IMG/VR virus record: IMGVR_UViG_3300007609_000010
Coordinates: 1 to 64,000 of that record
Strand: one strand, 5' to 3'
From: a virus
DNA: 64,000 nt
Position 1 is the first letter of the stretch. Each line of letters starts with the position of its first letter. A program made the position numbers and the translations under genes. The notes beneath the pieces were generated by a model. It was not told where the DNA came from. It saw nothing but the letters and a program-made list of their open reading frames with translations, and made no database searches. Below are positions 1 to 64,000 of this stretch, in pieces.

Positions 1-468
1 ACTGCACAATTTACCATCGGTGATTTAACAGTTAATCTGCGTCCTTTAGATTATAAAACAACTACTAAATTTAATATGCAACAGTATCAGCTTGAAAAAA
101 CCATTGCAAATTTAAATCAAAGTGAGTTAACTACTGAAGAACGAGATTCAAAAATAGGCGAATTACTATTAGAATCTAGTAAACTCAATTTGTTAATAGC
201 TGTATCTCACATAGTCTCAATCGAAGCAGATGGCGAGGCAGAAAGTAATTCTGAAACTATCTATAATTTTATATCTGAAAATGATTCTGAATTTTATGGT
301 TCTTTAAAAGAAAATATAAAGACACTAACAGATAGATGGAAGCTTCCAAACATAGATGTACAATGCGCAAATGGAGAATGTCAAGTTTTATATCCTACAA
401 AACTAAACATGGATTATTCAAGTTTTTTCGGTCTACCCTCGTCGCGCTCTCGGACTCTGAAATTTTAG
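1..468 (+). CDS. T4 gp26-like baseplate hub assembly protein / tail assembly chaperone, C-terminal part (5' truncated by window)
   Basis: The frame is open from base 1, so the ATG at 76 is internal. It has a C-terminal CxxxxC knuckle (VQCANGEC) followed by '...DYSSFF', typical of gp26-like proteins of large myophages, and precedes a gp51-like ORF. Confidence 0.6.
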   Translation, partial: TAQFTIGDLTVNLRPLDYKTTTKFNMQQYQLEKTIANLNQSELTTEERDSKIGELLLESSKLNLLIAVSHIVSIEADGEAESNSETIYNFISENDSEFYGSLKENIKTLTDRWKLPNIDVQCANGECQVLYPTKLNMDYSSFFGLPSSRSRTLKF

Positions 469-662
469 AATTAGTCAAGCAGTACGAAAACGAAACTAAA
501 CAACTCAAAGATGATGTTTATCGCCTAGGATGGTACATGCGAGGATCTTTTTCTTACGACGACCTTATGTTTAGAATATCTCACGAAGATCGAGAAATAA
601 TAGGAAGAATAATCAAAGATAACATTGAAAGAGTCAATGAAACTAGGATGCCTTTGCTTTAG
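423..662 (+). CDS. gp51-like baseplate hub assembly catalyst segment, probably expressed as a -1 frameshift extension of the upstream gene
   Basis: The -1 frame reads FFRSTLVALSDSEILE...LGWYMRGSFSYDDLM...DREII. The WYMRG..SY motif resembles gp51-like small proteins. A slippery T TTT TTC lies at 423-429 and there is no convincing start of its own. Confidence 0.55.
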   Translation, partial: FFRSTLVALSDSEILELVKQYENETKQLKDDVYRLGWYMRGSFSYDDLMFRISHEDREIIGRIIKDNIERVNETRMPLL

Positions 663-1500
663 CTTTAGCGATTACTTTTTTTAGTTTTGGATCTTTTAGA
701 ATACTTTTCTTTGTTTGTTTGATATATTTGTTAACCGGAAGTTTTTTTGGCAAAGTATCCTGTGCTTCGCCTATGTTACAGTTTGCTAAACTTAGCTTTT
801 TTAACACTGTTGGACCAAACATTGTATTCATTAATGCATTTGATAACCCTTTTACAAACCCAGTATCTTGAGACAATTTCCCTAATAGATAAGCTAGATA
901 TCCACCACTTGCTGTTCCAAGTATGGCCACTAACCAACCTAGGCCCGGAATAGTACCTAATAATCTAGAAAACAATGCTATAGATGCTGCTGTTGTTGCA
1001 GCAGTTGATAAAAATCCTACCAACAATCCTGATATTTCATCAACAAGATTTACCTGAGCAGCAATTACATACCTGTTATTAGGATTGCATCCACTAGCTT
1101 CATATGCATCACCGTATCTGTCTAATGCGTCAATTAAATCTCCAACAGAAAATATTGTAAAAAATATTTTACCTACAACCGTCTGAGCAGCAAATTTTGC
1201 AATTTGTGAACCTAAATTTTTTGCTTTATCCACGATACCGCCTTTCTTTTTTCTATCGGTATCGTCATCGTCATCGTCGGATCCAGTTTGCCCTTTTTTA
1301 TCATTATCTAAATTAGATGGACCAAGTTTAACATTTGCTTGTTTTGCAACTCGATCAGCTTGAGATCTTATTCTATATGTTCCTTCCTCAGCACCGGTAG
1401 CAGTGTTTACAACCTTCCAGCCTTTTTTAAGACCAAAAGTAGAAGGTACAACTTTAAAATTTTCAGTCACAGATAATTGAGTTATTTCAAATACTTTCAT
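643..1500 (-). CDS. Hypothetical late protein with hydrophobic helical hairpin (possible virion/membrane protein)
   Basis: The start is more likely the ATG at 1500 (MKVFEI), 5 nt downstream of TAAATA. Contains the hydrophobic segment GLLVGFLSTAATTAASIALF...IPGLGWLVAILG and an acidic D7 run. Confidence 0.6.
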   Translation of the reverse strand: MKVFEITQLSVTENFKVVPSTFGLKKGWKVVNTATGAEEGTYRIRSQADRVAKQANVKLGPSNLDNDKKGQTGSDDDDDDTDRKKKGGIVDKAKNLGSQIAKFAAQTVVGKIFFTIFSVGDLIDALDRYGDAYEASGCNPNNRYVIAAQVNLVDEISGLLVGFLSTAATTAASIALFSRLLGTIPGLGWLVAILGTASGGYLAYLLGKLSQDTGFVKGLSNALMNTMFGPTVLKKLSLANCNIGEAQDTLPKKLPVNKYIKQTKKSILKDPKLKKVIAKAKAKAS

Positions 1501-1505
1501 ATGCT

Positions 1506-1511
1506 TATTTA
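1506..1511 (-). promoter_or_regulatory. Late promoter core TAAATA (T4 gp55-type), 5 nt upstream of ATG
   Basis: Minus strand reads aaTAAATAagcatATG. The same motif recurs upstream of structural genes. Confidence 0.55.
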
Positions 1512-1518
1512 TTACAAG

Positions 1519-1603
1519 AAATGAGCTTGCGCTCATTTAGTTTTCGCTTTCGCTCAAACTATGAACTTCGTTTAATATAACAACGAGCGTTAGCGAAGTT
1601 GTT
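1519..1603. repeat. Cluster of three inverted repeats sharing a GAGC-GNNA-GC core
   Basis: 1519-1538 AAATGAGC-GCAA-GCTCATTT (minus); 1538-1561 TAGTTT-GA-GC-GAAA-GC-GA-AAACTA (minus); 1579-1603 AACAAC-GA-GC-GTTA-GC-GAA-GTTGTT (plus). Confidence 0.75.
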
Positions 1604-1604
1604 T

Positions 1605-1939
1605 AAAGTTTCATGTAGATCGTTTAGGTCAGACGGAACCTCTTTGGGTTCCATCAAAAAAAGCTTCATGTGAGTCATGCTCATGCCGAGACTTTGGAAA
1701 CAGGTATTTGGTTTATACACAACTCCCCGGGCTCTGACCTTTCCCAACCTGCGTCGACATTGCTTGCGCTACCCGTTGCCTCGTTCCAGTGCATACGGTT
1801 TTCGGGAGTGTTTGTGTTTTCGACTGCCGACAGTCAATCTATGTCAACCTACGCCCTGTGGGGTTTCGCTCAACATGTACGTGTCTGACTACATTTTCAT
1901 CAGTTTTTCCACAGCGGAATTTTATCTGGCCCGCCAACC
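1605..1939 (-). ncRNA. Putative large structured non-coding RNA directly downstream of the GIY-YIG gene
   Basis: GC-richer intergenic region with no credible ORF and about 10 complementary segment pairs. Several contain G-U pairs only on the minus strand, e.g. 1841-1848/1753-1760, 1835-1841/1616-1622, 1778-1783/1687-1692, 1770-1775/1701-1706 and 1647-1655/1632-1640. Boundaries are approximate. Confidence 0.6.
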
Positions 1940-2386
1940 TTATGTGTCGGTTGTTTTGCCTTGTTCTTGTTCTAATAAAGCCTGTCTAAGTTTTTCTGAT
2001 CCGCCTACCCTGACATTGATAATGCCATTGTAATAATCGTCGCTTTCTAATACTCGACGATCAAACTGCTCTCTTGCCTCAATGTAGGACATTTCTGCCC
2101 TGCTTTTACATAGATATAGAATTTCTCGTGTGAACTTGTCCTCGCCTAGTGCTTCAACATCTGCCTGTAGTCTATCTGAACTACCCCAATAGGTTTTCCA
2201 GTCTGACTCTTTGTATCCACGCCTGCGATTCTTTTTGCCTTTGAGAGGAGGTTTGCTTGTTTTGAACTTGGCTAGTTTTTTGCCTATGTATTTGCGCCCG
2301 TTGGTAGTATTGGTTATCAAGTAGACGAAACCTTCGTATTCATCGGATAGTTCGTCCACGGGTTCACCTTGATAAGTCCATTGCAT
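1940..2386 (-). CDS. Small GIY-YIG family nuclease (catalytic domain only)
   Basis: GFVYLITNTTNGRKYIGKK motif, YWGSS, conserved E (YIEAREQ) and YYN. 148 aa, with a basic insertion KFKTSKPPLKGKKNRRR. Confidence 0.8.
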   Translation of the reverse strand: MQWTYQGEPVDELSDEYEGFVYLITNTTNGRKYIGKKLAKFKTSKPPLKGKKNRRRGYKESDWKTYWGSSDRLQADVEALGEDKFTREILYLCKSRAEMSYIEAREQFDRRVLESDDYYNGIINVRVGGSEKLRQALLEQEQGKTTDT

Positions 2387-2436
2387 GAACTTATATAACG
2401 TCGCGGCCTTGGTATCAGTCTGCCTTCTGACTTAGA

Positions 2437-3192
2437 TCAACAATCGAAATAAACTGCTCTAAGCTGTATGGGATTGTCCCCGCTAGCATACCCTGCTATG
2501 CGTGTGCTACAATCGCCTTGTATGCCTTTCAGTAATGCTCTTTCCAGCATTGCTTGCCTATAAGTTAGATCGTGATTGGCTGTTTTTGCAATCGTGCCTG
2601 CTTCTGTGCCTTTTAGAGTTTGTAATGCAATAATGCCTTGTCCTACAGCTGGAGTGCAATGATGTACAGGAAGTCTAATCCAACCTCTGTCTATACCCAG
2701 TGTTTGCAATCCTGCTTCTGCTAATACTATAGCATCATATTCTCCGTTGTCTAGTTTTTCTAAACGTGTGTCAATATTTCCTCTAATAGGTTTGATTTCA
2801 ACATTTAGATTTGAATAAAACTTTGATAACTGTGCAGTTCTTCTTGGACTGCTGGTGCCTAACCGAAATCCGTCAAAGATATTGCCAACTACTACATCGT
2901 ATGGACTGTTTCTTTCTAATACCGCAGATATTTCCAAGTCAGGGTGTTCTACATCACCTGGCATGTCCTTTAAACTATGCACAGCAATATCTACTTGGCC
3001 ATTTAACAGTGCAGTTTCGATAGCATTACAGAAAACACCTTTTCCTCCTATTTCGTGAATAGGAGTGTCGGCATTGATATCACCGTCTGTTTTTATAATC
3101 ACAATCTCAGTGTCGCAATCTAGTTTACTGCACACAAGGTCAGCATAAGCCAATGCAAGTTTACTGCCTCTAACACCTATACGCACAGTCAT
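2437..3192 (-). CDS. hemC: Porphobilinogen deaminase (hydroxymethylbilane synthase), auxiliary metabolic gene
   Basis: Motifs RIGVRGSKLA, GGKGVF, AVHSLKDMP, GTSSPRR, IRGNIDTRL and cofactor Cys in GDCSTRIAG. The C-terminal domain is shortened (251 aa). Confidence 0.93.
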   Translation of the reverse strand: MTVRIGVRGSKLALAYADLVCSKLDCDTEIVIIKTDGDINADTPIHEIGGKGVFCNAIETALLNGQVDIAVHSLKDMPGDVEHPDLEISAVLERNSPYDVVVGNIFDGFRLGTSSPRRTAQLSKFYSNLNVEIKPIRGNIDTRLEKLDNGEYDAIVLAEAGLQTLGIDRGWIRLPVHHCTPAVGQGIIALQTLKGTEAGTIAKTANHDLTYRQAMLERALLKGIQGDCSTRIAGYASGDNPIQLRAVYFDC

Positions 3193-3398
3193 TGATCTTC
3201 CGGTTTTTTGTCTTTGAGTTTTTGTTTTTCTTCTCGCAATTCTAAATTTCGAGCTTTTGCAATGTCTCTAATTTTTCTTGTGCATTGTTGCACGGCGGCA
3301 TAAGCACGAAAACTGTGCTTGCGCTCCCACCATTCATTGGCTTTAAAGTATTCTAAGTATGCTCTTACTAACTGTTCGTGTAAATCTTCGTCACTCAT
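3189..3398 (-). CDS. Hypothetical protein (69 aa)
   Basis: Tightly packed between gp46 and hemC, with an ATGA overlap into hemC. Confidence 0.65.
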   Translation of the reverse strand: MSDEDLHEQLVRAYLEYFKANEWWERKHSFRAYAAVQQCTRKIRDIAKARNLELREEKQKLKDKKPEDQ

Positions 3399-3400
3399 CC

Positions 3401-5173
3401 TTATTCCACAATTTCCAAATCATTTGCATATGAAGTAAATCCATTCTCTTTGATAACTTTCAGCACATTATTCACACGACCTACCAGTTCGTCTTTGTGC
3501 GAAATAAGGAAAATGTTCTTCTTGCGTTCTCTGGTCATCTTCTTAAGAACCGCAATTGCATTTTCTACACCAGAACTGTCCATGCCTGAATCCACCAGCT
3601 CGTCAATAAACAACAAATTGATATTTTGATATAGGCTTTCCCAAACATCACGAAATGCAAAGCTCATGCCCAGTATCAGTCTGTTGCGCTCGCCTCTTGA
3701 TAGGTTATCAAAGTCTAAATCCTGTCCCAGCTGAGTGATTTCCACACTCAAGTCGTTCTGGAATGTCACCTGATGAGGAAGTCCTAGCAAGCTCAAATAA
3801 TATGTCAGTCGATTGTTTAGATACATTAGATTTTGATCAATAATCTTTTTGCGAATAAACGAATCCTTATTGGTTAACAGTTTCAACAAGAACTCTTGAT
3901 GGTCTTTGAATTCGCTCAGGCTGTTAACTGTGTCCCAATTGATCTCCTGCATCGCAGTAGAATTCAACTCGTCTATCTGTGCCTGATAAGGATCATCTTC
4001 TGTTTCTTTGTTGGACAATGCCTGCGTTAGACTGTCAACATTGTTTCTGTGTTCGTATGCTTCTTTGGCGCTTTCATAGAACGTGCTGGGTCTACCGTTG
4101 ATATCTCCGATTTTGTTTAGATCAGACAACACTAATTCCAGTTTGTCAGCAACTTCTGTTTGATATGCCATTGCATCAGACAGTTCTTTTTTCTTTCGAG
4201 ATAAGATTTCTTCTTTTTTGTCTGCATGCAATGCCTGTCCGCAGGTATAACAGGTTGCGCCATCTAATTCACCAATGTCAGTCTCGGCTTTCTTTACACT
4301 TTTGTCTGCACGAAGCAGTGCGCTTTCCAGTGTGCTCTTTTCTTTGTTAAGGGCCGAGATAGCATTGTTCATCTCAGTCCAATTGTTAAGCTTTTCATGA
4401 GCTTCAAGTTCTGCATCAATGTCTAGATGTTCCAGTTCTTCAATGGCATCCTGCAATTTTTCACAGTCTTTCTTTTTCTTAGCCTGCCAAGCACGCTGAT
4501 TTTGTTTTAGATTGTCAATTGTGCTCTGTATCTTCTTGTTAGACTCTTCAATGGCATTAATTTTAAATGTTTCTTCAGTGATTTTTTCTTTGATCTGTTT
4601 GATTTCGTCTTTGAGTTGATCAGCTTTCTCACTGAGGATTGTAATGCCCAACAGTTGTTCGATGATGTTTCGCTGATCGTTAGCCCGCATGCTCAAGAAA
4701 GGCTCTGTGTAAGTGTTCAGCGCCACAATGTGTTTAAACATATCGTGACTCATGCCTAACAGATGGTTAATGTCTTCTTGAGTTTTGCGGCTGTCGCCTT
4801 GCGATTCGTCTTCTTCTATCTGCTCTTCATTGTTGATAAAGAATTTCAGCACATTAGGAGAGCGACCCCGCTCTATCCTATAATCTGCTCCGTTCTTTTC
4901 AAAGGATAGGGTGACCAACATCCCTTTAGAATTAGTCTTATTGATAAGATTATTCCGTTTGATGTTGGTCAGTGCTTGGCCGTACAAAGCATAACTAAGA
5001 GCATTAATGATCGTAGTTTTACCCGTACCGTTGCGCGATCCTGAATCGTCACCTCCTTGGTCTAAATTTTCACCAAGCACTAAAGTTAAATTGGTTTGAT
5101 CGAAATCCACTGCCTGGGTTTGATTGCCCACGCTCATGAAATTCTTAACAGTTAAATCCTTAATTTTTATCAT
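3401..5173 (-). CDS. T4 gp46-like recombination endonuclease ATPase subunit (Rad50/SbcC family)
   Basis: Walker A (NGTGKTT), coiled coil with CYTC zinc hook, signature LSRGE, Walker B LLFIDE and ISH motif. Confidence 0.93.
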   Translation of the reverse strand: MIKIKDLTVKNFMSVGNQTQAVDFDQTNLTLVLGENLDQGGDDSGSRNGTGKTTIINALSYALYGQALTNIKRNNLINKTNSKGMLVTLSFEKNGADYRIERGRSPNVLKFFINNEEQIEEDESQGDSRKTQEDINHLLGMSHDMFKHIVALNTYTEPFLSMRANDQRNIIEQLLGITILSEKADQLKDEIKQIKEKITEETFKINAIEESNKKIQSTIDNLKQNQRAWQAKKKKDCEKLQDAIEELEHLDIDAELEAHEKLNNWTEMNNAISALNKEKSTLESALLRADKSVKKAETDIGELDGATCYTCGQALHADKKEEILSRKKKELSDAMAYQTEVADKLELVLSDLNKIGDINGRPSTFYESAKEAYEHRNNVDSLTQALSNKETEDDPYQAQIDELNSTAMQEINWDTVNSLSEFKDHQEFLLKLLTNKDSFIRKKIIDQNLMYLNNRLTYYLSLLGLPHQVTFQNDLSVEITQLGQDLDFDNLSRGERNRLILGMSFAFRDVWESLYQNINLLFIDELVDSGMDSSGVENAIAVLKKMTRERKKNIFLISHKDELVGRVNNVLKVIKENGFTSYANDLEIVE

Positions 5174-6183
5174 TCTAGCCCGTTATAGATATCTAAAAGT
5201 GTTTTCTTGCTGTAATTTTCAGTGTCCAGCTCTGCAATTTCAGTAGACACGATTTGATCCACACTGCTGAATGCAGATATATCCAGGTCAGTGTTGATTT
5301 CTTCCATCTGCTTCTGAGGAATCAGTGTGATTTCTCTGCAATTGTACTGATTGATGTATGTTTCTTTGAGAAAATTAGCTTCTTCGAACGAAATTGGAAT
5401 GTCAATGGTCACTCGAAGATGCATTTTAGGCAGAATTATGTCTGCACTGGGGTCTAACAGTTGGCTTAACTTGATTGTGCGATACTTAGGACAGTCTGCC
5501 CAGTTGATGTATTGTGGCTCAAGGTCATTTTCTTTGTCAATGATCATCATACCACGCTCGTCGTCCCATGCATCAGCATAGTTGTGCGGAAAAGCATTGC
5601 CAATATAGTGCACAGAGCCCTGCTTTTGGCGTTTGTGGAAGTGTCCTGAGAACACATACTCCTGATGTTTGAAGTGTTCTTTCTTTAGATCACCGTGATC
5701 GGGCATTTGTACCATGGCATTCATATAGAAACTGGGCAGTTCAAAGTGTCCAAACATGTATTTGCTTTTGATCTTTTCAATTTTCTTCCATTCATCGCCT
5801 ACCAGCCACGGCACGATGGTCACATCGTCCTCGGTCACAATGGAATCGATAAATCTAATGCCAGGTATGTACCGTGCAAATGCTGTTGAGTTGACATTTC
5901 GCTTGTCTTTGTAGTATAAGTCGTGGTTACCATCAAAGAAAATAAACTGATCGAACCCTTCTCCCAGCTTTTCTAGACTGCGAATGGTAGAATCCATGGT
6001 GGTTAGATTTAAACTGTTGCGATTGTGATGCCAGTCACCGCAGAATATACCAGTTTCGCAACCATTTGCCTGCGCAGTTTCAATAAACCAGTCCACAAAG
6101 TCTTCACAGTCACGGTTATGTTGCTTAGAATTACTTTTCAATCCGAAATGGATGTCAGTAAATACAGCCGCCTTCTTAAACAA
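5170..6183 (-). CDS. T4 gp47-like recombination endonuclease subunit (Mre11/SbcD metallophosphoesterase)
   Basis: DIHFG, GDWHH, GNHD and SGHFH motifs; adjacent to gp46; TTG start with GAGG RBS. Confidence 0.93.
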   Translation of the reverse strand: MFKKAAVFTDIHFGLKSNSKQHNRDCEDFVDWFIETAQANGCETGIFCGDWHHNRNSLNLTTMDSTIRSLEKLGEGFDQFIFFDGNHDLYYKDKRNVNSTAFARYIPGIRFIDSIVTEDDVTIVPWLVGDEWKKIEKIKSKYMFGHFELPSFYMNAMVQMPDHGDLKKEHFKHQEYVFSGHFHKRQKQGSVHYIGNAFPHNYADAWDDERGMMIIDKENDLEPQYINWADCPKYRTIKLSQLLDPSADIILPKMHLRVTIDIPISFEEANFLKETYINQYNCREITLIPQKQMEEINTDLDISAFSSVDQIVSTEIAELDTENYSKKTLLDIYNGLE

Positions 6184-6234
6184 GTGTCAGTCCTCTTAGT
6201 TATACTACAAAAATATGACAGATTTCGCTAGTTG

Positions 6235-7110
6235 TCAATCGTTTTCTTCCTTTGGCTCCGAAGATTCTTGAGGAACATCAAAATCGCCACCGTCTACATC
6301 AGCTTCTCGCTTGAGTGCCGCTTCCCATTCGCCCGCATGCTGTCGAGTGTATGAAGGATTAAGGTCGTTCATTTCAAGAATATCGTCTCGAATGTTCTGA
6401 TTGCGTTTTTCTATGTTGATAACTCTCACAAATGAGTTAGTAACCGCGGCTGTATAGTATGCAAATGGATTGTTTGACTTGGATTCGTCAAACTGCAAGC
6501 CGATCTGTGTCAATTGTAAGATTGCCTGCCCTTTCATTTCGTCATTATAGGTATAGCCGCGAACATTACCTCTAGTTGCATAGCGTTCCACCAGTTTCAG
6601 CCACATAAGTGCTAGTTTGTTTGTGGTCTGTCCGTGATCTTTGGAGAATTTACCAGTTTTTACACCGCCCTTCCAGTGGCTTTTGCCCACACAGATTAAT
6701 TCCCCTTCGTCGTCGTACTTCCAATGCTGAAATGGAGGAAAATTCAGTTTGGTTTTGGTATCCGCAATGGTTTTAGGATTCTTTTTTCGACCGGGTTCAT
6801 CTGGAATGTGATCAAATGTCATCACTCGAAAGATTAATTCTTCTTTGGTAATGTCTTTGGCAAACACTTCGCATTCTGCCTGTTTGATTTTTTCACCCGC
6901 TTCCTTGGAAGCCTCGTATGCTTCGTAGCTCAAACGTTTTGCCTTTTCCTGTTTAGCCTCTTGAACTGTGGTTGCGTTGATATCGCTGGTGCTGGATAAT
7001 ATGAGATCGTATTGATGATATTCCTGCCTTGAATAACTGTTGTATGTGTTCTTTGATTTGTGTATTTCTGCTAACAAGTCTCTGTTGTTAAGATAATTCT
7101 TTTTTCTCAT
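6235..7110 (-). CDS. T4 gp55-like late transcription sigma factor
   Basis: NYLNNRDLL N-terminus, RGYTYNDEM and FDESKSNNPFAYYT motifs. Gene order gp55-gp47-gp46 matches T4. Confidence 0.85.
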   Translation of the reverse strand: MRKKNYLNNRDLLAEIHKSKNTYNSYSRQEYHQYDLILSSTSDINATTVQEAKQEKAKRLSYEAYEASKEAGEKIKQAECEVFAKDITKEELIFRVMTFDHIPDEPGRKKNPKTIADTKTKLNFPPFQHWKYDDEGELICVGKSHWKGGVKTGKFSKDHGQTTNKLALMWLKLVERYATRGNVRGYTYNDEMKGQAILQLTQIGLQFDESKSNNPFAYYTAAVTNSFVRVINIEKRNQNIRDDILEMNDLNPSYTRQHAGEWEAALKREADVDGGDFDVPQESSEPKEEND

Positions 7111-7135
7111 ATAATTATTATTCTCCTAAGTTACT

Positions 7136-7164
7136 ATAATAATATACTCTGTTAATTTTGTCAA
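7136..7164 (-). promoter_or_regulatory. Sigma70-type promoter for the gp55-gp47-gp46-hemC operon
   Basis: Minus strand TTGACA (7164-7159), N17, TATTAT (7141-7136), followed by an AGGAG RBS before the ATG at 7110. Confidence 0.75.
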
Positions 7165-7165
7165 C

Positions 7166-7171
7166 TAAATA
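7166..7171 (+). promoter_or_regulatory. Late promoter core TAAATA for the baseplate operon
   Basis: TAAATA lies 21 nt upstream of the ATG at 7193, with an AAGGA RBS between them. Confidence 0.6.
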
Positions 7172-7192
7172 CATCATAATAAAGGAATTTAA

Positions 7193-7999
7193 ATGGCCAC
7201 TAATAATGCTACAGATATAATTCGTCAGAAGTACAGTTTTGACTCTGCAAATGCCAGTCAAATTAACAATGACTCCAAGCAATTTAACAGTGGGTCCTAT
7301 GGCGAAGAACCTTCTACACGTCAACAAGCATTAAGAGATACTGGTGTTCCTCCGGGAGCTAATCCCACTGCTGCAAAAGCCGAAGTTGCAAAAACTCCGC
7401 AGTCTAGAGAAATAGATTGGCGAGTAAGTTTGCAAGTTCCTACGGAAATTAACAGTGGTCCTGTTTTATCACCGCTAAGAGAAACCAGTAACAAAATGGT
7501 ATTTCCTTTTAACCCTACTATTATTTTAGGACATTCGGCAAATTACGATAGCATTACTCCAACACATAATAATTATCCATTTAATGCATATCAAAGCAGT
7601 CAAGTTGATCAATTTACAATTTCCGGAAGTTTTATTGCGGAAAATTCCGCAGATGCAGCATACTGGATTGCGGCAATACACTTTTTAAGAACAATGACAA
7701 AGATGTTTTATGGAAATGGCAGTAATGTAGGAAAGCCGCCTCCCATGTCAAGGCTGAACGGGTATGGTAAACACGTTTTCAATAATATTCCTGTTCTTAT
7801 AACTAACTTTACAACAGATCTACCACAGGATATTGACTATATTCCCTGTATCGTAGACGGTGAAACAAATTATGTGCCTGTTGAAAGCTTGATCACTGTG
7901 AATTGTGTACCAAACTATGCAAGAACCAGTGTGAGTAAATTCAATCTAAGAGAATTTGCCGAAGGCAAATTTGTTGGCGGCAATGAAGGATTCGTTTAA
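7193..7999 (+). CDS. Baseplate tail-tube initiator / tube-like protein (gp48/gp54 or CIS tube family)
   Basis: MVFPFNPTI, HFLRTMTKMFYG, PPP..RLNGYG..VFNNIPV motifs; first gene of the baseplate operon. Confidence 0.65.
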   Translation: MATNNATDIIRQKYSFDSANASQINNDSKQFNSGSYGEEPSTRQQALRDTGVPPGANPTAAKAEVAKTPQSREIDWRVSLQVPTEINSGPVLSPLRETSNKMVFPFNPTIILGHSANYDSITPTHNNYPFNAYQSSQVDQFTISGSFIAENSADAAYWIAAIHFLRTMTKMFYGNGSNVGKPPPMSRLNGYGKHVFNNIPVLITNFTTDLPQDIDYIPCIVDGETNYVPVESLITVNCVPNYARTSVSKFNLREFAEGKFVGGNEGFV

Positions 8000-8292
8000 T
8001 GGCAAATCTAAGCGTATATTCTAATACAGAAATAACACCACAGGGATATCTAGGAGTTTTTGTTCCACAACCTATACCGGCTTCACGTGACGATATAGAA
8101 TTTACAATTCTTGCTCAATATTCTTATAGACCTGATCTTCTTGCATTTGATCTGTATGGAACCAAAGACCTATGGTGGGTATTTGCCCAAAGAAATATGG
8201 ATGTGTTAAAAGATCCTGTGTTTGATTTCATAGCAGGCACAAAAATTTACCTTCCACAAGAACAGAATCTCAGAAAAAGATTAGGATTCTAA
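7999..8292 (+). CDS. gp53-like baseplate wedge protein (LysM-like)
   Basis: YRPDLLAFDLYGTKDLWWVF motif. Confidence 0.8.
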   Translation: MANLSVYSNTEITPQGYLGVFVPQPIPASRDDIEFTILAQYSYRPDLLAFDLYGTKDLWWVFAQRNMDVLKDPVFDFIAGTKIYLPQEQNLRKRLGF

Positions 8293-8293
8293 T

Positions 8294-11200
8294 ATGTCAA
8301 AGCGTTTACCTATAAACAGCAAGTTCAATGTCGATAATATCGGTGTTGATGACATAAACGGATGGATTAACACAGCAGAATCTTTGGCAAGAAATTCCGG
8401 CTATAACACGGTGGGTAAATTTTCAACAATTCGCACCGTTACTAAATCTGTAAGCGAAATCACCGATGTTTTGCCTGCCACCCCTAGAACAGACAGATCA
8501 GTTGCTAATAGACAACCGGGTGTAGTCAGCAATTTTCCAAATTACAATCGCAGTGTTGTAAATTCCGCCGACAAAATCATTCAAGATCTAAATCAAGAAA
8601 CCGGCGGCTCTACAGGAGTAATTGATTCCAGAGGAAAAACATTATCCAGTGCAATGGGCAGTGTTACAGATGACGATACTGGCATAGAATACGACAGAAA
8701 AAAAGAAAACAACGGAAGAGCATCAAATGCCGCCACTTCTTTGAGCAGTAATTTAAGTGTTGTGCCCAGAAGCTTCAACGATTTAAACACAGCATACACA
8801 TCTCCGTTAACCAATGCGTTTGATTCCGGCAGAAATAGATTTCAAGATTTAGTTAATGGCACTTTGGCAAAAGTAGATCCAAATTTAGAAGCTGCTGCTG
8901 CTATAGGATTTGCAGTTGCCACAAACGAAGGCGGCATCAAAAGTCTTACAAAAAGATCCGGGTCAACAGCTGCCCTTGTGGGAATTCTTACAGGCAAAGT
9001 TGATTCGGTTACAGCGTCACAAAAAATAAGACAGATAACCTATCCTGAACGACGCAGAATGTCAACCACAGTGTCTAATGTTACTCGTCCATTCTCTGAA
9101 ATAGACAGAGATTTGTCCAGAGCAATATCAAATCCAATCGATGCTTTAGGGCGTGCCACTGGCACAGACACCCGTGCAATCAAATTAGGCACAGGCATAG
9201 CCAAAGAGCTGGGAGTATTTGGTAGCCAACCTTCTATTGGTCCTAGAAACGGATCACAGAACGACAGAAATTACAACACTGTGTTAAGTAGCGGCAATAA
9301 TTTTGAACAGCCTTCCGCTGTTAATGACCCTAGAATACAAAACATTATAGGAAGCAAAAATGCTGCTCTGATAAGTTCGGGTGCAAGCAACACAGACGAT
9401 CCTGTGCAAAATTTATCAGTGTTAGGAAAAAGTCTAGCTGATAATTACGAACTAGACAAAACAAGGGTGTATGATTATTCCCAAAAAGAAGTAGCCAGCT
9501 TTGTGGGAGGAGACTTGGATCAAATCAATGACAGAATAAAGTCCGAAGTTGCTGCCACAGAAGAAGAATTGGCAGGTTTTTCACAGCCAAGAGGCACCAT
9601 ACAAAAACAAGCAGAAGCACTGCGTTCACTGGGACAGCCTGAAAAGCAAGGTAACGACGGCAGCACCAAATTTGGAAATCAACTTGCCAAATATAACACT
9701 TACAATTATGTTCTTACCCTTGGAATTCTAAATGCAGAAGAATTTAACAATCCAAAATCGCTAGGCGAAAGAGGATTCAGCCAAATTATCGCAAAAAGCG
9801 GTGGCGGCGAGTTAGAAAAAAGAATTACAACCCTAGAAGAAGATGGACTTAGCCGCGAACTAGGCGGAACTGCACACGCAGAATACTTTATTGATGATTT
9901 AGAAATAGATGTTGTAATTGCACCCAGTCAAAACACGGGTGTGGGTGTAGGAACCAATATAACTTTCAATCTAATCGAACCATACAGCATGGGCAAATTC
10001 CTAGAAGCAATTAAACTTGCTTCAGAGGAACTGGGATTCAAAAATTTCTCCAAAGTGCCATTCTGCTTGAGAATTGAATTCAAAGGTTACGACCAGTACG
10101 GAAAGCCTGTTGCAGATTCTAGCACTATTAAACCTAGATACTTCCCCATAATGATCAACAATGTAGAGTTTGAAGTTAGTGGACAAGGAAGCACATACGG
10201 AGTGAGTGCTGTTGCTTATAATGATGTCCCCCATGAAGACATGATAAACTCAGTCAAAACAGATGTTAAAAGCAGCGGAAGGCTGGTCCACGAAGTTCTA
10301 GAAAATTCATTGGAAAGTGTTGCCCGTAACATTAATTCTCATGTGGAAACACTCGAAGAAGAAAAGAAAATTGCAGGTTATGATAGGGTTCTTATATTAT
10401 TCCCCAAAGACAAAAAAGCAATTCCAGAAGCAGTCAATGGAACAGGTGTAAATCAACAAGATTTAATCACAGTGCAGGATCAAGAAACCATAAGACGTGG
10501 TACAACGGAAAAAGCAGAAGTTGATGATCCGGACACTGTTCAGGTAAACAAAGAAAACCTGTTTTCGTCTCCGCCTAAAGTTTATAAAACACTGAAAGCA
10601 TGGAGCATGAACAAAAACAATGTAAACGAATTAGGACTTAGTCCTGTTGCGGTTGATTCTAACCAACCCAAAGGTGCTGACTTTCCTTCGGCAGCACAAT
10701 CCAATGATCCGGAAACACAAATAAACGACCCAAGCAAAGCTGAAACAGCTCCGCCTGTTAAATCAGCAGTTTTTCAATATGAGCAAGGCACGCGAATCAC
10801 AGAAATCATTGAAGATGTTCTACTAAGCAGTCAGTATGCGTTTGATGCGCCTGGTGAAAAGAGGGAAGACGGTAAGAAAAAATGGTTCAAAATTGAAACT
10901 TACACGTTTATTGAAACAGACGAAAAAGTAGAAGAGTCAATAGGCCGTCCCCGAATGACATATGTTTACAGTGTTATTCCTTATTATCCAGACGAAGCCA
11001 AATTCCAAGGAACCAAAGAAGCTCCAACAAACACCAAAGAATTAAAAGCAGTTGCGTTGAAAGAATATGATTACATTTACACTGGAAAAAATCAAGATAT
11101 TATCGACTTTGATATTAACTTTAACAATGCGTTTTTCCAGTTGGTTATGAGTGATTTAAACAAAGGTAACAGCAAGCCCGGCAATAGCACCAAAGGAACA

Positions 11201-11965
11201 GAAGAACAACCTGAACCTGCACTTACCACAGAAAAATCTGAAACAAATAACGAACAAGGTGGGAGCGTTTCTTTAAGTCCAAGACTGGACAGAGTTATAC
11301 CTAAAGGACAGCAGCTTGGACCGGAAAATTCTGCCAAACGTAGAATGGCAGAGCAATTCCATGACAGACTTATCAATTCAGAAGTTGACATGATAACCGC
11401 AAACATGCAAATTTGGGGAGATCCTTTTTATATTCCAATTGACACAGGAAATAATAGGGACGAAAGAGCAGGACCAAATGCAACCCAAAGCGGCAGCATG
11501 GATTACACTTATCATGAAGTTTGCTGTAATGTAAACTTCCTTACACCTTTGGATTATCCAAATAAACCCGGACATTTTGTAATGGATTTTCCGGAATTAG
11601 TTAGACCGTTTAGCGGATACTTTCAGATATTAGCAGTTACCAATTCATTTAGCGGTGGAAAATTTACCCAAGAACTTAAATTAGTTAGACGCCCTAGACA
11701 AACAGATAAAGAAACGGGCACCAAAGGAGTTACAGGAGGAACCACACTAGGAGGAAGTGCCGGCGATTTTGACGGCGTTTCCTTTGGCGGACGCGGTGAC
11801 GGTAATGCAGAAGTGCAAGCCCGCAAAGAACAAGCCGCTAAAACTAGAAGGCAGACGCAGGCATCCCAACCCGACGTAACTGAAGAAAACTCTAGAGGAA
11901 CTCGATACGAGCAACTGATCGCAAAGAAAAATAAGACCAAAGCAAGAGTGCAAGGACAGCAATGA
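8294..11965 (+). CDS. Baseplate hub protein (gp27/late control D-like) with long N-terminal low-complexity region
   Basis: C-terminal IWGDPFY...FSGYFQILAVTNSFSGGKFTQELKL resembles hub proteins; located between gp53-like and gp5-like genes. Confidence 0.6.
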   Translation: MSKRLPINSKFNVDNIGVDDINGWINTAESLARNSGYNTVGKFSTIRTVTKSVSEITDVLPATPRTDRSVANRQPGVVSNFPNYNRSVVNSADKIIQDLNQETGGSTGVIDSRGKTLSSAMGSVTDDDTGIEYDRKKENNGRASNAATSLSSNLSVVPRSFNDLNTAYTSPLTNAFDSGRNRFQDLVNGTLAKVDPNLEAAAAIGFAVATNEGGIKSLTKRSGSTAALVGILTGKVDSVTASQKIRQITYPERRRMSTTVSNVTRPFSEIDRDLSRAISNPIDALGRATGTDTRAIKLGTGIAKELGVFGSQPSIGPRNGSQNDRNYNTVLSSGNNFEQPSAVNDPRIQNIIGSKNAALISSGASNTDDPVQNLSVLGKSLADNYELDKTRVYDYSQKEVASFVGGDLDQINDRIKSEVAATEEELAGFSQPRGTIQKQAEALRSLGQPEKQGNDGSTKFGNQLAKYNTYNYVLTLGILNAEEFNNPKSLGERGFSQIIAKSGGGELEKRITTLEEDGLSRELGGTAHAEYFIDDLEIDVVIAPSQNTGVGVGTNITFNLIEPYSMGKFLEAIKLASEELGFKNFSKVPFCLRIEFKGYDQYGKPVADSSTIKPRYFPIMINNVEFEVSGQGSTYGVSAVAYNDVPHEDMINSVKTDVKSSGRLVHEVLENSLESVARNINSHVETLEEEKKIAGYDRVLILFPKDKKAIPEAVNGTGVNQQDLITVQDQETIRRGTTEKAEVDDPDTVQVNKENLFSSPPKVYKTLKAWSMNKNNVNELGLSPVAVDSNQPKGADFPSAAQSNDPETQINDPSKAETAPPVKSAVFQYEQGTRITEIIEDVLLSSQYAFDAPGEKREDGKKKWFKIETYTFIETDEKVEESIGRPRMTYVYSVIPYYPDEAKFQGTKEAPTNTKELKAVALKEYDYIYTGKNQDIIDFDINFNNAFFQLVMSDLNKGNSKPGNSTKGTEEQPEPALTTEKSETNNEQGGSVSLSPRLDRVIPKGQQLGPENSAKRRMAEQFHDRLINSEVDMITANMQIWGDPFYIPIDTGNNRDERAGPNATQSGSMDYTYHEVCCNVNFLTPLDYPNKPGHFVMDFPELVRPFSGYFQILAVTNSFSGGKFTQELKLVRRPRQTDKETGTKGVTGGTTLGGSAGDFDGVSFGGRGDGNAEVQARKEQAAKTRRQTQASQPDVTEENSRGTRYEQLIAKKNKTKARVQGQQ

Positions 11966-14346
11966 CAACTACAGTAGTAATTGCATTAGGAACAAATGAT
12001 GACGAAACAACAACATCATTAACCACAGAAAACATAACAAAAATAATAGAATCTCTTACCGTTAGAGGATACGAAACCTTTGTGGTTGTACCGCCTAACA
12101 CTGAAGAATATTCTTCTCAAAACAGTGCAGTTGTGGCAGGTGCAACAGGCGCCACAGTATACGATATTACTGACAAATACAGCATACCAGAACCCAGACA
12201 TTTAACAGCAGAAGCCGCCGCTGAAATACGAAATACATACCCGGATGCCTTGCTTGTTGGCGATCATAATGCAGTAAGAATAAACGGATTTAAGTCAACT
12301 GAAGTAGCAAAAACCACCAGCACATCTGCAGACATATTGCGTCGAGTAGAAGAACAAATGCCCGACCCAACAGACGGTGTTACAGAAGATGCAAATAACG
12401 CTGTAACAATTACTCAGCAAGACAAACAGTTGCTGGATCTTGTAACCAAAACCAACTTAGCAGGTAACACTTATTACTCGTATTATCTTGCACAAAAAGA
12501 ACCTAGACTAACTGAATGGACACTGGAACAGGTGCAGTTGTTTCAAGCAAGATTACTTAAACGAAGCGGCAAGTTAGGAACCAGCAGTGCAGTAGGCAAA
12601 TATCAAATGATAAAGAGTGCACTCAAGAAAGCATACACCTATCTTGGCTTAGACCCAAAAAAAATTAGATTTACCGAAGAAATTCAAGATGCTTTGATGA
12701 TTGCTAGGCTAGAAGACGTAAGAAAGCTTAAAGACTGGAAGGCAGGTAAAATGCCTGACAGTGATTTTTGTATACAACTAGCTATGGAATTTGATGCAGT
12801 GCCTGTTCCTAGACCCATACAGCCTAATGAAGTTAAGCAAGGCGTACCGCCCGTGGCTCTTATGAAAGGACAAAGTTTTTACAGCGGTGAATATATTTTC
12901 ACAGAAGGGCACAACTTAGATTCATTTTTGCAAACACTAAGTGATTTAAGAAAATCAGGACCTGGAAAAGTTTCAAAAGTTGATGTTACACTGGGAAGCA
13001 AAAACAGTGCAGCGCCACCTACTGGACGTTCTTACAAAAGAACTGCTGAAGTTGCAACAACTGGCGGTGACAGAGTATTAGGCGGCCGACGAGTTAATAC
13101 TAACCCTAATGAAAAATTAAATTTACCTGAAGCAGAAAATGTGTTTGAATATCAAAATGTGGATCCACAAGATGACAGGTATGATTTTAGAACAGGAAAG
13201 CAAGTTAAAGACGTAGGAATTAACGAAACTAACCCTGTACTAGAAAAAGAAAATTACACTGTTAGCGGAAATGATCCTTTATTCAATGCAGGAAATGCGC
13301 CTGAATTTACTCCTGTTTCTGCTACATCAATACCACCAAACAATACCATGGTAGATTATGAAACACAAGCACCTATAAATCCTACACAAGAACAAAAAGT
13401 AGAGTCAGCAAAAAAGATAGTGGATGAACTTAAAACACAAGGCATTACAGATCAAAGAGAACAAGCAAATATTCTAGCAGTGGTGGAAAACACCAGTCGG
13501 TTAAGCCATCGCACAACCAAAGTTTATTCTGGAGTAACAAACACAACTATACGCAGTGACTTTGGGTCTAGAGTCGCAAGTTATTCAGACACAGAACTAA
13601 CCAGCCTCAAACAAGATCCCGAAACATTTTATGATGCAGTATATGACGATATCGGAGGCTATGAGTATAGAGGACGCGGATTTATACAGGTAACCGGTAG
13701 AGATAATTATGTAGAACTAGGCGACAAACTCAATATAGATTTAGAAAACAATCCGGATCTTGCATTTGATGAAAACACAAGTGCAAAAATCACCGCAGAT
13801 TTTTATGCAACTCAGGATAACAAAATCAATTTAACCAGTACACGAAATTTGTATACAGCAACTAAAGGATACGATCCTTACATCACTACAGATCCAGTCT
13901 TGAGATCTAAAGGCATAAAAGATCTCAAGAGCATAGATGCACTATCTGATACTTGGTTTGCAGAATTAGAAAGACTAAATCCTACACAACCTCAGACAAA
14001 TACCACAACAAGCTTTGTTCAGCTTGCCGACGGCGGACTAGAAGGAGTGTCAGACAAGCCTTTACCAACTGGCAGAAGTTTACCAAGTCCTAGCAACACT
14101 TTAGAAATTACCCAAAGTATCCAGGATGAAATAGATTCTGTGAATGACAGTGATTATAATGAATTATTAGCGGCTGAATATTTAGGTGAAACGGATACAG
14201 ATATAATAGACATAACAACCGGTGCTTCATTAGGCAAAAAACCTAATCCTAGCAAGATTAAATATGATGTAAACGGAGATATATTTTACGATGATCCTGG
14301 ATTTAAATTTGCAGGTAATGGAAGCGGAGCAATAACGAATGTATAG
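11962..14346 (+). CDS. Tail-associated protein with SGNH-like, lysozyme-like and GH19-like domains
   Basis: VVIALGTND and VGDHN (SGNH blocks), SSAVGKYQMI (lysozyme-like), YRGRGFIQVTGRDNY...NPDL (GH19). Confidence 0.7.
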   Translation: MTTTVVIALGTNDDETTTSLTTENITKIIESLTVRGYETFVVVPPNTEEYSSQNSAVVAGATGATVYDITDKYSIPEPRHLTAEAAAEIRNTYPDALLVGDHNAVRINGFKSTEVAKTTSTSADILRRVEEQMPDPTDGVTEDANNAVTITQQDKQLLDLVTKTNLAGNTYYSYYLAQKEPRLTEWTLEQVQLFQARLLKRSGKLGTSSAVGKYQMIKSALKKAYTYLGLDPKKIRFTEEIQDALMIARLEDVRKLKDWKAGKMPDSDFCIQLAMEFDAVPVPRPIQPNEVKQGVPPVALMKGQSFYSGEYIFTEGHNLDSFLQTLSDLRKSGPGKVSKVDVTLGSKNSAAPPTGRSYKRTAEVATTGGDRVLGGRRVNTNPNEKLNLPEAENVFEYQNVDPQDDRYDFRTGKQVKDVGINETNPVLEKENYTVSGNDPLFNAGNAPEFTPVSATSIPPNNTMVDYETQAPINPTQEQKVESAKKIVDELKTQGITDQREQANILAVVENTSRLSHRTTKVYSGVTNTTIRSDFGSRVASYSDTELTSLKQDPETFYDAVYDDIGGYEYRGRGFIQVTGRDNYVELGDKLNIDLENNPDLAFDENTSAKITADFYATQDNKINLTSTRNLYTATKGYDPYITTDPVLRSKGIKDLKSIDALSDTWFAELERLNPTQPQTNTTTSFVQLADGGLEGVSDKPLPTGRSLPSPSNTLEITQSIQDEIDSVNDSDYNELLAAEYLGETDTDIIDITTGASLGKKPNPSKIKYDVNGDIFYDDPGFKFAGNGSGAITNV

Positions 14347-17125
14347 TTATTCTAGAACCAGGGTTAAAGATGCACCTATAAGAGGATCAGGTCCTTACGA
14401 AGCAATGATAGTAAATCATCTTGACCCTTATATGCAAGGCAGTTTAGAGGTAGAATTACTCAGACAAAGCAGTGCGGCTAATACTCCGGAACGCAGCGGA
14501 CAGTTAGTTGTTGTGAAGTATCTATCGCCGTTTTATGGAGTCACCCCTGCCAGCGGACTTAAAGAAAACGACGGTTATGAAAATACCCAAAAGAGTTATG
14601 GCTTCTGGGCTGTGCCACCAGACTTTGGCACACGAGTTTTAGTGATATTTGCTGAAGGCAATCCTGCATACGGATACTGGATAGGGTGTATCCAAGACAA
14701 CAACATGAATTTCATGGTTCCAGATGGCAGAGCAAGCACAACGGCTACCACTGATGCAACTCCTGGAGACTTACAAGGTAAGAAATTGCCTGTAGGCGAA
14801 TATAACAAAAAACTAGAAACTGGCGCAAAAATTGATCCTAACTTTTTTGATAAACCATACAACAAAGATTTCACAGGTGTATTAACAGTTCAAGGACTGT
14901 TAGATGACGAAGCCCGCGGTACAACCACAACAAGTTCTAGAAGGGAAGTGCCTAGTATGGTATTTGGCATGAGCACACCTGGACCACTTGACAAACGTAA
15001 AGGTGCGCCCAAGGCAAAGTACGGAGAAAGCATCGGCGGAGCAGACATACCATACAATCGTCTAGGTGGTTCCAGCTTTGTAATGGATGACGGAGATGAC
15101 AAATTTATCCGTGCTACCCATGCAGAAGACGGTCCTCCTATATACATAAACCGTATAAGAAAAGAAGGCGGTGGCGACGAAACAATTCCCCAAAATGAAT
15201 TAACCAGAATTCGCACACGAACAGGACATCAAATACTTTTACATAACTCAGAAGATTTAATCTACATAGGAAATTCACGCGGCACTGCATGGATTGAATT
15301 AACGTCAGATGGTAAAATAGATATTCATGCACAAGACAGCATTTCTGTTATGAGTGACAATGATATAAACTTCACAGCAGAACGAGATTTTAATGTCGAT
15401 GCTGGTAGAAATGTAAACATAAAAGCCAGTGCTCGTTGGAGTGATTTCAAGAGCGTTGAAGAAGATTTGGAAAGCGGCAGGGTACAGATAGAAAGTGCGT
15501 ATAACACCAATTTACATGTTGGTAGAGATCACAAAGTCACTGTGAAAAGAGATAGACATTTGTATGTAGAAAATGAATATAAATCAAATGTAGGTGGTAG
15601 CATCAACATTGGCGGAGGCGGAGACATGATGATGAAAACCGCCGGTAGCGTGCATACCAATGCCGGCGGTAGTGTGTTTACCACCAGTGACGGAAGCACA
15701 CATAACATCACCGCAGGCAACGTCTATACCAAAGTGGAAGGTAAAATGCATGTGCGTGCTGGCGAAAGCATTCAAACTAACGCAGGCACAGATATTCACA
15801 CCATTGCCGGCAACAACATGTACACACGTACAATAACCGGAGCTATACATACCACCGCTGAAACAGCAGTTTTCAATGAAACTATTTTGGCAGAGCCCAC
15901 AAACGGGGAAATATTAGGAATTCACAACACCACACCGGCTGCAATGTTTTCTAATGCACTGCTAGGAATAAACAGCATCACACCTGCAGATATAAGGATG
16001 AAAGCAGATACTGAAATACATCTACAAGGCGGTAGTTTAATTTCGGGAGATGCAAGCGAAGTGCATTGGAACAGTGGTAAAACTGTAGACGCACTTCCTG
16101 CGATTCCTGCAGAAGATCCTGTACCAGCAGAATTTGCATTCCAAGCAGAAGATCCAAAGTCAGATGCCGAGCCGGTTAAGCCGCTACCCACAATCACATT
16201 GCCATATGTAATGCCAGGTGTGGATCAACCTATACCATATCCTAGCATTCTTGCCAGAGCACCTCAGCACGAACCTTGGCCACATCATGAAAACTATAAT
16301 CCGCTTCAATTTAAGAGGGACCAAACTGACAGAGAAGCAACAGGAGCTCTTGTAACTGCTGATAGATTCCAAACTCCAGACACGTTCTTGAAAGGCAAAA
16401 CCAACGGAGAAACCACTGTGCGTGTTATGGGTACAGGCGGTAATCTAAGTTCGCAAAATGTACCAGAAGAAGGTGACGGTTCTGGATCTGATTATAGAAA
16501 CAGTGATAGTTTTGATGATTCTGCAGCTATAGGTGAAGGACAGGTTGATCCAAGATTAAAGAGCAAGTCTGAAATAAGTGGTGACACTGACTTCGGTGCT
16601 CCTGGCGTTGATAAAGAAGAATTAGTTTATGAAAATCGGAATGCCACCCGCAATCTTGCTTGTGATCCTATACTAGAAGAATTATTAATCAAAGTAGCTA
16701 AAGAATTACAAGTGAAAGTGCATATCACCAGCGGCGGACAAATGCCTTATGATGAATGTATTGCACGTGGCGGATATAAAGCGCAGAATTCTAAGAAATG
16801 GTATGTGGGCGGCAAAGCTGTCAGAACAGGTTCTGTAAGACACGATGGCGGAGCAGCTTGTGACTTATACCTTACAAAAGACGGTATTCAAATCCCCAGC
16901 AACAATCCTATATTCAATAAGTTCGTGGAATTGTTTATGAAAAACGGCGGCCGAGCAGGAGGATCAAGTCCTTCGTATATGGGTCCTTATGTAATGCACC
17001 TTGATATTGTTGGTTCAGATAGAGGCGGTGGCGTTGTGTGGTTAAGCACTAGAGAATTTGAACGTGCACTGCGCAAAGGTCTATCACAGCAAACTGTACC
17101 GCTTCGTCCTGGTACGGTTGCCTAG
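14339..17125 (+). CDS. gp5/VgrG-like baseplate hub spike with C-terminal zinc peptidase (M15-like) domain
   Basis: N-terminal OB-fold (DPYMQGSLEV, SYGFWAVPPD.GTRVLV.F), RTRTGHQILL, beta-helix repeats, PQHEPWPHHE, and C-terminal SVRHDGGAACDL...MHLD. Confidence 0.8.
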   Translation: MYSYSRTRVKDAPIRGSGPYEAMIVNHLDPYMQGSLEVELLRQSSAANTPERSGQLVVVKYLSPFYGVTPASGLKENDGYENTQKSYGFWAVPPDFGTRVLVIFAEGNPAYGYWIGCIQDNNMNFMVPDGRASTTATTDATPGDLQGKKLPVGEYNKKLETGAKIDPNFFDKPYNKDFTGVLTVQGLLDDEARGTTTTSSRREVPSMVFGMSTPGPLDKRKGAPKAKYGESIGGADIPYNRLGGSSFVMDDGDDKFIRATHAEDGPPIYINRIRKEGGGDETIPQNELTRIRTRTGHQILLHNSEDLIYIGNSRGTAWIELTSDGKIDIHAQDSISVMSDNDINFTAERDFNVDAGRNVNIKASARWSDFKSVEEDLESGRVQIESAYNTNLHVGRDHKVTVKRDRHLYVENEYKSNVGGSINIGGGGDMMMKTAGSVHTNAGGSVFTTSDGSTHNITAGNVYTKVEGKMHVRAGESIQTNAGTDIHTIAGNNMYTRTITGAIHTTAETAVFNETILAEPTNGEILGIHNTTPAAMFSNALLGINSITPADIRMKADTEIHLQGGSLISGDASEVHWNSGKTVDALPAIPAEDPVPAEFAFQAEDPKSDAEPVKPLPTITLPYVMPGVDQPIPYPSILARAPQHEPWPHHENYNPLQFKRDQTDREATGALVTADRFQTPDTFLKGKTNGETTVRVMGTGGNLSSQNVPEEGDGSGSDYRNSDSFDDSAAIGEGQVDPRLKSKSEISGDTDFGAPGVDKEELVYENRNATRNLACDPILEELLIKVAKELQVKVHITSGGQMPYDECIARGGYKAQNSKKWYVGGKAVRTGSVRHDGGAACDLYLTKDGIQIPSNNPIFNKFVELFMKNGGRAGGSSPSYMGPYVMHLDIVGSDRGGGVVWLSTREFERALRKGLSQQTVPLRPGTVA

Positions 17126-17126
17126 G

Positions 17127-17132
17127 TAAATA
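17127..17132 (+). promoter_or_regulatory. Late promoter core TAAATA, 5 nt upstream of ATG
   Basis: ggTAAATAgtactATG (ATG at 17138) with no Shine-Dalgarno. Confidence 0.55.
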
Positions 17133-17137
17133 GTACT

Positions 17138-17578
17138 ATGAGCACTTTAGAAAAAAATCTTTACAAAAGAATAATTGTTCCGGGCAAACCACAGCCTAAT
17201 AAATCTGGTACAGCATATCGGGGTTTTTCTACACTTAACCCTAATTCTAAGGAATATGCTCTTTACGATTTTGAACTAGTCAAACAGGATCTAATAAATC
17301 ACTTCCATATACGTCAGGGAGAAAAGTTAAGTGACCCCGAGTTTGGGACAATTATCTGGGACCTTCTATGGGAACCATTCACCGACGAAGTAAGAGATGC
17401 TATTCTTGATAATGTCACAGAAATTTGTAATTATGATCCTAGACTGCAAGTCACACAAATTCTTGTTGACACCTATGAAAATGGCATAGAAGTCAATTGT
17501 TTTCTTACCTATGTTCCGTTCAATCTTTCAGAACAACTACAGTTCAAATTTGACCAAGCAAATGCTCCAGTAAATTAA
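17138..17578 (+). CDS. gp25-like baseplate wedge protein
   Basis: LVKQDLINHFHIRQGEKLSDPEFGTIIWDLLWEP...YDPRL. Confidence 0.85.
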   Translation: MSTLEKNLYKRIIVPGKPQPNKSGTAYRGFSTLNPNSKEYALYDFELVKQDLINHFHIRQGEKLSDPEFGTIIWDLLWEPFTDEVRDAILDNVTEICNYDPRLQVTQILVDTYENGIEVNCFLTYVPFNLSEQLQFKFDQANAPVN

Positions 17579-17600
17579 ATGCTAGTTTAATTTTTGCTGA

Positions 17601-17606
17601 TAAATA
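17601..17606 (+). promoter_or_regulatory. Late promoter core TAAATA
   Basis: Intergenic gaTAAATAtc upstream of the gp6-like gene, followed by an AAGGA RBS. Confidence 0.55.
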
Positions 17607-17630
17607 TCTTATATTATAAGGAATATCTAT

Positions 17631-20600
17631 ATGTCGTCTACTGATAGACAGTCAAGGTTGTTAGTAACTGAAGATTGGAAGAAAATTTATCAAAGTTTCA
17701 GAAATGCGGACTTCCAAAGCTACGATTTTGACAACCTCCGCAGAACAATGATAAACTATCTTAGACAGAATTATCCTGAAGACTTTAACGACTACATTGA
17801 AAGCTCTGAGTATCTTGCACTCATAGACCTTATCGCCTTCCTTGGACAAAACTTATCCTTCCGTGTAGATCTCAATGCTAGAGAAAATTTCCTTGAAACA
17901 GCAGAGCGCAGAGAAAGTGTGCTCAGACTGGCAAAACTTATTTCTTATAATCCTCATAGAAACAAGCCTGCAAACGGACTGTTAAAGTTTGACACTATTA
18001 CAACAACAGAGTCTGTCAAAGACAGCACAGGAACTGATTTATCAGGCACCACCGTGTTATGGAACGACCGGGCTAATCCCAACTACTTCGAACAGTTTGT
18101 TAAGATTTTAAATGCAGCACTTCCTGCCAGCGGCGGCATAGGACGTCCTTTGAAAAATGCAAATATTCAAGGAGTCAGCACTGAACAATATAGATTTAAC
18201 AGTCTAAACACAGATATTCCTGCATACGGATTTAACAAAGATGTTGAAGGACTAACCACACGATTTGAAGTTGTAAGTACATCACTTGATGGGACCAGTA
18301 TTGTAGAGGAACCGCCACTTCCAGGTAATAACCCTAGCTTCCTGTACAGAGACGACGGACAGGGAGCAGGTAGTTCAAACACAGGATTCTTCATGCATTT
18401 CCGTCAAGGAACTCTTGAAAGTGCAAACTTCACAGTTAACAAACCCATCCCAAATCAGGTAGTAGGAATTGATGCGGCAGATATCAATGACAGTGATATT
18501 TGGGTATACGGAACTGATTCTAATGGGTTTGAAACAACCCTATGGACTAAACTGGACAGTGTGGAAGGCAACAACATAATTTATTCAAGCATTTTTGAAG
18601 ACACAAAAAATGTTTATGCTGTGAGCACCAGAACAGACGACAGAATTAATTTGGTATTTTCAGACGGTGTGTTCGGCAATTTACCATCTGGCAGTTTTCG
18701 TATATATTATAGAACATCTGACAATCGAAACATGGTTATAAATCCCAGTGCGCTTCAAAGCATTTCGGTTGAAATTCCTTATATCAGCAGAACAAACAAG
18801 CAAGAAGTTTTGACAATAGGGCTTAGCCTTAAAACAACAGTAAACAATTCCAGACCGAGCGAAACTAATTCGGACATCAAAGCAGATGCTCCTGCAACAT
18901 ACTACACACAAAACAGATTGATCACAGCAGAGGATTATAATGTAGGACCTCTTGGTATTGATCAGGACATAATTAAAACCAAGACAGTTAACAGGATCAG
19001 CAGTGGCATAAGCAAATACCTAGACTTAAAGGATCCTACAGGAAAATATTCAACAACCAGTTTGTTTGCCACGGACGGTGTATTGTACAAACAAGAGTTC
19101 GTGGAAAAAATAAATTTTGATTTTGTTACACAAGCAGATATTGAAGGTGTAATTTATACGGAAATAGAACCGTTAATTAACAGCAATACTGTTAAAGCAT
19201 TTTATCAACAAAACTTCAATAGAAAAAATATTGAAGATCTAAATGCTACTTGGAGACAGGTTACAAACTCCACAAATAGAAGCACTGGTTATTTTCAAGA
19301 AATCCTAAACACTGCACAGCTATTCACAGCTGCTAACGGCACGCCTATTCAAGGTGCGGCAGTATATCCTGTTGCATCATATGCACAAAACAATTTAAGT
19401 TTCTTTGAAACCGGCGCACTTGTAAAATTTAAAGCGCCTAAAAATCAAAATCAAGTACAACAGTATTATCTAGAAGACGGAACATTAACCACTTTGGCAA
19501 CTGCTCCCGGTGCAAGCCTTTATAACTGGACAATAGTGCAATCAGTAAACAACGATGGAACTGCAATTGACGATAACGGATTTGGTCCAATTGTGTTTAA
19601 TGACATTATTGCAGAAGGGTCTGTGTTGGTTGAGATACTTCCTAGATATACTCGCAGCATTTCTTCAGATATCAAGCGACAAATAGTAGATAGAGCATTT
19701 GCTTTTAGAGATTTTGGATTGCGTTACAGTCAAGAAGATCGCGAATGGAAGATTATAACCGCAGAAAATATTAATACCTATTCTGGATTTTCAAATCAAA
19801 ATGCAGGAAACAACATCGGACAAAATCTTGACTCTAGCTGGATTTTCTATTTTCAAACAGACGGTAGCAAATACACAGTGTCCTATAGGAATCTAAGGTA
19901 TGTATTTGAAAGTGCCGACGAAGTAAAATTCTTTTTCGACAGTGCTGATAAAATATATGATCCTAAAACAGGACAAGTACAAAAAGACGTAATTAAGGTT
20001 CTAAATATTAATACTCGTCCTAATGCAACACAGCCTTTCAATAAAGACTTTGACTGGAGTATTTCTGATGCATACAAAGATGCAGGCGGATACAACGACA
20101 CTCGTAAAATTCAGTTGGCCCTGTTTGACAAAGACGATGACGGCATTGCTGACAATCCGGATATATTCAAAGACATAGTAGACGAGTTTAATGTTCCTCT
20201 TGATAAAAGATTTATATTCCAACAGAGATATGCAACTTCTGACGGAGTAGACGATTATCGATATTTTGACAATTCTGACAACACTGTTAAAATCAGACAA
20301 AATGAAAAAGATCCTATTAACCCTAGTGTTGAGTCAGAAGGACAAGTATTCTATTTTTCAGATTTTGATTTGTTCAAAGTGCTGAATAAGTCGCAAAATA
20401 ATATGACAGTGACAACCGATTATCGTGCATTTGTAGGCAGAGATAAATTAAAGTTCCAATATGTTCATGTAGCCGATCAAAACTACAGAATTGATCCGAG
20501 CAGAAGCAATATAATGGATACATATCTGTTAACAAAAAGTTATGACAGTCTAATGAGACAATTCCTGGACGGTGGCATAACTGAAAAACCATTGCCACCT

Positions 20601-22895
20601 AGCACAGATGAACTATTTTCAACCTATGGCACAGCCTTAAATAAAATCAAAAGTATCAGCGACGAAATAGTATATCATCCTGTTAAGTATAAGATACTGT
20701 TTGGCGACAAAGCTGACAATAACTTGCAAGCCACATTTAAAGTTGTGAAAAACAGTGAAGTTTCTGTAAACAACAATGAATTAAAAGCAAATATAATTGA
20801 TTTAATAAACAGATTTTTCAGCATAGAAAATTGGGATTTTGGCGAAACATTCTACTTCCAAGAACTATCCACATACATAATGAATCAACTTACTCCGGAG
20901 CTGGTAAGTTTTGTGATAGTCCCTACTCAAGCACAGCAAACATTTGGAAGTTTATTTGAAGTTAAATGCGAAAGTGATGAAATCTTTATAAATGGTGCAA
21001 CAGTAGACAACATAGAATTTATAGATGAACATTCAGCCAGTGCGTTGCAATCTACTGGCAGGGTGTTTACAGGAATCAGTGCGCCACAACAAGGTGTGAT
21101 AACAAGAACAACTTCCTCACCGTCAATACTGCCAAGCTCAACTGTGTTAACAAATATAGATACTGGAAATACAGGAGGCACACTTGTTCCCTCAGCCGCT
21201 GTCGAAGAACAGTTAACTACCGAACTTGGTGATCCATTTGAAGGAGTGTTAGGAAATCTTGATCCGATTGATCCGACATATAGCCTAAGTGCACCATTGG
21301 TTGTAGATGAAGGAGATTCGTTTACAGTAAATCTTACAACAACTGATATTCCAGACGGAAGTGTCCTAAGTTATAATATTACTGGTATTTCTGCTAGTGA
21401 CATTGGTGGTGAGCCATTAACTGGGCAATTTGTAGTTAATGCTAACAGTGCATTTGCTACATTTACTTTGACTAATGATTTAGGATTAGAAGGTCCGGAA
21501 AAATTTGTGCTCACACTGAATAATCAACAGGCATCTGTAGAAGTACAGTTCTTGGATACCAGTGTGCCAACAGACCCTGTTGATCCTACAATTTTAGCAG
21601 TTTCTAACACAACTGGAACTTACCCAAGCCGGACTTCAATCATCGATACCAGTACAACTTTGAGATTTATTGCTGATGCTGATCCTTATCCTGCAAAAGC
21701 AGGAATCCCGTTAGTCAATGACGGTGTTACTGCTAGAGAATTTTCAGACAGCACTGCGTTAATCACTGATAAGACATATGACGTGACTTTTGATTTTAAA
21801 GCAGGTAACAATCTATACAATAGCACTAATGATACATTTGATACGCTACCATTACCTAATCCAGAAGTTCTGGGCACAAACTCGGTAGGAATAATGCTTA
21901 ACGGTGTTGTGTTCCACGGACCTGATTTTGTGTCTTCTACCTTGCCAGGCGGTAGCAATGTAGCAGAATCTGGGTTTGTTTGGAACTCTGTGTTTAACGG
22001 CAACCTATTTGGCGAAGACGGCGCCGGCGGCTATCCAGAAAGCAATGGTGAATATCATTATCATAATGGCAAGTTCTTATATAGAGCATGGAACAATGAA
22101 AAGTTTATTTCGTCCAGCAGTTATTTTGCTGACACTGCTAGCAACGACGGCGACAATCTTAGACACAGTGACGGCCATTCTAAGATAGTAGGATTTGCAT
22201 TTGACGGATATCCCATATACGGACCATTTGGGTATACAATTCCTGGCGATAACACATCGGGCATAAGCCAGCAAAGTTCCAGTTACAGGACTAAACCGTC
22301 GGCTGCATCTGGTAGAGGTTATTTGTACTCTGAATTGCCTGCAGGCACATTTGTACAGGACTATGAGTATATAGAAGGACTTGGGTCGCTGGATGAATAC
22401 AACGGAAAATACTGTAAAACCCCTGATTATCCTGCAGGAACATATGCTTACTTCTTGACATTTGAAGATGGCGACTTAAACACACCAGTATATCCTTATA
22501 TCGTTGGTCCTAGCACACGAGATCAAAGAACACCTACAGGAACAGTAACGCAATTAACAAACTTTGGACAAACCTATTCAATTGCAGTAACCAACAATGG
22601 TGCAACTGCATATGTGTTAGCGGGTGCCGACAGAGCGGGATTAGTTGACGGCGAGAATCCTACGGTGACAGTTAATATAGGTGATACATTAGAGCTAAAC
22701 ATGAACACTGTTGGATACAGACTTTACATCAAGACAGCAGCAGTTATCGGAACAGGAAGCGCAGTTACAACTCCTGTTGTTAGCAGTAATGGTTCAGAGA
22801 CAGGAACTATTTCTTGGACACCAGATACAGCAGGAACATATTATTATGTTGCTGAAAACAGCACAAGCATGATCGGCGAAATCATAGTACAATAA
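17631..22895 (+). CDS. gp6-like baseplate wedge subunit with C-terminal Ig-like, YHYH and cupredoxin-like extension
   Basis: YDFDNLRRTMINYLRQNYPEDFNDYIESSE, ENFLETAERRESV and QNRLITAEDY (gp6); GEYHYH, IVGFAFDGYPIYGP and LDEYNG (YHYH domain). Confidence 0.85.
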   Translation: MSSTDRQSRLLVTEDWKKIYQSFRNADFQSYDFDNLRRTMINYLRQNYPEDFNDYIESSEYLALIDLIAFLGQNLSFRVDLNARENFLETAERRESVLRLAKLISYNPHRNKPANGLLKFDTITTTESVKDSTGTDLSGTTVLWNDRANPNYFEQFVKILNAALPASGGIGRPLKNANIQGVSTEQYRFNSLNTDIPAYGFNKDVEGLTTRFEVVSTSLDGTSIVEEPPLPGNNPSFLYRDDGQGAGSSNTGFFMHFRQGTLESANFTVNKPIPNQVVGIDAADINDSDIWVYGTDSNGFETTLWTKLDSVEGNNIIYSSIFEDTKNVYAVSTRTDDRINLVFSDGVFGNLPSGSFRIYYRTSDNRNMVINPSALQSISVEIPYISRTNKQEVLTIGLSLKTTVNNSRPSETNSDIKADAPATYYTQNRLITAEDYNVGPLGIDQDIIKTKTVNRISSGISKYLDLKDPTGKYSTTSLFATDGVLYKQEFVEKINFDFVTQADIEGVIYTEIEPLINSNTVKAFYQQNFNRKNIEDLNATWRQVTNSTNRSTGYFQEILNTAQLFTAANGTPIQGAAVYPVASYAQNNLSFFETGALVKFKAPKNQNQVQQYYLEDGTLTTLATAPGASLYNWTIVQSVNNDGTAIDDNGFGPIVFNDIIAEGSVLVEILPRYTRSISSDIKRQIVDRAFAFRDFGLRYSQEDREWKIITAENINTYSGFSNQNAGNNIGQNLDSSWIFYFQTDGSKYTVSYRNLRYVFESADEVKFFFDSADKIYDPKTGQVQKDVIKVLNINTRPNATQPFNKDFDWSISDAYKDAGGYNDTRKIQLALFDKDDDGIADNPDIFKDIVDEFNVPLDKRFIFQQRYATSDGVDDYRYFDNSDNTVKIRQNEKDPINPSVESEGQVFYFSDFDLFKVLNKSQNNMTVTTDYRAFVGRDKLKFQYVHVADQNYRIDPSRSNIMDTYLLTKSYDSLMRQFLDGGITEKPLPPSTDELFSTYGTALNKIKSISDEIVYHPVKYKILFGDKADNNLQATFKVVKNSEVSVNNNELKANIIDLINRFFSIENWDFGETFYFQELSTYIMNQLTPELVSFVIVPTQAQQTFGSLFEVKCESDEIFINGATVDNIEFIDEHSASALQSTGRVFTGISAPQQGVITRTTSSPSILPSSTVLTNIDTGNTGGTLVPSAAVEEQLTTELGDPFEGVLGNLDPIDPTYSLSAPLVVDEGDSFTVNLTTTDIPDGSVLSYNITGISASDIGGEPLTGQFVVNANSAFATFTLTNDLGLEGPEKFVLTLNNQQASVEVQFLDTSVPTDPVDPTILAVSNTTGTYPSRTSIIDTSTTLRFIADADPYPAKAGIPLVNDGVTAREFSDSTALITDKTYDVTFDFKAGNNLYNSTNDTFDTLPLPNPEVLGTNSVGIMLNGVVFHGPDFVSSTLPGGSNVAESGFVWNSVFNGNLFGEDGAGGYPESNGEYHYHNGKFLYRAWNNEKFISSSSYFADTASNDGDNLRHSDGHSKIVGFAFDGYPIYGPFGYTIPGDNTSGISQQSSSYRTKPSAASGRGYLYSELPAGTFVQDYEYIEGLGSLDEYNGKYCKTPDYPAGTYAYFLTFEDGDLNTPVYPYIVGPSTRDQRTPTGTVTQLTNFGQTYSIAVTNNGATAYVLAGADRAGLVDGENPTVTVNIGDTLELNMNTVGYRLYIKTAAVIGTGSAVTTPVVSSNGSETGTISWTPDTAGTYYYVAENSTSMIGEIIVQ

Positions 22896-22908
22896 GAGGT
22901 TATATTTA

Positions 22909-25900
22909 ATGTCATCAAACAGTCAAAACGAATTTGGAGCACCAACACAGGGAGAAAGCAATCGCACTAGTGCAAGATTTCTTCCTAGGTTTTTCAGATC
23001 GGAAGCTAATCTCAAATTTTTGCAGGCAACCGTTGATCAATTAACGCAACCAGGTGTTGCTGAAAAATTAGGCGGGTTCTTTGGAAGAAAAATTGCCAAA
23101 GGTTATAGACCTGGAGATGTTTATGTAGGTGATGTTAACAGCCAACGAGAAAATTATCAACTGGAACCTGCTCTGGTTATCAAAAATGAATTAGGTAATG
23201 TAACATATTATAAAGACTACAATGATTATATAAATTCGCTGTCGTTTTTCAATGTGAACACTGCTAACCACGACAAGTTGAATCGACAAGAAAGTTATCC
23301 GTGGAATCCCAACATTGACTGGGACAAGTTTGTAAACTTTCGTGAATACTATTGGCTACCGGACGGTCCCCTAAGTGTACCTGTAAGAGGACAAGCTAGA
23401 GAAATCCAAAGCACGTTTACTGTTTCCGTTGAAGAAGCAGATGGAGATTTTTCCTATGTGTTTAATAATAAATTCACTCGCAACCCTAGCCTGAAGTTGT
23501 ATAGAGGACAAACATACAGATTCGAAATTAACTGTCCTGGACATCCTTTTGCAGTAGCAGTTACTAGAAGTTTCACTCCAGGAAATGCAGTGGTCGTTGC
23601 AGGCAACGAAGGAATCAGACAAGACGGTCTGTTTGGCGCAGATTTATATGGCAATAATTATGACATAGGTGATTGGCTGGTGTTGCCAGACAGCGGAAGC
23701 GTGACGTTCGACGATGATGAAAATGTGAGCACTCTTTATCCAGACGGTATAAGAAAACTGGGCGAAGGCGGAGAAGAAATTGCAAACGTTTATATCGAAC
23801 AAGGAGTCCTAGAGTTTACTGTGCCAGTAAATTCTCCAGATAGACTTTTCTACATATCTAAAAATGACATTGACGTTAGCGGCCTGTTCAAAATATACGA
23901 CATTGAAGAAAACAGTTTTATTGATGTCGAAGAAGAAGTTATAGGCAAAAAATACTACACCAGTTCAAACGGTGTTGAGTTTACAAATGGACTTAAGGTA
24001 TTCTTCAGAGGAGTTACAGAACCCGTAACATATCAAGAAGGAGAATATTATGTCGAGGGTGTAGGTCATGCAATTAAACTGATACCTGCAGATGACTTAG
24101 TAATCACACAAACATACAGTAACGATGTTTTGCAACCTTTTGACGAACAAGCATTTGACGAGATGCCATTCGGCGCGGCCAATTCTTATCCTGTGAAAAA
24201 AGACTATCTCACCATAAGTCGTGCCAGTAATGATCTTAATGCTTGGTCAAGATCTAACAGATGGTTCCATAGAGATGTAATAGAACAAAGTTATGTTTAC
24301 AATGAAATACCAATTGATGTTGAAGAAACAGGAAAAGCAAAGCGTCCTATTATAGAATTTGAACCCGGGTTAAAACTTTATAATTACGGAACATTTACAA
24401 AACAGAGTGTTGATGTTATAGATACATTCACCACTGATGTCTTTAGCACCGTCGAAGGCACAACTGGTTACAATGTCGATGGCGTAGAGTTGATAGCAGG
24501 TATGCGTGTGCTATTTGCCGCAGACACAGATATCATTGTTAATGGTGCAATATATGAAGTTAAATTTGTAAAAGTTGGAAACGAAGAAAGAATTACATTT
24601 GTAGAGACCGCAGACAGTTTTCCTTTGGAAAATGAAAATGTCCTCGTAAAACAAGGCAATCAGTTCGCAGGAAAACTTTTCTTTTATAATGGCGAACGTT
24701 GGATTCAAGCGCAAGATAAATTAGATGTAAATCAAGCTCCGCTGTTCGATTTATGTTGTCCAGCAGGAAACTACTATAGTGATTTAGAAGTATTTGATTC
24801 CTCAACGTTTACAGGATGTAAAGTATTCTCGTATAAAGAAGGAACAGGAACTAATGATACAGAATTAGGATTTCCGCTTACCTATCGCAATATTAATAAC
24901 ACAGGCGATATTCTTTTCGAATTCAACTTACTCACAGACAGTTTTACGGTGCAAAACGAAGATGAAATTGTCACTGTAACTACCGATACATCATTTCTAA
25001 GATCTTATTCTACAAGGACTGATTTTGAGTATCGTAATGGATGGAGTACTACACCAGTTGTAAGTCGTCAAAAAGTTCTTAGACATTATGATGCCACAGA
25101 ATCTCAAACAAACAATTTTGAAATTGATGTATACAATAATGCAGGCGATCTAAATGATCTAAAGATTGCTGTTTTTGTAAATGAAGTATTCAAGCAACAA
25201 GGTCTGCACTATGAAATTGATAGGCTAAATGGCAGAGCTTATGTGCGCTTTCTAGATAACTTGGCACCAAACGATGTTGTCTTAATCAAAAGCACCAGTA
25301 GTACTGCAAAAAATGCCAACGGGCATTATGAAGTTCCGTACAATCTAGAAAGAAATCCACTTAATCAAAATATCTCAGACTTTACACTAGGTGAAGTTAT
25401 AGATCATGTAGATTCTATGATAGAGGATATACCAGAATTTTCTGGGTCATATCCTGGTCGTAGTAATTTACGTGATGTAGGAAAACTAGACGGATACGGA
25501 AAGCGTTTTCTTAAGCACGCTGGTCCTCTCAATCTTCCAATGTATAGCATAACCACAAAAGAATATAATATTGTTCGAGCTATAGAATATGGAAAAAACG
25601 AGTATACAAAATTTAAAAGAAACTTTTTGATTACAGCGGCTGATTTAGGAGTGGATGCAGAAATACCTGTTCATGTAGATGCAGTTTTAGAAGAACTAAA
25701 CAAAGATAAAGTAAACACCCAGCCATTTTACTTTTCGGACATGTTAGGTTATAAGTCTAGTAACACAATATATTATAATGTAGTTGATAACGAAAATCCT
25801 TACTACGGCTTACCTGACGAATTTAGTTTAAACAATCTTAATAACAAATCGATACTAATTTACCTTAATGGTAATCAATTAATTTTCAATAAAGATTATC

Positions 25901-28900
25901 AATTTACAGATGAACAATTTGCTTATATTCAAGCCGGGCAACAAATTGGGGATGAGATAGAAATAGTCGAATACGAAAGTACCGACGGCAGTTACATACC
26001 TCCTACTCCGACAAAATTAGGACTATATCCTAGATTTGAACCTGAGTTAGTAATTGACGAACAATGGCTAGACAATCAGCAAGATGTAAATGTTACCCGA
26101 CCATATGCCGTTTACGGAGAAAACCTAAACAATCATTTAGACAGGGGTTGGTTTTATCCTTTATATCTTGATAGAAAAACAGCAAAAACTGACGATCCTG
26201 ACGAAAGCGTAATTCAAATAATGTTTAAAGGGTCTAGCAGAATATTTTATGCCCCCGCAAGTAAAATAAATCTAGGAACATCAGTTCCGCCTGAACAGTA
26301 CACAGAGTTTCCTATAGGAGCTACATTTGTTAAAGGCCACGATGGCAGTTTATTTAAATGTTATAAAGACTATAGAGATCTATTATTACTAGAATTAGAA
26401 ACAAGAATCTATAATAACATTAAAGTCGATTATGATAAAACACAAATTAATATACATTCATACGTTGGCGGCAGATTTAGAGACACAGGGTTATCAAATG
26501 CAGACATTGACAGAATATTAATTAAAGATTTTGCCGACTGGAATAGAGTAGCAAACATTGACTATACTGCAAACACTGTGTTTCAGAATCAAGATCAATT
26601 TTCATATAATTATAGCACAGCTGGTTCTATTGTGGATAATAATTCTTTACCGGGATATTGGAGAGCTGTTTATAAGGACGCATTTGACACAGATCGTCCG
26701 CATACTCATCCTTGGGAAATGCTAGGGTTTTCAATAAAGCCTGTTTGGTGGGACGAAGTATACGGCGTTCCTCCTTACACTAGTAATAATACAATACTAT
26801 GGAACGATTTGCAAGAAGGAATAGTTCGCGAGCCAGGCAAAGGAGTAGTGATTAAAAGCGATTATGCACGACCAGGACTTGTTAATTTCCTACCGGTAGA
26901 CAATCAAGGTCAATTAAAGGCGCCAATAAACGCCAACTATGCCAAAAACATAGTGCTTAGAAATACGGACGACAGTTTTGAGTTTGGCGATCAAGCACCG
27001 GTAGAAAGTGCATGGCGCCGAAGCTCCGAATACCCATTTTCTTTAATTAAAGCCATTATGTTAAATCGTCCAGCAGATTTTATAGGTAAAGCATTTGATG
27101 TTGCTCGTATTTCTAGAAATTTGGCGGGACAGTACATTTATTCCGAAACCGGTAAACACTTAGAACTAGATAAATTGGTATTCCCTAATACATATCAAGA
27201 CAATAGACGAATTCCTGCTAGCGGGCTTGTCAATTACATTTATAACCTTGTTGGCAGCAATGTATTGACAGTATACGAAGATTATAAGAACAATATAAAG
27301 AATATTAGAAACCAACTGGGGATAAAGTTAGCAGGATATACTGACAAACAAAAATTAAATTTGCTTTTACAAAGCAAAAGTCCCAGCGAAGAAAACGCAC
27401 AAGGAATATTTATTCCAGAAGAAAACTATGATGTGTTTTTGAATGTATCTAGTCCTGTGGACAATGTAAATTACAGCGGAGTGTTAATAGAAGTTAGGCC
27501 AGACGGATATATTATTCAGGGTTATAATGCAGATACTCCTATGTTCCGTTATTATACACCTGTCGGCAAGCAAGGAGACATCACAGTGGTAGCAGGCGGC
27601 GAATCTGCAAATGTTGTGCAATGGCAACCGAACAAATTGTATGTAAATGGACAGATTGTAGAAAATAATTTCTCATATTTTAGAGTTACACAAGATTTCA
27701 CCAGTGGTCCTGCTTTTTCAGACGACAACTTGGCTAAATTGCCAGAACTGCCTATTACAGGCGGCCAACGTGCTCAAATTAAAACAGGATTCAACAAGTC
27801 TAGGGTATTAGAATTAAATTACGGTGCAAAATTAAAAACTGTTCAGGAAGTAGTAGATTTCTTACTTGGATATGGAGAGTATCTAAAAGACCAAGGATTC
27901 CGGTTTGAGTACTTTGACCAGAATTATCAAAGAGTAGAAGATTGGAAATCAGCCGCTAAAGAATTTTTATTCTGGAGCTCACAAGGGTGGGCCGCTGGTA
28001 CAGTGATTGGGCTTAGTCCAAGTGCTTACGAAATACAATTTAGACGTGATTTTGCTGTAGTTGATGATATATTTGACAACTTTTATAGATACAGTTTGTT
28101 GGCTGAAAATGGAAACCCTCTAGAACGCAGATTTAGTAATGTTCTTAGAGAAAAAAATTCCTTTAATTTATCAGTTTCACAAACTGATAACGGTATCTAC
28201 AATCTTACATTGCCCACTGTGCAAAAAGAACATGTTATATTATTGGACAACGAAACTATCTTTAATGATATTCTGTATCAACCTTACTCAGGTTATAGAC
28301 AGGAGAGAATAAAAGTTCTTGGATACAGGAGTGACAACTGGGACGGCAGTTTAAACATCCCTGGATTTGTTTTTGACGATGCAACAGTTACAGAATGGGA
28401 ACCATGGCAAGATTATTCAATCGGTAGCCTGGTTAAGTATAAAGAATTTTATTATGTGTCGTTGTATCAAGTATATGGCAGTGCTGAATTTAATCCTAAC
28501 TTTTGGAGTCGTCTAAGCGAAAAGCCAGAATCACAGTTAATGACTAACTTTGACTTTAGGGTAAACCAATTCGCAGACTTTTATGATGTAGAAAGTATAG
28601 GCTTTGATGAAGATCAGCAACGTCTTGCACAACATCTCATTGGCTACCAAAAACGAGATTACTTAGCCAACATAATCAATGACGAAGTTAGCCAATTTAA
28701 ATTCTATCAAGGATTTATTCAAGATAAAGGAACTAGAAATTCTATTGATAAACTGTTTAATTCTCTAGAAGGTCAAACTGAAAGTTTAGACTTCTATGAA
28801 GAGTGGGCAGTCCAGTCGGGATTTTACGGAGACTTTGACAAAATTAAACAGGTTGCTATTCCTCTGCAAGAAGACAAAATGTTAGAAACTCCGCAAGGCA

Positions 28901-31900
28901 TTGAACTAGTGGATTACATACCGCAAGGTGTGTTTGATACCACTTATAGAGTGCGTCCCTTCCAATTAGAAAATAAACCTGCAGATTTCACAGTAAATTG
29001 TTTTCCTACCACTAAGCTTCAGGAGTATGTGCTCACAGGTGGATATGTTCACGAAGACGATGTTGATTATAAAATTCAAACTATAAGTGAACTAGAAACA
29101 GTTGATAATAATCTTATCTCTATAGGGGAGTATCTCTGGGTAACAGACGAAGAACCAAACAATTGGAATGTTTACAGGGTATTAGAATCGTTAATAACAA
29201 TTAACTCGTTTGCAATAAATGAAGATCTTAATGAACTGGGACAAACAATTGCAACTGTTGAATTTAGCGGAGCCGAAGTTGATATAATTGCAGGCGATGT
29301 AATCGCAATTAACGATGCTCAACTTTATAATATTCTTGGGTTCTTTATTGTAGACGAAATAGATTCCTCTACTTGCACATTGGTAATTCCTGAAGAAAAC
29401 AATTTTAAGGATTTTGTAGACGAAAGTTTTGCGTGTGTTGTTTTAAAGTCTGCAAGGGTTAGCAACTTTACAGAATTTAACACAGTGGCAGAAACTTTCG
29501 ATTTAGACAGTCAGAAAATCTGGATTGATTCCTACGAAGGTCCCGATCTTTGGGCCGTTCTTCAAAACGAGCCTGTGTATGAAAACACATATGAGCTGTT
29601 AAATCCTGCCGACGTTGCAGAATCTACTGAAATATTTGATGAAACACAGTTATATGCTAAAGATTTTGCAACCAGTTTAGATAATAAGTTATTGTTTACC
29701 AGCGCCCCGGGACTAGATAACGGAGTAGTATATCTATACAGAAGAGATCAAGACGTAGACGAACCTATTCTGTCACAGACAATTAATAATCCTAATCTTA
29801 ATTTTGATGGTACGGAATCTAAGTTTGGTGAATCCGTAGCAGTGACAGAAGACGGCGAATATGTTGCAATTGGTATACCAGATGCAAGCTCAATTAAAAC
29901 AAAGTATCAAGGAATTTACAGAGTTTCTCAAGATTATAACAAAGGCGACATTGTAAAGCACAAAGGAAGTCTATGGCAAGCAGTTCGTCAAGTGTTTGGA
30001 CAGCAGTCTAACAGACAATATAGTACCTTTGATAGCTATATTGACATCGATGCTAGAACATTCGAAGACTCTAGTGTAATTAAGTTGTTATTGACAGGTT
30101 CACCTGGATTGCAAAATCGTCAGGTAAACCACTTCTTGGTTAGAGCTCCTGCAGATATGTATCTAGGATCTAAGATAGGTGATCAATTAAAATTAGAATG
30201 GAACGAGTTTACGTACTTGAATGGTGATATTAATACACCTTATTATCCGTGGAATAATTCTATACCTGAACTAGGGTATAACAGTTCTACAGATAATATC
30301 TTTATAGAAGACTTCCACGAAATTAAAGGTAAGATTGACAAAGTTCTGATACTGCCAGAATATAAGAGAGCTGTTCAAGTTGGTGATCAAGTACAAACAG
30401 AAACAGGATTTGCAGATGTAGCTTATGTTGATATATCAGCAGGCACAATGGTATTGTATATTAATAATCTGCGAGGTTCATTTAGCTCTGCCGATACATT
30501 GCAGTTCTTTGACTTCAATACAGCTATTACAGAAGAAGTTGGAGAGTATACAGAAGTAGATTATGGGTTCACAGATGACTTTAATGGATTTTGGATTGTG
30601 CAACTGGACAGCAGTGATAGCGGGTTTGCATTTAATGAGAATAATTCTAATTACGATAATGGAACAACATTTTATGAAGTAGGAACTGGCTTGGTAATTG
30701 CCGATGTTATACAAAGCGAAGAGTTTGATTCAGCCGGCCGCGAACGTAATCTGTATTTCAACGTTATCGACAGTATTAAATCTATAGGAGCAGTTCCCAG
30801 TAATAATCTAAAATCCAGCATGATACACAACCTGGGTGACAAATATATGGTGAGAATGTCACCGGAGATGACTGCTGAACTAGAATATAGATTTGCAAAG
30901 CGTAAACAAAATTTAAATGCAACATTTGGAGACACACCGGCTGTTAAGGATAGTCTAAATGGTTCATTTATTAATCTTGTATTAGGCGAATACGATGAAA
31001 TATATGAGGATAGCGACGATTATCTACCAATAAGTTCAAGACCCCAAATCAGATTTAATTTGTTTGACTATGTAGGATCTCCGTTTTATAATGAAGCAGA
31101 CGATGCTGGTTTATTTTTCCAAGCTGTAAATGGTCGTAAGACTGTGACAGACCTTTGGGACGGATACATTGATGTGACTCTTAAAGAAGTAGATCCTGAA
31201 ACTGGAAACCTTTATAGATTTAAAGCAAATGATACTATAAGCGATGTTCAAAGACCTTTTGACATATTCCAAAGACCTAGTGCAGTTCCATTTAACACAA
31301 TACCTGAAAATATAGCTGTAGTTACATCAGTTAAAGATAACATTGATGGAAGATTTGACAGGCAACGATTGTATATAAAAATTAAAAGCGGCGCATGGGA
31401 ATTAGAAAACAATATTGCACAGATTGAGTTAGAAAGGCGTAGAGAATTTGATGCCGATAGAATAATTGGCGAAATAGAAAACTACGCCAACGATGTAATT
31501 GTTCCTAGTCGTTTTATTGGTAAATTTATGGTCATTGACAGTGCCGATTTAGGCACAGGGTCAAATTATGTTTTGGAAAATGCTGAATATTTCATTACTA
31601 CTGAATCCTTAAATGAATTAGGTGCAGATTCTGTACCTAGCGTGCCTAGCAGTCTAAATAGAGATTATGAACAGGTGTACAATATAACAACTAACAACGG
31701 GGGTACACCGGGCAAAGCTAACGAAGGATGCGTGGCAATTTTCCAAAGATCCGGACCGGATAATTATAACCTAAGCCGAATTATAGTAAGCGAGCAAAAC
31801 TTCGGAGTGTTAAACAATCGTTTCGGAAAAAATGTTAAGTTTGTTAAAAATGGATTGCAGTATAGACTGAGCGTGGCCAGCGACGGAGACTTTAATACAA

Positions 31901-34900
31901 CAAATCCTGGACTTATAGAATTTTTTGAACATGGCCCATTAAACGACGCAACTTATAAAGGAACATGGAATCCGAATCTTTCTTACAATGTAAATGATAC
32001 AGTAAAATATGATGGAGATTATTATGTTGCTAAGATCAATATTCTTATTCAAAATGACGGCACTATTTTAGATAGAAATATCTGGGAAAATGTCAGCTGG
32101 AGAAGATCAGTAGATCCCAACTTCAAGGGCGTGTGGGAAGTCGAAGAAGAATATGCAAGAGACAGCATTGTTATATATAACGGCGAGCAATATGTGTCAC
32201 AAACTAATCTCGGAGCAGGAAATCTTGCCGACGCAGGCATCAGGAATCCAGTTGCAGCTAATACCAGTTGGACAAAACTGGAAAACAGTGTTGAATATGC
32301 TGGATTCATTCCTAGAATAATCGATCCAGTTTTGACTGAGATTTTAGATGATGAAACTGTGTTCAATACTGCTAACATTAGAGAGTTCACTGAAGATTAT
32401 GTGCTAAGTCAAAAAGGAGAAGTGCTAGTAACAAAAGTCAGACAGGCAGCACAAGTTGATACGGTGCAGTTTGTTGTTTATAGACAAGACCTGAACGGCA
32501 GATATGTCAAAAGCCAAACCATAGTGTTTGAAGATAAAACCAAAGGTTATGGAACCAGTTTTGATATATCTGCTGACGGGGCTACATTTGCAGTATCGGA
32601 ACCGCTTAATGCTGAACAGGGTACAGACATCGGAAAAGTCTATGTGTATGCAGTTTCCGGAGAACAATTTGATACTGAAAATGTAAGCGTATTATTCCCT
32701 CCTAGCGGTCAAACTGCAAAATACTTTGGATACAGTCTTGCATTCAATACAGGAAGTTTAAACATTGCTGCCATTGACGAAACTAACTCCATTGGCGAAG
32801 TTCTAGTTTATGAAAGCATTCAAAACACTTTGGTGTACAGCGAAAAACTGACTTATCCTGTGAACGATACTGACAGGGATCAAAAAGTATTTGGCTCGGC
32901 GAACCATGTTTATGTAGGCATGCCAGGAAAGCCTAACAACCAATTTGCTGGATCTTTGATAGAATACAGAAAAGACCTTAATGCAAAAGGGTGGGAGAGA
33001 ACAAGAAGACTGATCAGTCCTGTAGATGTGGATAAAATACGAGGAGTATTCCTTTACAACAAAGAGTCAGAACAGAAAATTACCTATCTTGATTATATCG
33101 ATCCTGTCCAAGGAAAAATTGCAGGACCTGCTGAACAAAACCTCAGTTACAAAGTACCATATGATCCTGCTCAATACAATGTCGGCAATACAGCCAATGA
33201 CGTAAACTGGGCAGACGAACATGTAGGAAAACTTTGGTGGAATACAGGCAATGCAAGATTTACATATCCATATCAGGGCGACATAAACTATCAAAGATCT
33301 AACTGGAACGAACTCCAGCCAGGTGCAACAATAGATGTTTATGAATGGGTAGAATCGTACTTGTTACCTAGTGCATGGGATTCAATAACAAATACTGCTA
33401 AAGGTACTGAACTTGGTGTTACCGGTGTAACACTTTATGGTAATGACAAATACAGTAAGAAATTTGAGTTTGATAGAGAAGCACAAACCTTTAGAGAAAA
33501 ATATTACTACTGGGTAAAGAATAAGAGAACTGTTCCTAACATTGAAGGAAGAACAATCAGCGCACTTGATGTTGCTCGACTGATAGCACAACCCAGAGAG
33601 CAAGGATATAGATTTATAAGTTTCCTTGCAGACAACAGAATTGTTTTAAACAATTGTAAGTCACTTGTATCCGGTGATACCACCGTGTTAAACATTGATT
33701 ACATTACCAGTGATATCAGAGAGCAAAATGGGCATAGTGTGTATCAAATTATCACAGACGGCTTGGCGACAAGCTCTCCTAATGAAACTATTGAACTCAA
33801 ATGGTTTGACAGTTTAATAGGTTTTGATGTAAACGACAAACCTGTTCCCGATATTGCTTTAGCTGAAAAGCAAAAATACGGAGTACAAGCCAATCCAAGA
33901 CAAGGCATGTTTGTAAACCGTATTGAAGCCCTAAAACAGTTTGTGGAAAGAACAAACAGCGTTCTTACAAATCATCTTGTGACTGAAAACTACAATTTAG
34001 CCAATTTATCTTTGCAAGACGAAATTCCAGTTAGCTCACTGGGCGAATACGACGTGACTGTTGCTACCAAAGAAGAACTGTTTTTGGTAGGAACCAAAGT
34101 TCAACGGGCAGAGATTAATCCCATAATTGTAAATGGCAAAATAGTCAGGGTAGAAATCATCAACCCAGGAAGAGGATATAAACTTCCTCCTACTTACGAA
34201 ATTACAGGTACAGGAGGTTCTGCAACACTGGAATTCCAGATAAACAATCTAGGACAGATTACCAGTGCTACTGTTACTAATCCAGGCGAAAATTATTCTG
34301 CAAATACCAGAATACTTGTGAGACCATTCTCGGTGCTGGTCGAATCCGACAAAGACGCTCTTAATAAGTGGGCGATATATGCTTACAATTCCTTCTCCAG
34401 TTCCTGGGATAGAGTAAAAGTGCAATATTTTGATGTGACTAGGTATTGGGAATATCAAGATTGGTTCGACACCGGGTATAGCGAAATAACAGAAATAGAT
34501 CATTATATTGATGCCCAATATCAATTGAGTTCCTTAAATGATAAAGTAGGAGATATAATTAAAATTCAAAATGTAGGTTCCGGCGGCTGGCTAGCTCTCA
34601 GAAAAGTAAATGACAGAACAGACGATAACTTTGCTCTAAATTATTCTGTAGTAGGCAGGGAAAAAGGAACAATACGGTTGTTGCCTAGTCTTTACAACGC
34701 TGAAAGCAGCACCACAGGATTTGACAATCGCAGTTTTGATAACAATTTCTATGATGTAGACCCAAGAATAGAGTTAAGAGTAATTTTAGAAACTTTAAGG
34801 GATGAAATATTTGCAAGCGAATTGAGAAGAGAATATAATCAGCTGTTTATTGCCAGCCTTAGATATATCCTCAACGAGCAAAAAAATCCAGATTGGTTCT

Positions 34901-37218
34901 TTAAAACCAGCTTTATAAAAATTAAACATTTGGCCGGTACACTGGAACAAGATATCACTTATAATGCCGACCTGCTGAAAAGCTATACGCAATATGTTGA
35001 AGAAGCAAAACCTTTCAAAACTGTTATTAGGGAATTTGTAAGCAAATATGCCAAAACAGAAGAAAGTCCAACCACTGTTACAGATTTTGACCTAGCTCCT
35101 TATTATAACACACAACAGGAAAAAATAATACCTGCAAAAGTAAAACTAACAAGTGGTCAACCAGTATATAATGATTCTGTAATAGATCAATATCCTCGTA
35201 GACATTGGCTAGATAATTTTGGTAATGCTGTTACTGAAATCACCGTGCTAGATGGCGGTAGTGAATACAGATTTAAACCTGAAGTTGAAATTGTAGGCGG
35301 ATACGGCGAAGGCGCTCGCGCTGAAGCATTTATAGGATACGGACAGGTTACAAAAGTTATTGTAACACACGGCGGCTCAGGATATACTAGATCTCCGCAA
35401 GTCAGAATTGCACCTCCTAGCAACAGTGCTGGAAAAACTGCTACTGCTGTGGCTACCCTAGGCGACAGTGTGGTAAGAAGTGTATCCAGTTTGATAAAGT
35501 TTGATAGAAATACAATTACAAATTTGTATGAAACTGATACCTTGCAATCCACAGAAACATTTACTGGCACAGGAGCCGACGTTGAGTTTAAACTGAAATG
35601 GCCGATGGATCTAGATCGAAAGACGGTGCTAATAACCATAGACGGTGAAGAAATATTCGGCAGCCGATACAGCTACGAAAACATAAAGGATACGTCTAAG
35701 AGCTATACACGACAAATTGGAAAAGTTACACTGGTAAATCCGCCAAAAACCGGCGCCAACATTGTTATACAATACAGCAAGAATATTTCACTGTTAAACG
35801 CTGTAGACAGAATAAAATTTGCTTACGCCCCGCAAGAAGGTATGTTTGGCAAAGACATCAGTCAGCTTATGGAAGGCGTAGACTTTGGCGGAGTAGAAGT
35901 AAAGAGCTTTGATTTTGTAACCAGCACAGGCTGGGACACAGAAGGATGGTTTAATGATATTTGGGACAATGCTGAACAGCCTCAAGATGAAATTGTAACT
36001 TTAGATGGATCCACTAGTATAATCATATTAGGCGAGCCGTTAGAAGATAATGTTGATTATAACATATACAGAGTAAGCTACACTTTAAATGCAGAAGGCA
36101 TTGAAGAAATCTATTCTAACGTAAGACTTGATGATCCTGCATATGGGACAGCTCAACAAAAAAATCTTAATGCAGTTTGTCGCACCTTGCGCGGCGACGG
36201 AAGCACACAGGTTGTGGATTTAGATGATCTGGGCATTAGAGTAGATCCGCAACCAGAAGAAGACAGAGTTACTATTGTGGTAAGAAAATCTACCAGTGAT
36301 GGTGCTGTAACTCCAGATAGAAACATTTACGATGCGGACATTGACGGCGGTAGATTAGATTACGGTAACGCCAAGGGTGTAAATGCAGAAGAAATAGTGA
36401 TCGATGGCGACGGCTTTGTTACAGAATTCAATGCAGGCGGAGTAGAAGAACTTGTTCCAGGACAGGTAATGGATACCCTAGATATGCAGGTAACTACCAA
36501 AGGAGAAGATTCGACCACGGTGGTTAGATACAGATTGTTCAAAGATATTCTGAACAGAACTGCGTATAAGAGAATAGACAGTCCTACAACAACTTTGGTA
36601 GAAGATTTAGGACAGGATGATCTCAGCATTGTTGTTGATGACGCAACTGATTTACCTGAACCTAACAGGAACAAAGCACTGCCTGGAGTAATATGGATTG
36701 GCAAAGAAAGAATAGAATATTTTGTCAAGGAAGACAACTTGCTGCGCCAGATTCGCAGAGGTACACTGGGCACAGGAGTTGCAAACATTCATCCTGTTGG
36801 CACCGAAGTATATGATCAAAGTGCAATAAAAAATATTCCGTATGCAGACAGTGAGCAATCACAGGTTGCAGTAAATGTAAACGAAATACCGTTAAACTTT
36901 GAAGCTTCTAACAATAACGAATTTGAAGTTTTTGTTAATGGTACTAGATTAAATGGGGTTGCTATATCTAAATTTGATTCAGCATTAGACCAAGATTCTC
37001 CTGAAGGAGACGTCATAATACCAGCCGACTACACACTGGAATATGTAAGTGGTACAACAGGACAGGTCAAGGTTGTGTTTACTAATCCTGAAATTATTGC
37101 TTTGACAAATAAAAACATTGTAATTGTAAGAAAACAAGGAACTTTGTGGAAAAATATCGGAGAATCACTTGCAGATACACAAACAAATATAGGATTTTTC
37201 TTAAGATCTGGAAACTAA
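22909..37218 (+). CDS. Giant (4769 aa) virion structural protein, baseplate wedge/gp7-like
   Basis: Uninterrupted ORF after gp6. Contains WDKFVNFREYYW, CBM5/12-like W...Y..G..V.Y repeats, FG-GAP-like propeller motifs (FGESVAVTEDGEYVAIG) and G.GY repeats. Confidence 0.75.
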   Translation: MSSNSQNEFGAPTQGESNRTSARFLPRFFRSEANLKFLQATVDQLTQPGVAEKLGGFFGRKIAKGYRPGDVYVGDVNSQRENYQLEPALVIKNELGNVTYYKDYNDYINSLSFFNVNTANHDKLNRQESYPWNPNIDWDKFVNFREYYWLPDGPLSVPVRGQAREIQSTFTVSVEEADGDFSYVFNNKFTRNPSLKLYRGQTYRFEINCPGHPFAVAVTRSFTPGNAVVVAGNEGIRQDGLFGADLYGNNYDIGDWLVLPDSGSVTFDDDENVSTLYPDGIRKLGEGGEEIANVYIEQGVLEFTVPVNSPDRLFYISKNDIDVSGLFKIYDIEENSFIDVEEEVIGKKYYTSSNGVEFTNGLKVFFRGVTEPVTYQEGEYYVEGVGHAIKLIPADDLVITQTYSNDVLQPFDEQAFDEMPFGAANSYPVKKDYLTISRASNDLNAWSRSNRWFHRDVIEQSYVYNEIPIDVEETGKAKRPIIEFEPGLKLYNYGTFTKQSVDVIDTFTTDVFSTVEGTTGYNVDGVELIAGMRVLFAADTDIIVNGAIYEVKFVKVGNEERITFVETADSFPLENENVLVKQGNQFAGKLFFYNGERWIQAQDKLDVNQAPLFDLCCPAGNYYSDLEVFDSSTFTGCKVFSYKEGTGTNDTELGFPLTYRNINNTGDILFEFNLLTDSFTVQNEDEIVTVTTDTSFLRSYSTRTDFEYRNGWSTTPVVSRQKVLRHYDATESQTNNFEIDVYNNAGDLNDLKIAVFVNEVFKQQGLHYEIDRLNGRAYVRFLDNLAPNDVVLIKSTSSTAKNANGHYEVPYNLERNPLNQNISDFTLGEVIDHVDSMIEDIPEFSGSYPGRSNLRDVGKLDGYGKRFLKHAGPLNLPMYSITTKEYNIVRAIEYGKNEYTKFKRNFLITAADLGVDAEIPVHVDAVLEELNKDKVNTQPFYFSDMLGYKSSNTIYYNVVDNENPYYGLPDEFSLNNLNNKSILIYLNGNQLIFNKDYQFTDEQFAYIQAGQQIGDEIEIVEYESTDGSYIPPTPTKLGLYPRFEPELVIDEQWLDNQQDVNVTRPYAVYGENLNNHLDRGWFYPLYLDRKTAKTDDPDESVIQIMFKGSSRIFYAPASKINLGTSVPPEQYTEFPIGATFVKGHDGSLFKCYKDYRDLLLLELETRIYNNIKVDYDKTQINIHSYVGGRFRDTGLSNADIDRILIKDFADWNRVANIDYTANTVFQNQDQFSYNYSTAGSIVDNNSLPGYWRAVYKDAFDTDRPHTHPWEMLGFSIKPVWWDEVYGVPPYTSNNTILWNDLQEGIVREPGKGVVIKSDYARPGLVNFLPVDNQGQLKAPINANYAKNIVLRNTDDSFEFGDQAPVESAWRRSSEYPFSLIKAIMLNRPADFIGKAFDVARISRNLAGQYIYSETGKHLELDKLVFPNTYQDNRRIPASGLVNYIYNLVGSNVLTVYEDYKNNIKNIRNQLGIKLAGYTDKQKLNLLLQSKSPSEENAQGIFIPEENYDVFLNVSSPVDNVNYSGVLIEVRPDGYIIQGYNADTPMFRYYTPVGKQGDITVVAGGESANVVQWQPNKLYVNGQIVENNFSYFRVTQDFTSGPAFSDDNLAKLPELPITGGQRAQIKTGFNKSRVLELNYGAKLKTVQEVVDFLLGYGEYLKDQGFRFEYFDQNYQRVEDWKSAAKEFLFWSSQGWAAGTVIGLSPSAYEIQFRRDFAVVDDIFDNFYRYSLLAENGNPLERRFSNVLREKNSFNLSVSQTDNGIYNLTLPTVQKEHVILLDNETIFNDILYQPYSGYRQERIKVLGYRSDNWDGSLNIPGFVFDDATVTEWEPWQDYSIGSLVKYKEFYYVSLYQVYGSAEFNPNFWSRLSEKPESQLMTNFDFRVNQFADFYDVESIGFDEDQQRLAQHLIGYQKRDYLANIINDEVSQFKFYQGFIQDKGTRNSIDKLFNSLEGQTESLDFYEEWAVQSGFYGDFDKIKQVAIPLQEDKMLETPQGIELVDYIPQGVFDTTYRVRPFQLENKPADFTVNCFPTTKLQEYVLTGGYVHEDDVDYKIQTISELETVDNNLISIGEYLWVTDEEPNNWNVYRVLESLITINSFAINEDLNELGQTIATVEFSGAEVDIIAGDVIAINDAQLYNILGFFIVDEIDSSTCTLVIPEENNFKDFVDESFACVVLKSARVSNFTEFNTVAETFDLDSQKIWIDSYEGPDLWAVLQNEPVYENTYELLNPADVAESTEIFDETQLYAKDFATSLDNKLLFTSAPGLDNGVVYLYRRDQDVDEPILSQTINNPNLNFDGTESKFGESVAVTEDGEYVAIGIPDASSIKTKYQGIYRVSQDYNKGDIVKHKGSLWQAVRQVFGQQSNRQYSTFDSYIDIDARTFEDSSVIKLLLTGSPGLQNRQVNHFLVRAPADMYLGSKIGDQLKLEWNEFTYLNGDINTPYYPWNNSIPELGYNSSTDNIFIEDFHEIKGKIDKVLILPEYKRAVQVGDQVQTETGFADVAYVDISAGTMVLYINNLRGSFSSADTLQFFDFNTAITEEVGEYTEVDYGFTDDFNGFWIVQLDSSDSGFAFNENNSNYDNGTTFYEVGTGLVIADVIQSEEFDSAGRERNLYFNVIDSIKSIGAVPSNNLKSSMIHNLGDKYMVRMSPEMTAELEYRFAKRKQNLNATFGDTPAVKDSLNGSFINLVLGEYDEIYEDSDDYLPISSRPQIRFNLFDYVGSPFYNEADDAGLFFQAVNGRKTVTDLWDGYIDVTLKEVDPETGNLYRFKANDTISDVQRPFDIFQRPSAVPFNTIPENIAVVTSVKDNIDGRFDRQRLYIKIKSGAWELENNIAQIELERRREFDADRIIGEIENYANDVIVPSRFIGKFMVIDSADLGTGSNYVLENAEYFITTESLNELGADSVPSVPSSLNRDYEQVYNITTNNGGTPGKANEGCVAIFQRSGPDNYNLSRIIVSEQNFGVLNNRFGKNVKFVKNGLQYRLSVASDGDFNTTNPGLIEFFEHGPLNDATYKGTWNPNLSYNVNDTVKYDGDYYVAKINILIQNDGTILDRNIWENVSWRRSVDPNFKGVWEVEEEYARDSIVIYNGEQYVSQTNLGAGNLADAGIRNPVAANTSWTKLENSVEYAGFIPRIIDPVLTEILDDETVFNTANIREFTEDYVLSQKGEVLVTKVRQAAQVDTVQFVVYRQDLNGRYVKSQTIVFEDKTKGYGTSFDISADGATFAVSEPLNAEQGTDIGKVYVYAVSGEQFDTENVSVLFPPSGQTAKYFGYSLAFNTGSLNIAAIDETNSIGEVLVYESIQNTLVYSEKLTYPVNDTDRDQKVFGSANHVYVGMPGKPNNQFAGSLIEYRKDLNAKGWERTRRLISPVDVDKIRGVFLYNKESEQKITYLDYIDPVQGKIAGPAEQNLSYKVPYDPAQYNVGNTANDVNWADEHVGKLWWNTGNARFTYPYQGDINYQRSNWNELQPGATIDVYEWVESYLLPSAWDSITNTAKGTELGVTGVTLYGNDKYSKKFEFDREAQTFREKYYYWVKNKRTVPNIEGRTISALDVARLIAQPREQGYRFISFLADNRIVLNNCKSLVSGDTTVLNIDYITSDIREQNGHSVYQIITDGLATSSPNETIELKWFDSLIGFDVNDKPVPDIALAEKQKYGVQANPRQGMFVNRIEALKQFVERTNSVLTNHLVTENYNLANLSLQDEIPVSSLGEYDVTVATKEELFLVGTKVQRAEINPIIVNGKIVRVEIINPGRGYKLPPTYEITGTGGSATLEFQINNLGQITSATVTNPGENYSANTRILVRPFSVLVESDKDALNKWAIYAYNSFSSSWDRVKVQYFDVTRYWEYQDWFDTGYSEITEIDHYIDAQYQLSSLNDKVGDIIKIQNVGSGGWLALRKVNDRTDDNFALNYSVVGREKGTIRLLPSLYNAESSTTGFDNRSFDNNFYDVDPRIELRVILETLRDEIFASELRREYNQLFIASLRYILNEQKNPDWFFKTSFIKIKHLAGTLEQDITYNADLLKSYTQYVEEAKPFKTVIREFVSKYAKTEESPTTVTDFDLAPYYNTQQEKIIPAKVKLTSGQPVYNDSVIDQYPRRHWLDNFGNAVTEITVLDGGSEYRFKPEVEIVGGYGEGARAEAFIGYGQVTKVIVTHGGSGYTRSPQVRIAPPSNSAGKTATAVATLGDSVVRSVSSLIKFDRNTITNLYETDTLQSTETFTGTGADVEFKLKWPMDLDRKTVLITIDGEEIFGSRYSYENIKDTSKSYTRQIGKVTLVNPPKTGANIVIQYSKNISLLNAVDRIKFAYAPQEGMFGKDISQLMEGVDFGGVEVKSFDFVTSTGWDTEGWFNDIWDNAEQPQDEIVTLDGSTSIIILGEPLEDNVDYNIYRVSYTLNAEGIEEIYSNVRLDDPAYGTAQQKNLNAVCRTLRGDGSTQVVDLDDLGIRVDPQPEEDRVTIVVRKSTSDGAVTPDRNIYDADIDGGRLDYGNAKGVNAEEIVIDGDGFVTEFNAGGVEELVPGQVMDTLDMQVTTKGEDSTTVVRYRLFKDILNRTAYKRIDSPTTTLVEDLGQDDLSIVVDDATDLPEPNRNKALPGVIWIGKERIEYFVKEDNLLRQIRRGTLGTGVANIHPVGTEVYDQSAIKNIPYADSEQSQVAVNVNEIPLNFEASNNNEFEVFVNGTRLNGVAISKFDSALDQDSPEGDVIIPADYTLEYVSGTTGQVKVVFTNPEIIALTNKNIVIVRKQGTLWKNIGESLADTQTNIGFFLRSGN

Positions 37219-37224
37219 TAAATA
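37219..37224 (+). promoter_or_regulatory. Late promoter core TAAATA
   Basis: Immediately after the stop of the giant gene and before the AGGA RBS of the gene at 37244. Confidence 0.55.
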
Positions 37225-37243
37225 CACGTATAGGAAATTTAAA

Positions 37244-37858
37244 ATGAACAGTCTACAAGATTTAAACGGAATTTCAGTACAGGGTCATATTAAAATATAT
37301 GATCCACAAAGTCAAGAAATTTTTGTCCAAAAAAGAAATGCTATCCACTATGAAAACATGAGTGTAGCCTTAGCGGAAAGCGTGTCAAATCAAGGACAGG
37401 GCTTTATCTATGAAATGAGTTTTGGTAACGGCGGCACAAGTGTTGACCCTACAGGAATTATTGCATACCTTACTCCAAACTCAACTGGCACCAATGCTGA
37501 TCTGTATAACCAAACTTATTCCAAAGTGGTAATTGACGACGGAACGCTGAATACAAATCCTGCACAAAATTTCCTAGAGACACGACACGTCAGCGGCACT
37601 AACTATACTGATGTTGTTGTAAGCTGTTTATTAGATTACGGAGAACCCGAAGGCCAAGAAGCATTTGATAATGCAACAGATATGCAAAGTGACTTTGTGT
37701 TTGACGAACTAGGACTTAGAAGTCGAGCTGCTGATCCTAACAGCCAGGGCAGGCTTATTACACATGTAATTTTCCATCCTGTGCAAAAAAGTCTTAACAG
37801 GCTTATACAGATTGATTACACTGTGAGAATTCAAAGTCTAAGCGGAGGTAATCTATAA
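37244..37858 (+). CDS. Conserved virion structural (baseplate) protein
   Basis: VQKRNAIHYENMS, FDELGL and THVIFHPVQKSLNR motifs; late-operon context. Confidence 0.6.
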   Translation: MNSLQDLNGISVQGHIKIYDPQSQEIFVQKRNAIHYENMSVALAESVSNQGQGFIYEMSFGNGGTSVDPTGIIAYLTPNSTGTNADLYNQTYSKVVIDDGTLNTNPAQNFLETRHVSGTNYTDVVVSCLLDYGEPEGQEAFDNATDMQSDFVFDELGLRSRAADPNSQGRLITHVIFHPVQKSLNRLIQIDYTVRIQSLSGGNL

Positions 37859-40200
37859 TGCCATACGAAATTAGATATACGGACTACCAAAACAAGGGAG
37901 AAATCTTCGTAGAAGACAGTACCATAAACACTGATACTTCGTTGTCTATTCCTGGCAAAGGTGCTACAGGGTATGGAAAGGCGATTGCCGAAAACTTTTT
38001 GCATGTGCTGGAAAATTTTGCAGGTCCAAGCGAGCCGCTAAATCCCATAGAAGGACAACTTTGGTATGACACTTCTAATGGAGCAGATCAGCTTAAAATT
38101 TATGATGCAACACAATGGAAGCCAGCCGCAGGATTTACAAAATCAGCAAGTCAACCAGCTCCTAGCCAATCAGATACTGGCGATTTATGGGTAGACACAA
38201 ATAATCAACAACTTTTTGTTTATACAGGCAACAGTTGGACACTGATTGGTCCAGAATTTGGATCTGGGTTGCTTACTGGCGGAATAGCTGAAACTGTAAT
38301 AGACGTTAATAATGTTGAACGACAAATTTTTACTCTGAAAATTACAGATATTCCTTATTTAATTTTAAGTTCAGAAGAATTTACTCCAAAAGCAAAAATA
38401 TCAGGATTTACTACTATTAAAAAGGGGGTAAATCTGCGCAATGAATCTCCCAGCGTAGCTAATAATCCTATCAAGTATGCAGGAATATCTGATTCCGCAA
38501 AGGCATTAACTGTGGAAACTGCTGGCGGATCCGAAACTGTGCAGTCAGAAAACTTTTTGAGAAGAGATGCTGCCGGTATTATTAACAGTACTTTCAAAGT
38601 TAAAACCAATGAAGGAATGAATGTTGGATTAGACGACCAGTTTGGCATAAGTCTTAGCGGAAATTCCGTAGAGCTTAGAAATCGCAATCAGGATGCATCT
38701 TCTATTGACATGATTATTAACAATGATAATGTTCTTAGAGTGAGAGACGGTCAACGAGTTGGCATAAACAATTTAAATCCAACAGTTGCTTTAGATGTTT
38801 TAGGAAGTGTAAAAATAGGCCCATTGTCAGACAATGCTGATTCGGGTAAATTAACTATTGAAAGCGTAGACGACAGCGAAGGACTAGAACAAGGAAGTTT
38901 TGTTACCAAAGGCGGCGCAAGCATCAGTCTAAATCTAAATGTTGGAGCCAACATGTCAGTGGGAGGTACGTCCACATACCAAGGAAACTTAATTCCGGCA
39001 GACGACAGTCAGTATAATATTGGTGCTGAATTGCAAAAATTCAACAACATTTATGCAGTAAACTTTGTTGGTAGCATGCAAGGAGATGTCACAGGACGTC
39101 TTAATGGAATTGCAGAGCGTGCAAATCAATTAACAAATGCAACTACATTCGGTGTGACTGGAGATATAGAAGCAGACAGTTTTGATTTCGACGGCTTGAC
39201 CGGCGGCAATACTAAAACATTTAACATGTCTATCAAAAACAGTTTTATTGCAAACAAAGATCAAGTCAGTAATGTTGACAACACTGATGAGATTTTGGTT
39301 AATAAGATCACAGGCAATACTGGTGTATTCAAAGTTAGTAAATTTGATTTTCTAAAATCAGTGCCCGTTACTCCAGTTGGTACTGTGGTTCCTTATGCTG
39401 GACAAACTCCGCCAACAGGCTGGTTATTATGCGACGGCTCCGTTGTTCTAAAGAGTGACTATAATGATTTATGGCAAGTGATAGGACACAGTTTTAGAGA
39501 TCCTGTGCTGTTAGCAGACGGCGGATCATTGAGCTTTGCCTTACCTGACATGAGAGGTAGAATGCCTCTAGGTTTAGATGATATGGGAGGCCAAGTTGCT
39601 AACAGAGTTACTACATCAGTACAAAGCTTTACAAATGTGAAACCACAAAACACATTAGGAACAGGTGTAAATGCAGTATTTAATGTGCAAACAAATTCAG
39701 GAAATTACAGTTTACAAGTTTCAGAAGCAGGTCAAAATTATCGCGTAGGTGATAGACTTATTGTTACAGGTGACATATTCGGCGGCGCAAGTCCTACACA
39801 TGATTTAGAAATCACAGTTACCAGTGTAACCAACGGCGGCATTACAGCATTTAACTTTACAGGAACAGCTTTCCGAGGATTTGTGCCAGACGAAGTAGGC
39901 GCAAGCGGCGGCTCGCAAAGTCGCAGTATCGGGGTTGAGAATTTACCAGAACACGAGCATGACCTACAAGGTGACCAGAGCCAGTTTTATGCTGTGAGTC
40001 AGCGTCCACAAGATCCTGCAAATCCAGGACAACTAGAAACAGATCCTGACGCGATTCCTCTTGCAATTGAACAAGGTGCTACGTCGTATCAAGGAGTACC
40101 TAATACAGGCGGAGTAGGCGGCAGTAGTACGCTAGGGGTTCCAGTCAATGTAATGAACCCATACTTAGCATTGAATTACATAGTTTACGCAGGGGCTTAA
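37858..40200 (+). CDS. Tail fibre / baseplate protein with phage tail-collar domain
   Basis: PVGTVVPYAGQTPPTGWLLCDG...FALPDMRGR and NVMNPYLALNYIV (tail collar). Shares the N-terminal ENF..LENFA...GQLWYD module with the next two genes. Confidence 0.8.
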   Translation: MPYEIRYTDYQNKGEIFVEDSTINTDTSLSIPGKGATGYGKAIAENFLHVLENFAGPSEPLNPIEGQLWYDTSNGADQLKIYDATQWKPAAGFTKSASQPAPSQSDTGDLWVDTNNQQLFVYTGNSWTLIGPEFGSGLLTGGIAETVIDVNNVERQIFTLKITDIPYLILSSEEFTPKAKISGFTTIKKGVNLRNESPSVANNPIKYAGISDSAKALTVETAGGSETVQSENFLRRDAAGIINSTFKVKTNEGMNVGLDDQFGISLSGNSVELRNRNQDASSIDMIINNDNVLRVRDGQRVGINNLNPTVALDVLGSVKIGPLSDNADSGKLTIESVDDSEGLEQGSFVTKGGASISLNLNVGANMSVGGTSTYQGNLIPADDSQYNIGAELQKFNNIYAVNFVGSMQGDVTGRLNGIAERANQLTNATTFGVTGDIEADSFDFDGLTGGNTKTFNMSIKNSFIANKDQVSNVDNTDEILVNKITGNTGVFKVSKFDFLKSVPVTPVGTVVPYAGQTPPTGWLLCDGSVVLKSDYNDLWQVIGHSFRDPVLLADGGSLSFALPDMRGRMPLGLDDMGGQVANRVTTSVQSFTNVKPQNTLGTGVNAVFNVQTNSGNYSLQVSEAGQNYRVGDRLIVTGDIFGGASPTHDLEITVTSVTNGGITAFNFTGTAFRGFVPDEVGASGGSQSRSIGVENLPEHEHDLQGDQSQFYAVSQRPQDPANPGQLETDPDAIPLAIEQGATSYQGVPNTGGVGGSSTLGVPVNVMNPYLALNYIVYAGA

Positions 40201-40203
40201 TAA

Positions 40204-42102
40204 ATGAGTTATCAACTTAACAAAACAGACGGTAGTATATTAGTAGACCTCATAGATGGAAAGATAGATACTTCCAGTACTAACTTGGCATTGGTTGGTA
40301 GAGGTTACAGAGGGTACGGCGAAGTATTCAACGAAAACTTTATTAAACTATTAGAAAATTTTGCCAACACTGCCGCACCTAGCAATCCGCTAGCTGGACA
40401 GATATGGTGGGACACTGCTACAGACAAGCTAAAAATTTATACAGGAACCCAGTGGAAGTCGAACGCAGAACCTTATGTTCAGGCAACTGAGCCCTCAGAA
40501 TTATTAAACGGAGAATTTTGGTTTAACAATAGAGATAAGCAACTATTCTTTTCGGATGGAGGAAATCCAGTCTTAATTGGACCTAGCTATACAACTAGCC
40601 AAGGTAAAAGTGGCCTGTTTATTGAAAACATTACCAGTATTGATGCTCGAACTTTTCCTGTTGTCAAGCTGTTTATAGGCGGAATTGCAGTAGGAGTATT
40701 CAGTGACAACGAATTTACTCCTGATGTAACACAGCGTGTTGAAGAATTAGTTACAGATCAAAACCCGCAGGGTATTATATTCAAAGGTTTTAACGTTTTT
40801 GATAAAGATAATTTCCGTTATGTAGGCACAGCTGAAAGTGCAACCAAAATACTACAAGCAGACGGAACATTTGTAACAGCAGATCAAATTGTGCGTGCAG
40901 ACCAGAATACTTTAACGACTGGTAACTTTGAAGTTCGTAATCAAAATGGCATTGTGTTTTCAACACCTGCCAGCACGTATGTAAATATGCGTCCACAGGG
41001 TGCAAATTTCTTTATTGAAAACCAATTAGCAAACTCTGATCTTGCATTACGAGTGAGATCTTCAGCCTTTCAAGGCAGCATAGTCAACGGTATATATATT
41101 GATGCCAGCGAAGGTAGAGTGGGAATATTTAACAACAATCGTCTGCCAGCATATACTATGGACGTTGAAGGCGACATGCGAGTGACAGGCAACTTACTGG
41201 TAGAAGGTGAGCAGTTATCTGTGGAAGTAACAACCTTGCAGGTATTAGACAAAAGTATTAAACTTGCTGTTACAGCAGACGGCGATGCAGAAGATGACGC
41301 TGTGGCCGCAGGCGGTGGTGTCATTCTTAGATCTGACGATGGCGATAAGACTATTACATGGGAACTTCCTACAAATTCATGGACATTTAACAAAAGCGTT
41401 GATTTAAGCGATGCTGGCACTCACTTGTCTATTGCAGGGAGCACAAAGCTTACTGACAATACTTTAGAAAACATTGCATTTGCCGAAGACCTAGTTCGGA
41501 TAGGAACATTAGAATTTCTAAATGTAGATGCTTTAACCCTAGACGGCAACAAGATTTCTGCCGCAACTACTATGACTGTTGAGTCTAATGCCGCAGACGG
41601 TAACGGCTTCAGTTTGTTCTTAGATCTAGCAGGAAACGTAAGATTTACAACTCCTAGACAGATTAAAAATGTTTTAGAACCAGAGCTAGCAGGCGACGTA
41701 TCAAATAAAAAGTATGTTGATGACAGTATTCTGCAAAGTCCTATCGTTTTAACATTTGATGTAACAGGGTTAGATGTCCAAGCAGGATTCTTACAGACAC
41801 TGGCAGGATTCATTGACGATCTTGTTCCGGCTGATGCTGAAAATATCGGAAAAATAGCAAGAATTCATACTTACAGCTATTCAGATGTTGAGATTAATAT
41901 CGAAGCGGCTAAAAATGTTTCCACGGTGGCTGTAGATGCTAATGGTACACTAAATCAACCAGTTGTGCGAGACATTGCATTTAGTAATATTCAATTTGCT
42001 AATCCAGACAGACAATTACTAGAATATCGAGTAGAACTGGTAGATCCAGGAACAGGAATACCGATTCCTCAGTGGACGCACCAAGACACAACTAGTTACT
42101 AA
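40204..42102 (+). CDS. Tail fibre / baseplate protein (paralogue)
   Basis: Same N-terminal module (GYGEVFNENFIKLLENFAN...GQIWWD), fibre-like beta repeats and NKKYVD. Confidence 0.7.
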   Translation: MSYQLNKTDGSILVDLIDGKIDTSSTNLALVGRGYRGYGEVFNENFIKLLENFANTAAPSNPLAGQIWWDTATDKLKIYTGTQWKSNAEPYVQATEPSELLNGEFWFNNRDKQLFFSDGGNPVLIGPSYTTSQGKSGLFIENITSIDARTFPVVKLFIGGIAVGVFSDNEFTPDVTQRVEELVTDQNPQGIIFKGFNVFDKDNFRYVGTAESATKILQADGTFVTADQIVRADQNTLTTGNFEVRNQNGIVFSTPASTYVNMRPQGANFFIENQLANSDLALRVRSSAFQGSIVNGIYIDASEGRVGIFNNNRLPAYTMDVEGDMRVTGNLLVEGEQLSVEVTTLQVLDKSIKLAVTADGDAEDDAVAAGGGVILRSDDGDKTITWELPTNSWTFNKSVDLSDAGTHLSIAGSTKLTDNTLENIAFAEDLVRIGTLEFLNVDALTLDGNKISAATTMTVESNAADGNGFSLFLDLAGNVRFTTPRQIKNVLEPELAGDVSNKKYVDDSILQSPIVLTFDVTGLDVQAGFLQTLAGFIDDLVPADAENIGKIARIHTYSYSDVEINIEAAKNVSTVAVDANGTLNQPVVRDIAFSNIQFANPDRQLLEYRVELVDPGTGIPIPQWTHQDTTSY

Positions 42103-42107
42103 TAAGA

Positions 42108-42113
42108 TAAATA
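42108..42113 (+). promoter_or_regulatory. Late promoter core TAAATA
   Basis: Intergenic gaTAAATAta, followed by an AGGGG RBS. Confidence 0.55.
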
Positions 42114-42140
42114 TACTATACAACAGGGGTTTAAAACAAA

Positions 42141-43670
42141 ATGGCTTATCAAATTGATAGATTCGACAATTCATTGCTAGCAGTTGTAGAAGACGGAACG
42201 CTTGATCAAACCACTAACCTTAAGCTAATTGGTAAAAATTATGCAGGTTATGGCGAAATTCAAAATGAAAATTTTCTTTTTCTTTTAGAAAATTTTGCAG
42301 GCGGCAATCCTCCTACACGAGCAATTAGAGGGCAAGTGTGGTATGATACTACACAAAATAAATTAAAATATTTTGTAGCAGAAGATGCCGCGGCACCTGG
42401 TATAGGATATTGGAAAAGCACAGGCGGATCATCTGTATCTGCTACAGAGCCAACTGGTCTGTCAGAAGGAGATTTCTGGTGGGATAGTGTAAACGGACAA
42501 CTGTATGTTCTTGATGCTGCAGGTAATTTTGTTCTTGTAGGACCGCAAACAGCGGGCACCGGTGTCACTAGCATGATCAGTGACGAAGTTCAGGACAGTG
42601 TAGGCACAGTGCGCAGTATTATCAAAGCTGTAGTAAATGACGAAGTTGTATACATTATTAGCCCTAGTGAGTTTACCTTAAACGAATTAACCCCTATTCC
42701 AGGTTACGATAGAATTAGAAAAGGTCTTACTTTAAAGTGGACTAAAATTCTTGACAATGGCGTAACCAACAGAATCAATGAAACAGATAAAGATTTTGAA
42801 TTCCACGGAACTGCATCTAATGCAGAAAAACTAGGCGGAGTTGATGCAAATCAATATGTTCTAAAGAATGCAGTAAGCTTTACTGGTGCTGTAAATTTTG
42901 AGGATGCTGGCCTTACTGTAGGTGACGGCAATGATTTGCGCATTTATGTTGAAAATGATAATAAAGCTGTTCTAGAAAATCAAACTGGCGCCAGTAGTGA
43001 AATCAGAGTTAAAACTACAAATACATCTGGTGTAACTGTTCATACATTTACGTTTGATAATAATGGGTTAATTCCTAATGCAGATAACGCAGTTGATCTT
43101 GGCGCATCTGGCAAGCGTGTAAAAGATATTTATGCAGTAAGATTGCGTGGCGAAGCAGACCAAACTCAATTCTTAAAGACTGCTAATGCAGATACTGCAA
43201 CAAATGGATATCTGCCAGGCGATGTACAGGCATTAGCGAACACAGTAGCTGCAAGAGACGGCGACGGCAATATAAGAGCAAATTTATTTGTAGGTACAGC
43301 TACCCAAGCACGGTTTGCTGACTTAGCAGAAAATTACACCACGGGCGAGGAATTGCCAGTCGGAACAGCAGTAGCAGTGTGCAGTCATCTAGATCACGAA
43401 GTTCATCCTGCAAAAGCGAGTGATCTATGTGTTGGTGTTATCTCTGCACACCCTGCATATTTAATGAACGCAGAAGCAGAAGGGCAAGCAGTTGGTTTAA
43501 AAGGTCGTGTACCAGTAAGGGTAAACGGACCCGTTTCAAAAGGTATGGCAGTTTATGCATACGAAAACGGCGTGTGTTCTACTATAGCAAGCGCCGCTTT
43601 AGTAGGAATAGCATTGGAGACAAATCAAGACGAGGGCGAAAAACTAGTAGAATGCATACTTAAAGTATAA
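42141..43670 (+). CDS. Tail fibre protein with C-terminal intramolecular-chaperone (peptidase G2-like) domain
   Basis: Shared N-terminal module; C-terminal ADLAENY...GVISAHPAYLMN...VGLKGRVPV. Confidence 0.75.
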   Translation: MAYQIDRFDNSLLAVVEDGTLDQTTNLKLIGKNYAGYGEIQNENFLFLLENFAGGNPPTRAIRGQVWYDTTQNKLKYFVAEDAAAPGIGYWKSTGGSSVSATEPTGLSEGDFWWDSVNGQLYVLDAAGNFVLVGPQTAGTGVTSMISDEVQDSVGTVRSIIKAVVNDEVVYIISPSEFTLNELTPIPGYDRIRKGLTLKWTKILDNGVTNRINETDKDFEFHGTASNAEKLGGVDANQYVLKNAVSFTGAVNFEDAGLTVGDGNDLRIYVENDNKAVLENQTGASSEIRVKTTNTSGVTVHTFTFDNNGLIPNADNAVDLGASGKRVKDIYAVRLRGEADQTQFLKTANADTATNGYLPGDVQALANTVAARDGDGNIRANLFVGTATQARFADLAENYTTGEELPVGTAVAVCSHLDHEVHPAKASDLCVGVISAHPAYLMNAEAEGQAVGLKGRVPVRVNGPVSKGMAVYAYENGVCSTIASAALVGIALETNQDEGEKLVECILKV

Positions 43671-43680
43671 GGAATAGTTT

Positions 43681-44760
43681 ATGGCCGTCGGAGATTTAGT
43701 TACAGCATCAAGGTTTAACCTTCTACAGAATAGAATCGCAGGAATTCTAGGCTTTGGAGCAGGGTCGAACGGTTATGGCCAAGGATTGTCAGGTTATGGA
43801 GGAGCTGTAGCCAGTGCAGAAGTATCAAATATCACAGATACTCTAAATAATACTATTACTGCGCAGAATATTAATGATCTTTATATTGATCTACTTAGAG
43901 CTCGTATCCATCAAATTGGAACTGCTAATGTAGAAATAAAGCAAATTGTTGATAATTTGCTTACAGATGATAGAGACGTTTTACTTAAAAAAGATCTTAA
44001 CACTGTTGCTGAGGAAACAAGTGTGTTTGTCGATCAACAAGGCAACGAAAGTGTAGATCCTTTAGGAAATTTCAAAGGCTTTGCAGATTTTGAAGCACTA
44101 ATGGATCGTGTAGAAAGTAACAAGTTTGTTATGCATTCTACACAAGGACAATACGATCAAGGTGCTGAGAGCGTTAGAACAGCTACATGGAACACACAAG
44201 TGGCTCATGAAGTTAAAGTTACTTTTAGAAATGCAGACCATAGACGACATTTTTTCAATTCCGGTGGTGAAATTAGATTGAATCCAACTTTGGACAATCC
44301 TCTTAACTCAAAAGCAGATGACTGGGCAGGGCTCTTGTATACTGCAGGCGTTATTATCTTTAATTATAATGGAACCCGTAAAAAAGAAGTGAGTGCATCT
44401 GTATATGGCTCACTATATTCGCAAATAATTCCGCCGCAGGAGTTTGGTGTGGGAAATTTGTCAGTAAACAGCAGTTATCAACTTTGTTTCAGAAAAACCA
44501 GTAATTCTATCAACGACGCAGGAATTTATTCAAGTAATGCACTAGAAATATATGCTAAAGAAAACAGCGATAGAGAGTTACAATTTAGAATTTTACTTAA
44601 TGATTCGTCTGCAGATCCTATTATTGATAACTTAGTGCAAGGAACAGTTACAAGCAGAATCGGACACTTCCGTGCAAAAGGCAATTTTACCCAAAGTGAC
44701 GACCTTTTCCTTAATATTGAAGTTCCTCCCCCACTTTATCAAAATGTTTCAAACCTGTAA
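43681..44760 (+). CDS. Virion structural protein
   Basis: RHFFNSGGEIR motif; paralogue of the next gene. Confidence 0.6.
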   Translation: MAVGDLVTASRFNLLQNRIAGILGFGAGSNGYGQGLSGYGGAVASAEVSNITDTLNNTITAQNINDLYIDLLRARIHQIGTANVEIKQIVDNLLTDDRDVLLKKDLNTVAEETSVFVDQQGNESVDPLGNFKGFADFEALMDRVESNKFVMHSTQGQYDQGAESVRTATWNTQVAHEVKVTFRNADHRRHFFNSGGEIRLNPTLDNPLNSKADDWAGLLYTAGVIIFNYNGTRKKEVSASVYGSLYSQIIPPQEFGVGNLSVNSSYQLCFRKTSNSINDAGIYSSNALEIYAKENSDRELQFRILLNDSSADPIIDNLVQGTVTSRIGHFRAKGNFTQSDDLFLNIEVPPPLYQNVSNL

Positions 44761-44779
44761 TCTTTGGTAGTTATTTCTT

Positions 44780-44787
44780 TATAAATA
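44780..44787 (+). promoter_or_regulatory. Late promoter TATAAATA (full T4 consensus)
   Basis: Intergenic TATAAATA upstream of the AAGGA RBS and the ATG at 44806. Confidence 0.65.
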
Positions 44788-44805
44788 AATTACCAAAGGA
44801 ATTTT

Positions 44806-46269
44806 ATGAGCCAGCGTGTCACTGCACAAAAATATAATAATCTCCAACAGCGAATTGCCGCAATTTTAGGAAATTCGTCGGGCTCTACACCTCTTACAGG
44901 ATATGGGCAAAATGTTGAAAGTACCGTGCATTACCCAGTTCAAGCTGATGTATCTAAAATAACTGCTAATCAATATAGAGATTTATATATAGATTTAGTT
45001 AGAGCAAGAGTCCATCAGATTGGATCTTCTAATTTTAACATAGACGACTTTGTATCTAACACGGCTAAAGGAATTAGCAGGGCAGATAAAGTTGAACTTT
45101 CATATATAAACAGTTTAGAAAGTTTAATGACAACCATAGAAAATGATAAATTCGATGTGCACGGTACACAGATTAATTTAGAATTATTTGATCCTTTAGG
45201 GCGGGGATACACTGACAGACGAGTTAGTAGCTGGAACACTGAAATTACTCAAGTATTCAGAATATCGTGGGGATCAACATCGGCTAGAAATCATTTCTTT
45301 AACGCAGGCGGCGAAATTAGAATGCAAATATCGCTTACAAACGGTTCTGGTGGTAAAGCTAGTGATTGGGCAAACTTGTTTCAAACAGCCGGAACAGTCC
45401 GTTTTGCTCAAAATCAAGTATTTGCATCTAGCGGGCTGACAAGCCTAACCGGTAACAGAGTCCTTACACAATTGTCGCCTGGATTTCATACAATATATAG
45501 TAAAAGGAGTAATTCTGTAAGCAACAGCGGAGCGTATTCCCAAAATATCATGAGAATTAATGCACGCAATATAAATTCCGCTACTATTGAATTTGAGCTA
45601 ATATTTAATGACCTCGCCGGCGACAACAATATTGATAATTTAGTCATAGGAACAGTATCTACTTCTATACAAAGTGCAACTCCATTTGGCTCGGTTGTAA
45701 TAGACGGTCAATCTTATCCTACTGTGCAATTGCCTGCACCGATCTATAGTGGTATCACTAGTATAAGCGATGGCACTGCAACTATAGAAACCCCACCGCC
45801 TGCACCGGTATATGATCCTGCAGGAACATTTTTGGGTGATTTTTGTCAAGGATTTGATTTAGTAGGTACATATGCAGACGGCTCTGGCGGAACATATACG
45901 CAGACTATCGAATCTAACAGTGCTAGTTGTGGTTACGAACCCCCTTGCCAAAATCCACCTAACATCACTGCTTCAAGAGGTACTTACGCACAAGACAGCA
46001 GAATTATTTGGAGCAATGGAAGAGATTCGGGTTATTTAGACATGCTGATTACTCCTTTTGATAGTCGAGGCGCCACAATAAAAGGATGGTACTTGACTTA
46101 TTTAGGACGTGATGCCGACTGGGATGGTTGGAATTATTGGTATGACGAATGGGATATATACGGCGAAAGCGGCACCTTAACAGCGTTCTTAAATGCGGTG
46201 GCAATAGAACAGCAGTACGGCACTCCTACAGTATATACCTACTGTGAGTATCAAGATCTCATATCATAA
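44806..46269 (+). CDS. Virion structural protein with C-terminal Cys-containing and DUF4214-like extensions
   Basis: Paralogue of the upstream gene (NHFFNAGGEIR), with a Pro-rich linker and YLTYLGRDADWDGWNYW. Confidence 0.6.
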   Translation: MSQRVTAQKYNNLQQRIAAILGNSSGSTPLTGYGQNVESTVHYPVQADVSKITANQYRDLYIDLVRARVHQIGSSNFNIDDFVSNTAKGISRADKVELSYINSLESLMTTIENDKFDVHGTQINLELFDPLGRGYTDRRVSSWNTEITQVFRISWGSTSARNHFFNAGGEIRMQISLTNGSGGKASDWANLFQTAGTVRFAQNQVFASSGLTSLTGNRVLTQLSPGFHTIYSKRSNSVSNSGAYSQNIMRINARNINSATIEFELIFNDLAGDNNIDNLVIGTVSTSIQSATPFGSVVIDGQSYPTVQLPAPIYSGITSISDGTATIETPPPAPVYDPAGTFLGDFCQGFDLVGTYADGSGGTYTQTIESNSASCGYEPPCQNPPNITASRGTYAQDSRIIWSNGRDSGYLDMLITPFDSRGATIKGWYLTYLGRDADWDGWNYWYDEWDIYGESGTLTAFLNAVAIEQQYGTPTVYTYCEYQDLIS

Positions 46270-46270
46270 T

Positions 46271-46299
46271 TTGACATTTAATGTTTTGTTTGCTATAAT
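46271..46299 (+). promoter_or_regulatory. Consensus sigma70 promoter with extended -10
   Basis: TTGACA (46271-46276), N17, TATAAT (46294-46299) preceded by TGc; AGGAG RBS before the ATG at 46324. Confidence 0.85.
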
Positions 46300-46323
46300 T
46301 AATTATAATTATAGGAGACTAAA

Positions 46324-46674
46324 ATGGACGAACGTCTATCAAAAGCGTTAGAGTTTGCAAACTACTCAGTCACAATTAATAATCAAAAAAGAATTCTAAA
46401 AGAAAAGTTTTTTGAAGATCTTGTATACTTTATTCAAGGAAGTCAATTCACAATTACCAAAGAACTAATTAACTTTGTGTCCTTTCTAGTGGAAAAAGGA
46501 TACACCCAAGATATTGTGTTGGTCGACGACAATGATCTTCCTACATCAATTAAGGACCTAGAAGACTTTCAGGATAATATTCTTGATCAATATTTCCAAG
46601 CATCAAACACATACCACGAAAAGTATTTAGAATTATCAAAAAAAAGAAGCGTAGAGAAATTAGTAGATGAGTAA
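46324..46674 (+). CDS. Hypothetical protein, first gene of the modification operon
   Basis: 116-aa ORF with a strong RBS; overlaps the next gene. Confidence 0.75.
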   Translation: MDERLSKALEFANYSVTINNQKRILKEKFFEDLVYFIQGSQFTITKELINFVSFLVEKGYTQDIVLVDDNDLPTSIKDLEDFQDNILDQYFQASNTYHEKYLELSKKRSVEKLVDE

Positions 46675-47512
46675 GGGTGTAGTCCTAATAGCTAATAATA
46701 ATGGACATATAGACTACGTTAAGCAAGCAGTCTTTCTGTCACATCGAGTAAAACAATATTTAAATCTTCCTGTAACAGTTATTACAGACTCGCCAAATTA
46801 TCTAAAAAATAATTTCGACACAGATCATCTCGACCAAATAATCACAATAGATTACAAAGAAACTACTAATAAGCGGTTCTACTTCGACGGAGCAATGTCG
46901 CATAAAACTCTACAATTTAAAAATCAATCAAGAACATTGTGTTACTTCCTGTCGCCCTATGATAAAACTTTGGTAATGGATACTGATTATATTATATGCA
47001 ATGACGTTTTGTTAAAATGTTTTGACAGCAACAGTGATTTAATGTTGTATAGAAAGTCTTACGATATATCTAACATTCGAGACACACATGAATTTAAATA
47101 TGTTAGTGATCAAAGCATAATATTTTATTGGGCTACAGTATTATATTTTACAAAAAACAGTAAGAATGATGCATTTTTTGGGTTAATTGACCATATTCAA
47201 GAAGAATGGCATCATTATAGAAAAACATATCAAATTTCAAACTCGATGTTTAGAAATGATTTTGCATTCAGTATTGCTTTGCATATTATGAGAGGGTTTG
47301 AAAACAGCACAGAAATTGCCGACGAACTCCCAGGCAAACACTTCTATACCGCCGATAAAGATATTTTGTGGAAATTAAATGATGATAAAATGATGTTCCT
47401 GGTAGAAAAGAAAGATTATGTTGGGGAATATACTCCAGTCTCGACCCAAGGTATGAACGTGCATGTTATGAATAAGTTTAGTTTAGAAAGATGTATGGGG
47501 AACGTTAAATGA
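46667..47512 (+). CDS. GT-A fold glycosyltransferase-like protein
   Basis: SPYDKTLVMDTDY (DxD motif), RNDFAFSIA. Confidence 0.7.
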   Translation: MSKGVVLIANNNGHIDYVKQAVFLSHRVKQYLNLPVTVITDSPNYLKNNFDTDHLDQIITIDYKETTNKRFYFDGAMSHKTLQFKNQSRTLCYFLSPYDKTLVMDTDYIICNDVLLKCFDSNSDLMLYRKSYDISNIRDTHEFKYVSDQSIIFYWATVLYFTKNSKNDAFFGLIDHIQEEWHHYRKTYQISNSMFRNDFAFSIALHIMRGFENSTEIADELPGKHFYTADKDILWKLNDDKMMFLVEKKDYVGEYTPVSTQGMNVHVMNKFSLERCMGNVK

Positions 47513-48924
47513 GTAGAGGTTTTTTGGTACTAGCACAAAATAGTGTTAACAAAGATTTCAACATTAAACCAGTGCATTACCTAAATGAAGAGTACACTGG
47601 AGTTTTTGTAGATGTTTGGTATAAAGAACTAGCACACACAAAAGGACAACATGTTTATTATAACGGAACTGTTTATAAAGTTAAGGAAACCTGTTTACCA
47701 AATACCGATTTTGACAAAAGTAAGTACGAAATATTAGTAAAAGACGTGAGACTTATTGATGATAAAAATAAACAGTTAGAATTTCATCGAGCATTCAAGG
47801 ACGACATTGTACTAGATAATAATAAATTATATTCAGTACAAAAAGTAGATGACGAAGTTGATTACGCTCTTACTCCAATACATGAAGATAAACACATTGA
47901 TATTTGGTACAAAGACACAGAATATGAAAAAGGATCTTTTGTATGGTGCAATAACACTGTATATGAATTATTAGAATCTGTAAAGGGCGATACAGCACTT
48001 TCACAAGTTCACAAGAAAGTTGCGCATGAAAATATTTTGTTATATGCCGACAATAATAAATCCTTATTTTTTTCAGATCCGAGGAAAAGTGCAACAGTAT
48101 TGTATTATAATAAATTAAATATTCTTACCCCAGTTTGTGTAGAAAACTACGTGCAACAAGCATGTCTTCTAGCCAGCACGTTAAAAAAACATTGTCCCGA
48201 AGAAAAAATATCAATTGTTACAAATGACGAAGTTCCTCCTAAACAAAAAAAATTGTTTGATAGGATAATTCCTATCCCATTCGGTGACGACGCAACTGAG
48301 TCTGCTTGGAAGGTCGAAAACAGATGGAAACTCTATCATTGTAGTCCGTACGAAAAAACCATAGTTATGGATTCAGATATGATAATATTAGAAGATATAA
48401 CTAGGTGGTGGAAGTATTTAGAAAAGTATAAGTTATTCTTTACGTCTAACGTACAAACATATAGACAAGAAACTGTGCAAGATAATTATTATAGAAAAAC
48501 ATTTATAAAAAATAATCTTCCTAACATTTATACTGGTTTGCATTATTTTGAAAAATCCGAGCTTCCAGAAAGATTTTATAACTATTTGGAGACTGTTTGC
48601 AAGAATTGGGAAGAATTTTATTCTAAGTTCCTACCTAACAACACTCCTCCCAGATTGAGTATAGATGTTGCATCTGCACTAGTAGTAAAAATACTAGATA
48701 TAGAAAATCAAGTTACATCTACAAATTCAAATGTCACTTTTACACATATGAAGTCATTTGTGCAGAATTGGAGATCACCTACAGAAAGCTGGCAACAATC
48801 GGTATCTGTGTACATACCGGAAAATCTTCAGCTTAAAATAGGAAATTATGTGCAACGTGGGGTATTGCATTATACAGAAAATAGTTTTGTAAACAACAGC
48901 GGTATTGAAAATTTATATGGATAG
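47509..48924 (+). CDS. GT-A fold glycosyltransferase-like protein with two inserted ~90-aa repeats
   Basis: SPYEKTIVMDSDM (DxD). Paralogue of the upstream gene with an insertion between FLVLAQNS and NYVQQA. Confidence 0.7.
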   Translation: MSRGFLVLAQNSVNKDFNIKPVHYLNEEYTGVFVDVWYKELAHTKGQHVYYNGTVYKVKETCLPNTDFDKSKYEILVKDVRLIDDKNKQLEFHRAFKDDIVLDNNKLYSVQKVDDEVDYALTPIHEDKHIDIWYKDTEYEKGSFVWCNNTVYELLESVKGDTALSQVHKKVAHENILLYADNNKSLFFSDPRKSATVLYYNKLNILTPVCVENYVQQACLLASTLKKHCPEEKISIVTNDEVPPKQKKLFDRIIPIPFGDDATESAWKVENRWKLYHCSPYEKTIVMDSDMIILEDITRWWKYLEKYKLFFTSNVQTYRQETVQDNYYRKTFIKNNLPNIYTGLHYFEKSELPERFYNYLETVCKNWEEFYSKFLPNNTPPRLSIDVASALVVKILDIENQVTSTNSNVTFTHMKSFVQNWRSPTESWQQSVSVYIPENLQLKIGNYVQRGVLHYTENSFVNNSGIENLYG

Positions 48925-49864
48925 TCTTAAGTCGGTTCTTGAAACCATTAGTAAAAGCATTAATAAAACAAATATAAATTTTGTTTATTATGATAACAAC
49001 ACTGGTGAAATAAAGCGTATCACAAATAACTATGAAGAAACTGATGATCTTGTTTGTATAGAAGTTCCGCATGATACTGTTAAAGATATAATTACTGGAT
49101 TACATAGAATCGAAGATTATGTTGTATCCTACGACAAGGAAACTAAAAGCGTATCTGTAAAACACAAAGACGTAATTAAAGACAAAGTAAATTATTTCTT
49201 TCAAGTTCAAAAGCAGACAATCAATAAAAACGATTATGAAAGACACGTAAAAAACAAAGATAATGTGTATGATGGACAGATTCCTATCTATCAGGATATA
49301 TTTGTTGATGTTTGGTATAATGAACTTGAACATTATGCAGGACAACATGTTTGGTATAATAATTCTGTTTATAAAATTAAACAATATCAAGAAGCAAACA
49401 CGGACTTTAAACGATCAAATGCTGATGTACTTTTAGAATACGTAAAACTCTTTAATGATAAAAATAATGATTTGTTTTTTGACAAAAACATAGAAGGTGG
49501 TGATAAGTTCCTTTCTTTTAACAAGTTGTATCTATATAAACAAAGTCTTCTTGACACCGATGTTGACATGTTAATTATTCAGCATTTACAAGATTCAAAA
49601 TGGAAAATATTTTTGTCTGAAAAAGTATTCAAAACATTGAAAGAGTTATATCGATCTGAAAATAGCTATGAGATGAAGTTGAGTATAACAGCTAATAATG
49701 ATCCGAATATTCTTTATAGGAGTTTAGAACTAAATGTAAACGACTTGATAGTTTCAAAAATAGTCGAAATACCATTCGAATATGACTGGGAAAAGAATGG
49801 AAAAAGTGTAAGTATATTTGTTGACAAATATTTTGATTCGTACTTCTATGGAGTTGTTCAGTGA
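48917..49864 (+). CDS. Hypothetical protein carrying one copy of the same ~90-aa module
   Basis: IFVDVWYNELEHYAGQHVWYNNSVYK. The ATG at 48917 is preferred over the TTG at 48905. Confidence 0.65.
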   Translation: MDSLKSVLETISKSINKTNINFVYYDNNTGEIKRITNNYEETDDLVCIEVPHDTVKDIITGLHRIEDYVVSYDKETKSVSVKHKDVIKDKVNYFFQVQKQTINKNDYERHVKNKDNVYDGQIPIYQDIFVDVWYNELEHYAGQHVWYNNSVYKIKQYQEANTDFKRSNADVLLEYVKLFNDKNNDLFFDKNIEGGDKFLSFNKLYLYKQSLLDTDVDMLIIQHLQDSKWKIFLSEKVFKTLKELYRSENSYEMKLSITANNDPNILYRSLELNVNDLIVSKIVEIPFEYDWEKNGKSVSIFVDKYFDSYFYGVVQ

Positions 49865-50772
49865 GTGATAAAAAATTTAGAGTTGTAGATTACGATATTA
49901 TCTATCTTAGCTACGACGAGCCTAACGCAGAAAAAAACTATGCAGATCTGTTAACAAAAGTTCCATGGGCTAAAAGAATTCACGGAGTGAAAGGAAGTGA
50001 CGCTGCACATAAAGCCTGTGCAGAAATATCAGAAACAGACAGGTTTATCACAGTAGATGGAGATAACATAGTACATGCTGATTTCTTAAATGTTGAACTA
50101 GATTTCAGCGAGAACGAATATCTTGAAAAAGCTGTGATTTCTTGGTGCGGCAAAAATATCATTAATGATCTAATGTACGGTAACGGTGGACTAAAATGCT
50201 GGCCTAGAGAATATGTACTCAGCATGCGTACACATGAAAATGCCGACCCTGATAACGCACACGCTCAAGTTGATTTCTGTTGGGATGTAGAGTACATTCA
50301 AATGAACGAATGTTTTTCTACAGTTTACAATAATGCTACGTCTCAGCAAGCATGGAGAGCAGGATTTCGTGAAGGTGTAAAAATGGCATTAAATCAGGGA
50401 GTAAAGCCCACAGTAGAGGAGTTTTACGAAAATCACTGGAGATGTTTACACTGGTTATATATTTGGATGATGGTAGGCTCGGACGTAGAGCACGGTGATT
50501 GGGCAAATCTTGGTGCACGAGCAGGACTTTACAAGACAATGTGCACTGATTGGAATTATGTTCAGGTTAGAGATTTTGACTATTTAAACAATCTATGGGA
50601 CGAAGAATTTGTAGATTTTGAAGGTCATGAAGTGTACGACGAGAGTTGTAATTATACAAAATTACTTTCTCAAAACCTAAATATTCCTGTAGCGGATCCT
50701 CTATCCGCAGGACAAAGTAAATTTTTCAAAAGTGTTTATAAAAGTCCGCCTAGAATAGATAAAGGATTATAA
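49861..50772 (+). CDS. Glycosyltransferase-like (GT-A) protein
   Basis: LSYDEPNAE, GVKG..AAH, TVDGDN (DxD), YGNGGLK and AWRAGFREGVK. Confidence 0.6.
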   Translation: MSDKKFRVVDYDIIYLSYDEPNAEKNYADLLTKVPWAKRIHGVKGSDAAHKACAEISETDRFITVDGDNIVHADFLNVELDFSENEYLEKAVISWCGKNIINDLMYGNGGLKCWPREYVLSMRTHENADPDNAHAQVDFCWDVEYIQMNECFSTVYNNATSQQAWRAGFREGVKMALNQGVKPTVEEFYENHWRCLHWLYIWMMVGSDVEHGDWANLGARAGLYKTMCTDWNYVQVRDFDYLNNLWDEEFVDFEGHEVYDESCNYTKLLSQNLNIPVADPLSAGQSKFFKSVYKSPPRIDKGL

Positions 50773-52193
50773 TGGACCTAGATAAAAAAGGTGACAAAGT
50801 TAAGCTTCTTAAAGGCAAGTTTCACTCTCAATATTTTGAAGATAGTAAAAATGTTCTGGATGAGCTCAACAAAATCAGTCCTAGCTTTTGTCTAGCAAAA
50901 TGGTATAATGTAAGCATACATATTCCTTCGGGGAAAACTCACAGTTGTTATCATCCCCCTAGTCATGCTATCCCTATTGAAGAGTTACAAAAAAACTCTT
51001 CTGCACTTCATAATACCAAATATAAAAAAGAACAACGACAAAAAATGCTTCAAGGGGAGCGTCCAGAAGAATGCAGTTTTTGTTGGGATATAGAAGATCA
51101 GGGTAATATAAGCGATAGAGCTTATAGGAGTCGAGATGTGTTTGACCCCGAGCTTATTCCTTTAGCACAAATAGAGGAAGATCCACAACCTCGTTATATG
51201 GAGGTAAACTTTAATCAAGCATGTAATCTTAAATGTGCATATTGCAGTCCTCATTTAAGCACAGAATGGTATAAAGAAGTTAAAAAGTTCGGCGGCTATG
51301 AACTTATAGGGCGCACACACAATGATCCTAGATGGGTAGACAGTTTAGGTATAGATAACTCGCCTGACAATCCCTATGTAAAAGCATTCTGGGATTGGTT
51401 TCCAGAAGTATATCCGACTCTAAAAACCTTCAGAATGACCGGCGGCGAACCATTAATGGATAAGAACACGTTTAAAGTCTTTGAATATGTTATACAAAAT
51501 CCTAATCCTAGTCTACACCTTAGCATAACAAGTAACTGTTGTCCTCCTAAAGGCCAATGGCAAACGTTTATGGAAAGACTAAAAGAGATTACTGACAAAA
51601 ATGCAATTGATCATTTCATGTTGTTTTGTAGTTTAGATTCCTGGGGGGAACAAGCCGAATATATTAGATCTGGGTTAGATTTTGAAGTGTTAAAACAAAA
51701 TATACAACAGTATCTGACAGAAAGTAGTAAACACAGCATCACATTTATTATTACAGCAAACATTCTAAGTTTGCCTAACTGGATGGAATATATACGCAAC
51801 ATACACAGCCTAAGGTGTAATTTAAACACAGACAGACAACTGGTCTGGTTTGATACACCAATGCTACATGATCCAAATTGGATGAGCATGAAACTTGCAA
51901 GTGATGACGAGTTAAAGCCATTACTTGCCAGTATAGAATTTATGAAAGCGAATATAGAAACTTCGCACTGTCGGTATAAAGGGTTTAAAGATTTTGAAAT
52001 AGACAAAGTCCAAAGACTTTATGACTGGGCAAAGACGCCTATGAATAAAGAGGAAAAAACAATAGCAATGAAAAATTTCGATATATACTTTAAAGAACAC
52101 GATCGTCGTAGAAATACTGATATTAGAAAAATGTTTCCTGAATTAAAAAATTTTATTATAGAGTGTGAGAATCTAAATGCAGAATGTAGATAA
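50772..52193 (+). CDS. Radical SAM protein with N-terminal twitch-like Fe-S domain
   Basis: CNLKCAYC and TGGEP; N-terminal FCLAKW...SCYH...CSFC. Confidence 0.88.
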   Translation: MDLDKKGDKVKLLKGKFHSQYFEDSKNVLDELNKISPSFCLAKWYNVSIHIPSGKTHSCYHPPSHAIPIEELQKNSSALHNTKYKKEQRQKMLQGERPEECSFCWDIEDQGNISDRAYRSRDVFDPELIPLAQIEEDPQPRYMEVNFNQACNLKCAYCSPHLSTEWYKEVKKFGGYELIGRTHNDPRWVDSLGIDNSPDNPYVKAFWDWFPEVYPTLKTFRMTGGEPLMDKNTFKVFEYVIQNPNPSLHLSITSNCCPPKGQWQTFMERLKEITDKNAIDHFMLFCSLDSWGEQAEYIRSGLDFEVLKQNIQQYLTESSKHSITFIITANILSLPNWMEYIRNIHSLRCNLNTDRQLVWFDTPMLHDPNWMSMKLASDDELKPLLASIEFMKANIETSHCRYKGFKDFEIDKVQRLYDWAKTPMNKEEKTIAMKNFDIYFKEHDRRRNTDIRKMFPELKNFIIECENLNAECR

Positions 52194-53556
52194 TATAAAA
52201 AAAACTAGAGATCGATTAAACGACATTGGCCCGGGTATGTGTGCTATGAAGTGGTTACACGAAACACTATATCTGCACACTGGTGACAATCACAGTTGCT
52301 ATCATCCTAGACCCCATCATATTCCTGTGCACGAAGTCAAGGCCAATCCAAGTGCCCTTCATAATACTGAATGGAAAAAACAACAAAGAAAAATAATGTT
52401 GGAAGGCGGCCGGCCAGACGAATGTTACTATTGCTGGAATATTGAAGATTTAGAAGGTGAACATATATCAGATAGAATGATTCATAGTTCGAGTAATTTT
52501 GCAGTTAATGAAATCGAAAAACTAGGCAAAATGTCTTGGGACAAGGATATAAATCCTAAATATTTAGAAATTAGTTTTGGAAACGGGTGTAATTATCGTT
52601 GCGGGTATTGTTGTCCCCAAGCTAGTACACTATGGATGGATGAAATTCAAAAGCATGGAAATTATGACTTGTCTTATAATCAATATGGCATTGAATTCTT
52701 AGAAAGCGGCACGTATTATGGGCCCAAAGATGATAATCCTTACATAGAAGCTTTCTGGAAGTGGTGGCCAGATTTGCGTAAAGATTTATGGACTTTACGA
52801 ATCACAGGGGGAGAGCCTTTAATGAATCCAGGAGCAATGCAGTTTTTTGATCTGTTAGAAGACGAGCCTGCCCCTCAGCTAGAAATAAGTATAAATTCAA
52901 ACCTTGGTGTAACTGAAAATAAAGTCAGTAAGATGTATGATAGAGTAGAAAGTTTATTAGATCAAAAAAAGATTAAAAGTTTCAGTATGTTTACCAGTAT
53001 CGAAGGGTGGGGCCCCCAGGCTGAGTATATGCGTACTGGATTACAATGTGACCACTGGGAAAAGAATTTTAAGCAAGCATTAGATAGAGGATTCAAGGTT
53101 GGTATAATGTGTACTTTTAATGTGCTATGCGTTGCTACATATACAAATTTTTTGAATAGAGTAATTCACTGGCGGAAAGAACTCCTAGAGCAAGGCAAGG
53201 AACGGCTTCTGCAAATTGATATACCGTATCTAAAAGAACCTCCTCATTGGATGTTAAATATTTTACCGCAAGATTTTTTAGAAGAACACATGGATAACAA
53301 TTTACAGTTCATAATCGATCACAAAGAATTTTTTGCCGATGTAGAATTAGAAAAAATGCGCAGAGTAAGGGATTACGCATTTCAAAATCCTATCTCCCAG
53401 GATAAGATATTGCAAGGAAGAAGAGATTTCTACAAATTCTTTTCAGAAAATGATCGCAGGTTAGATACAAACTTGTTAGAAACTTTTCCAGAATACACAG
53501 AATTTTATAACAGTTGCAAAGAATTAAATGAAAATGTTATAGCCCGAACAGTATGA
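52177..53556 (+). CDS. Radical SAM protein with N-terminal twitch-like Fe-S domain
   Basis: CNYRCGYC and TGGEP; N-terminal CAMKW...SCYH...CYYC; tandem paralogue of the previous gene. Confidence 0.88.
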   Translation: MQNVDNIKKTRDRLNDIGPGMCAMKWLHETLYLHTGDNHSCYHPRPHHIPVHEVKANPSALHNTEWKKQQRKIMLEGGRPDECYYCWNIEDLEGEHISDRMIHSSSNFAVNEIEKLGKMSWDKDINPKYLEISFGNGCNYRCGYCCPQASTLWMDEIQKHGNYDLSYNQYGIEFLESGTYYGPKDDNPYIEAFWKWWPDLRKDLWTLRITGGEPLMNPGAMQFFDLLEDEPAPQLEISINSNLGVTENKVSKMYDRVESLLDQKKIKSFSMFTSIEGWGPQAEYMRTGLQCDHWEKNFKQALDRGFKVGIMCTFNVLCVATYTNFLNRVIHWRKELLEQGKERLLQIDIPYLKEPPHWMLNILPQDFLEEHMDNNLQFIIDHKEFFADVELEKMRRVRDYAFQNPISQDKILQGRRDFYKFFSENDRRLDTNLLETFPEYTEFYNSCKELNENVIARTV

Positions 53557-54395
53557 AACAAATTAAAAAAATTATAGTAGGAGGTGATAGCTTTACAGCC
53601 GGCGACGAACTAGACGGAGATTTGCACATTCCGGGATATTCTGCAATAGTAAAAGATGGAGCAAACGAAAATGAAAGAAAAAATGCTTGGCAAAGATATA
53701 AGGAAAAGTTAAAAAAACTTTCTCGAGATGATAGTTTTAAGTATGATGATATTAGAAAAAACCGCGCTTGGCCAGCAATACTTTCCAAAAAAATAGGAAT
53801 TACTGTTGAGAATACAGCCTCTCCTGGAGCATCTAATCAGGATATTTGTCACAGAATTCTTATGACAGTTATAAGAGAGCTTAATAAAGGCACACCGTCA
53901 ACTGAGTTAGCTTGTTTAATTATGATTACTCATCCATTGAGGTTCGGAGCACCTATTTCTCAAGATGCTGATTGGTCAAATGAATATAATTACGAAACAA
54001 TTCATTTTAATGGGTTAGAAAAACAAAGGAAAGAAAAGGCACAATTTGGAAAATATGTGTTAACTCACTATGATTATTATGATCTATTCTGGCATAGCTA
54101 TTGCCACATACAAGGATTAAAAGGATTCTTAGATGCTCATAAAATTCCTGTGATGTTTTTTGACAGTAGTTTGTGGTCATGGGGAATTAAAGATCAAAGT
54201 ACATATCATACTAACGATGAGAGACACGGATTAACTCATCTATGTGGAAATATTATAAATCCTAAGTTTAGACTCTCTGATCACAATATCAAACATCATG
54301 GGTTACCTGGTGGGCACTTTGTAGAAAAAGTTCATGAGTACTTTGCTAATAGATTACACAAGGAGCTATTTAATGGTATACGAAACTCTTCCTAA
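53553..54395 (+). CDS. SGNH/GDSL hydrolase-like protein
   Basis: GGDSFTAG, GASN and C-terminal GGHF...H. Confidence 0.65.
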   Translation: MKQIKKIIVGGDSFTAGDELDGDLHIPGYSAIVKDGANENERKNAWQRYKEKLKKLSRDDSFKYDDIRKNRAWPAILSKKIGITVENTASPGASNQDICHRILMTVIRELNKGTPSTELACLIMITHPLRFGAPISQDADWSNEYNYETIHFNGLEKQRKEKAQFGKYVLTHYDYYDLFWHSYCHIQGLKGFLDAHKIPVMFFDSSLWSWGIKDQSTYHTNDERHGLTHLCGNIINPKFRLSDHNIKHHGLPGGHFVEKVHEYFANRLHKELFNGIRNSS

Positions 54396-55167
54396 AATAG
54401 AAACTCACAGCAATCTTTTTTTCACATACAAGCATTCAACTGAAAGTTTAGGTATAGCAGAATTTTCTAAGAATGATTTTAACTACAGATCTTTTGATTA
54501 TTTGCCTAAAACTGTTGAAAATTTCTTCACCACAGGTATGCATTTACCTAATTACTTAGATATTATGGATAACGACCCAACAAAGTGGAGAGCAAATATT
54601 GAAAATTATGTAAAATTGGTATGGCTTGCTCGTGAATATATACAGGCTGATTATATATTTAAAAATCCTATTGGTGCTATATATAATCCGCCTAAGCAGA
54701 TTTGGGAGATCCATCCCGGCGGATCTAGACAAATTGTTTATAAACTTTTTGGCCCTGATACTATCCTCGCTCTAGCCTTCAATACTAAAGGCAAATCTTG
54801 CCAATTTAAAAAAACATTTTCTAGCGAAGAGGAACTAAATGAATATTTTCCAAATACCGGCATATTTTTGGTAGTTTGTGCCGAGTGGGGAAGCTTAATA
54901 CCCCATGTACATTTTGACCAAGGAAGGCTTACCAACAGTGTAAGAAAAGAATCCAAGCGAATTATTGATTTTTGGCAAACTACTAATGTGCAAGGAAACG
55001 TACCCGATTGGGTTTTAAAAAATAATAACAAAAATAAATCCAAAACATTAAAATTAAATTTAAAAAACCCAGATGATTTTGAAAATATCCTAAAAGGGTT
55101 AGTTTTATTGCCGAATTATGATTACTATAACGACCATGGAGTAAAAATTACAAATGTCGGTGCCTAA
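54373..55167 (+). CDS. Hypothetical protein
   Basis: AGGAG at 54361 supports the ATG at 54373. WEIHPGGSR is weakly reminiscent of ParB/Srx-like motifs. Confidence 0.6.
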   Translation: MVYETLPKIETHSNLFFTYKHSTESLGIAEFSKNDFNYRSFDYLPKTVENFFTTGMHLPNYLDIMDNDPTKWRANIENYVKLVWLAREYIQADYIFKNPIGAIYNPPKQIWEIHPGGSRQIVYKLFGPDTILALAFNTKGKSCQFKKTFSSEEELNEYFPNTGIFLVVCAEWGSLIPHVHFDQGRLTNSVRKESKRIIDFWQTTNVQGNVPDWVLKNNNKNKSKTLKLNLKNPDDFENILKGLVLLPNYDYYNDHGVKITNVGA

Positions 55168-56128
55168 ACTGGAACGAGCAGTCATAGAAGTATTTGGCGG
55201 ATGCAACTATACATGCCAAATGTGTCCTCAAACTACAGGTCGTGGCAAAGAGTGGACACGTAAGATGCCTTTGGATATGTTTGTAAACATTCTTGATCAA
55301 CTACCAGGTAAGCCTGTAATTAATCTAGAAGGTTCGGGCGAACCCACAATGGCTAAAGACTTGCCTTTATACATTGCAGAGTGCACGAAGAGAGGACTTC
55401 CTAGTTTTATGTACACCAACGGCAGTTTCTTTAGTGGACACTTTATGCAAGATTGTGTTGACGCCGGCCTTACCTTTGCTCGGTTTAGTTGTATAGGTTA
55501 CGACAGAGAAAAGTATAAAGAATGGATGGATGTTGATAACTTTGATCTATTAAAAACAAATGTAACAAAGGCCAAAGAATATATCAAACAACAAGATGCA
55601 AAATGCACTTTATCAAGTTACCATTTGATATTAGATAACACACAAGTAGAATATGAAGTTGATCAGTATCGAAATAACTTTATAGGACCGACCGGAGTGC
55701 TCGGTTATATTTGGAAAATGCATAACTGGAGCGGCAACTACCAGCCGTTATACGTTAGAGATCCTAGTCAGCGAAGAACATGCGGTAGACCTTTTGCTCC
55801 GGAGATTACTATTAGAAGCGGTGGCAACGGAGGACTTAAAGGAGCAGTCACTCCTTGTTGCCAAACAATGGGTCCACCGAACGAAAGTCTAAGTGTGCTC
55901 GGACATGCGGAAACACAAACCATCGAAGAAATATGGAATGGAACAGAATACCGCCAGCTTCGTAAAGCCCATGCCGAGAAAAACTTTGACAGCATCGAAT
56001 ACTGCAAGAATTGTGATTTCTTATACGAAGATCCCGAAGTGCTTGTATGGAGTAATGACCCGGCTGCTAGTACAGACTATATGCTCGGTACACAGTTTAC
56101 TCTTAAAGATTATATGGAAGGACATTAA
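55154..56128 (+). CDS. Radical SAM protein with C-terminal SPASM/twitch domain
   Basis: CNYTCQMC and GSGEP; C-terminal C..PF...PCC...CKNC. Confidence 0.88.
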   Translation: MSVPKLERAVIEVFGGCNYTCQMCPQTTGRGKEWTRKMPLDMFVNILDQLPGKPVINLEGSGEPTMAKDLPLYIAECTKRGLPSFMYTNGSFFSGHFMQDCVDAGLTFARFSCIGYDREKYKEWMDVDNFDLLKTNVTKAKEYIKQQDAKCTLSSYHLILDNTQVEYEVDQYRNNFIGPTGVLGYIWKMHNWSGNYQPLYVRDPSQRRTCGRPFAPEITIRSGGNGGLKGAVTPCCQTMGPPNESLSVLGHAETQTIEEIWNGTEYRQLRKAHAEKNFDSIEYCKNCDFLYEDPEVLVWSNDPAASTDYMLGTQFTLKDYMEGH

Positions 56129-56132
56129 TTGT

Positions 56133-56804
56133 ATGTATGATATAGCTTTCATATCGTATAATGAACCTAATGCAGAAGAAAATTGGATTAATTTAAAGAG
56201 CAAATTCTCAAGAGCACAAAGAATTAACGGTGTTAAGGGAATACATCAAGCACATATCGCCGCCGCCAAAAAATGTTTTACTAAAATGTTTTGGGTTGTA
56301 GACGGCGATGCTGTTATACAAGACGATTTTAATTTTTCGCATATAGTTGATGACTTTGATATAGAAACAGTGCATGTTTGGCGGAGTATAAATCCAATAA
56401 ATGATTTAACATACGGTTATGGAGGCGTTAAATTACTTCCTAGAAAGTTAACGAAAAATATGAGAGTTGACAGTCCGGATATGACAACAAGCATTGGAAA
56501 GTATTTTAAACCAATGCAACAAATATCTAATATAACAGCTTTTAATACTGATCCCTTTAATACTTGGAAAAGTGCATTTAGAGAGTGTGCTAAACTTGCA
56601 TCAAGAGCCATCGACAGACAAAATGAGGAAGAAACAAATCAGAGACTTAAAATCTGGACAACCGTAGGACACAACAGACCGTTTGGTGAATATGCTATTT
56701 TAGGAGCAACAGCAGGAAAAGCATACGGTGAAAATAATAGATTAAATATCTCTCTTATAAATGACTTCGATTGGCTAAAAGAAAAATTCGATGCAACTTG
56801 TTAA
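56133..56804 (+). CDS. Glycosyltransferase-like (GT-A) protein, paralogue of 49861-50772
   Basis: MYDIAFISYNEPNAE, GVKG..AH, VVDGDA, YGYGGVK and WKSAFRECAK. Alignment to the paralogue places the start at 56133. Confidence 0.65.
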   Translation: MYDIAFISYNEPNAEENWINLKSKFSRAQRINGVKGIHQAHIAAAKKCFTKMFWVVDGDAVIQDDFNFSHIVDDFDIETVHVWRSINPINDLTYGYGGVKLLPRKLTKNMRVDSPDMTTSIGKYFKPMQQISNITAFNTDPFNTWKSAFRECAKLASRAIDRQNEEETNQRLKIWTTVGHNRPFGEYAILGATAGKAYGENNRLNISLINDFDWLKEKFDATC

Positions 56805-57840
56805 AAATATAAAAACAGTTCATATAGAACTAACTGATAAGTGTCAAGCACAATGTCCTATGTGTGCTAGAAATTATCATGGCGGCGCAACCAGACCGTT
56901 TATTAAAAATGGCGATATCGGCATTAACGATTTTAAATCTTGGTTTCCGCCTCAGTTCTTAGCTCAATTAGACAATTTCTATAGTTGTGGCAATTACGGT
57001 GACCCTGCATTTGCAAAAGACTGTTTGGAAATTTACTCTTATGTTAGATCCTGCAACCCAGGTGTAAGACTCGCTATACATACGAACGGCGGCATGCGAG
57101 ATACAAAATGGTGGAAAAAATTAGCTGAGCAAAACGTTCAGGTGGTGTTTGCTGTTGACGGCTTTAAAGGAAAACATGAAATTTATAGACGCAACACTAA
57201 TTTTGACAAAGTAATACAGAACTTAACAGCATTTATAGATGCAGGCGGAACGGCCCGTGTAGATAGTCTTGTGTTCGCACACAACGAACATGACACAGAA
57301 GAACTAGAAAAGTTCCTGTTAGATTTAGGAGTAGAGCAGGTTAATTTTGTAAGCACAACTCGTTTCTATGAAATGGAAAAATTTCCTGTACAAAATGAAA
57401 ACGGTATTCATTTATATGACTTAGAACCTGCACAGCGGCAGGAATACAAAAAGACTCCTAACAGCAGGCTAGACGTTTTAGTAGACAAAAAAGTACGGGA
57501 CACTGTGTTAGAAAATGCAGAAATAACGCCATTGTGCGAAACTGATCAAGGAATATATGTGGATCCTTATGGAAGTGTATTTCCTTGTTGCTGGATAGGT
57601 GGAGATTATTTAGAAACACCAGTTGAAGAACAACTTCCTATACATGTCCTTAGAAACCTCAGTGTACAAAATTCCAAAGACATAATGAATGCTGTAGGTA
57701 TACCAAAATGTCAAGACGGAGTTTTAAACATTCCTAATCTAATGTTGTTTGAAACATTAAATTCTTACTGGGAAGGACAAAACAAATGTATGACATGCGT
57801 AAAAGTGTGTTCTAAGGCGTTATACGATACAAGAAAATGA
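56791..57840 (+). CDS. Radical SAM protein with SPASM/twitch domain
   Basis: CQAQCPMC and GNYGDP; C-terminal C...FPCCW...C..C. Confidence 0.88.
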   Translation: MQLVKNIKTVHIELTDKCQAQCPMCARNYHGGATRPFIKNGDIGINDFKSWFPPQFLAQLDNFYSCGNYGDPAFAKDCLEIYSYVRSCNPGVRLAIHTNGGMRDTKWWKKLAEQNVQVVFAVDGFKGKHEIYRRNTNFDKVIQNLTAFIDAGGTARVDSLVFAHNEHDTEELEKFLLDLGVEQVNFVSTTRFYEMEKFPVQNENGIHLYDLEPAQRQEYKKTPNSRLDVLVDKKVRDTVLENAEITPLCETDQGIYVDPYGSVFPCCWIGGDYLETPVEEQLPIHVLRNLSVQNSKDIMNAVGIPKCQDGVLNIPNLMLFETLNSYWEGQNKCMTCVKVCSKALYDTRK

Positions 57841-58841
57841 CAGACTTTCAAAGCATTCCGTGGGACAATATAGTTCGATTTGGTCAGAAAACCCTTCTAG
57901 ATAATCGTCTTTTCACTGTCTCCTGGATAACCACAAGATATTGTAATTATAACTGCTCATACTGCTGGCCATACGCAAGATCTAGTGTCCCAGATAAGAA
58001 ACCGCTAGAATTATACTTAAACACCATTGATAGTATCAAGGCACAGGCAAGAGCTAATGACTTTACAGACTTCCATTTTAGCTTCAGTGGCGGTGAACCG
58101 ACGGCACTTAAAGGCTTTCTTGATGTTATCGAATATTATGCAAATGACACTGTCCCAGAATATCAAAGCATACATATGACATCAAATATTTCGCCGGGAC
58201 CTAAGTGGTGGGATAGATGGTTGACCACTACACAAAGTCTACAACGTAGAAGTATAACTGCCAGTTTCCATGCCGAATACGCAGATGAAACAGAGTTTGG
58301 TGATAAATGTCTTATGCTAGCAGATGCAGGAGTGTTTGTAACCGTAAACCAAGTTATGGTTCCTGGTATGTTTGACGAGTATTACAATAGATGCCATAGA
58401 CTTTCAGATAGAGGTATAAACGTCACGTTAAAGCCTCAAAGCGACCCTACAGCGAGTTTTATTGTGGACGGCTATACACAAGAACAGCGTGACCTTATGC
58501 AAACAGGATTCCCTCAAATAATCCCCGATGAGTATAAAAAACTCATTCCTTTATATCAGGTCGAACTGGAAGATGATAAACATAATAAGTATTATCTTGA
58601 TCAAGCAGAAAGGTTTAACGCATTTGATTTTAATAAGTTCGAAGGATGGACTTGTAACGCAGGATACCAAGGGATAGTAATAAGAGACACAGAAGTAAAG
58701 AGAAGTTACAGTTGCGATGACGAGACCATTGGAACACTTGAAGATGGATTTAAGATATTTGACAAGCCTCGTAAATGTATAACAAAGTCCTGTGTAAGCT
58801 CTGCCGATAGTAAATTGCCAAAGGTAAAATATGAAAGTTGA
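57837..58841 (+). CDS. Radical SAM protein
   Basis: CNYNCSYC and SGGEP; C-terminal GWTCNAG...C...CxxxxC. Confidence 0.88.
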   Translation: MTDFQSIPWDNIVRFGQKTLLDNRLFTVSWITTRYCNYNCSYCWPYARSSVPDKKPLELYLNTIDSIKAQARANDFTDFHFSFSGGEPTALKGFLDVIEYYANDTVPEYQSIHMTSNISPGPKWWDRWLTTTQSLQRRSITASFHAEYADETEFGDKCLMLADAGVFVTVNQVMVPGMFDEYYNRCHRLSDRGINVTLKPQSDPTASFIVDGYTQEQRDLMQTGFPQIIPDEYKKLIPLYQVELEDDKHNKYYLDQAERFNAFDFNKFEGWTCNAGYQGIVIRDTEVKRSYSCDDETIGTLEDGFKIFDKPRKCITKSCVSSADSKLPKVKYES

Positions 58842-59433
58842 TATACAAGATGTGTTGTTCTGGATGGATGCAATCCGCAACAGTGACGATCGGTACCGAA
58901 CACTGGAAAGTTTTTGGAAAGGGCAAGTTAATAGTAAGATTTGGTTGATTGAAAATCTACAGAAATTTCAAGACAAAAAATGGGAACACATCGTTATTCA
59001 CGGTGGCTGGAACGGTGTATTAGCCAGTCTTATCTTTAACAGCGATATACAAGTGGATAGAATAACCAGCGTGGACATAGATCCTGCTTGTGAAGAAACA
59101 GCATACACCGTCAATAAGAGGTACGAAATAGAGGGCAGATTTCGTGCAGTAACCGCAGACATGTGTAAACATGTAGAACAAGCAGATGTGATTATAAATA
59201 CAAGCTGTGAACATATTCCGCAACTGAATTACTATTATTGGCAGTATATTCAGCCTAACAGTTCTTTGTACGTTTTACAGAGCAACAATTATTTTGATTT
59301 AGATGAACACATAAATTGTGCAGACAGTTTAGAAAATTTCGAACAGAAGGCAAATTTAGATATTATATTCTCAGATAAATTAGAATTGCCCAAATACGAT
59401 CGTTATATGATTATAGGAAAACAGAATGTCTAA
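58831..59433 (+). CDS. Class I SAM-dependent methyltransferase
   Basis: VIHGGWNG (motif I), SVDIDP, ADM and VIINTSCEH. Confidence 0.75.
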   Translation: MKVDIQDVLFWMDAIRNSDDRYRTLESFWKGQVNSKIWLIENLQKFQDKKWEHIVIHGGWNGVLASLIFNSDIQVDRITSVDIDPACEETAYTVNKRYEIEGRFRAVTADMCKHVEQADVIINTSCEHIPQLNYYYWQYIQPNSSLYVLQSNNYFDLDEHINCADSLENFEQKANLDIIFSDKLELPKYDRYMIIGKQNV

Positions 59434-60835
59434 ATTTTGGTATAATGCAGAAAATTCTAAATTAGGAAAATATCAAAGAGATATAGAAAGTGTTGCAGGA
59501 ACTCCTACATTCTGTGTATTACCTTGGATACATTTCGCTACTCGTCCGAACGGGGATATGAGATTGTGTTGTAGCGCAAATGCTAGCGGTGCAGGAGAAG
59601 ATCACGAAGTAGGCCTTGTTAAAATGGAACATGGCCGCCCTGCAAACTTTGGCAGAGAAACTCCTATGGAGGCATGGAACAATGAATACATGAAAAGTGT
59701 TCGTACAACTATGTTAAAAGGAGAAATACCTAACAGTTGTCGTAAGTGCTTCGAAGAAGAAAAGGTAGGAGTAGTAAGCAAACGTGTTTGGGAAACAGGG
59801 ACATGGCACGAAGATGGAGTAGATATTCCTGAACTTATAAGACAGACCAAAGAAGATGGCACTGTGCCTGAAGAATTGGTGTATCTTGATCTAAGGCTAG
59901 GACATACCTGCAATATTAAGTGCGTAATGTGTTCGCCCCATGACAGTTCAAAATGGGTTAAAGATTGGAAGCAACTAATTCCTGTGCTTCAGATAGATGA
60001 AGTTAAGCAACAGATGCAATGGGATCAATCTGAGTTCAATAACAAGTGGCACGAGAAAGATACATTTTGGGAAGAAATGTATCGTCAAATACCAAATCTA
60101 AAACAAGTGTACTTTGCCGGCGGCGAACCTCTAATGATCAAAGAACACAAACAGTTTATAGAGGAAATAGTACGTCAAGGATATCAAGATAAGATTTTGT
60201 TAAGATATAACTCTAACGGACTATTAGTAGATGAAGATTTAATTGAATTGTGGAGCAAGTTTAAAAAGGTTAAGTTTGCAGTAAGCATGGATGCTGCATA
60301 CGAACGGGATGAATACATTCGCTTCCCTACAGATTGGGACACTGTGGATCGCACACTACATTTACTAGATAATACGCCTGATAATATACAGACAAGTCTT
60401 GCAACAGCAATTCAAATATTCAATGTAAAACACCTACCCGACTTCATGAAGTGGAAAGTAGAAAGCGGATTCAAAAAGTTAAACAGTGGCACAGTTCCGG
60501 GAGGTGTACAAATGGGTGGTGGACTGGTGAATATGCATCTGCTATACATACCTACATTTCTAAGTATACAAATACTTCCCAAAGAAGACAAACAAGAAGT
60601 TCGCGATTTATATATGAATTTCAAAGACTGGCTTTGGAAGAACTACAGACAGGACGACGACTTCTGGAAAATTAATCCTTACGGATGGCGTAGATGGGAA
60701 GCAGTTCTTGATCATATGGATGCACAAGACAACAGTCATCTGCTTCCGGGATTCAAAGAATATACTAATAAGTTAGACGATATTCGTGGATTAGATGCAA
60801 AGAAAATATTTCCAGAATTAGCACATTTATTATGA
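59426..60835 (+). CDS. Radical SAM protein with N-terminal twitch domain
   Basis: FCVLPW...RLCC...CRKC, followed by CNIKCVMC and AGGEP. Confidence 0.88.
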   Translation: MSKFWYNAENSKLGKYQRDIESVAGTPTFCVLPWIHFATRPNGDMRLCCSANASGAGEDHEVGLVKMEHGRPANFGRETPMEAWNNEYMKSVRTTMLKGEIPNSCRKCFEEEKVGVVSKRVWETGTWHEDGVDIPELIRQTKEDGTVPEELVYLDLRLGHTCNIKCVMCSPHDSSKWVKDWKQLIPVLQIDEVKQQMQWDQSEFNNKWHEKDTFWEEMYRQIPNLKQVYFAGGEPLMIKEHKQFIEEIVRQGYQDKILLRYNSNGLLVDEDLIELWSKFKKVKFAVSMDAAYERDEYIRFPTDWDTVDRTLHLLDNTPDNIQTSLATAIQIFNVKHLPDFMKWKVESGFKKLNSGTVPGGVQMGGGLVNMHLLYIPTFLSIQILPKEDKQEVRDLYMNFKDWLWKNYRQDDDFWKINPYGWRRWEAVLDHMDAQDNSHLLPGFKEYTNKLDDIRGLDAKKIFPELAHLL

Positions 60836-61854
60836 CAGATAAAATTAAAATTATTGAAAATCAACCTATTAGAATTGTTAATTTGCAACCAAAGGAAGTC
60901 TTAGATGTAAGATTTTGGCCAACAGACATATGTAATTTTGAGTGTACATATTGTTTTCCCAATAGTAAAGATGCTGTCTACCGTTATCCTAAAAACATAG
61001 ATACGGTTATCAAAAATTTTAGATTATTGTTTGATCTCTATAAAGAAAAGTATAATAAAACCAAATTTGATATTAATCTTGTTGGGGGCGGCGAGCCTAC
61101 ACTTTGGCCGCACTTTAACGAATTTTGCAAAGGTATTAAAGCAACACACAATGTTGAACTCACTGTAACAACTAACGGCAGTCGTACATTGAGATGGTGG
61201 GCAGACAACTCTCAATATCTAGATAAGGTAACTCTTAGCGTTCATCATGAATTTGCAAACATTGCTCATTCAATCGAAGTTTTAGATTATTTGTATTCGC
61301 AAGACATATCCTGCACTGCACTGATTTTAATGGATGCAGAAGAATTCAATAAATGTAAACAGATAGAACAGGAAATGCAAAAAAGTAAATATCCTTGGTT
61401 CATAGAAGTAAAACCTATTGTAGATTTTGCAGGAAAAGATAGTAAAAGTTACACCGATGAACAAAAATCTTATATGACTCCAGATTTAAAAAGATTGCCG
61501 GATAGTAAATTTTTGTTAAGCCATATGCAAAATTTTAGAGTGCATGACAGTGTAGCAATTTATGATGAGTTTTCTGTAGAGCCAAAAAGAACAAGCGATT
61601 ATATTAATGAAGGAACTAATTATTATACAGGATGGAATTGTAATGTAGGATTAGAAAATTTAGTTATTGAATATGACGGACAAGTAAAGGGGTCTTGTCA
61701 GGCGCAATTGTTTAAAGATACCAATTTAAATGTATTTAGCGAAGATTTTGAAACCCAATTTAATAAAGTTGCTTTTAATCTGGATACAATTACCTGTCCG
61801 TTTAACAGTTGCGGTTGTCAACCAGACACACACATAACTAAGTGGCGCTCTTAG
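60832..61854 (+). CDS. Radical SAM protein
   Basis: CNFECTYC and GGGEP; C-terminal GWNCNVG...SC...CPFNSCGC. Confidence 0.88.
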   Translation: MTDKIKIIENQPIRIVNLQPKEVLDVRFWPTDICNFECTYCFPNSKDAVYRYPKNIDTVIKNFRLLFDLYKEKYNKTKFDINLVGGGEPTLWPHFNEFCKGIKATHNVELTVTTNGSRTLRWWADNSQYLDKVTLSVHHEFANIAHSIEVLDYLYSQDISCTALILMDAEEFNKCKQIEQEMQKSKYPWFIEVKPIVDFAGKDSKSYTDEQKSYMTPDLKRLPDSKFLLSHMQNFRVHDSVAIYDEFSVEPKRTSDYINEGTNYYTGWNCNVGLENLVIEYDGQVKGSCQAQLFKDTNLNVFSEDFETQFNKVAFNLDTITCPFNSCGCQPDTHITKWRS

Positions 61855-62731
61855 ATATAGGAATGTCTGCGGCACAGGTACACCAATTACGAGTACAAAT
61901 TACCGCATCCTCTGGCACTTCAAAACTGCCATCATAAATATTTCCCAAACTGCCGCCGACTCGGCAAGTTGCACGATGAACATCACCGTCCCAATTTATC
62001 ATTAAACTTTCTAAGCCAATATTACAAGTCCATCCTTTAAATTGGTTTTGATGAGTTTTGATTATATCGTTAGCCACATATAGATTGCCGTCCTCGTCAA
62101 CTACGTTTTCTTTCACAGTGCCTTCAGTGCTTAAAATCCAGTCTAAGTCCTCAGGCTTATATCGTAAATCATCAAACCAGTCATGATCGCCTTCTGTCCA
62201 TCTTATTCTTCTTACTACAGCGGGAATATTCATAGTGCGCAACATGTCCCATGCCTGTCTAACTTTATCCATGTGTTCGTGATGTGCCATTACATGAGCT
62301 ACAATTTGTCTATCGTATTCTTTACCGACGTTAATTGCATTGTTTAAACTTTTAGACCATTGTGCGTTATCAAAGTGCAAGCTGAACACATATTGATTTA
62401 CAGGCTGTTCAATATACCAGCGAACAGGCCGCAGAGCATTTGTGGTCATGCTTAGCCAGTCTATGTGTTCAGACTGTTTTATGTGTAAGATTAATTCTTC
62501 TATTTGTGGGTGTACGCTAGGCTCACCACCTGTTAAACTAAGTCTCACTGGATTTGCTAAGTCGTCTAGTTTATCTACAGCATCTAGCATGTGTTTAATT
62601 TCTCTGTGTGGACTGAAGTTGTCATGTATGCTAGGAGGACAATAGGCGCAGTCTAAGTTACATCTTTTACCTATGTTCCATTCAATCTTGACAAATTTTT
62701 CATGACCCCATCTACTGACTAAATTACGCAT
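61838..62731 (-). CDS. Radical SAM protein
   Basis: CNLDCAYC and TGGEP; C-terminal GWTCNIG...TC...CTRNWCTC. Confidence 0.88.
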   Translation of the reverse strand: MRNLVSRWGHEKFVKIEWNIGKRCNLDCAYCPPSIHDNFSPHREIKHMLDAVDKLDDLANPVRLSLTGGEPSVHPQIEELILHIKQSEHIDWLSMTTNALRPVRWYIEQPVNQYVFSLHFDNAQWSKSLNNAINVGKEYDRQIVAHVMAHHEHMDKVRQAWDMLRTMNIPAVVRRIRWTEGDHDWFDDLRYKPEDLDWILSTEGTVKENVVDEDGNLYVANDIIKTHQNQFKGWTCNIGLESLMINWDGDVHRATCRVGGSLGNIYDGSFEVPEDAVICTRNWCTCAADIPISKSAT

Positions 62732-63516
62732 ACATCCTTTATCCTATCAAACTTATAAAGATATTCTAACTCTACATTGTGGTTAATATCTGCAACAGGA
62801 ATCATTCCTAAATTCAAATTTTCAAAATTAAACTTTTGAAAACATAACCAAAACTTTATAAGAATTTTTCTAGCAAAAAAGTGTAGTGTACTTACAGAAG
62901 GACCAAACTTTATCATAAAATCTGCACTGTAATGGCTTTGAGGAAGAATAACTTCTGCAATAGAGTCTCTATCTTTAAACACATCTAATATTGGTTTCCC
63001 TACATGAGGGTAATTTATGTAGATTGTTCCATGAGACCATTTAAAGGTAAAATGTTTTACATCTTTATCTGTCAATTTCAGCAGTGGAGGATTTTTGTAG
63101 GTTACAACAATAGTAGGATGATCGCTTTTTCGAATCTGAGATTCTAATTCGTGAATTAAAATATTCAATTTACTTATTGAATGCTGAATATCATCGGGCG
63201 CATTGTTATACCATTCTGAATTGCCTTCTCCCCCTTTTAAATCTTCAAAAAATTTATGTAGATAATTCAAATCCTTCTGTTTGGTATTTTTGTCAACTTT
63301 GTAGTTAATAAGTTTTTCATAGGAGTTAATATGATCTATTTTTTCATTCAACTCATTTATAATATTCTTATATCCCCAATTAGTGAATCTATCGATAGCG
63401 TCTAAACAGTAGTTCTTTTGTACTTCATTTAGCCATTTTTTTGCAATATCCGTATCACGAACATTAAAGTATAAATTATAGTCTTCCTTACCATTAGTGA
63501 TTGTTATTTTAAGCAT
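62719..63516 (-). CDS. Hypothetical protein
   Basis: Long ORF. The ATG at 63516 (MLKITIT) overlaps the upstream stop and is the likely start. Confidence 0.6.
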   Translation of the reverse strand: MLKITITNGKEDYNLYFNVRDTDIAKKWLNEVQKNYCLDAIDRFTNWGYKNIINELNEKIDHINSYEKLINYKVDKNTKQKDLNYLHKFFEDLKGGEGNSEWYNNAPDDIQHSISKLNILIHELESQIRKSDHPTIVVTYKNPPLLKLTDKDVKHFTFKWSHGTIYINYPHVGKPILDVFKDRDSIAEVILPQSHYSADFMIKFGPSVSTLHFFARKILIKFWLCFQKFNFENLNLGMIPVADINHNVELEYLYKFDRIKDVCVI

Positions 63517-64000
63517 AACGTTTAAACTCGGGATTAACTGAAAAGAACTCTTGATTCCTAGTGGCATCTAAGCTTAAATTGAAGTCTATGCAATCTTGCC
63601 AAAACTCGCTAAGATCGTTTGCTTGTAAAAAATTTATGTTATCTTGTATTTGTTGCAGGGTCACTTGTTCTAGAAGTTTATGTTCTTTTACCATTGGATA
63701 TTCTAAAACTGTTGTTTTCATATCTTCTAGTTCTGCGATAACTCTTTTCTTTAACGGCAGAGGTAAAGTTTGCGCACTCAATGCTCTTGGATAATTAACG
63801 CGATGAGAATAGAACACTATGCCCATTTTGTTTATGAAGTAATCTATTACTTCTGCAATCTGTAAGATATTATTTGCTTGTACTGTAAATGCACCTACCA
63901 CTCTACTAACATTAGGAAACGATTTAAATACCTTTATATTTTCTTCTATTTCCGAAAACTTGCCATTGCCTCTAATATATTCATAAACATTGTGTATGCC
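63509..64000 (-). CDS. Probable radical SAM protein, C-terminal part (5' truncated by window)
   Basis: YEYIRG...AFTVQANNILQ...LDATRNQ..F...PE resembles the C-termini of the twitch radical SAM paralogues (DEYIR..., LDDIRG...FPEL). The CxxxCxxC motif would lie outside the window. Confidence 0.6.
   Translation of the reverse strand, partial: GIHNVYEYIRGNGKFSEIEENIKVFKSFPNVSRVVGAFTVQANNILQIAEVIDYFINKMGIVFYSHRVNYPRALSAQTLPLPLKKRVIAELEDMKTTVLEYPMVKEHKLLEQVTLQQIQDNINFLQANDLSEFWQDCIDFNLSLDATRNQEFFSVNPEFKRYA

What the first reader, a model, noticed from the sequence alone, without database searches (positions are those of the whole stretch)
1605..2397. Minimal GIY-YIG nuclease immediately followed by a large, apparently pseudoknotted non-coding RNA
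Seen: in an otherwise gap-free genome, ~340 nt starting right at the GIY-YIG stop codon are non-coding, GC-richer and full of complementary segments. As minus-strand RNA (plus-strand coordinates): GUUGACAU 1848-1841 / AUGUCGAC 1760-1753; UAGAUUG 1841-1835 / CGAUCUA 1622-1616; AGGUCAGA 1740-1733 / UCUGACCU 1633-1626; GAUGGAACC 1655-1647 / GGUUCCGUC 1640-1632; CGAGGC 1783-1778 / GUCUCG 1692-1687; UGGAA 1788-1784 / UUCCA 1699-1695; CGGGUA 1775-1770 / UACCUG 1706-1701; ACACAA..CUCCC 1817-1804 / GGGAGUUGUGU 1727-1717; CAUGUUGAG 1877-1869 / CUCACAUG 1674-1667; and a GACUG-UCGG-CAGUC hairpin at 1835-1822. At least five helices have G-U pairs that would be A-C mismatches on the other strand, which points to RNA on the same strand as the nuclease. 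Several helices cross, implying pseudoknots. The 148-aa nuclease lacks the C-terminal DNA-recognition domains typical of GIY-YIG homing endonucleases and has a K/R-rich insertion. Inference: this may be a nuclease-RNA ribonucleoprotein (RNA-guided or RNA-scaffolded, loosely analogous to OMEGA/HEARO systems), or a structured primer/packaging RNA co-transcribed with the nuclease. I could not match it by eye to tmRNA, RNase P or group I/II introns. Short helices can arise by chance, so covariation is the decisive test.
Basis: partly seen in the sequence, partly recalled or inferred. Interest (0 to 1): 0.85.

Follow-up and report, generated by a model that had tools for sequence, protein, structure and literature searches.

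The report
Twin-box knotted RNA behind phage nuclease
The gene-free stretch after a small DNA-cutting enzyme gene of this uncultured marine T4-like phage encodes a real, knotted RNA of about 375 bases that is in no catalogue and carries one 7-letter word twice, but nothing shows that it guides the enzyme, and its job is unknown.

Summary
Window 1575-1950 (minus strand) encodes a real structured RNA. It starts in the last codons of a 148-aa SegE-type GIY-YIG gene (1940-2386).

- **Structure:** on 40 related loci, a 48-pair structure is 96.7% paired against 89.3% in shuffles (0/500). 18 pairs change on both sides. A long-range helix that crosses another helix has 132 compensated cells (0/300), so the RNA is pseudoknotted.
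- **Strand:** G-U pairs outnumber A-C 244 to 30, which places the RNA on the nuclease's strand.
of ten, three hold, three never vary, one is only compatible, one holds in part, and two fail outright, with a third broken in most relatives.
- **Catalogues:** no Rfam family matches, and three paper searches found no description.
- **Twin boxes:** two 7-nt boxes 55 nt apart are identical in 120/122 relatives and change together (p about 0.008). No complementary partner was found.
- **Nuclease-RNA complex idea:** poorly supported. The RNA occurs without the nuclease (5 loci). The nuclease family occurs in 463 cultured-phage records, and none of the 4 I examined has room for the RNA.

The likeliest reading is an independent phage RNA gene beside a small nuclease gene. 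This scan has already noted the same "twin-box" RNA on other genomes.

The parts
1940..2386 (-). 148-aa SegE-type GIY-YIG nuclease gene (nuclease domain only)
   Evidence: Pfam PF19835 E 1.5e-35, profile 1-123/123; phrog_447 E 1.5e-38 over a 148-position profile; 24 relatives are 66-83% identical, with the GIY/YIG tyrosines, Arg, Glu and Asn columns invariant
1575..1950 (-). Twin-box RNA, approximate full extent; the 5' end overlaps the last codons of the nuclease gene
   Evidence: Block-wise conservation in 87 loci and in alignments; the 5' conserved block also stands in loci without the nuclease; ends were not mapped
1913..1935 (-). Helix Ha (1935-1931 with 1917-1913)
   Evidence: 99% paired in A1; invariant in that set because of how it was chosen; compensated variants seen by eye in other loci
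1885..1903 (-). Hairpin HB (1903-1899 with 1889-1885)
   Evidence: All 5 pairs change on both sides (8-13 of 40 sequences each); 83.5% paired
1841..1876 (-). Helix PS0 (1876-1870 with 1847-1841), enclosing a variable hairpin
   Evidence: 98.1% paired; 12-16 of 40 sequences compensated at three pairs
1822..1839 (-). Hairpin H4 (1839-1835 with 1826-1822)
   Evidence: 98% paired; 3 of 5 pairs change on both sides
1804..1817 (-). 5' strand of long-range pseudoknot helix H5
   Evidence: Pairs with 1727-1717; inner 4 pairs 98% paired, 132 compensated cells, 0/300 shuffles, 17-43% when slid
1717..1727 (-). 3' strand of pseudoknot helix H5
   Evidence: As above; H5 crosses helix Hb, so this is a pseudoknot
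1773..1798 (-). Hairpin Hx (1798-1795 with 1776-1773) with a conserved 11-12-nt loop holding GGAACGA
   Evidence: 100% paired in 123-125 sequences; 112 compensated cells; 0/300 shuffles
1762..1769 (-). Variable hairpin Hv: a mini GNRA hairpin here, up to about 100 nt in relatives
   Evidence: Length variation and compensated stems in alignments
1729..1760 (-). Nearly invariant core block
   Evidence: Conserved columns; its 17-nt word was found in more than 118 viral contigs
1747..1752 (-). 5' strand of helix Hb (pairs with 1705-1700)
   Evidence: 99.2% paired; second pair UA 116 / GC 6 / CG 3; 0/300 shuffles
1700..1705 (-). 3' strand of helix Hb
   Evidence: As above
1733..1739 (-). 5' strand of candidate helix H9 (with 1633-1627)
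   Evidence: 100% complementary but never varies, so it is untested; a matching pairing exists in the type-4 core (by eye)
1632..1655 (-). Hairpin H10 (1655-1647 with 1640-1632)
   Evidence: 98.7-99.1% paired; terminal pair CG 116 / UA 9; many G-U changes; replaced by an unrelated hairpin at the same place in the type-4 core
1664..1674 (-). Box 1 (7-nt variable word with a constant 5' handle)
   Evidence: 12-nt direct repeat with box 2, 92% identical, spacing 55; changes together with box 2
1609..1619 (-). Box 2 (the same 7-nt word)
   Evidence: Identical to box 1 in 120/122 sequences; 0/2000 shuffles; 21 changes of class on the tree for each box; independent pairs go the same way about 7.9, the opposite way 0
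1579..1603 (-). 3' hairpin after box 2 (probable end of the RNA)
   Evidence: Hairpins with different sequence stand at this place in relatives, seen by eye; not counted
1519..1557 (-). GNRA-loop hairpins downstream, one of them terminator-like
   Evidence: Terminator-like site at 1519-1538; conserved block in relatives

Best explanation
Window 1575-1950 is an independent gene for a large structured non-coding RNA that I call the twin-box RNA. It is about 375 nt long and has at least one covariation-proven pseudoknot.

The RNA belongs to a clade of uncultured marine T4-like phages. There it lies in the fixed order gp46, small basic protein, (hemC), GIY-YIG, RNA. It is probably transcribed together with the upstream gene and ends at the hairpins near 1579-1520.

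The small GIY-YIG protein is a widespread stand-alone phage nuclease. It is a neighbour of the RNA, not its obligate partner.

I infer that the RNA's nearly invariant core forms a compact fold that presents two copies of one 7-nt word. I also infer that both copies are read by the same partner supplied in trans. This partner could be a protein acting on two equal sites, or a nucleic acid with the complementary word. That would explain why a change in one box is kept only with the same change in the other.

Shown: the fold, the strand, the pseudoknot, the linked change of the boxes, and the separability of RNA and nuclease. Inferred: co-transcription, the trans reader, and any function.
For: - **Fold:** 96.7% paired against 89.3% in shuffles, 18 pairs and 156 cells changed on both sides, 0/500 shuffles; slid controls 28-44%. 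RNAalifold finds 17 compensated pairs.
- **Pseudoknot:** H5 98% paired with 132 compensated cells; Hb 99.2%.
- **Strand:** 244 G-U against 30 A-C cells.
- **Boxes:** identical in 120/122 sequences; 36 of 37 variant rows change in both boxes; sign test p about 0.008; 0/2000 shuffles. The same logic holds in a different 'type-4' core.
- **Independence:** the RNA stands without the nuclease in 5 loci. The nuclease family is in 463 phage records, and in 4 of 4 examined only 0-148 nt follow the gene. The RNA type changes 29 times on the nuclease tree, against 49 for shuffled labels.
- **Fixed synteny:** 78/80 gp46 relatives carry the nuclease. Of 53 loci with enough sequence beyond it, 44 have this core and 9 have the type-4 core.
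Against: - No transcript data exist: no RNA run holds the stretch, so expression, ends and processing are unknown.
- The adjacency is very tight. The RNA starts inside the nuclease's last codons, and 163/175 loci are linked. That would also fit a functional pair.
- The nuclease has no DNA-binding domain of its own.
- The trans reader is a pure inference, because no partner was found.
- The local structure around box 1 is unresolved: 56% paired in MAFFT columns, and the MFE fold gives another pairing.
- Several strands have two possible partners (1847-1841; 1633-1627). This hints at conformational switching, which this reading does not explain.
Confidence: 0.5

Rival explanations
1. Nuclease-RNA particle. 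The RNA binds the domain-poor GIY-YIG protein and supplies what the protein lacks. It could act as a scaffold, an inhibitor or decoy, or a specificity module whose twin boxes recognise a target.
For: - Adjacency and same strand in 163/175 motif loci and 78/80 gp46 relatives.
- The RNA begins in the nuclease's last codons.
- The protein is the nuclease domain only.
- The boxes are the only fast-changing words in an otherwise invariant core.
Against: - Each occurs without the other.
- Nucleases equally similar to the window's (77-79% identical) sit in front of a quite different type-4 core, and the RNA type changes 29 times on the nuclease tree.
- A 7-nt word is too short to specify a target.
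- Its complement is not enriched in the window: 12 found against 16.7 expected.
Confidence: 0.15
2. Self-processing ribozyme. The invariant core is an active site and the two identical boxes are its two substrate sites. Cutting at both would release the roughly 55-nt piece between them, or join the flanks.
For: - Core conservation at the level of ribozymes or rRNA, with blocks of more than 30 invariant nt.
- Multiple pseudoknots.
- Two sites of equal sequence are what one active site, or one endonuclease, would need.
Against: - No match to any ribozyme family in Rfam.
- The topology does not fit group I: there is no J8/7, and P7-like and P8-like strands abut.
- The piece between the boxes holds strands of the conserved core, so excision would break the fold.
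- No forms lacking that piece occur among 158 loci.
Confidence: 0.1
3. A cis-acting 3' untranslated element of the nuclease mRNA. It would stabilise or process the message, or switch between alternative pairings to control expression of the nuclease or the next gene.
For: - The RNA follows the stop codon directly, with no sigma-70-like promoter on the minus strand between them.
- Two strands have alternative partners of similar sequence.
- Hairpins close the unit.
Against: - The element is more conserved than the gene it would serve.
- It occurs behind unrelated small ORFs.
- Homologous nuclease genes do without it.
- About 375 nt with pseudoknots is far more than known mRNA stabilisers need (general knowledge).
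Confidence: 0.1
4. The RNA gene is the homing site of a selfish free-standing endonuclease, as with T4 SegB among the tRNA genes. On this reading the nuclease sits there only because the invariant RNA gene is a safe, conserved target.
For: - SegE-type family assignment.
- Invariant blocks next to the gene.
- Contig ends pile up in the RNA, which shows that many co-occurring strains share these blocks.
- Placement of free-standing endonucleases beside conserved genes is established for T4 seg and mob genes (recalled).
Against: - The nuclease is nearly fixed (78/80) instead of sporadic.
- No close relative with the RNA but an empty site was found in the gp46 sample.
- The family is common in cultured phages at other places.
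Confidence: 0.15

Closest known systems
Large 'ornate' bacterial and phage RNAs of unknown function (GOLLD, ROOL, raiA, OLE)
   Same: Several hundred nucleotides long, multi-helix with pseudoknots, strongly conserved core, often carried by phages, function unknown (general knowledge; abstract of 10.1101/2024.12.08.627333 seen in the listing).
   Different: No sequence or structure match to any of them in Rfam 15. It is smaller than GOLLD and ROOL. It has twin boxes that change together, and it has a fixed place behind a GIY-YIG gene in marine T4-like phages.
Polynucleobacter-1 RNA motif (Rfam RF01718; Weinberg et al. 2010, PMC2864571)
   Same: Earlier notes of this scan say that freshwater members of the twin-box family carry this orphan motif as their first third. 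I saw only the table row in the paper, which gives 'Burkholderiales, fresh water/estuary'.
   Different: Not reproduced here. RF01718 gives no match at E <= 10 in the window's 82-kb record, nor in five relatives' records. It gives no match at E <= 1 in two genomes that hold the RNA.
T4 SegB, a free-standing GIY-YIG endonuclease in the phage tRNA and stable-RNA gene cluster
   Same: A Seg-type GIY-YIG gene lies beside conserved RNA genes in a T4-like phage (recalled, not from a call).
   Different: Here the nuclease is nearly fixed, has no DNA-binding domain, and its family mostly occurs elsewhere without any RNA. Cleavage of the RNA gene is untested.
OMEGA systems (IscB or TnpB with omega-RNA / HEARO)
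   Same: A nuclease gene with a large structured RNA encoded next to it on the same strand (abstract of PMC13565253 seen in the listing).
   Different: The nuclease fold differs (GIY-YIG, not RuvC/HNH). There is no transposon, no long guide at an RNA end, and co-occurrence is not obligate.
Group I introns carrying GIY-YIG genes (T4 td with I-TevI)
   Same: A GIY-YIG ORF plus a roughly 300-nt pseudoknotted RNA on one strand in a T4-like phage.
   Different: No interrupted host gene: hemC is full length for its phage family in 45 of 45 relatives. There is no RF00028 match. The helix order does not fit P3-P9.

Membership tests
Group I intron | Interrupts a gene whose exons join to an intact product | tested here: not met
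   hemC upstream ends at 245-250 aa in 45/45 full-length phage relatives, as it does here at 251 aa. Upstream and downstream genes differ between loci.
Group I intron | Match to the family covariance model (RF00028) | tested here: not met
   No match at E <= 10 in 1400-2600.
Group I intron | P3/P7 pseudoknot with P4-P6 between, and P8 plus J8/7 before the P7 3' strand | tested here: not met
   A P3-like helix exists (H5). However, the crossing helices (Hb, H9) have no P8 between them or abut the hairpin without a joining strand.
Polynucleobacter-1 motif (RF01718) | Score at or above the gathering score (37 bits) of the Rfam model | tested here: not met
   No match at E <= 10 in the window's record or in 5 relatives' records. 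No match at E <= 1 in 2 genomes holding the RNA.
GOLLD / ROOL / HEARO / tmRNA / RNase P | Match to the Rfam models; for tmRNA and tRNA, also ARAGORN | tested here: not met
   No family at gathering score in 64 kb. None of these at E <= 10 in 1400-2600. ARAGORN finds 0 genes.
RNA-guided nuclease systems (OMEGA-like) | Nuclease and RNA always occur together | tested here: not met
   The RNA stands without the nuclease in 5 loci. The nuclease stands without room for the RNA in 4/4 cultured phages examined.
RNA-guided nuclease systems (OMEGA-like) | A variable guide segment complementary to a target | tested here: inconclusive
   The only variable words are the 7-nt twin boxes. No complement was found nearby or enriched in the window. 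Targets in hosts or other phages could not be searched.
GIY-YIG nuclease, SegE type (for the protein) | Match to the family profile over its full length | tested here: met
   PF19835 E 1.5e-35, 122.6 bits (cut-off 25), profile 1-123/123.
GIY-YIG nuclease, SegE type (for the protein) | Conserved GIY and YIG tyrosines and the Arg, Glu and Asn of the active site | tested here: met
   Y22, Y33-G35, R55/R56, E103 and N120 are invariant in 24 sequences. Assigning these columns to catalytic roles is recalled from I-TevI, not tested.
Modular homing endonuclease (I-TevI / Seg) | A C-terminal DNA-binding domain joined by a linker | tested here: not met
   148 aa, of which 3-123 are the nuclease domain, and no other Pfam domain. 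The family profile phrog_447 is 148 positions long.

The most novel reading that the evidence does not exclude
The twin-box RNA is a new class of catalytic or programmable RNA. On this reading its two identical, co-changing 7-nt boxes are either two substrate sites of its own active site, or paired recognition words. The words would set the specificity of an enzyme (the neighbouring GIY-YIG nuclease or another) on both strands of a symmetric target.
Probability: 0.08. Interest if true: 0.9.

Novelty: new variant of a known kind. Interest (0 to 1): 0.62.

Why it matters
Large, intricately folded non-coding RNAs are rare, and each class solved so far has shown new biochemistry. This one stands in hundreds of uncultured marine T4-like phage contigs, has a core as invariant as a ribozyme's, and is in no RNA catalogue.

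Two separated words that mutate in step as direct copies, not as complements, are an unusual signature. It points to a single unknown reader. That gives a concrete handle for experiments: change one box, both boxes, or look for what binds them.

This report also corrects an attractive but weak idea. The neighbouring nuclease is a common stand-alone phage protein, mislabelled 'NAD synthetase' in many records, and nothing shows that it is RNA-guided.

Tried and rejected
- **Intron in hemC:** rejected. The Pfam C-terminal domain of hemC is cut short, but all phage relatives end at the same place.
- **Known RNA families:** Rfam at gathering score on 64 kb and at E <= 10 on 1400-2600 gave only chance-level hits (E 3-5). 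The same holds for the type-4 core and for 10 relatives.
- **tRNA and tmRNA:** none found.
- **Folding energy:** no signal on either strand.
- **Complement in the window:** not enriched.
- **Stem around box 1:** seen by eye. It was not confirmed on MAFFT columns (56% paired) or by MFE folding.
- **Nuclease-free close relatives, to define a cassette:** hemC-based loci without the nuclease come from unrelated phages. The gp46-based sample has none.
- **More relatives of the nuclease-free branch:** a protein scan found only the query itself. The DNA word found 5 loci and one chance hit, L253.
- **Expression:** no RNA holder is listed among 24 runs. Read laying was not used, because only DNA contigs were offered.
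- **Solved structures:** no relative by sequence or profile.
- **Polynucleobacter-1 link from earlier notes:** not reproduced.
- **Papers:** three searches listed no description of this RNA. I read only passages of PMC2864571. Its additional files, which may describe Polynucleobacter-1, were not opened because supplements are closed.
- **Rows dropped:** 3 type-3 rows were left out of the box test because box 1 was misaligned. Loci whose contig ended too early were left out of each count, as stated there. The 'other' class of 17 loci was not inspected.
Full report
**What is there**

On the minus strand the window reads gp47 (6183-5170), gp46 (5173-3401), a 69-aa basic protein (3398-3189) and a short hemC (3192-2437). 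Then come a 148-aa GIY-YIG gene (2386-1940) and about 400 nt without a convincing ORF. The next gene is listed from 1536, but it more likely starts at the ATG at 1500, because the first listed codons form a hairpin.

The window is part of an 82-kb IMG/VR virus record. The nuclease matches Pfam SegE_GIY-YIG over the whole profile (E 1.5e-35) and phrog_447 over 148 positions. The gap is GC-richer than its surroundings: 47.6% against 37.9%.

**Not an intron**

The Pfam C-terminal domain of hemC is matched only to position 38 of 74. This suggested a split gene with a group I intron carrying the nuclease ORF. It is not one. In 45 of 45 viral relatives that carry full-length hemC, the protein ends at 245-250 aa with the same last residues. 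Two further hits were small fragments. The genes before the nuclease and after the RNA differ among loci. Rfam has no group I match.

**The RNA is conserved and folded**

Blastn finds the stretch behind the nuclease gene in 87 fetched loci. Conserved blocks are broken by variable inserts. The conserved part also covers the last codons of the nuclease gene, and it stands in loci that lack the nuclease.

- **RNAalifold:** on 40 sequences less than 80% alike, it predicts 57 pairs, 17 of them with compensated changes.
- **My 48-pair structure:** 96.7% of cells pair against 89.3% in shuffles (0/500). 18 pairs and 156 cells change on both sides (0/500). Structures slid by 1-3 columns pair in 28-44% of cells.
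- **Long-range helix:** on an independent MAFFT alignment of 125 distinct cores, 1808-1805 with 1727-1724 is 98% paired with 132 compensated cells (0/300 shuffles). The hairpin 1798-1795/1776-1773 is 100% paired with 112 compensated cells.
- **Pseudoknot:** the long-range helix crosses helix 1752-1747/1705-1700 (99.2% paired; second pair UA 116, GC 6, CG 3). The RNA is therefore pseudoknotted.
- **Strand:** G-U pairs outnumber A-C 244 to 30, so the RNA is on the nuclease's strand.
- **Energy:** folding energy alone shows nothing (z -0.46 and +0.51).

- Three hold: 1817-1804/1727-1717, 1655-1647/1640-1632, and the 1835-1822 hairpin in a shifted register.
- Two never vary: 1740-1733/1633-1626 and the GGAA/UUCC core of 1788-1784/1699-1695.
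- One, 1848-1841/1760-1753, stays complementary only through wobble. It competes with 1876-1870/1847-1841, which has 12-16 compensated sequences per pair.
- One keeps 4 of 7 pairs.
- Two fail outright, and a third is broken in most relatives.

New helices are Ha, HB, PS0, Hx and Hb; their coordinates are in the parts list. At least two strands (1847-1841 and 1633-1627) have two possible partners of similar sequence. This may mean alternative folds, but I could not test it.

**The twin boxes**

The window holds a 12-nt direct repeat, 1605-1616 and 1660-1671, 92% identical, 55 nt apart. Across relatives the central 7-nt word (ACAUGAA in most) differs between lineages, yet it is the same in both copies.

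- It is identical in 120 of 122 rows. 37 rows are variant in each box, and 36 of them are variant in both.
- Each box changes class 21 times on a tree built without these columns.
- Among independent pairs on supported branches, the second box follows the first in about 7.9, opposes it in 0, and does not differ in about 1.1 (sign test, median p 0.008).
- 0 of 2000 shuffles reach the observed identity.
- The three type-3 rows left out for misalignment also match by eye.
- A quite different 'type-4' core found in 9 loci keeps two boxes with yet another shared word.

The two copies are direct, not complementary. Selection must therefore come from something that reads both. I found no such reader. 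There is no complement within -800..+450. The complement is not enriched in the window: 12 found against 16.7 expected. The local structure of box 1 is unresolved.

**Linkage with the nuclease**

- Of 175 loci holding the 17-nt core word, 163 have the nuclease gene ending within 700 nt upstream. Ten of the other 12 are cut by a contig end, and two (L163, L171) have kilobases of upstream sequence without it.
- A word specific to that branch found three more near-identical copies of L171 and one chance hit.
- In an unbiased sample, the 80 nearest relatives of gp46, 78 carry the nuclease downstream. The two others end within 520 nt.
- Of 53 loci with enough sequence beyond the nuclease, 44 have this core and 9 have the type-4 core.

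In this clade, then, the pair is fixed synteny. Outside it the nuclease family is common: 463 cultured-phage records at E <= 1e-10, mostly cyanophages, often labelled 'NAD synthetase'. In the four I opened, the next gene follows after 0, 28, 87 or 148 nt. Blastn of the window's RNA finds nothing in 50,697 phage records.

The RNA type changes 29 times on a tree of 134 distinct nucleases, against 49.1 on average for shuffled labels. RNA and protein are therefore inherited together only loosely. These results speak against an obligate nuclease-RNA particle, though they do not exclude a lineage-specific partnership.

**Comparison with known families**

- No Rfam 15 family matches the window, the type-4 core or ten relatives. 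ARAGORN finds nothing.
- In bacterial and archaeal genomes the core occurs only on three contigs of two metagenome-assembled genomes, which are probably binned phage DNA.
- Three full-text searches listed no paper on this RNA.
- Earlier notes of this scan describe the same 'twin-box' RNA on many other genomes, and several call its first third the Polynucleobacter-1 motif. I found the boxes before reading these notes.
- I could not reproduce the Polynucleobacter-1 link. RF01718 gives no match at E <= 10 in this record or in five relatives' records, and none at E <= 1 in two genomes holding the RNA. The link may hold for freshwater members that I did not fetch.

**Verdict**

The RNA is an uncatalogued, pseudoknotted, roughly 375-nt phage RNA with an unusual pair of co-changing boxes. 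The likeliest reading is an independent RNA gene beside a common small nuclease, with the boxes read by an unknown trans partner. I put this at about 0.5.

The nuclease-RNA particle, homing-site, ribozyme and 3'-UTR readings remain open at lower odds. Function is unknown, and no transcript data could be had.

Noticed in passing
loci L010-L126; equivalent to window about 1795-1805: Contig ends pile up 136-147 nt after the nuclease stop (about 15 loci). Other contigs begin 23-90 nt before the core word. The break lies inside the RNA, between invariant blocks. This is probably an assembly effect of many co-occurring strains sharing these blocks.
   Followed up: partly
L275, L276, L288, L299, L300, L303, L307, L311, L312 (about 430 nt after the nuclease stop): These loci have a second, very different RNA core ('type 4') at the same place. 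It keeps a 5' module shared with type 2, a hairpin in the H10 position and its own twin boxes. It has no Rfam match.
   Followed up: partly
window 2437-3192 (minus): The phage hemC (porphobilinogen deaminase) lacks most of the C-terminal domain. The same short form stands in 45 viral relatives. Some neighbours carry other heme-pathway genes: ferrochelatase in ACG-2014f, and a protein that looks to me like uroporphyrinogen decarboxylase in L016/L043.
   Followed up: partly
window 1500-1536 (minus): The ORF listed from 1536 starts inside a GNRA hairpin that is conserved as RNA or DNA structure in relatives. The ATG at 1500 is the more likely start of the next gene.
   Followed up: no
window 2387-2402 and the same place in about 90 loci: A conserved word (GGTAAGTA or TATATAAG) stands 5-8 nt before the nuclease start codon, without a Shine-Dalgarno-like sequence. 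It may be a phage promoter or an initiation signal.
   Followed up: no
window 1762-1769; relatives up to about 100 nt: The variable hairpin Hv carries long palindromic inserts. The same inserts recur in RNAs of different types, as if they were exchanged between lineages.
   Followed up: no
GenBank phage records: The small GIY-YIG protein family (phrog_447) is annotated 'NAD synthetase' in many cyanophage and rhizobiophage records. Given the full-length GIY-YIG match, this looks like a propagated misnomer.
   Followed up: partly
L246, L247, L248: The RNA core occurs on three contigs of two metagenome-assembled bacterial genomes (Crocinitomicaceae, Neomarinimicrobiota). These are probably phage contigs binned with bacteria.
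   Followed up: no
L171, L250-L252 (about 170-380 nt before the core word): In the nuclease-free branch, the RNA follows a small ORF that is preceded by a T4-late-promoter-like TATAAATA. That ORF has a WPxPKGW-type motif, which also appears as a C-terminal extension of the nuclease in L062 and L106.
   Followed up: no
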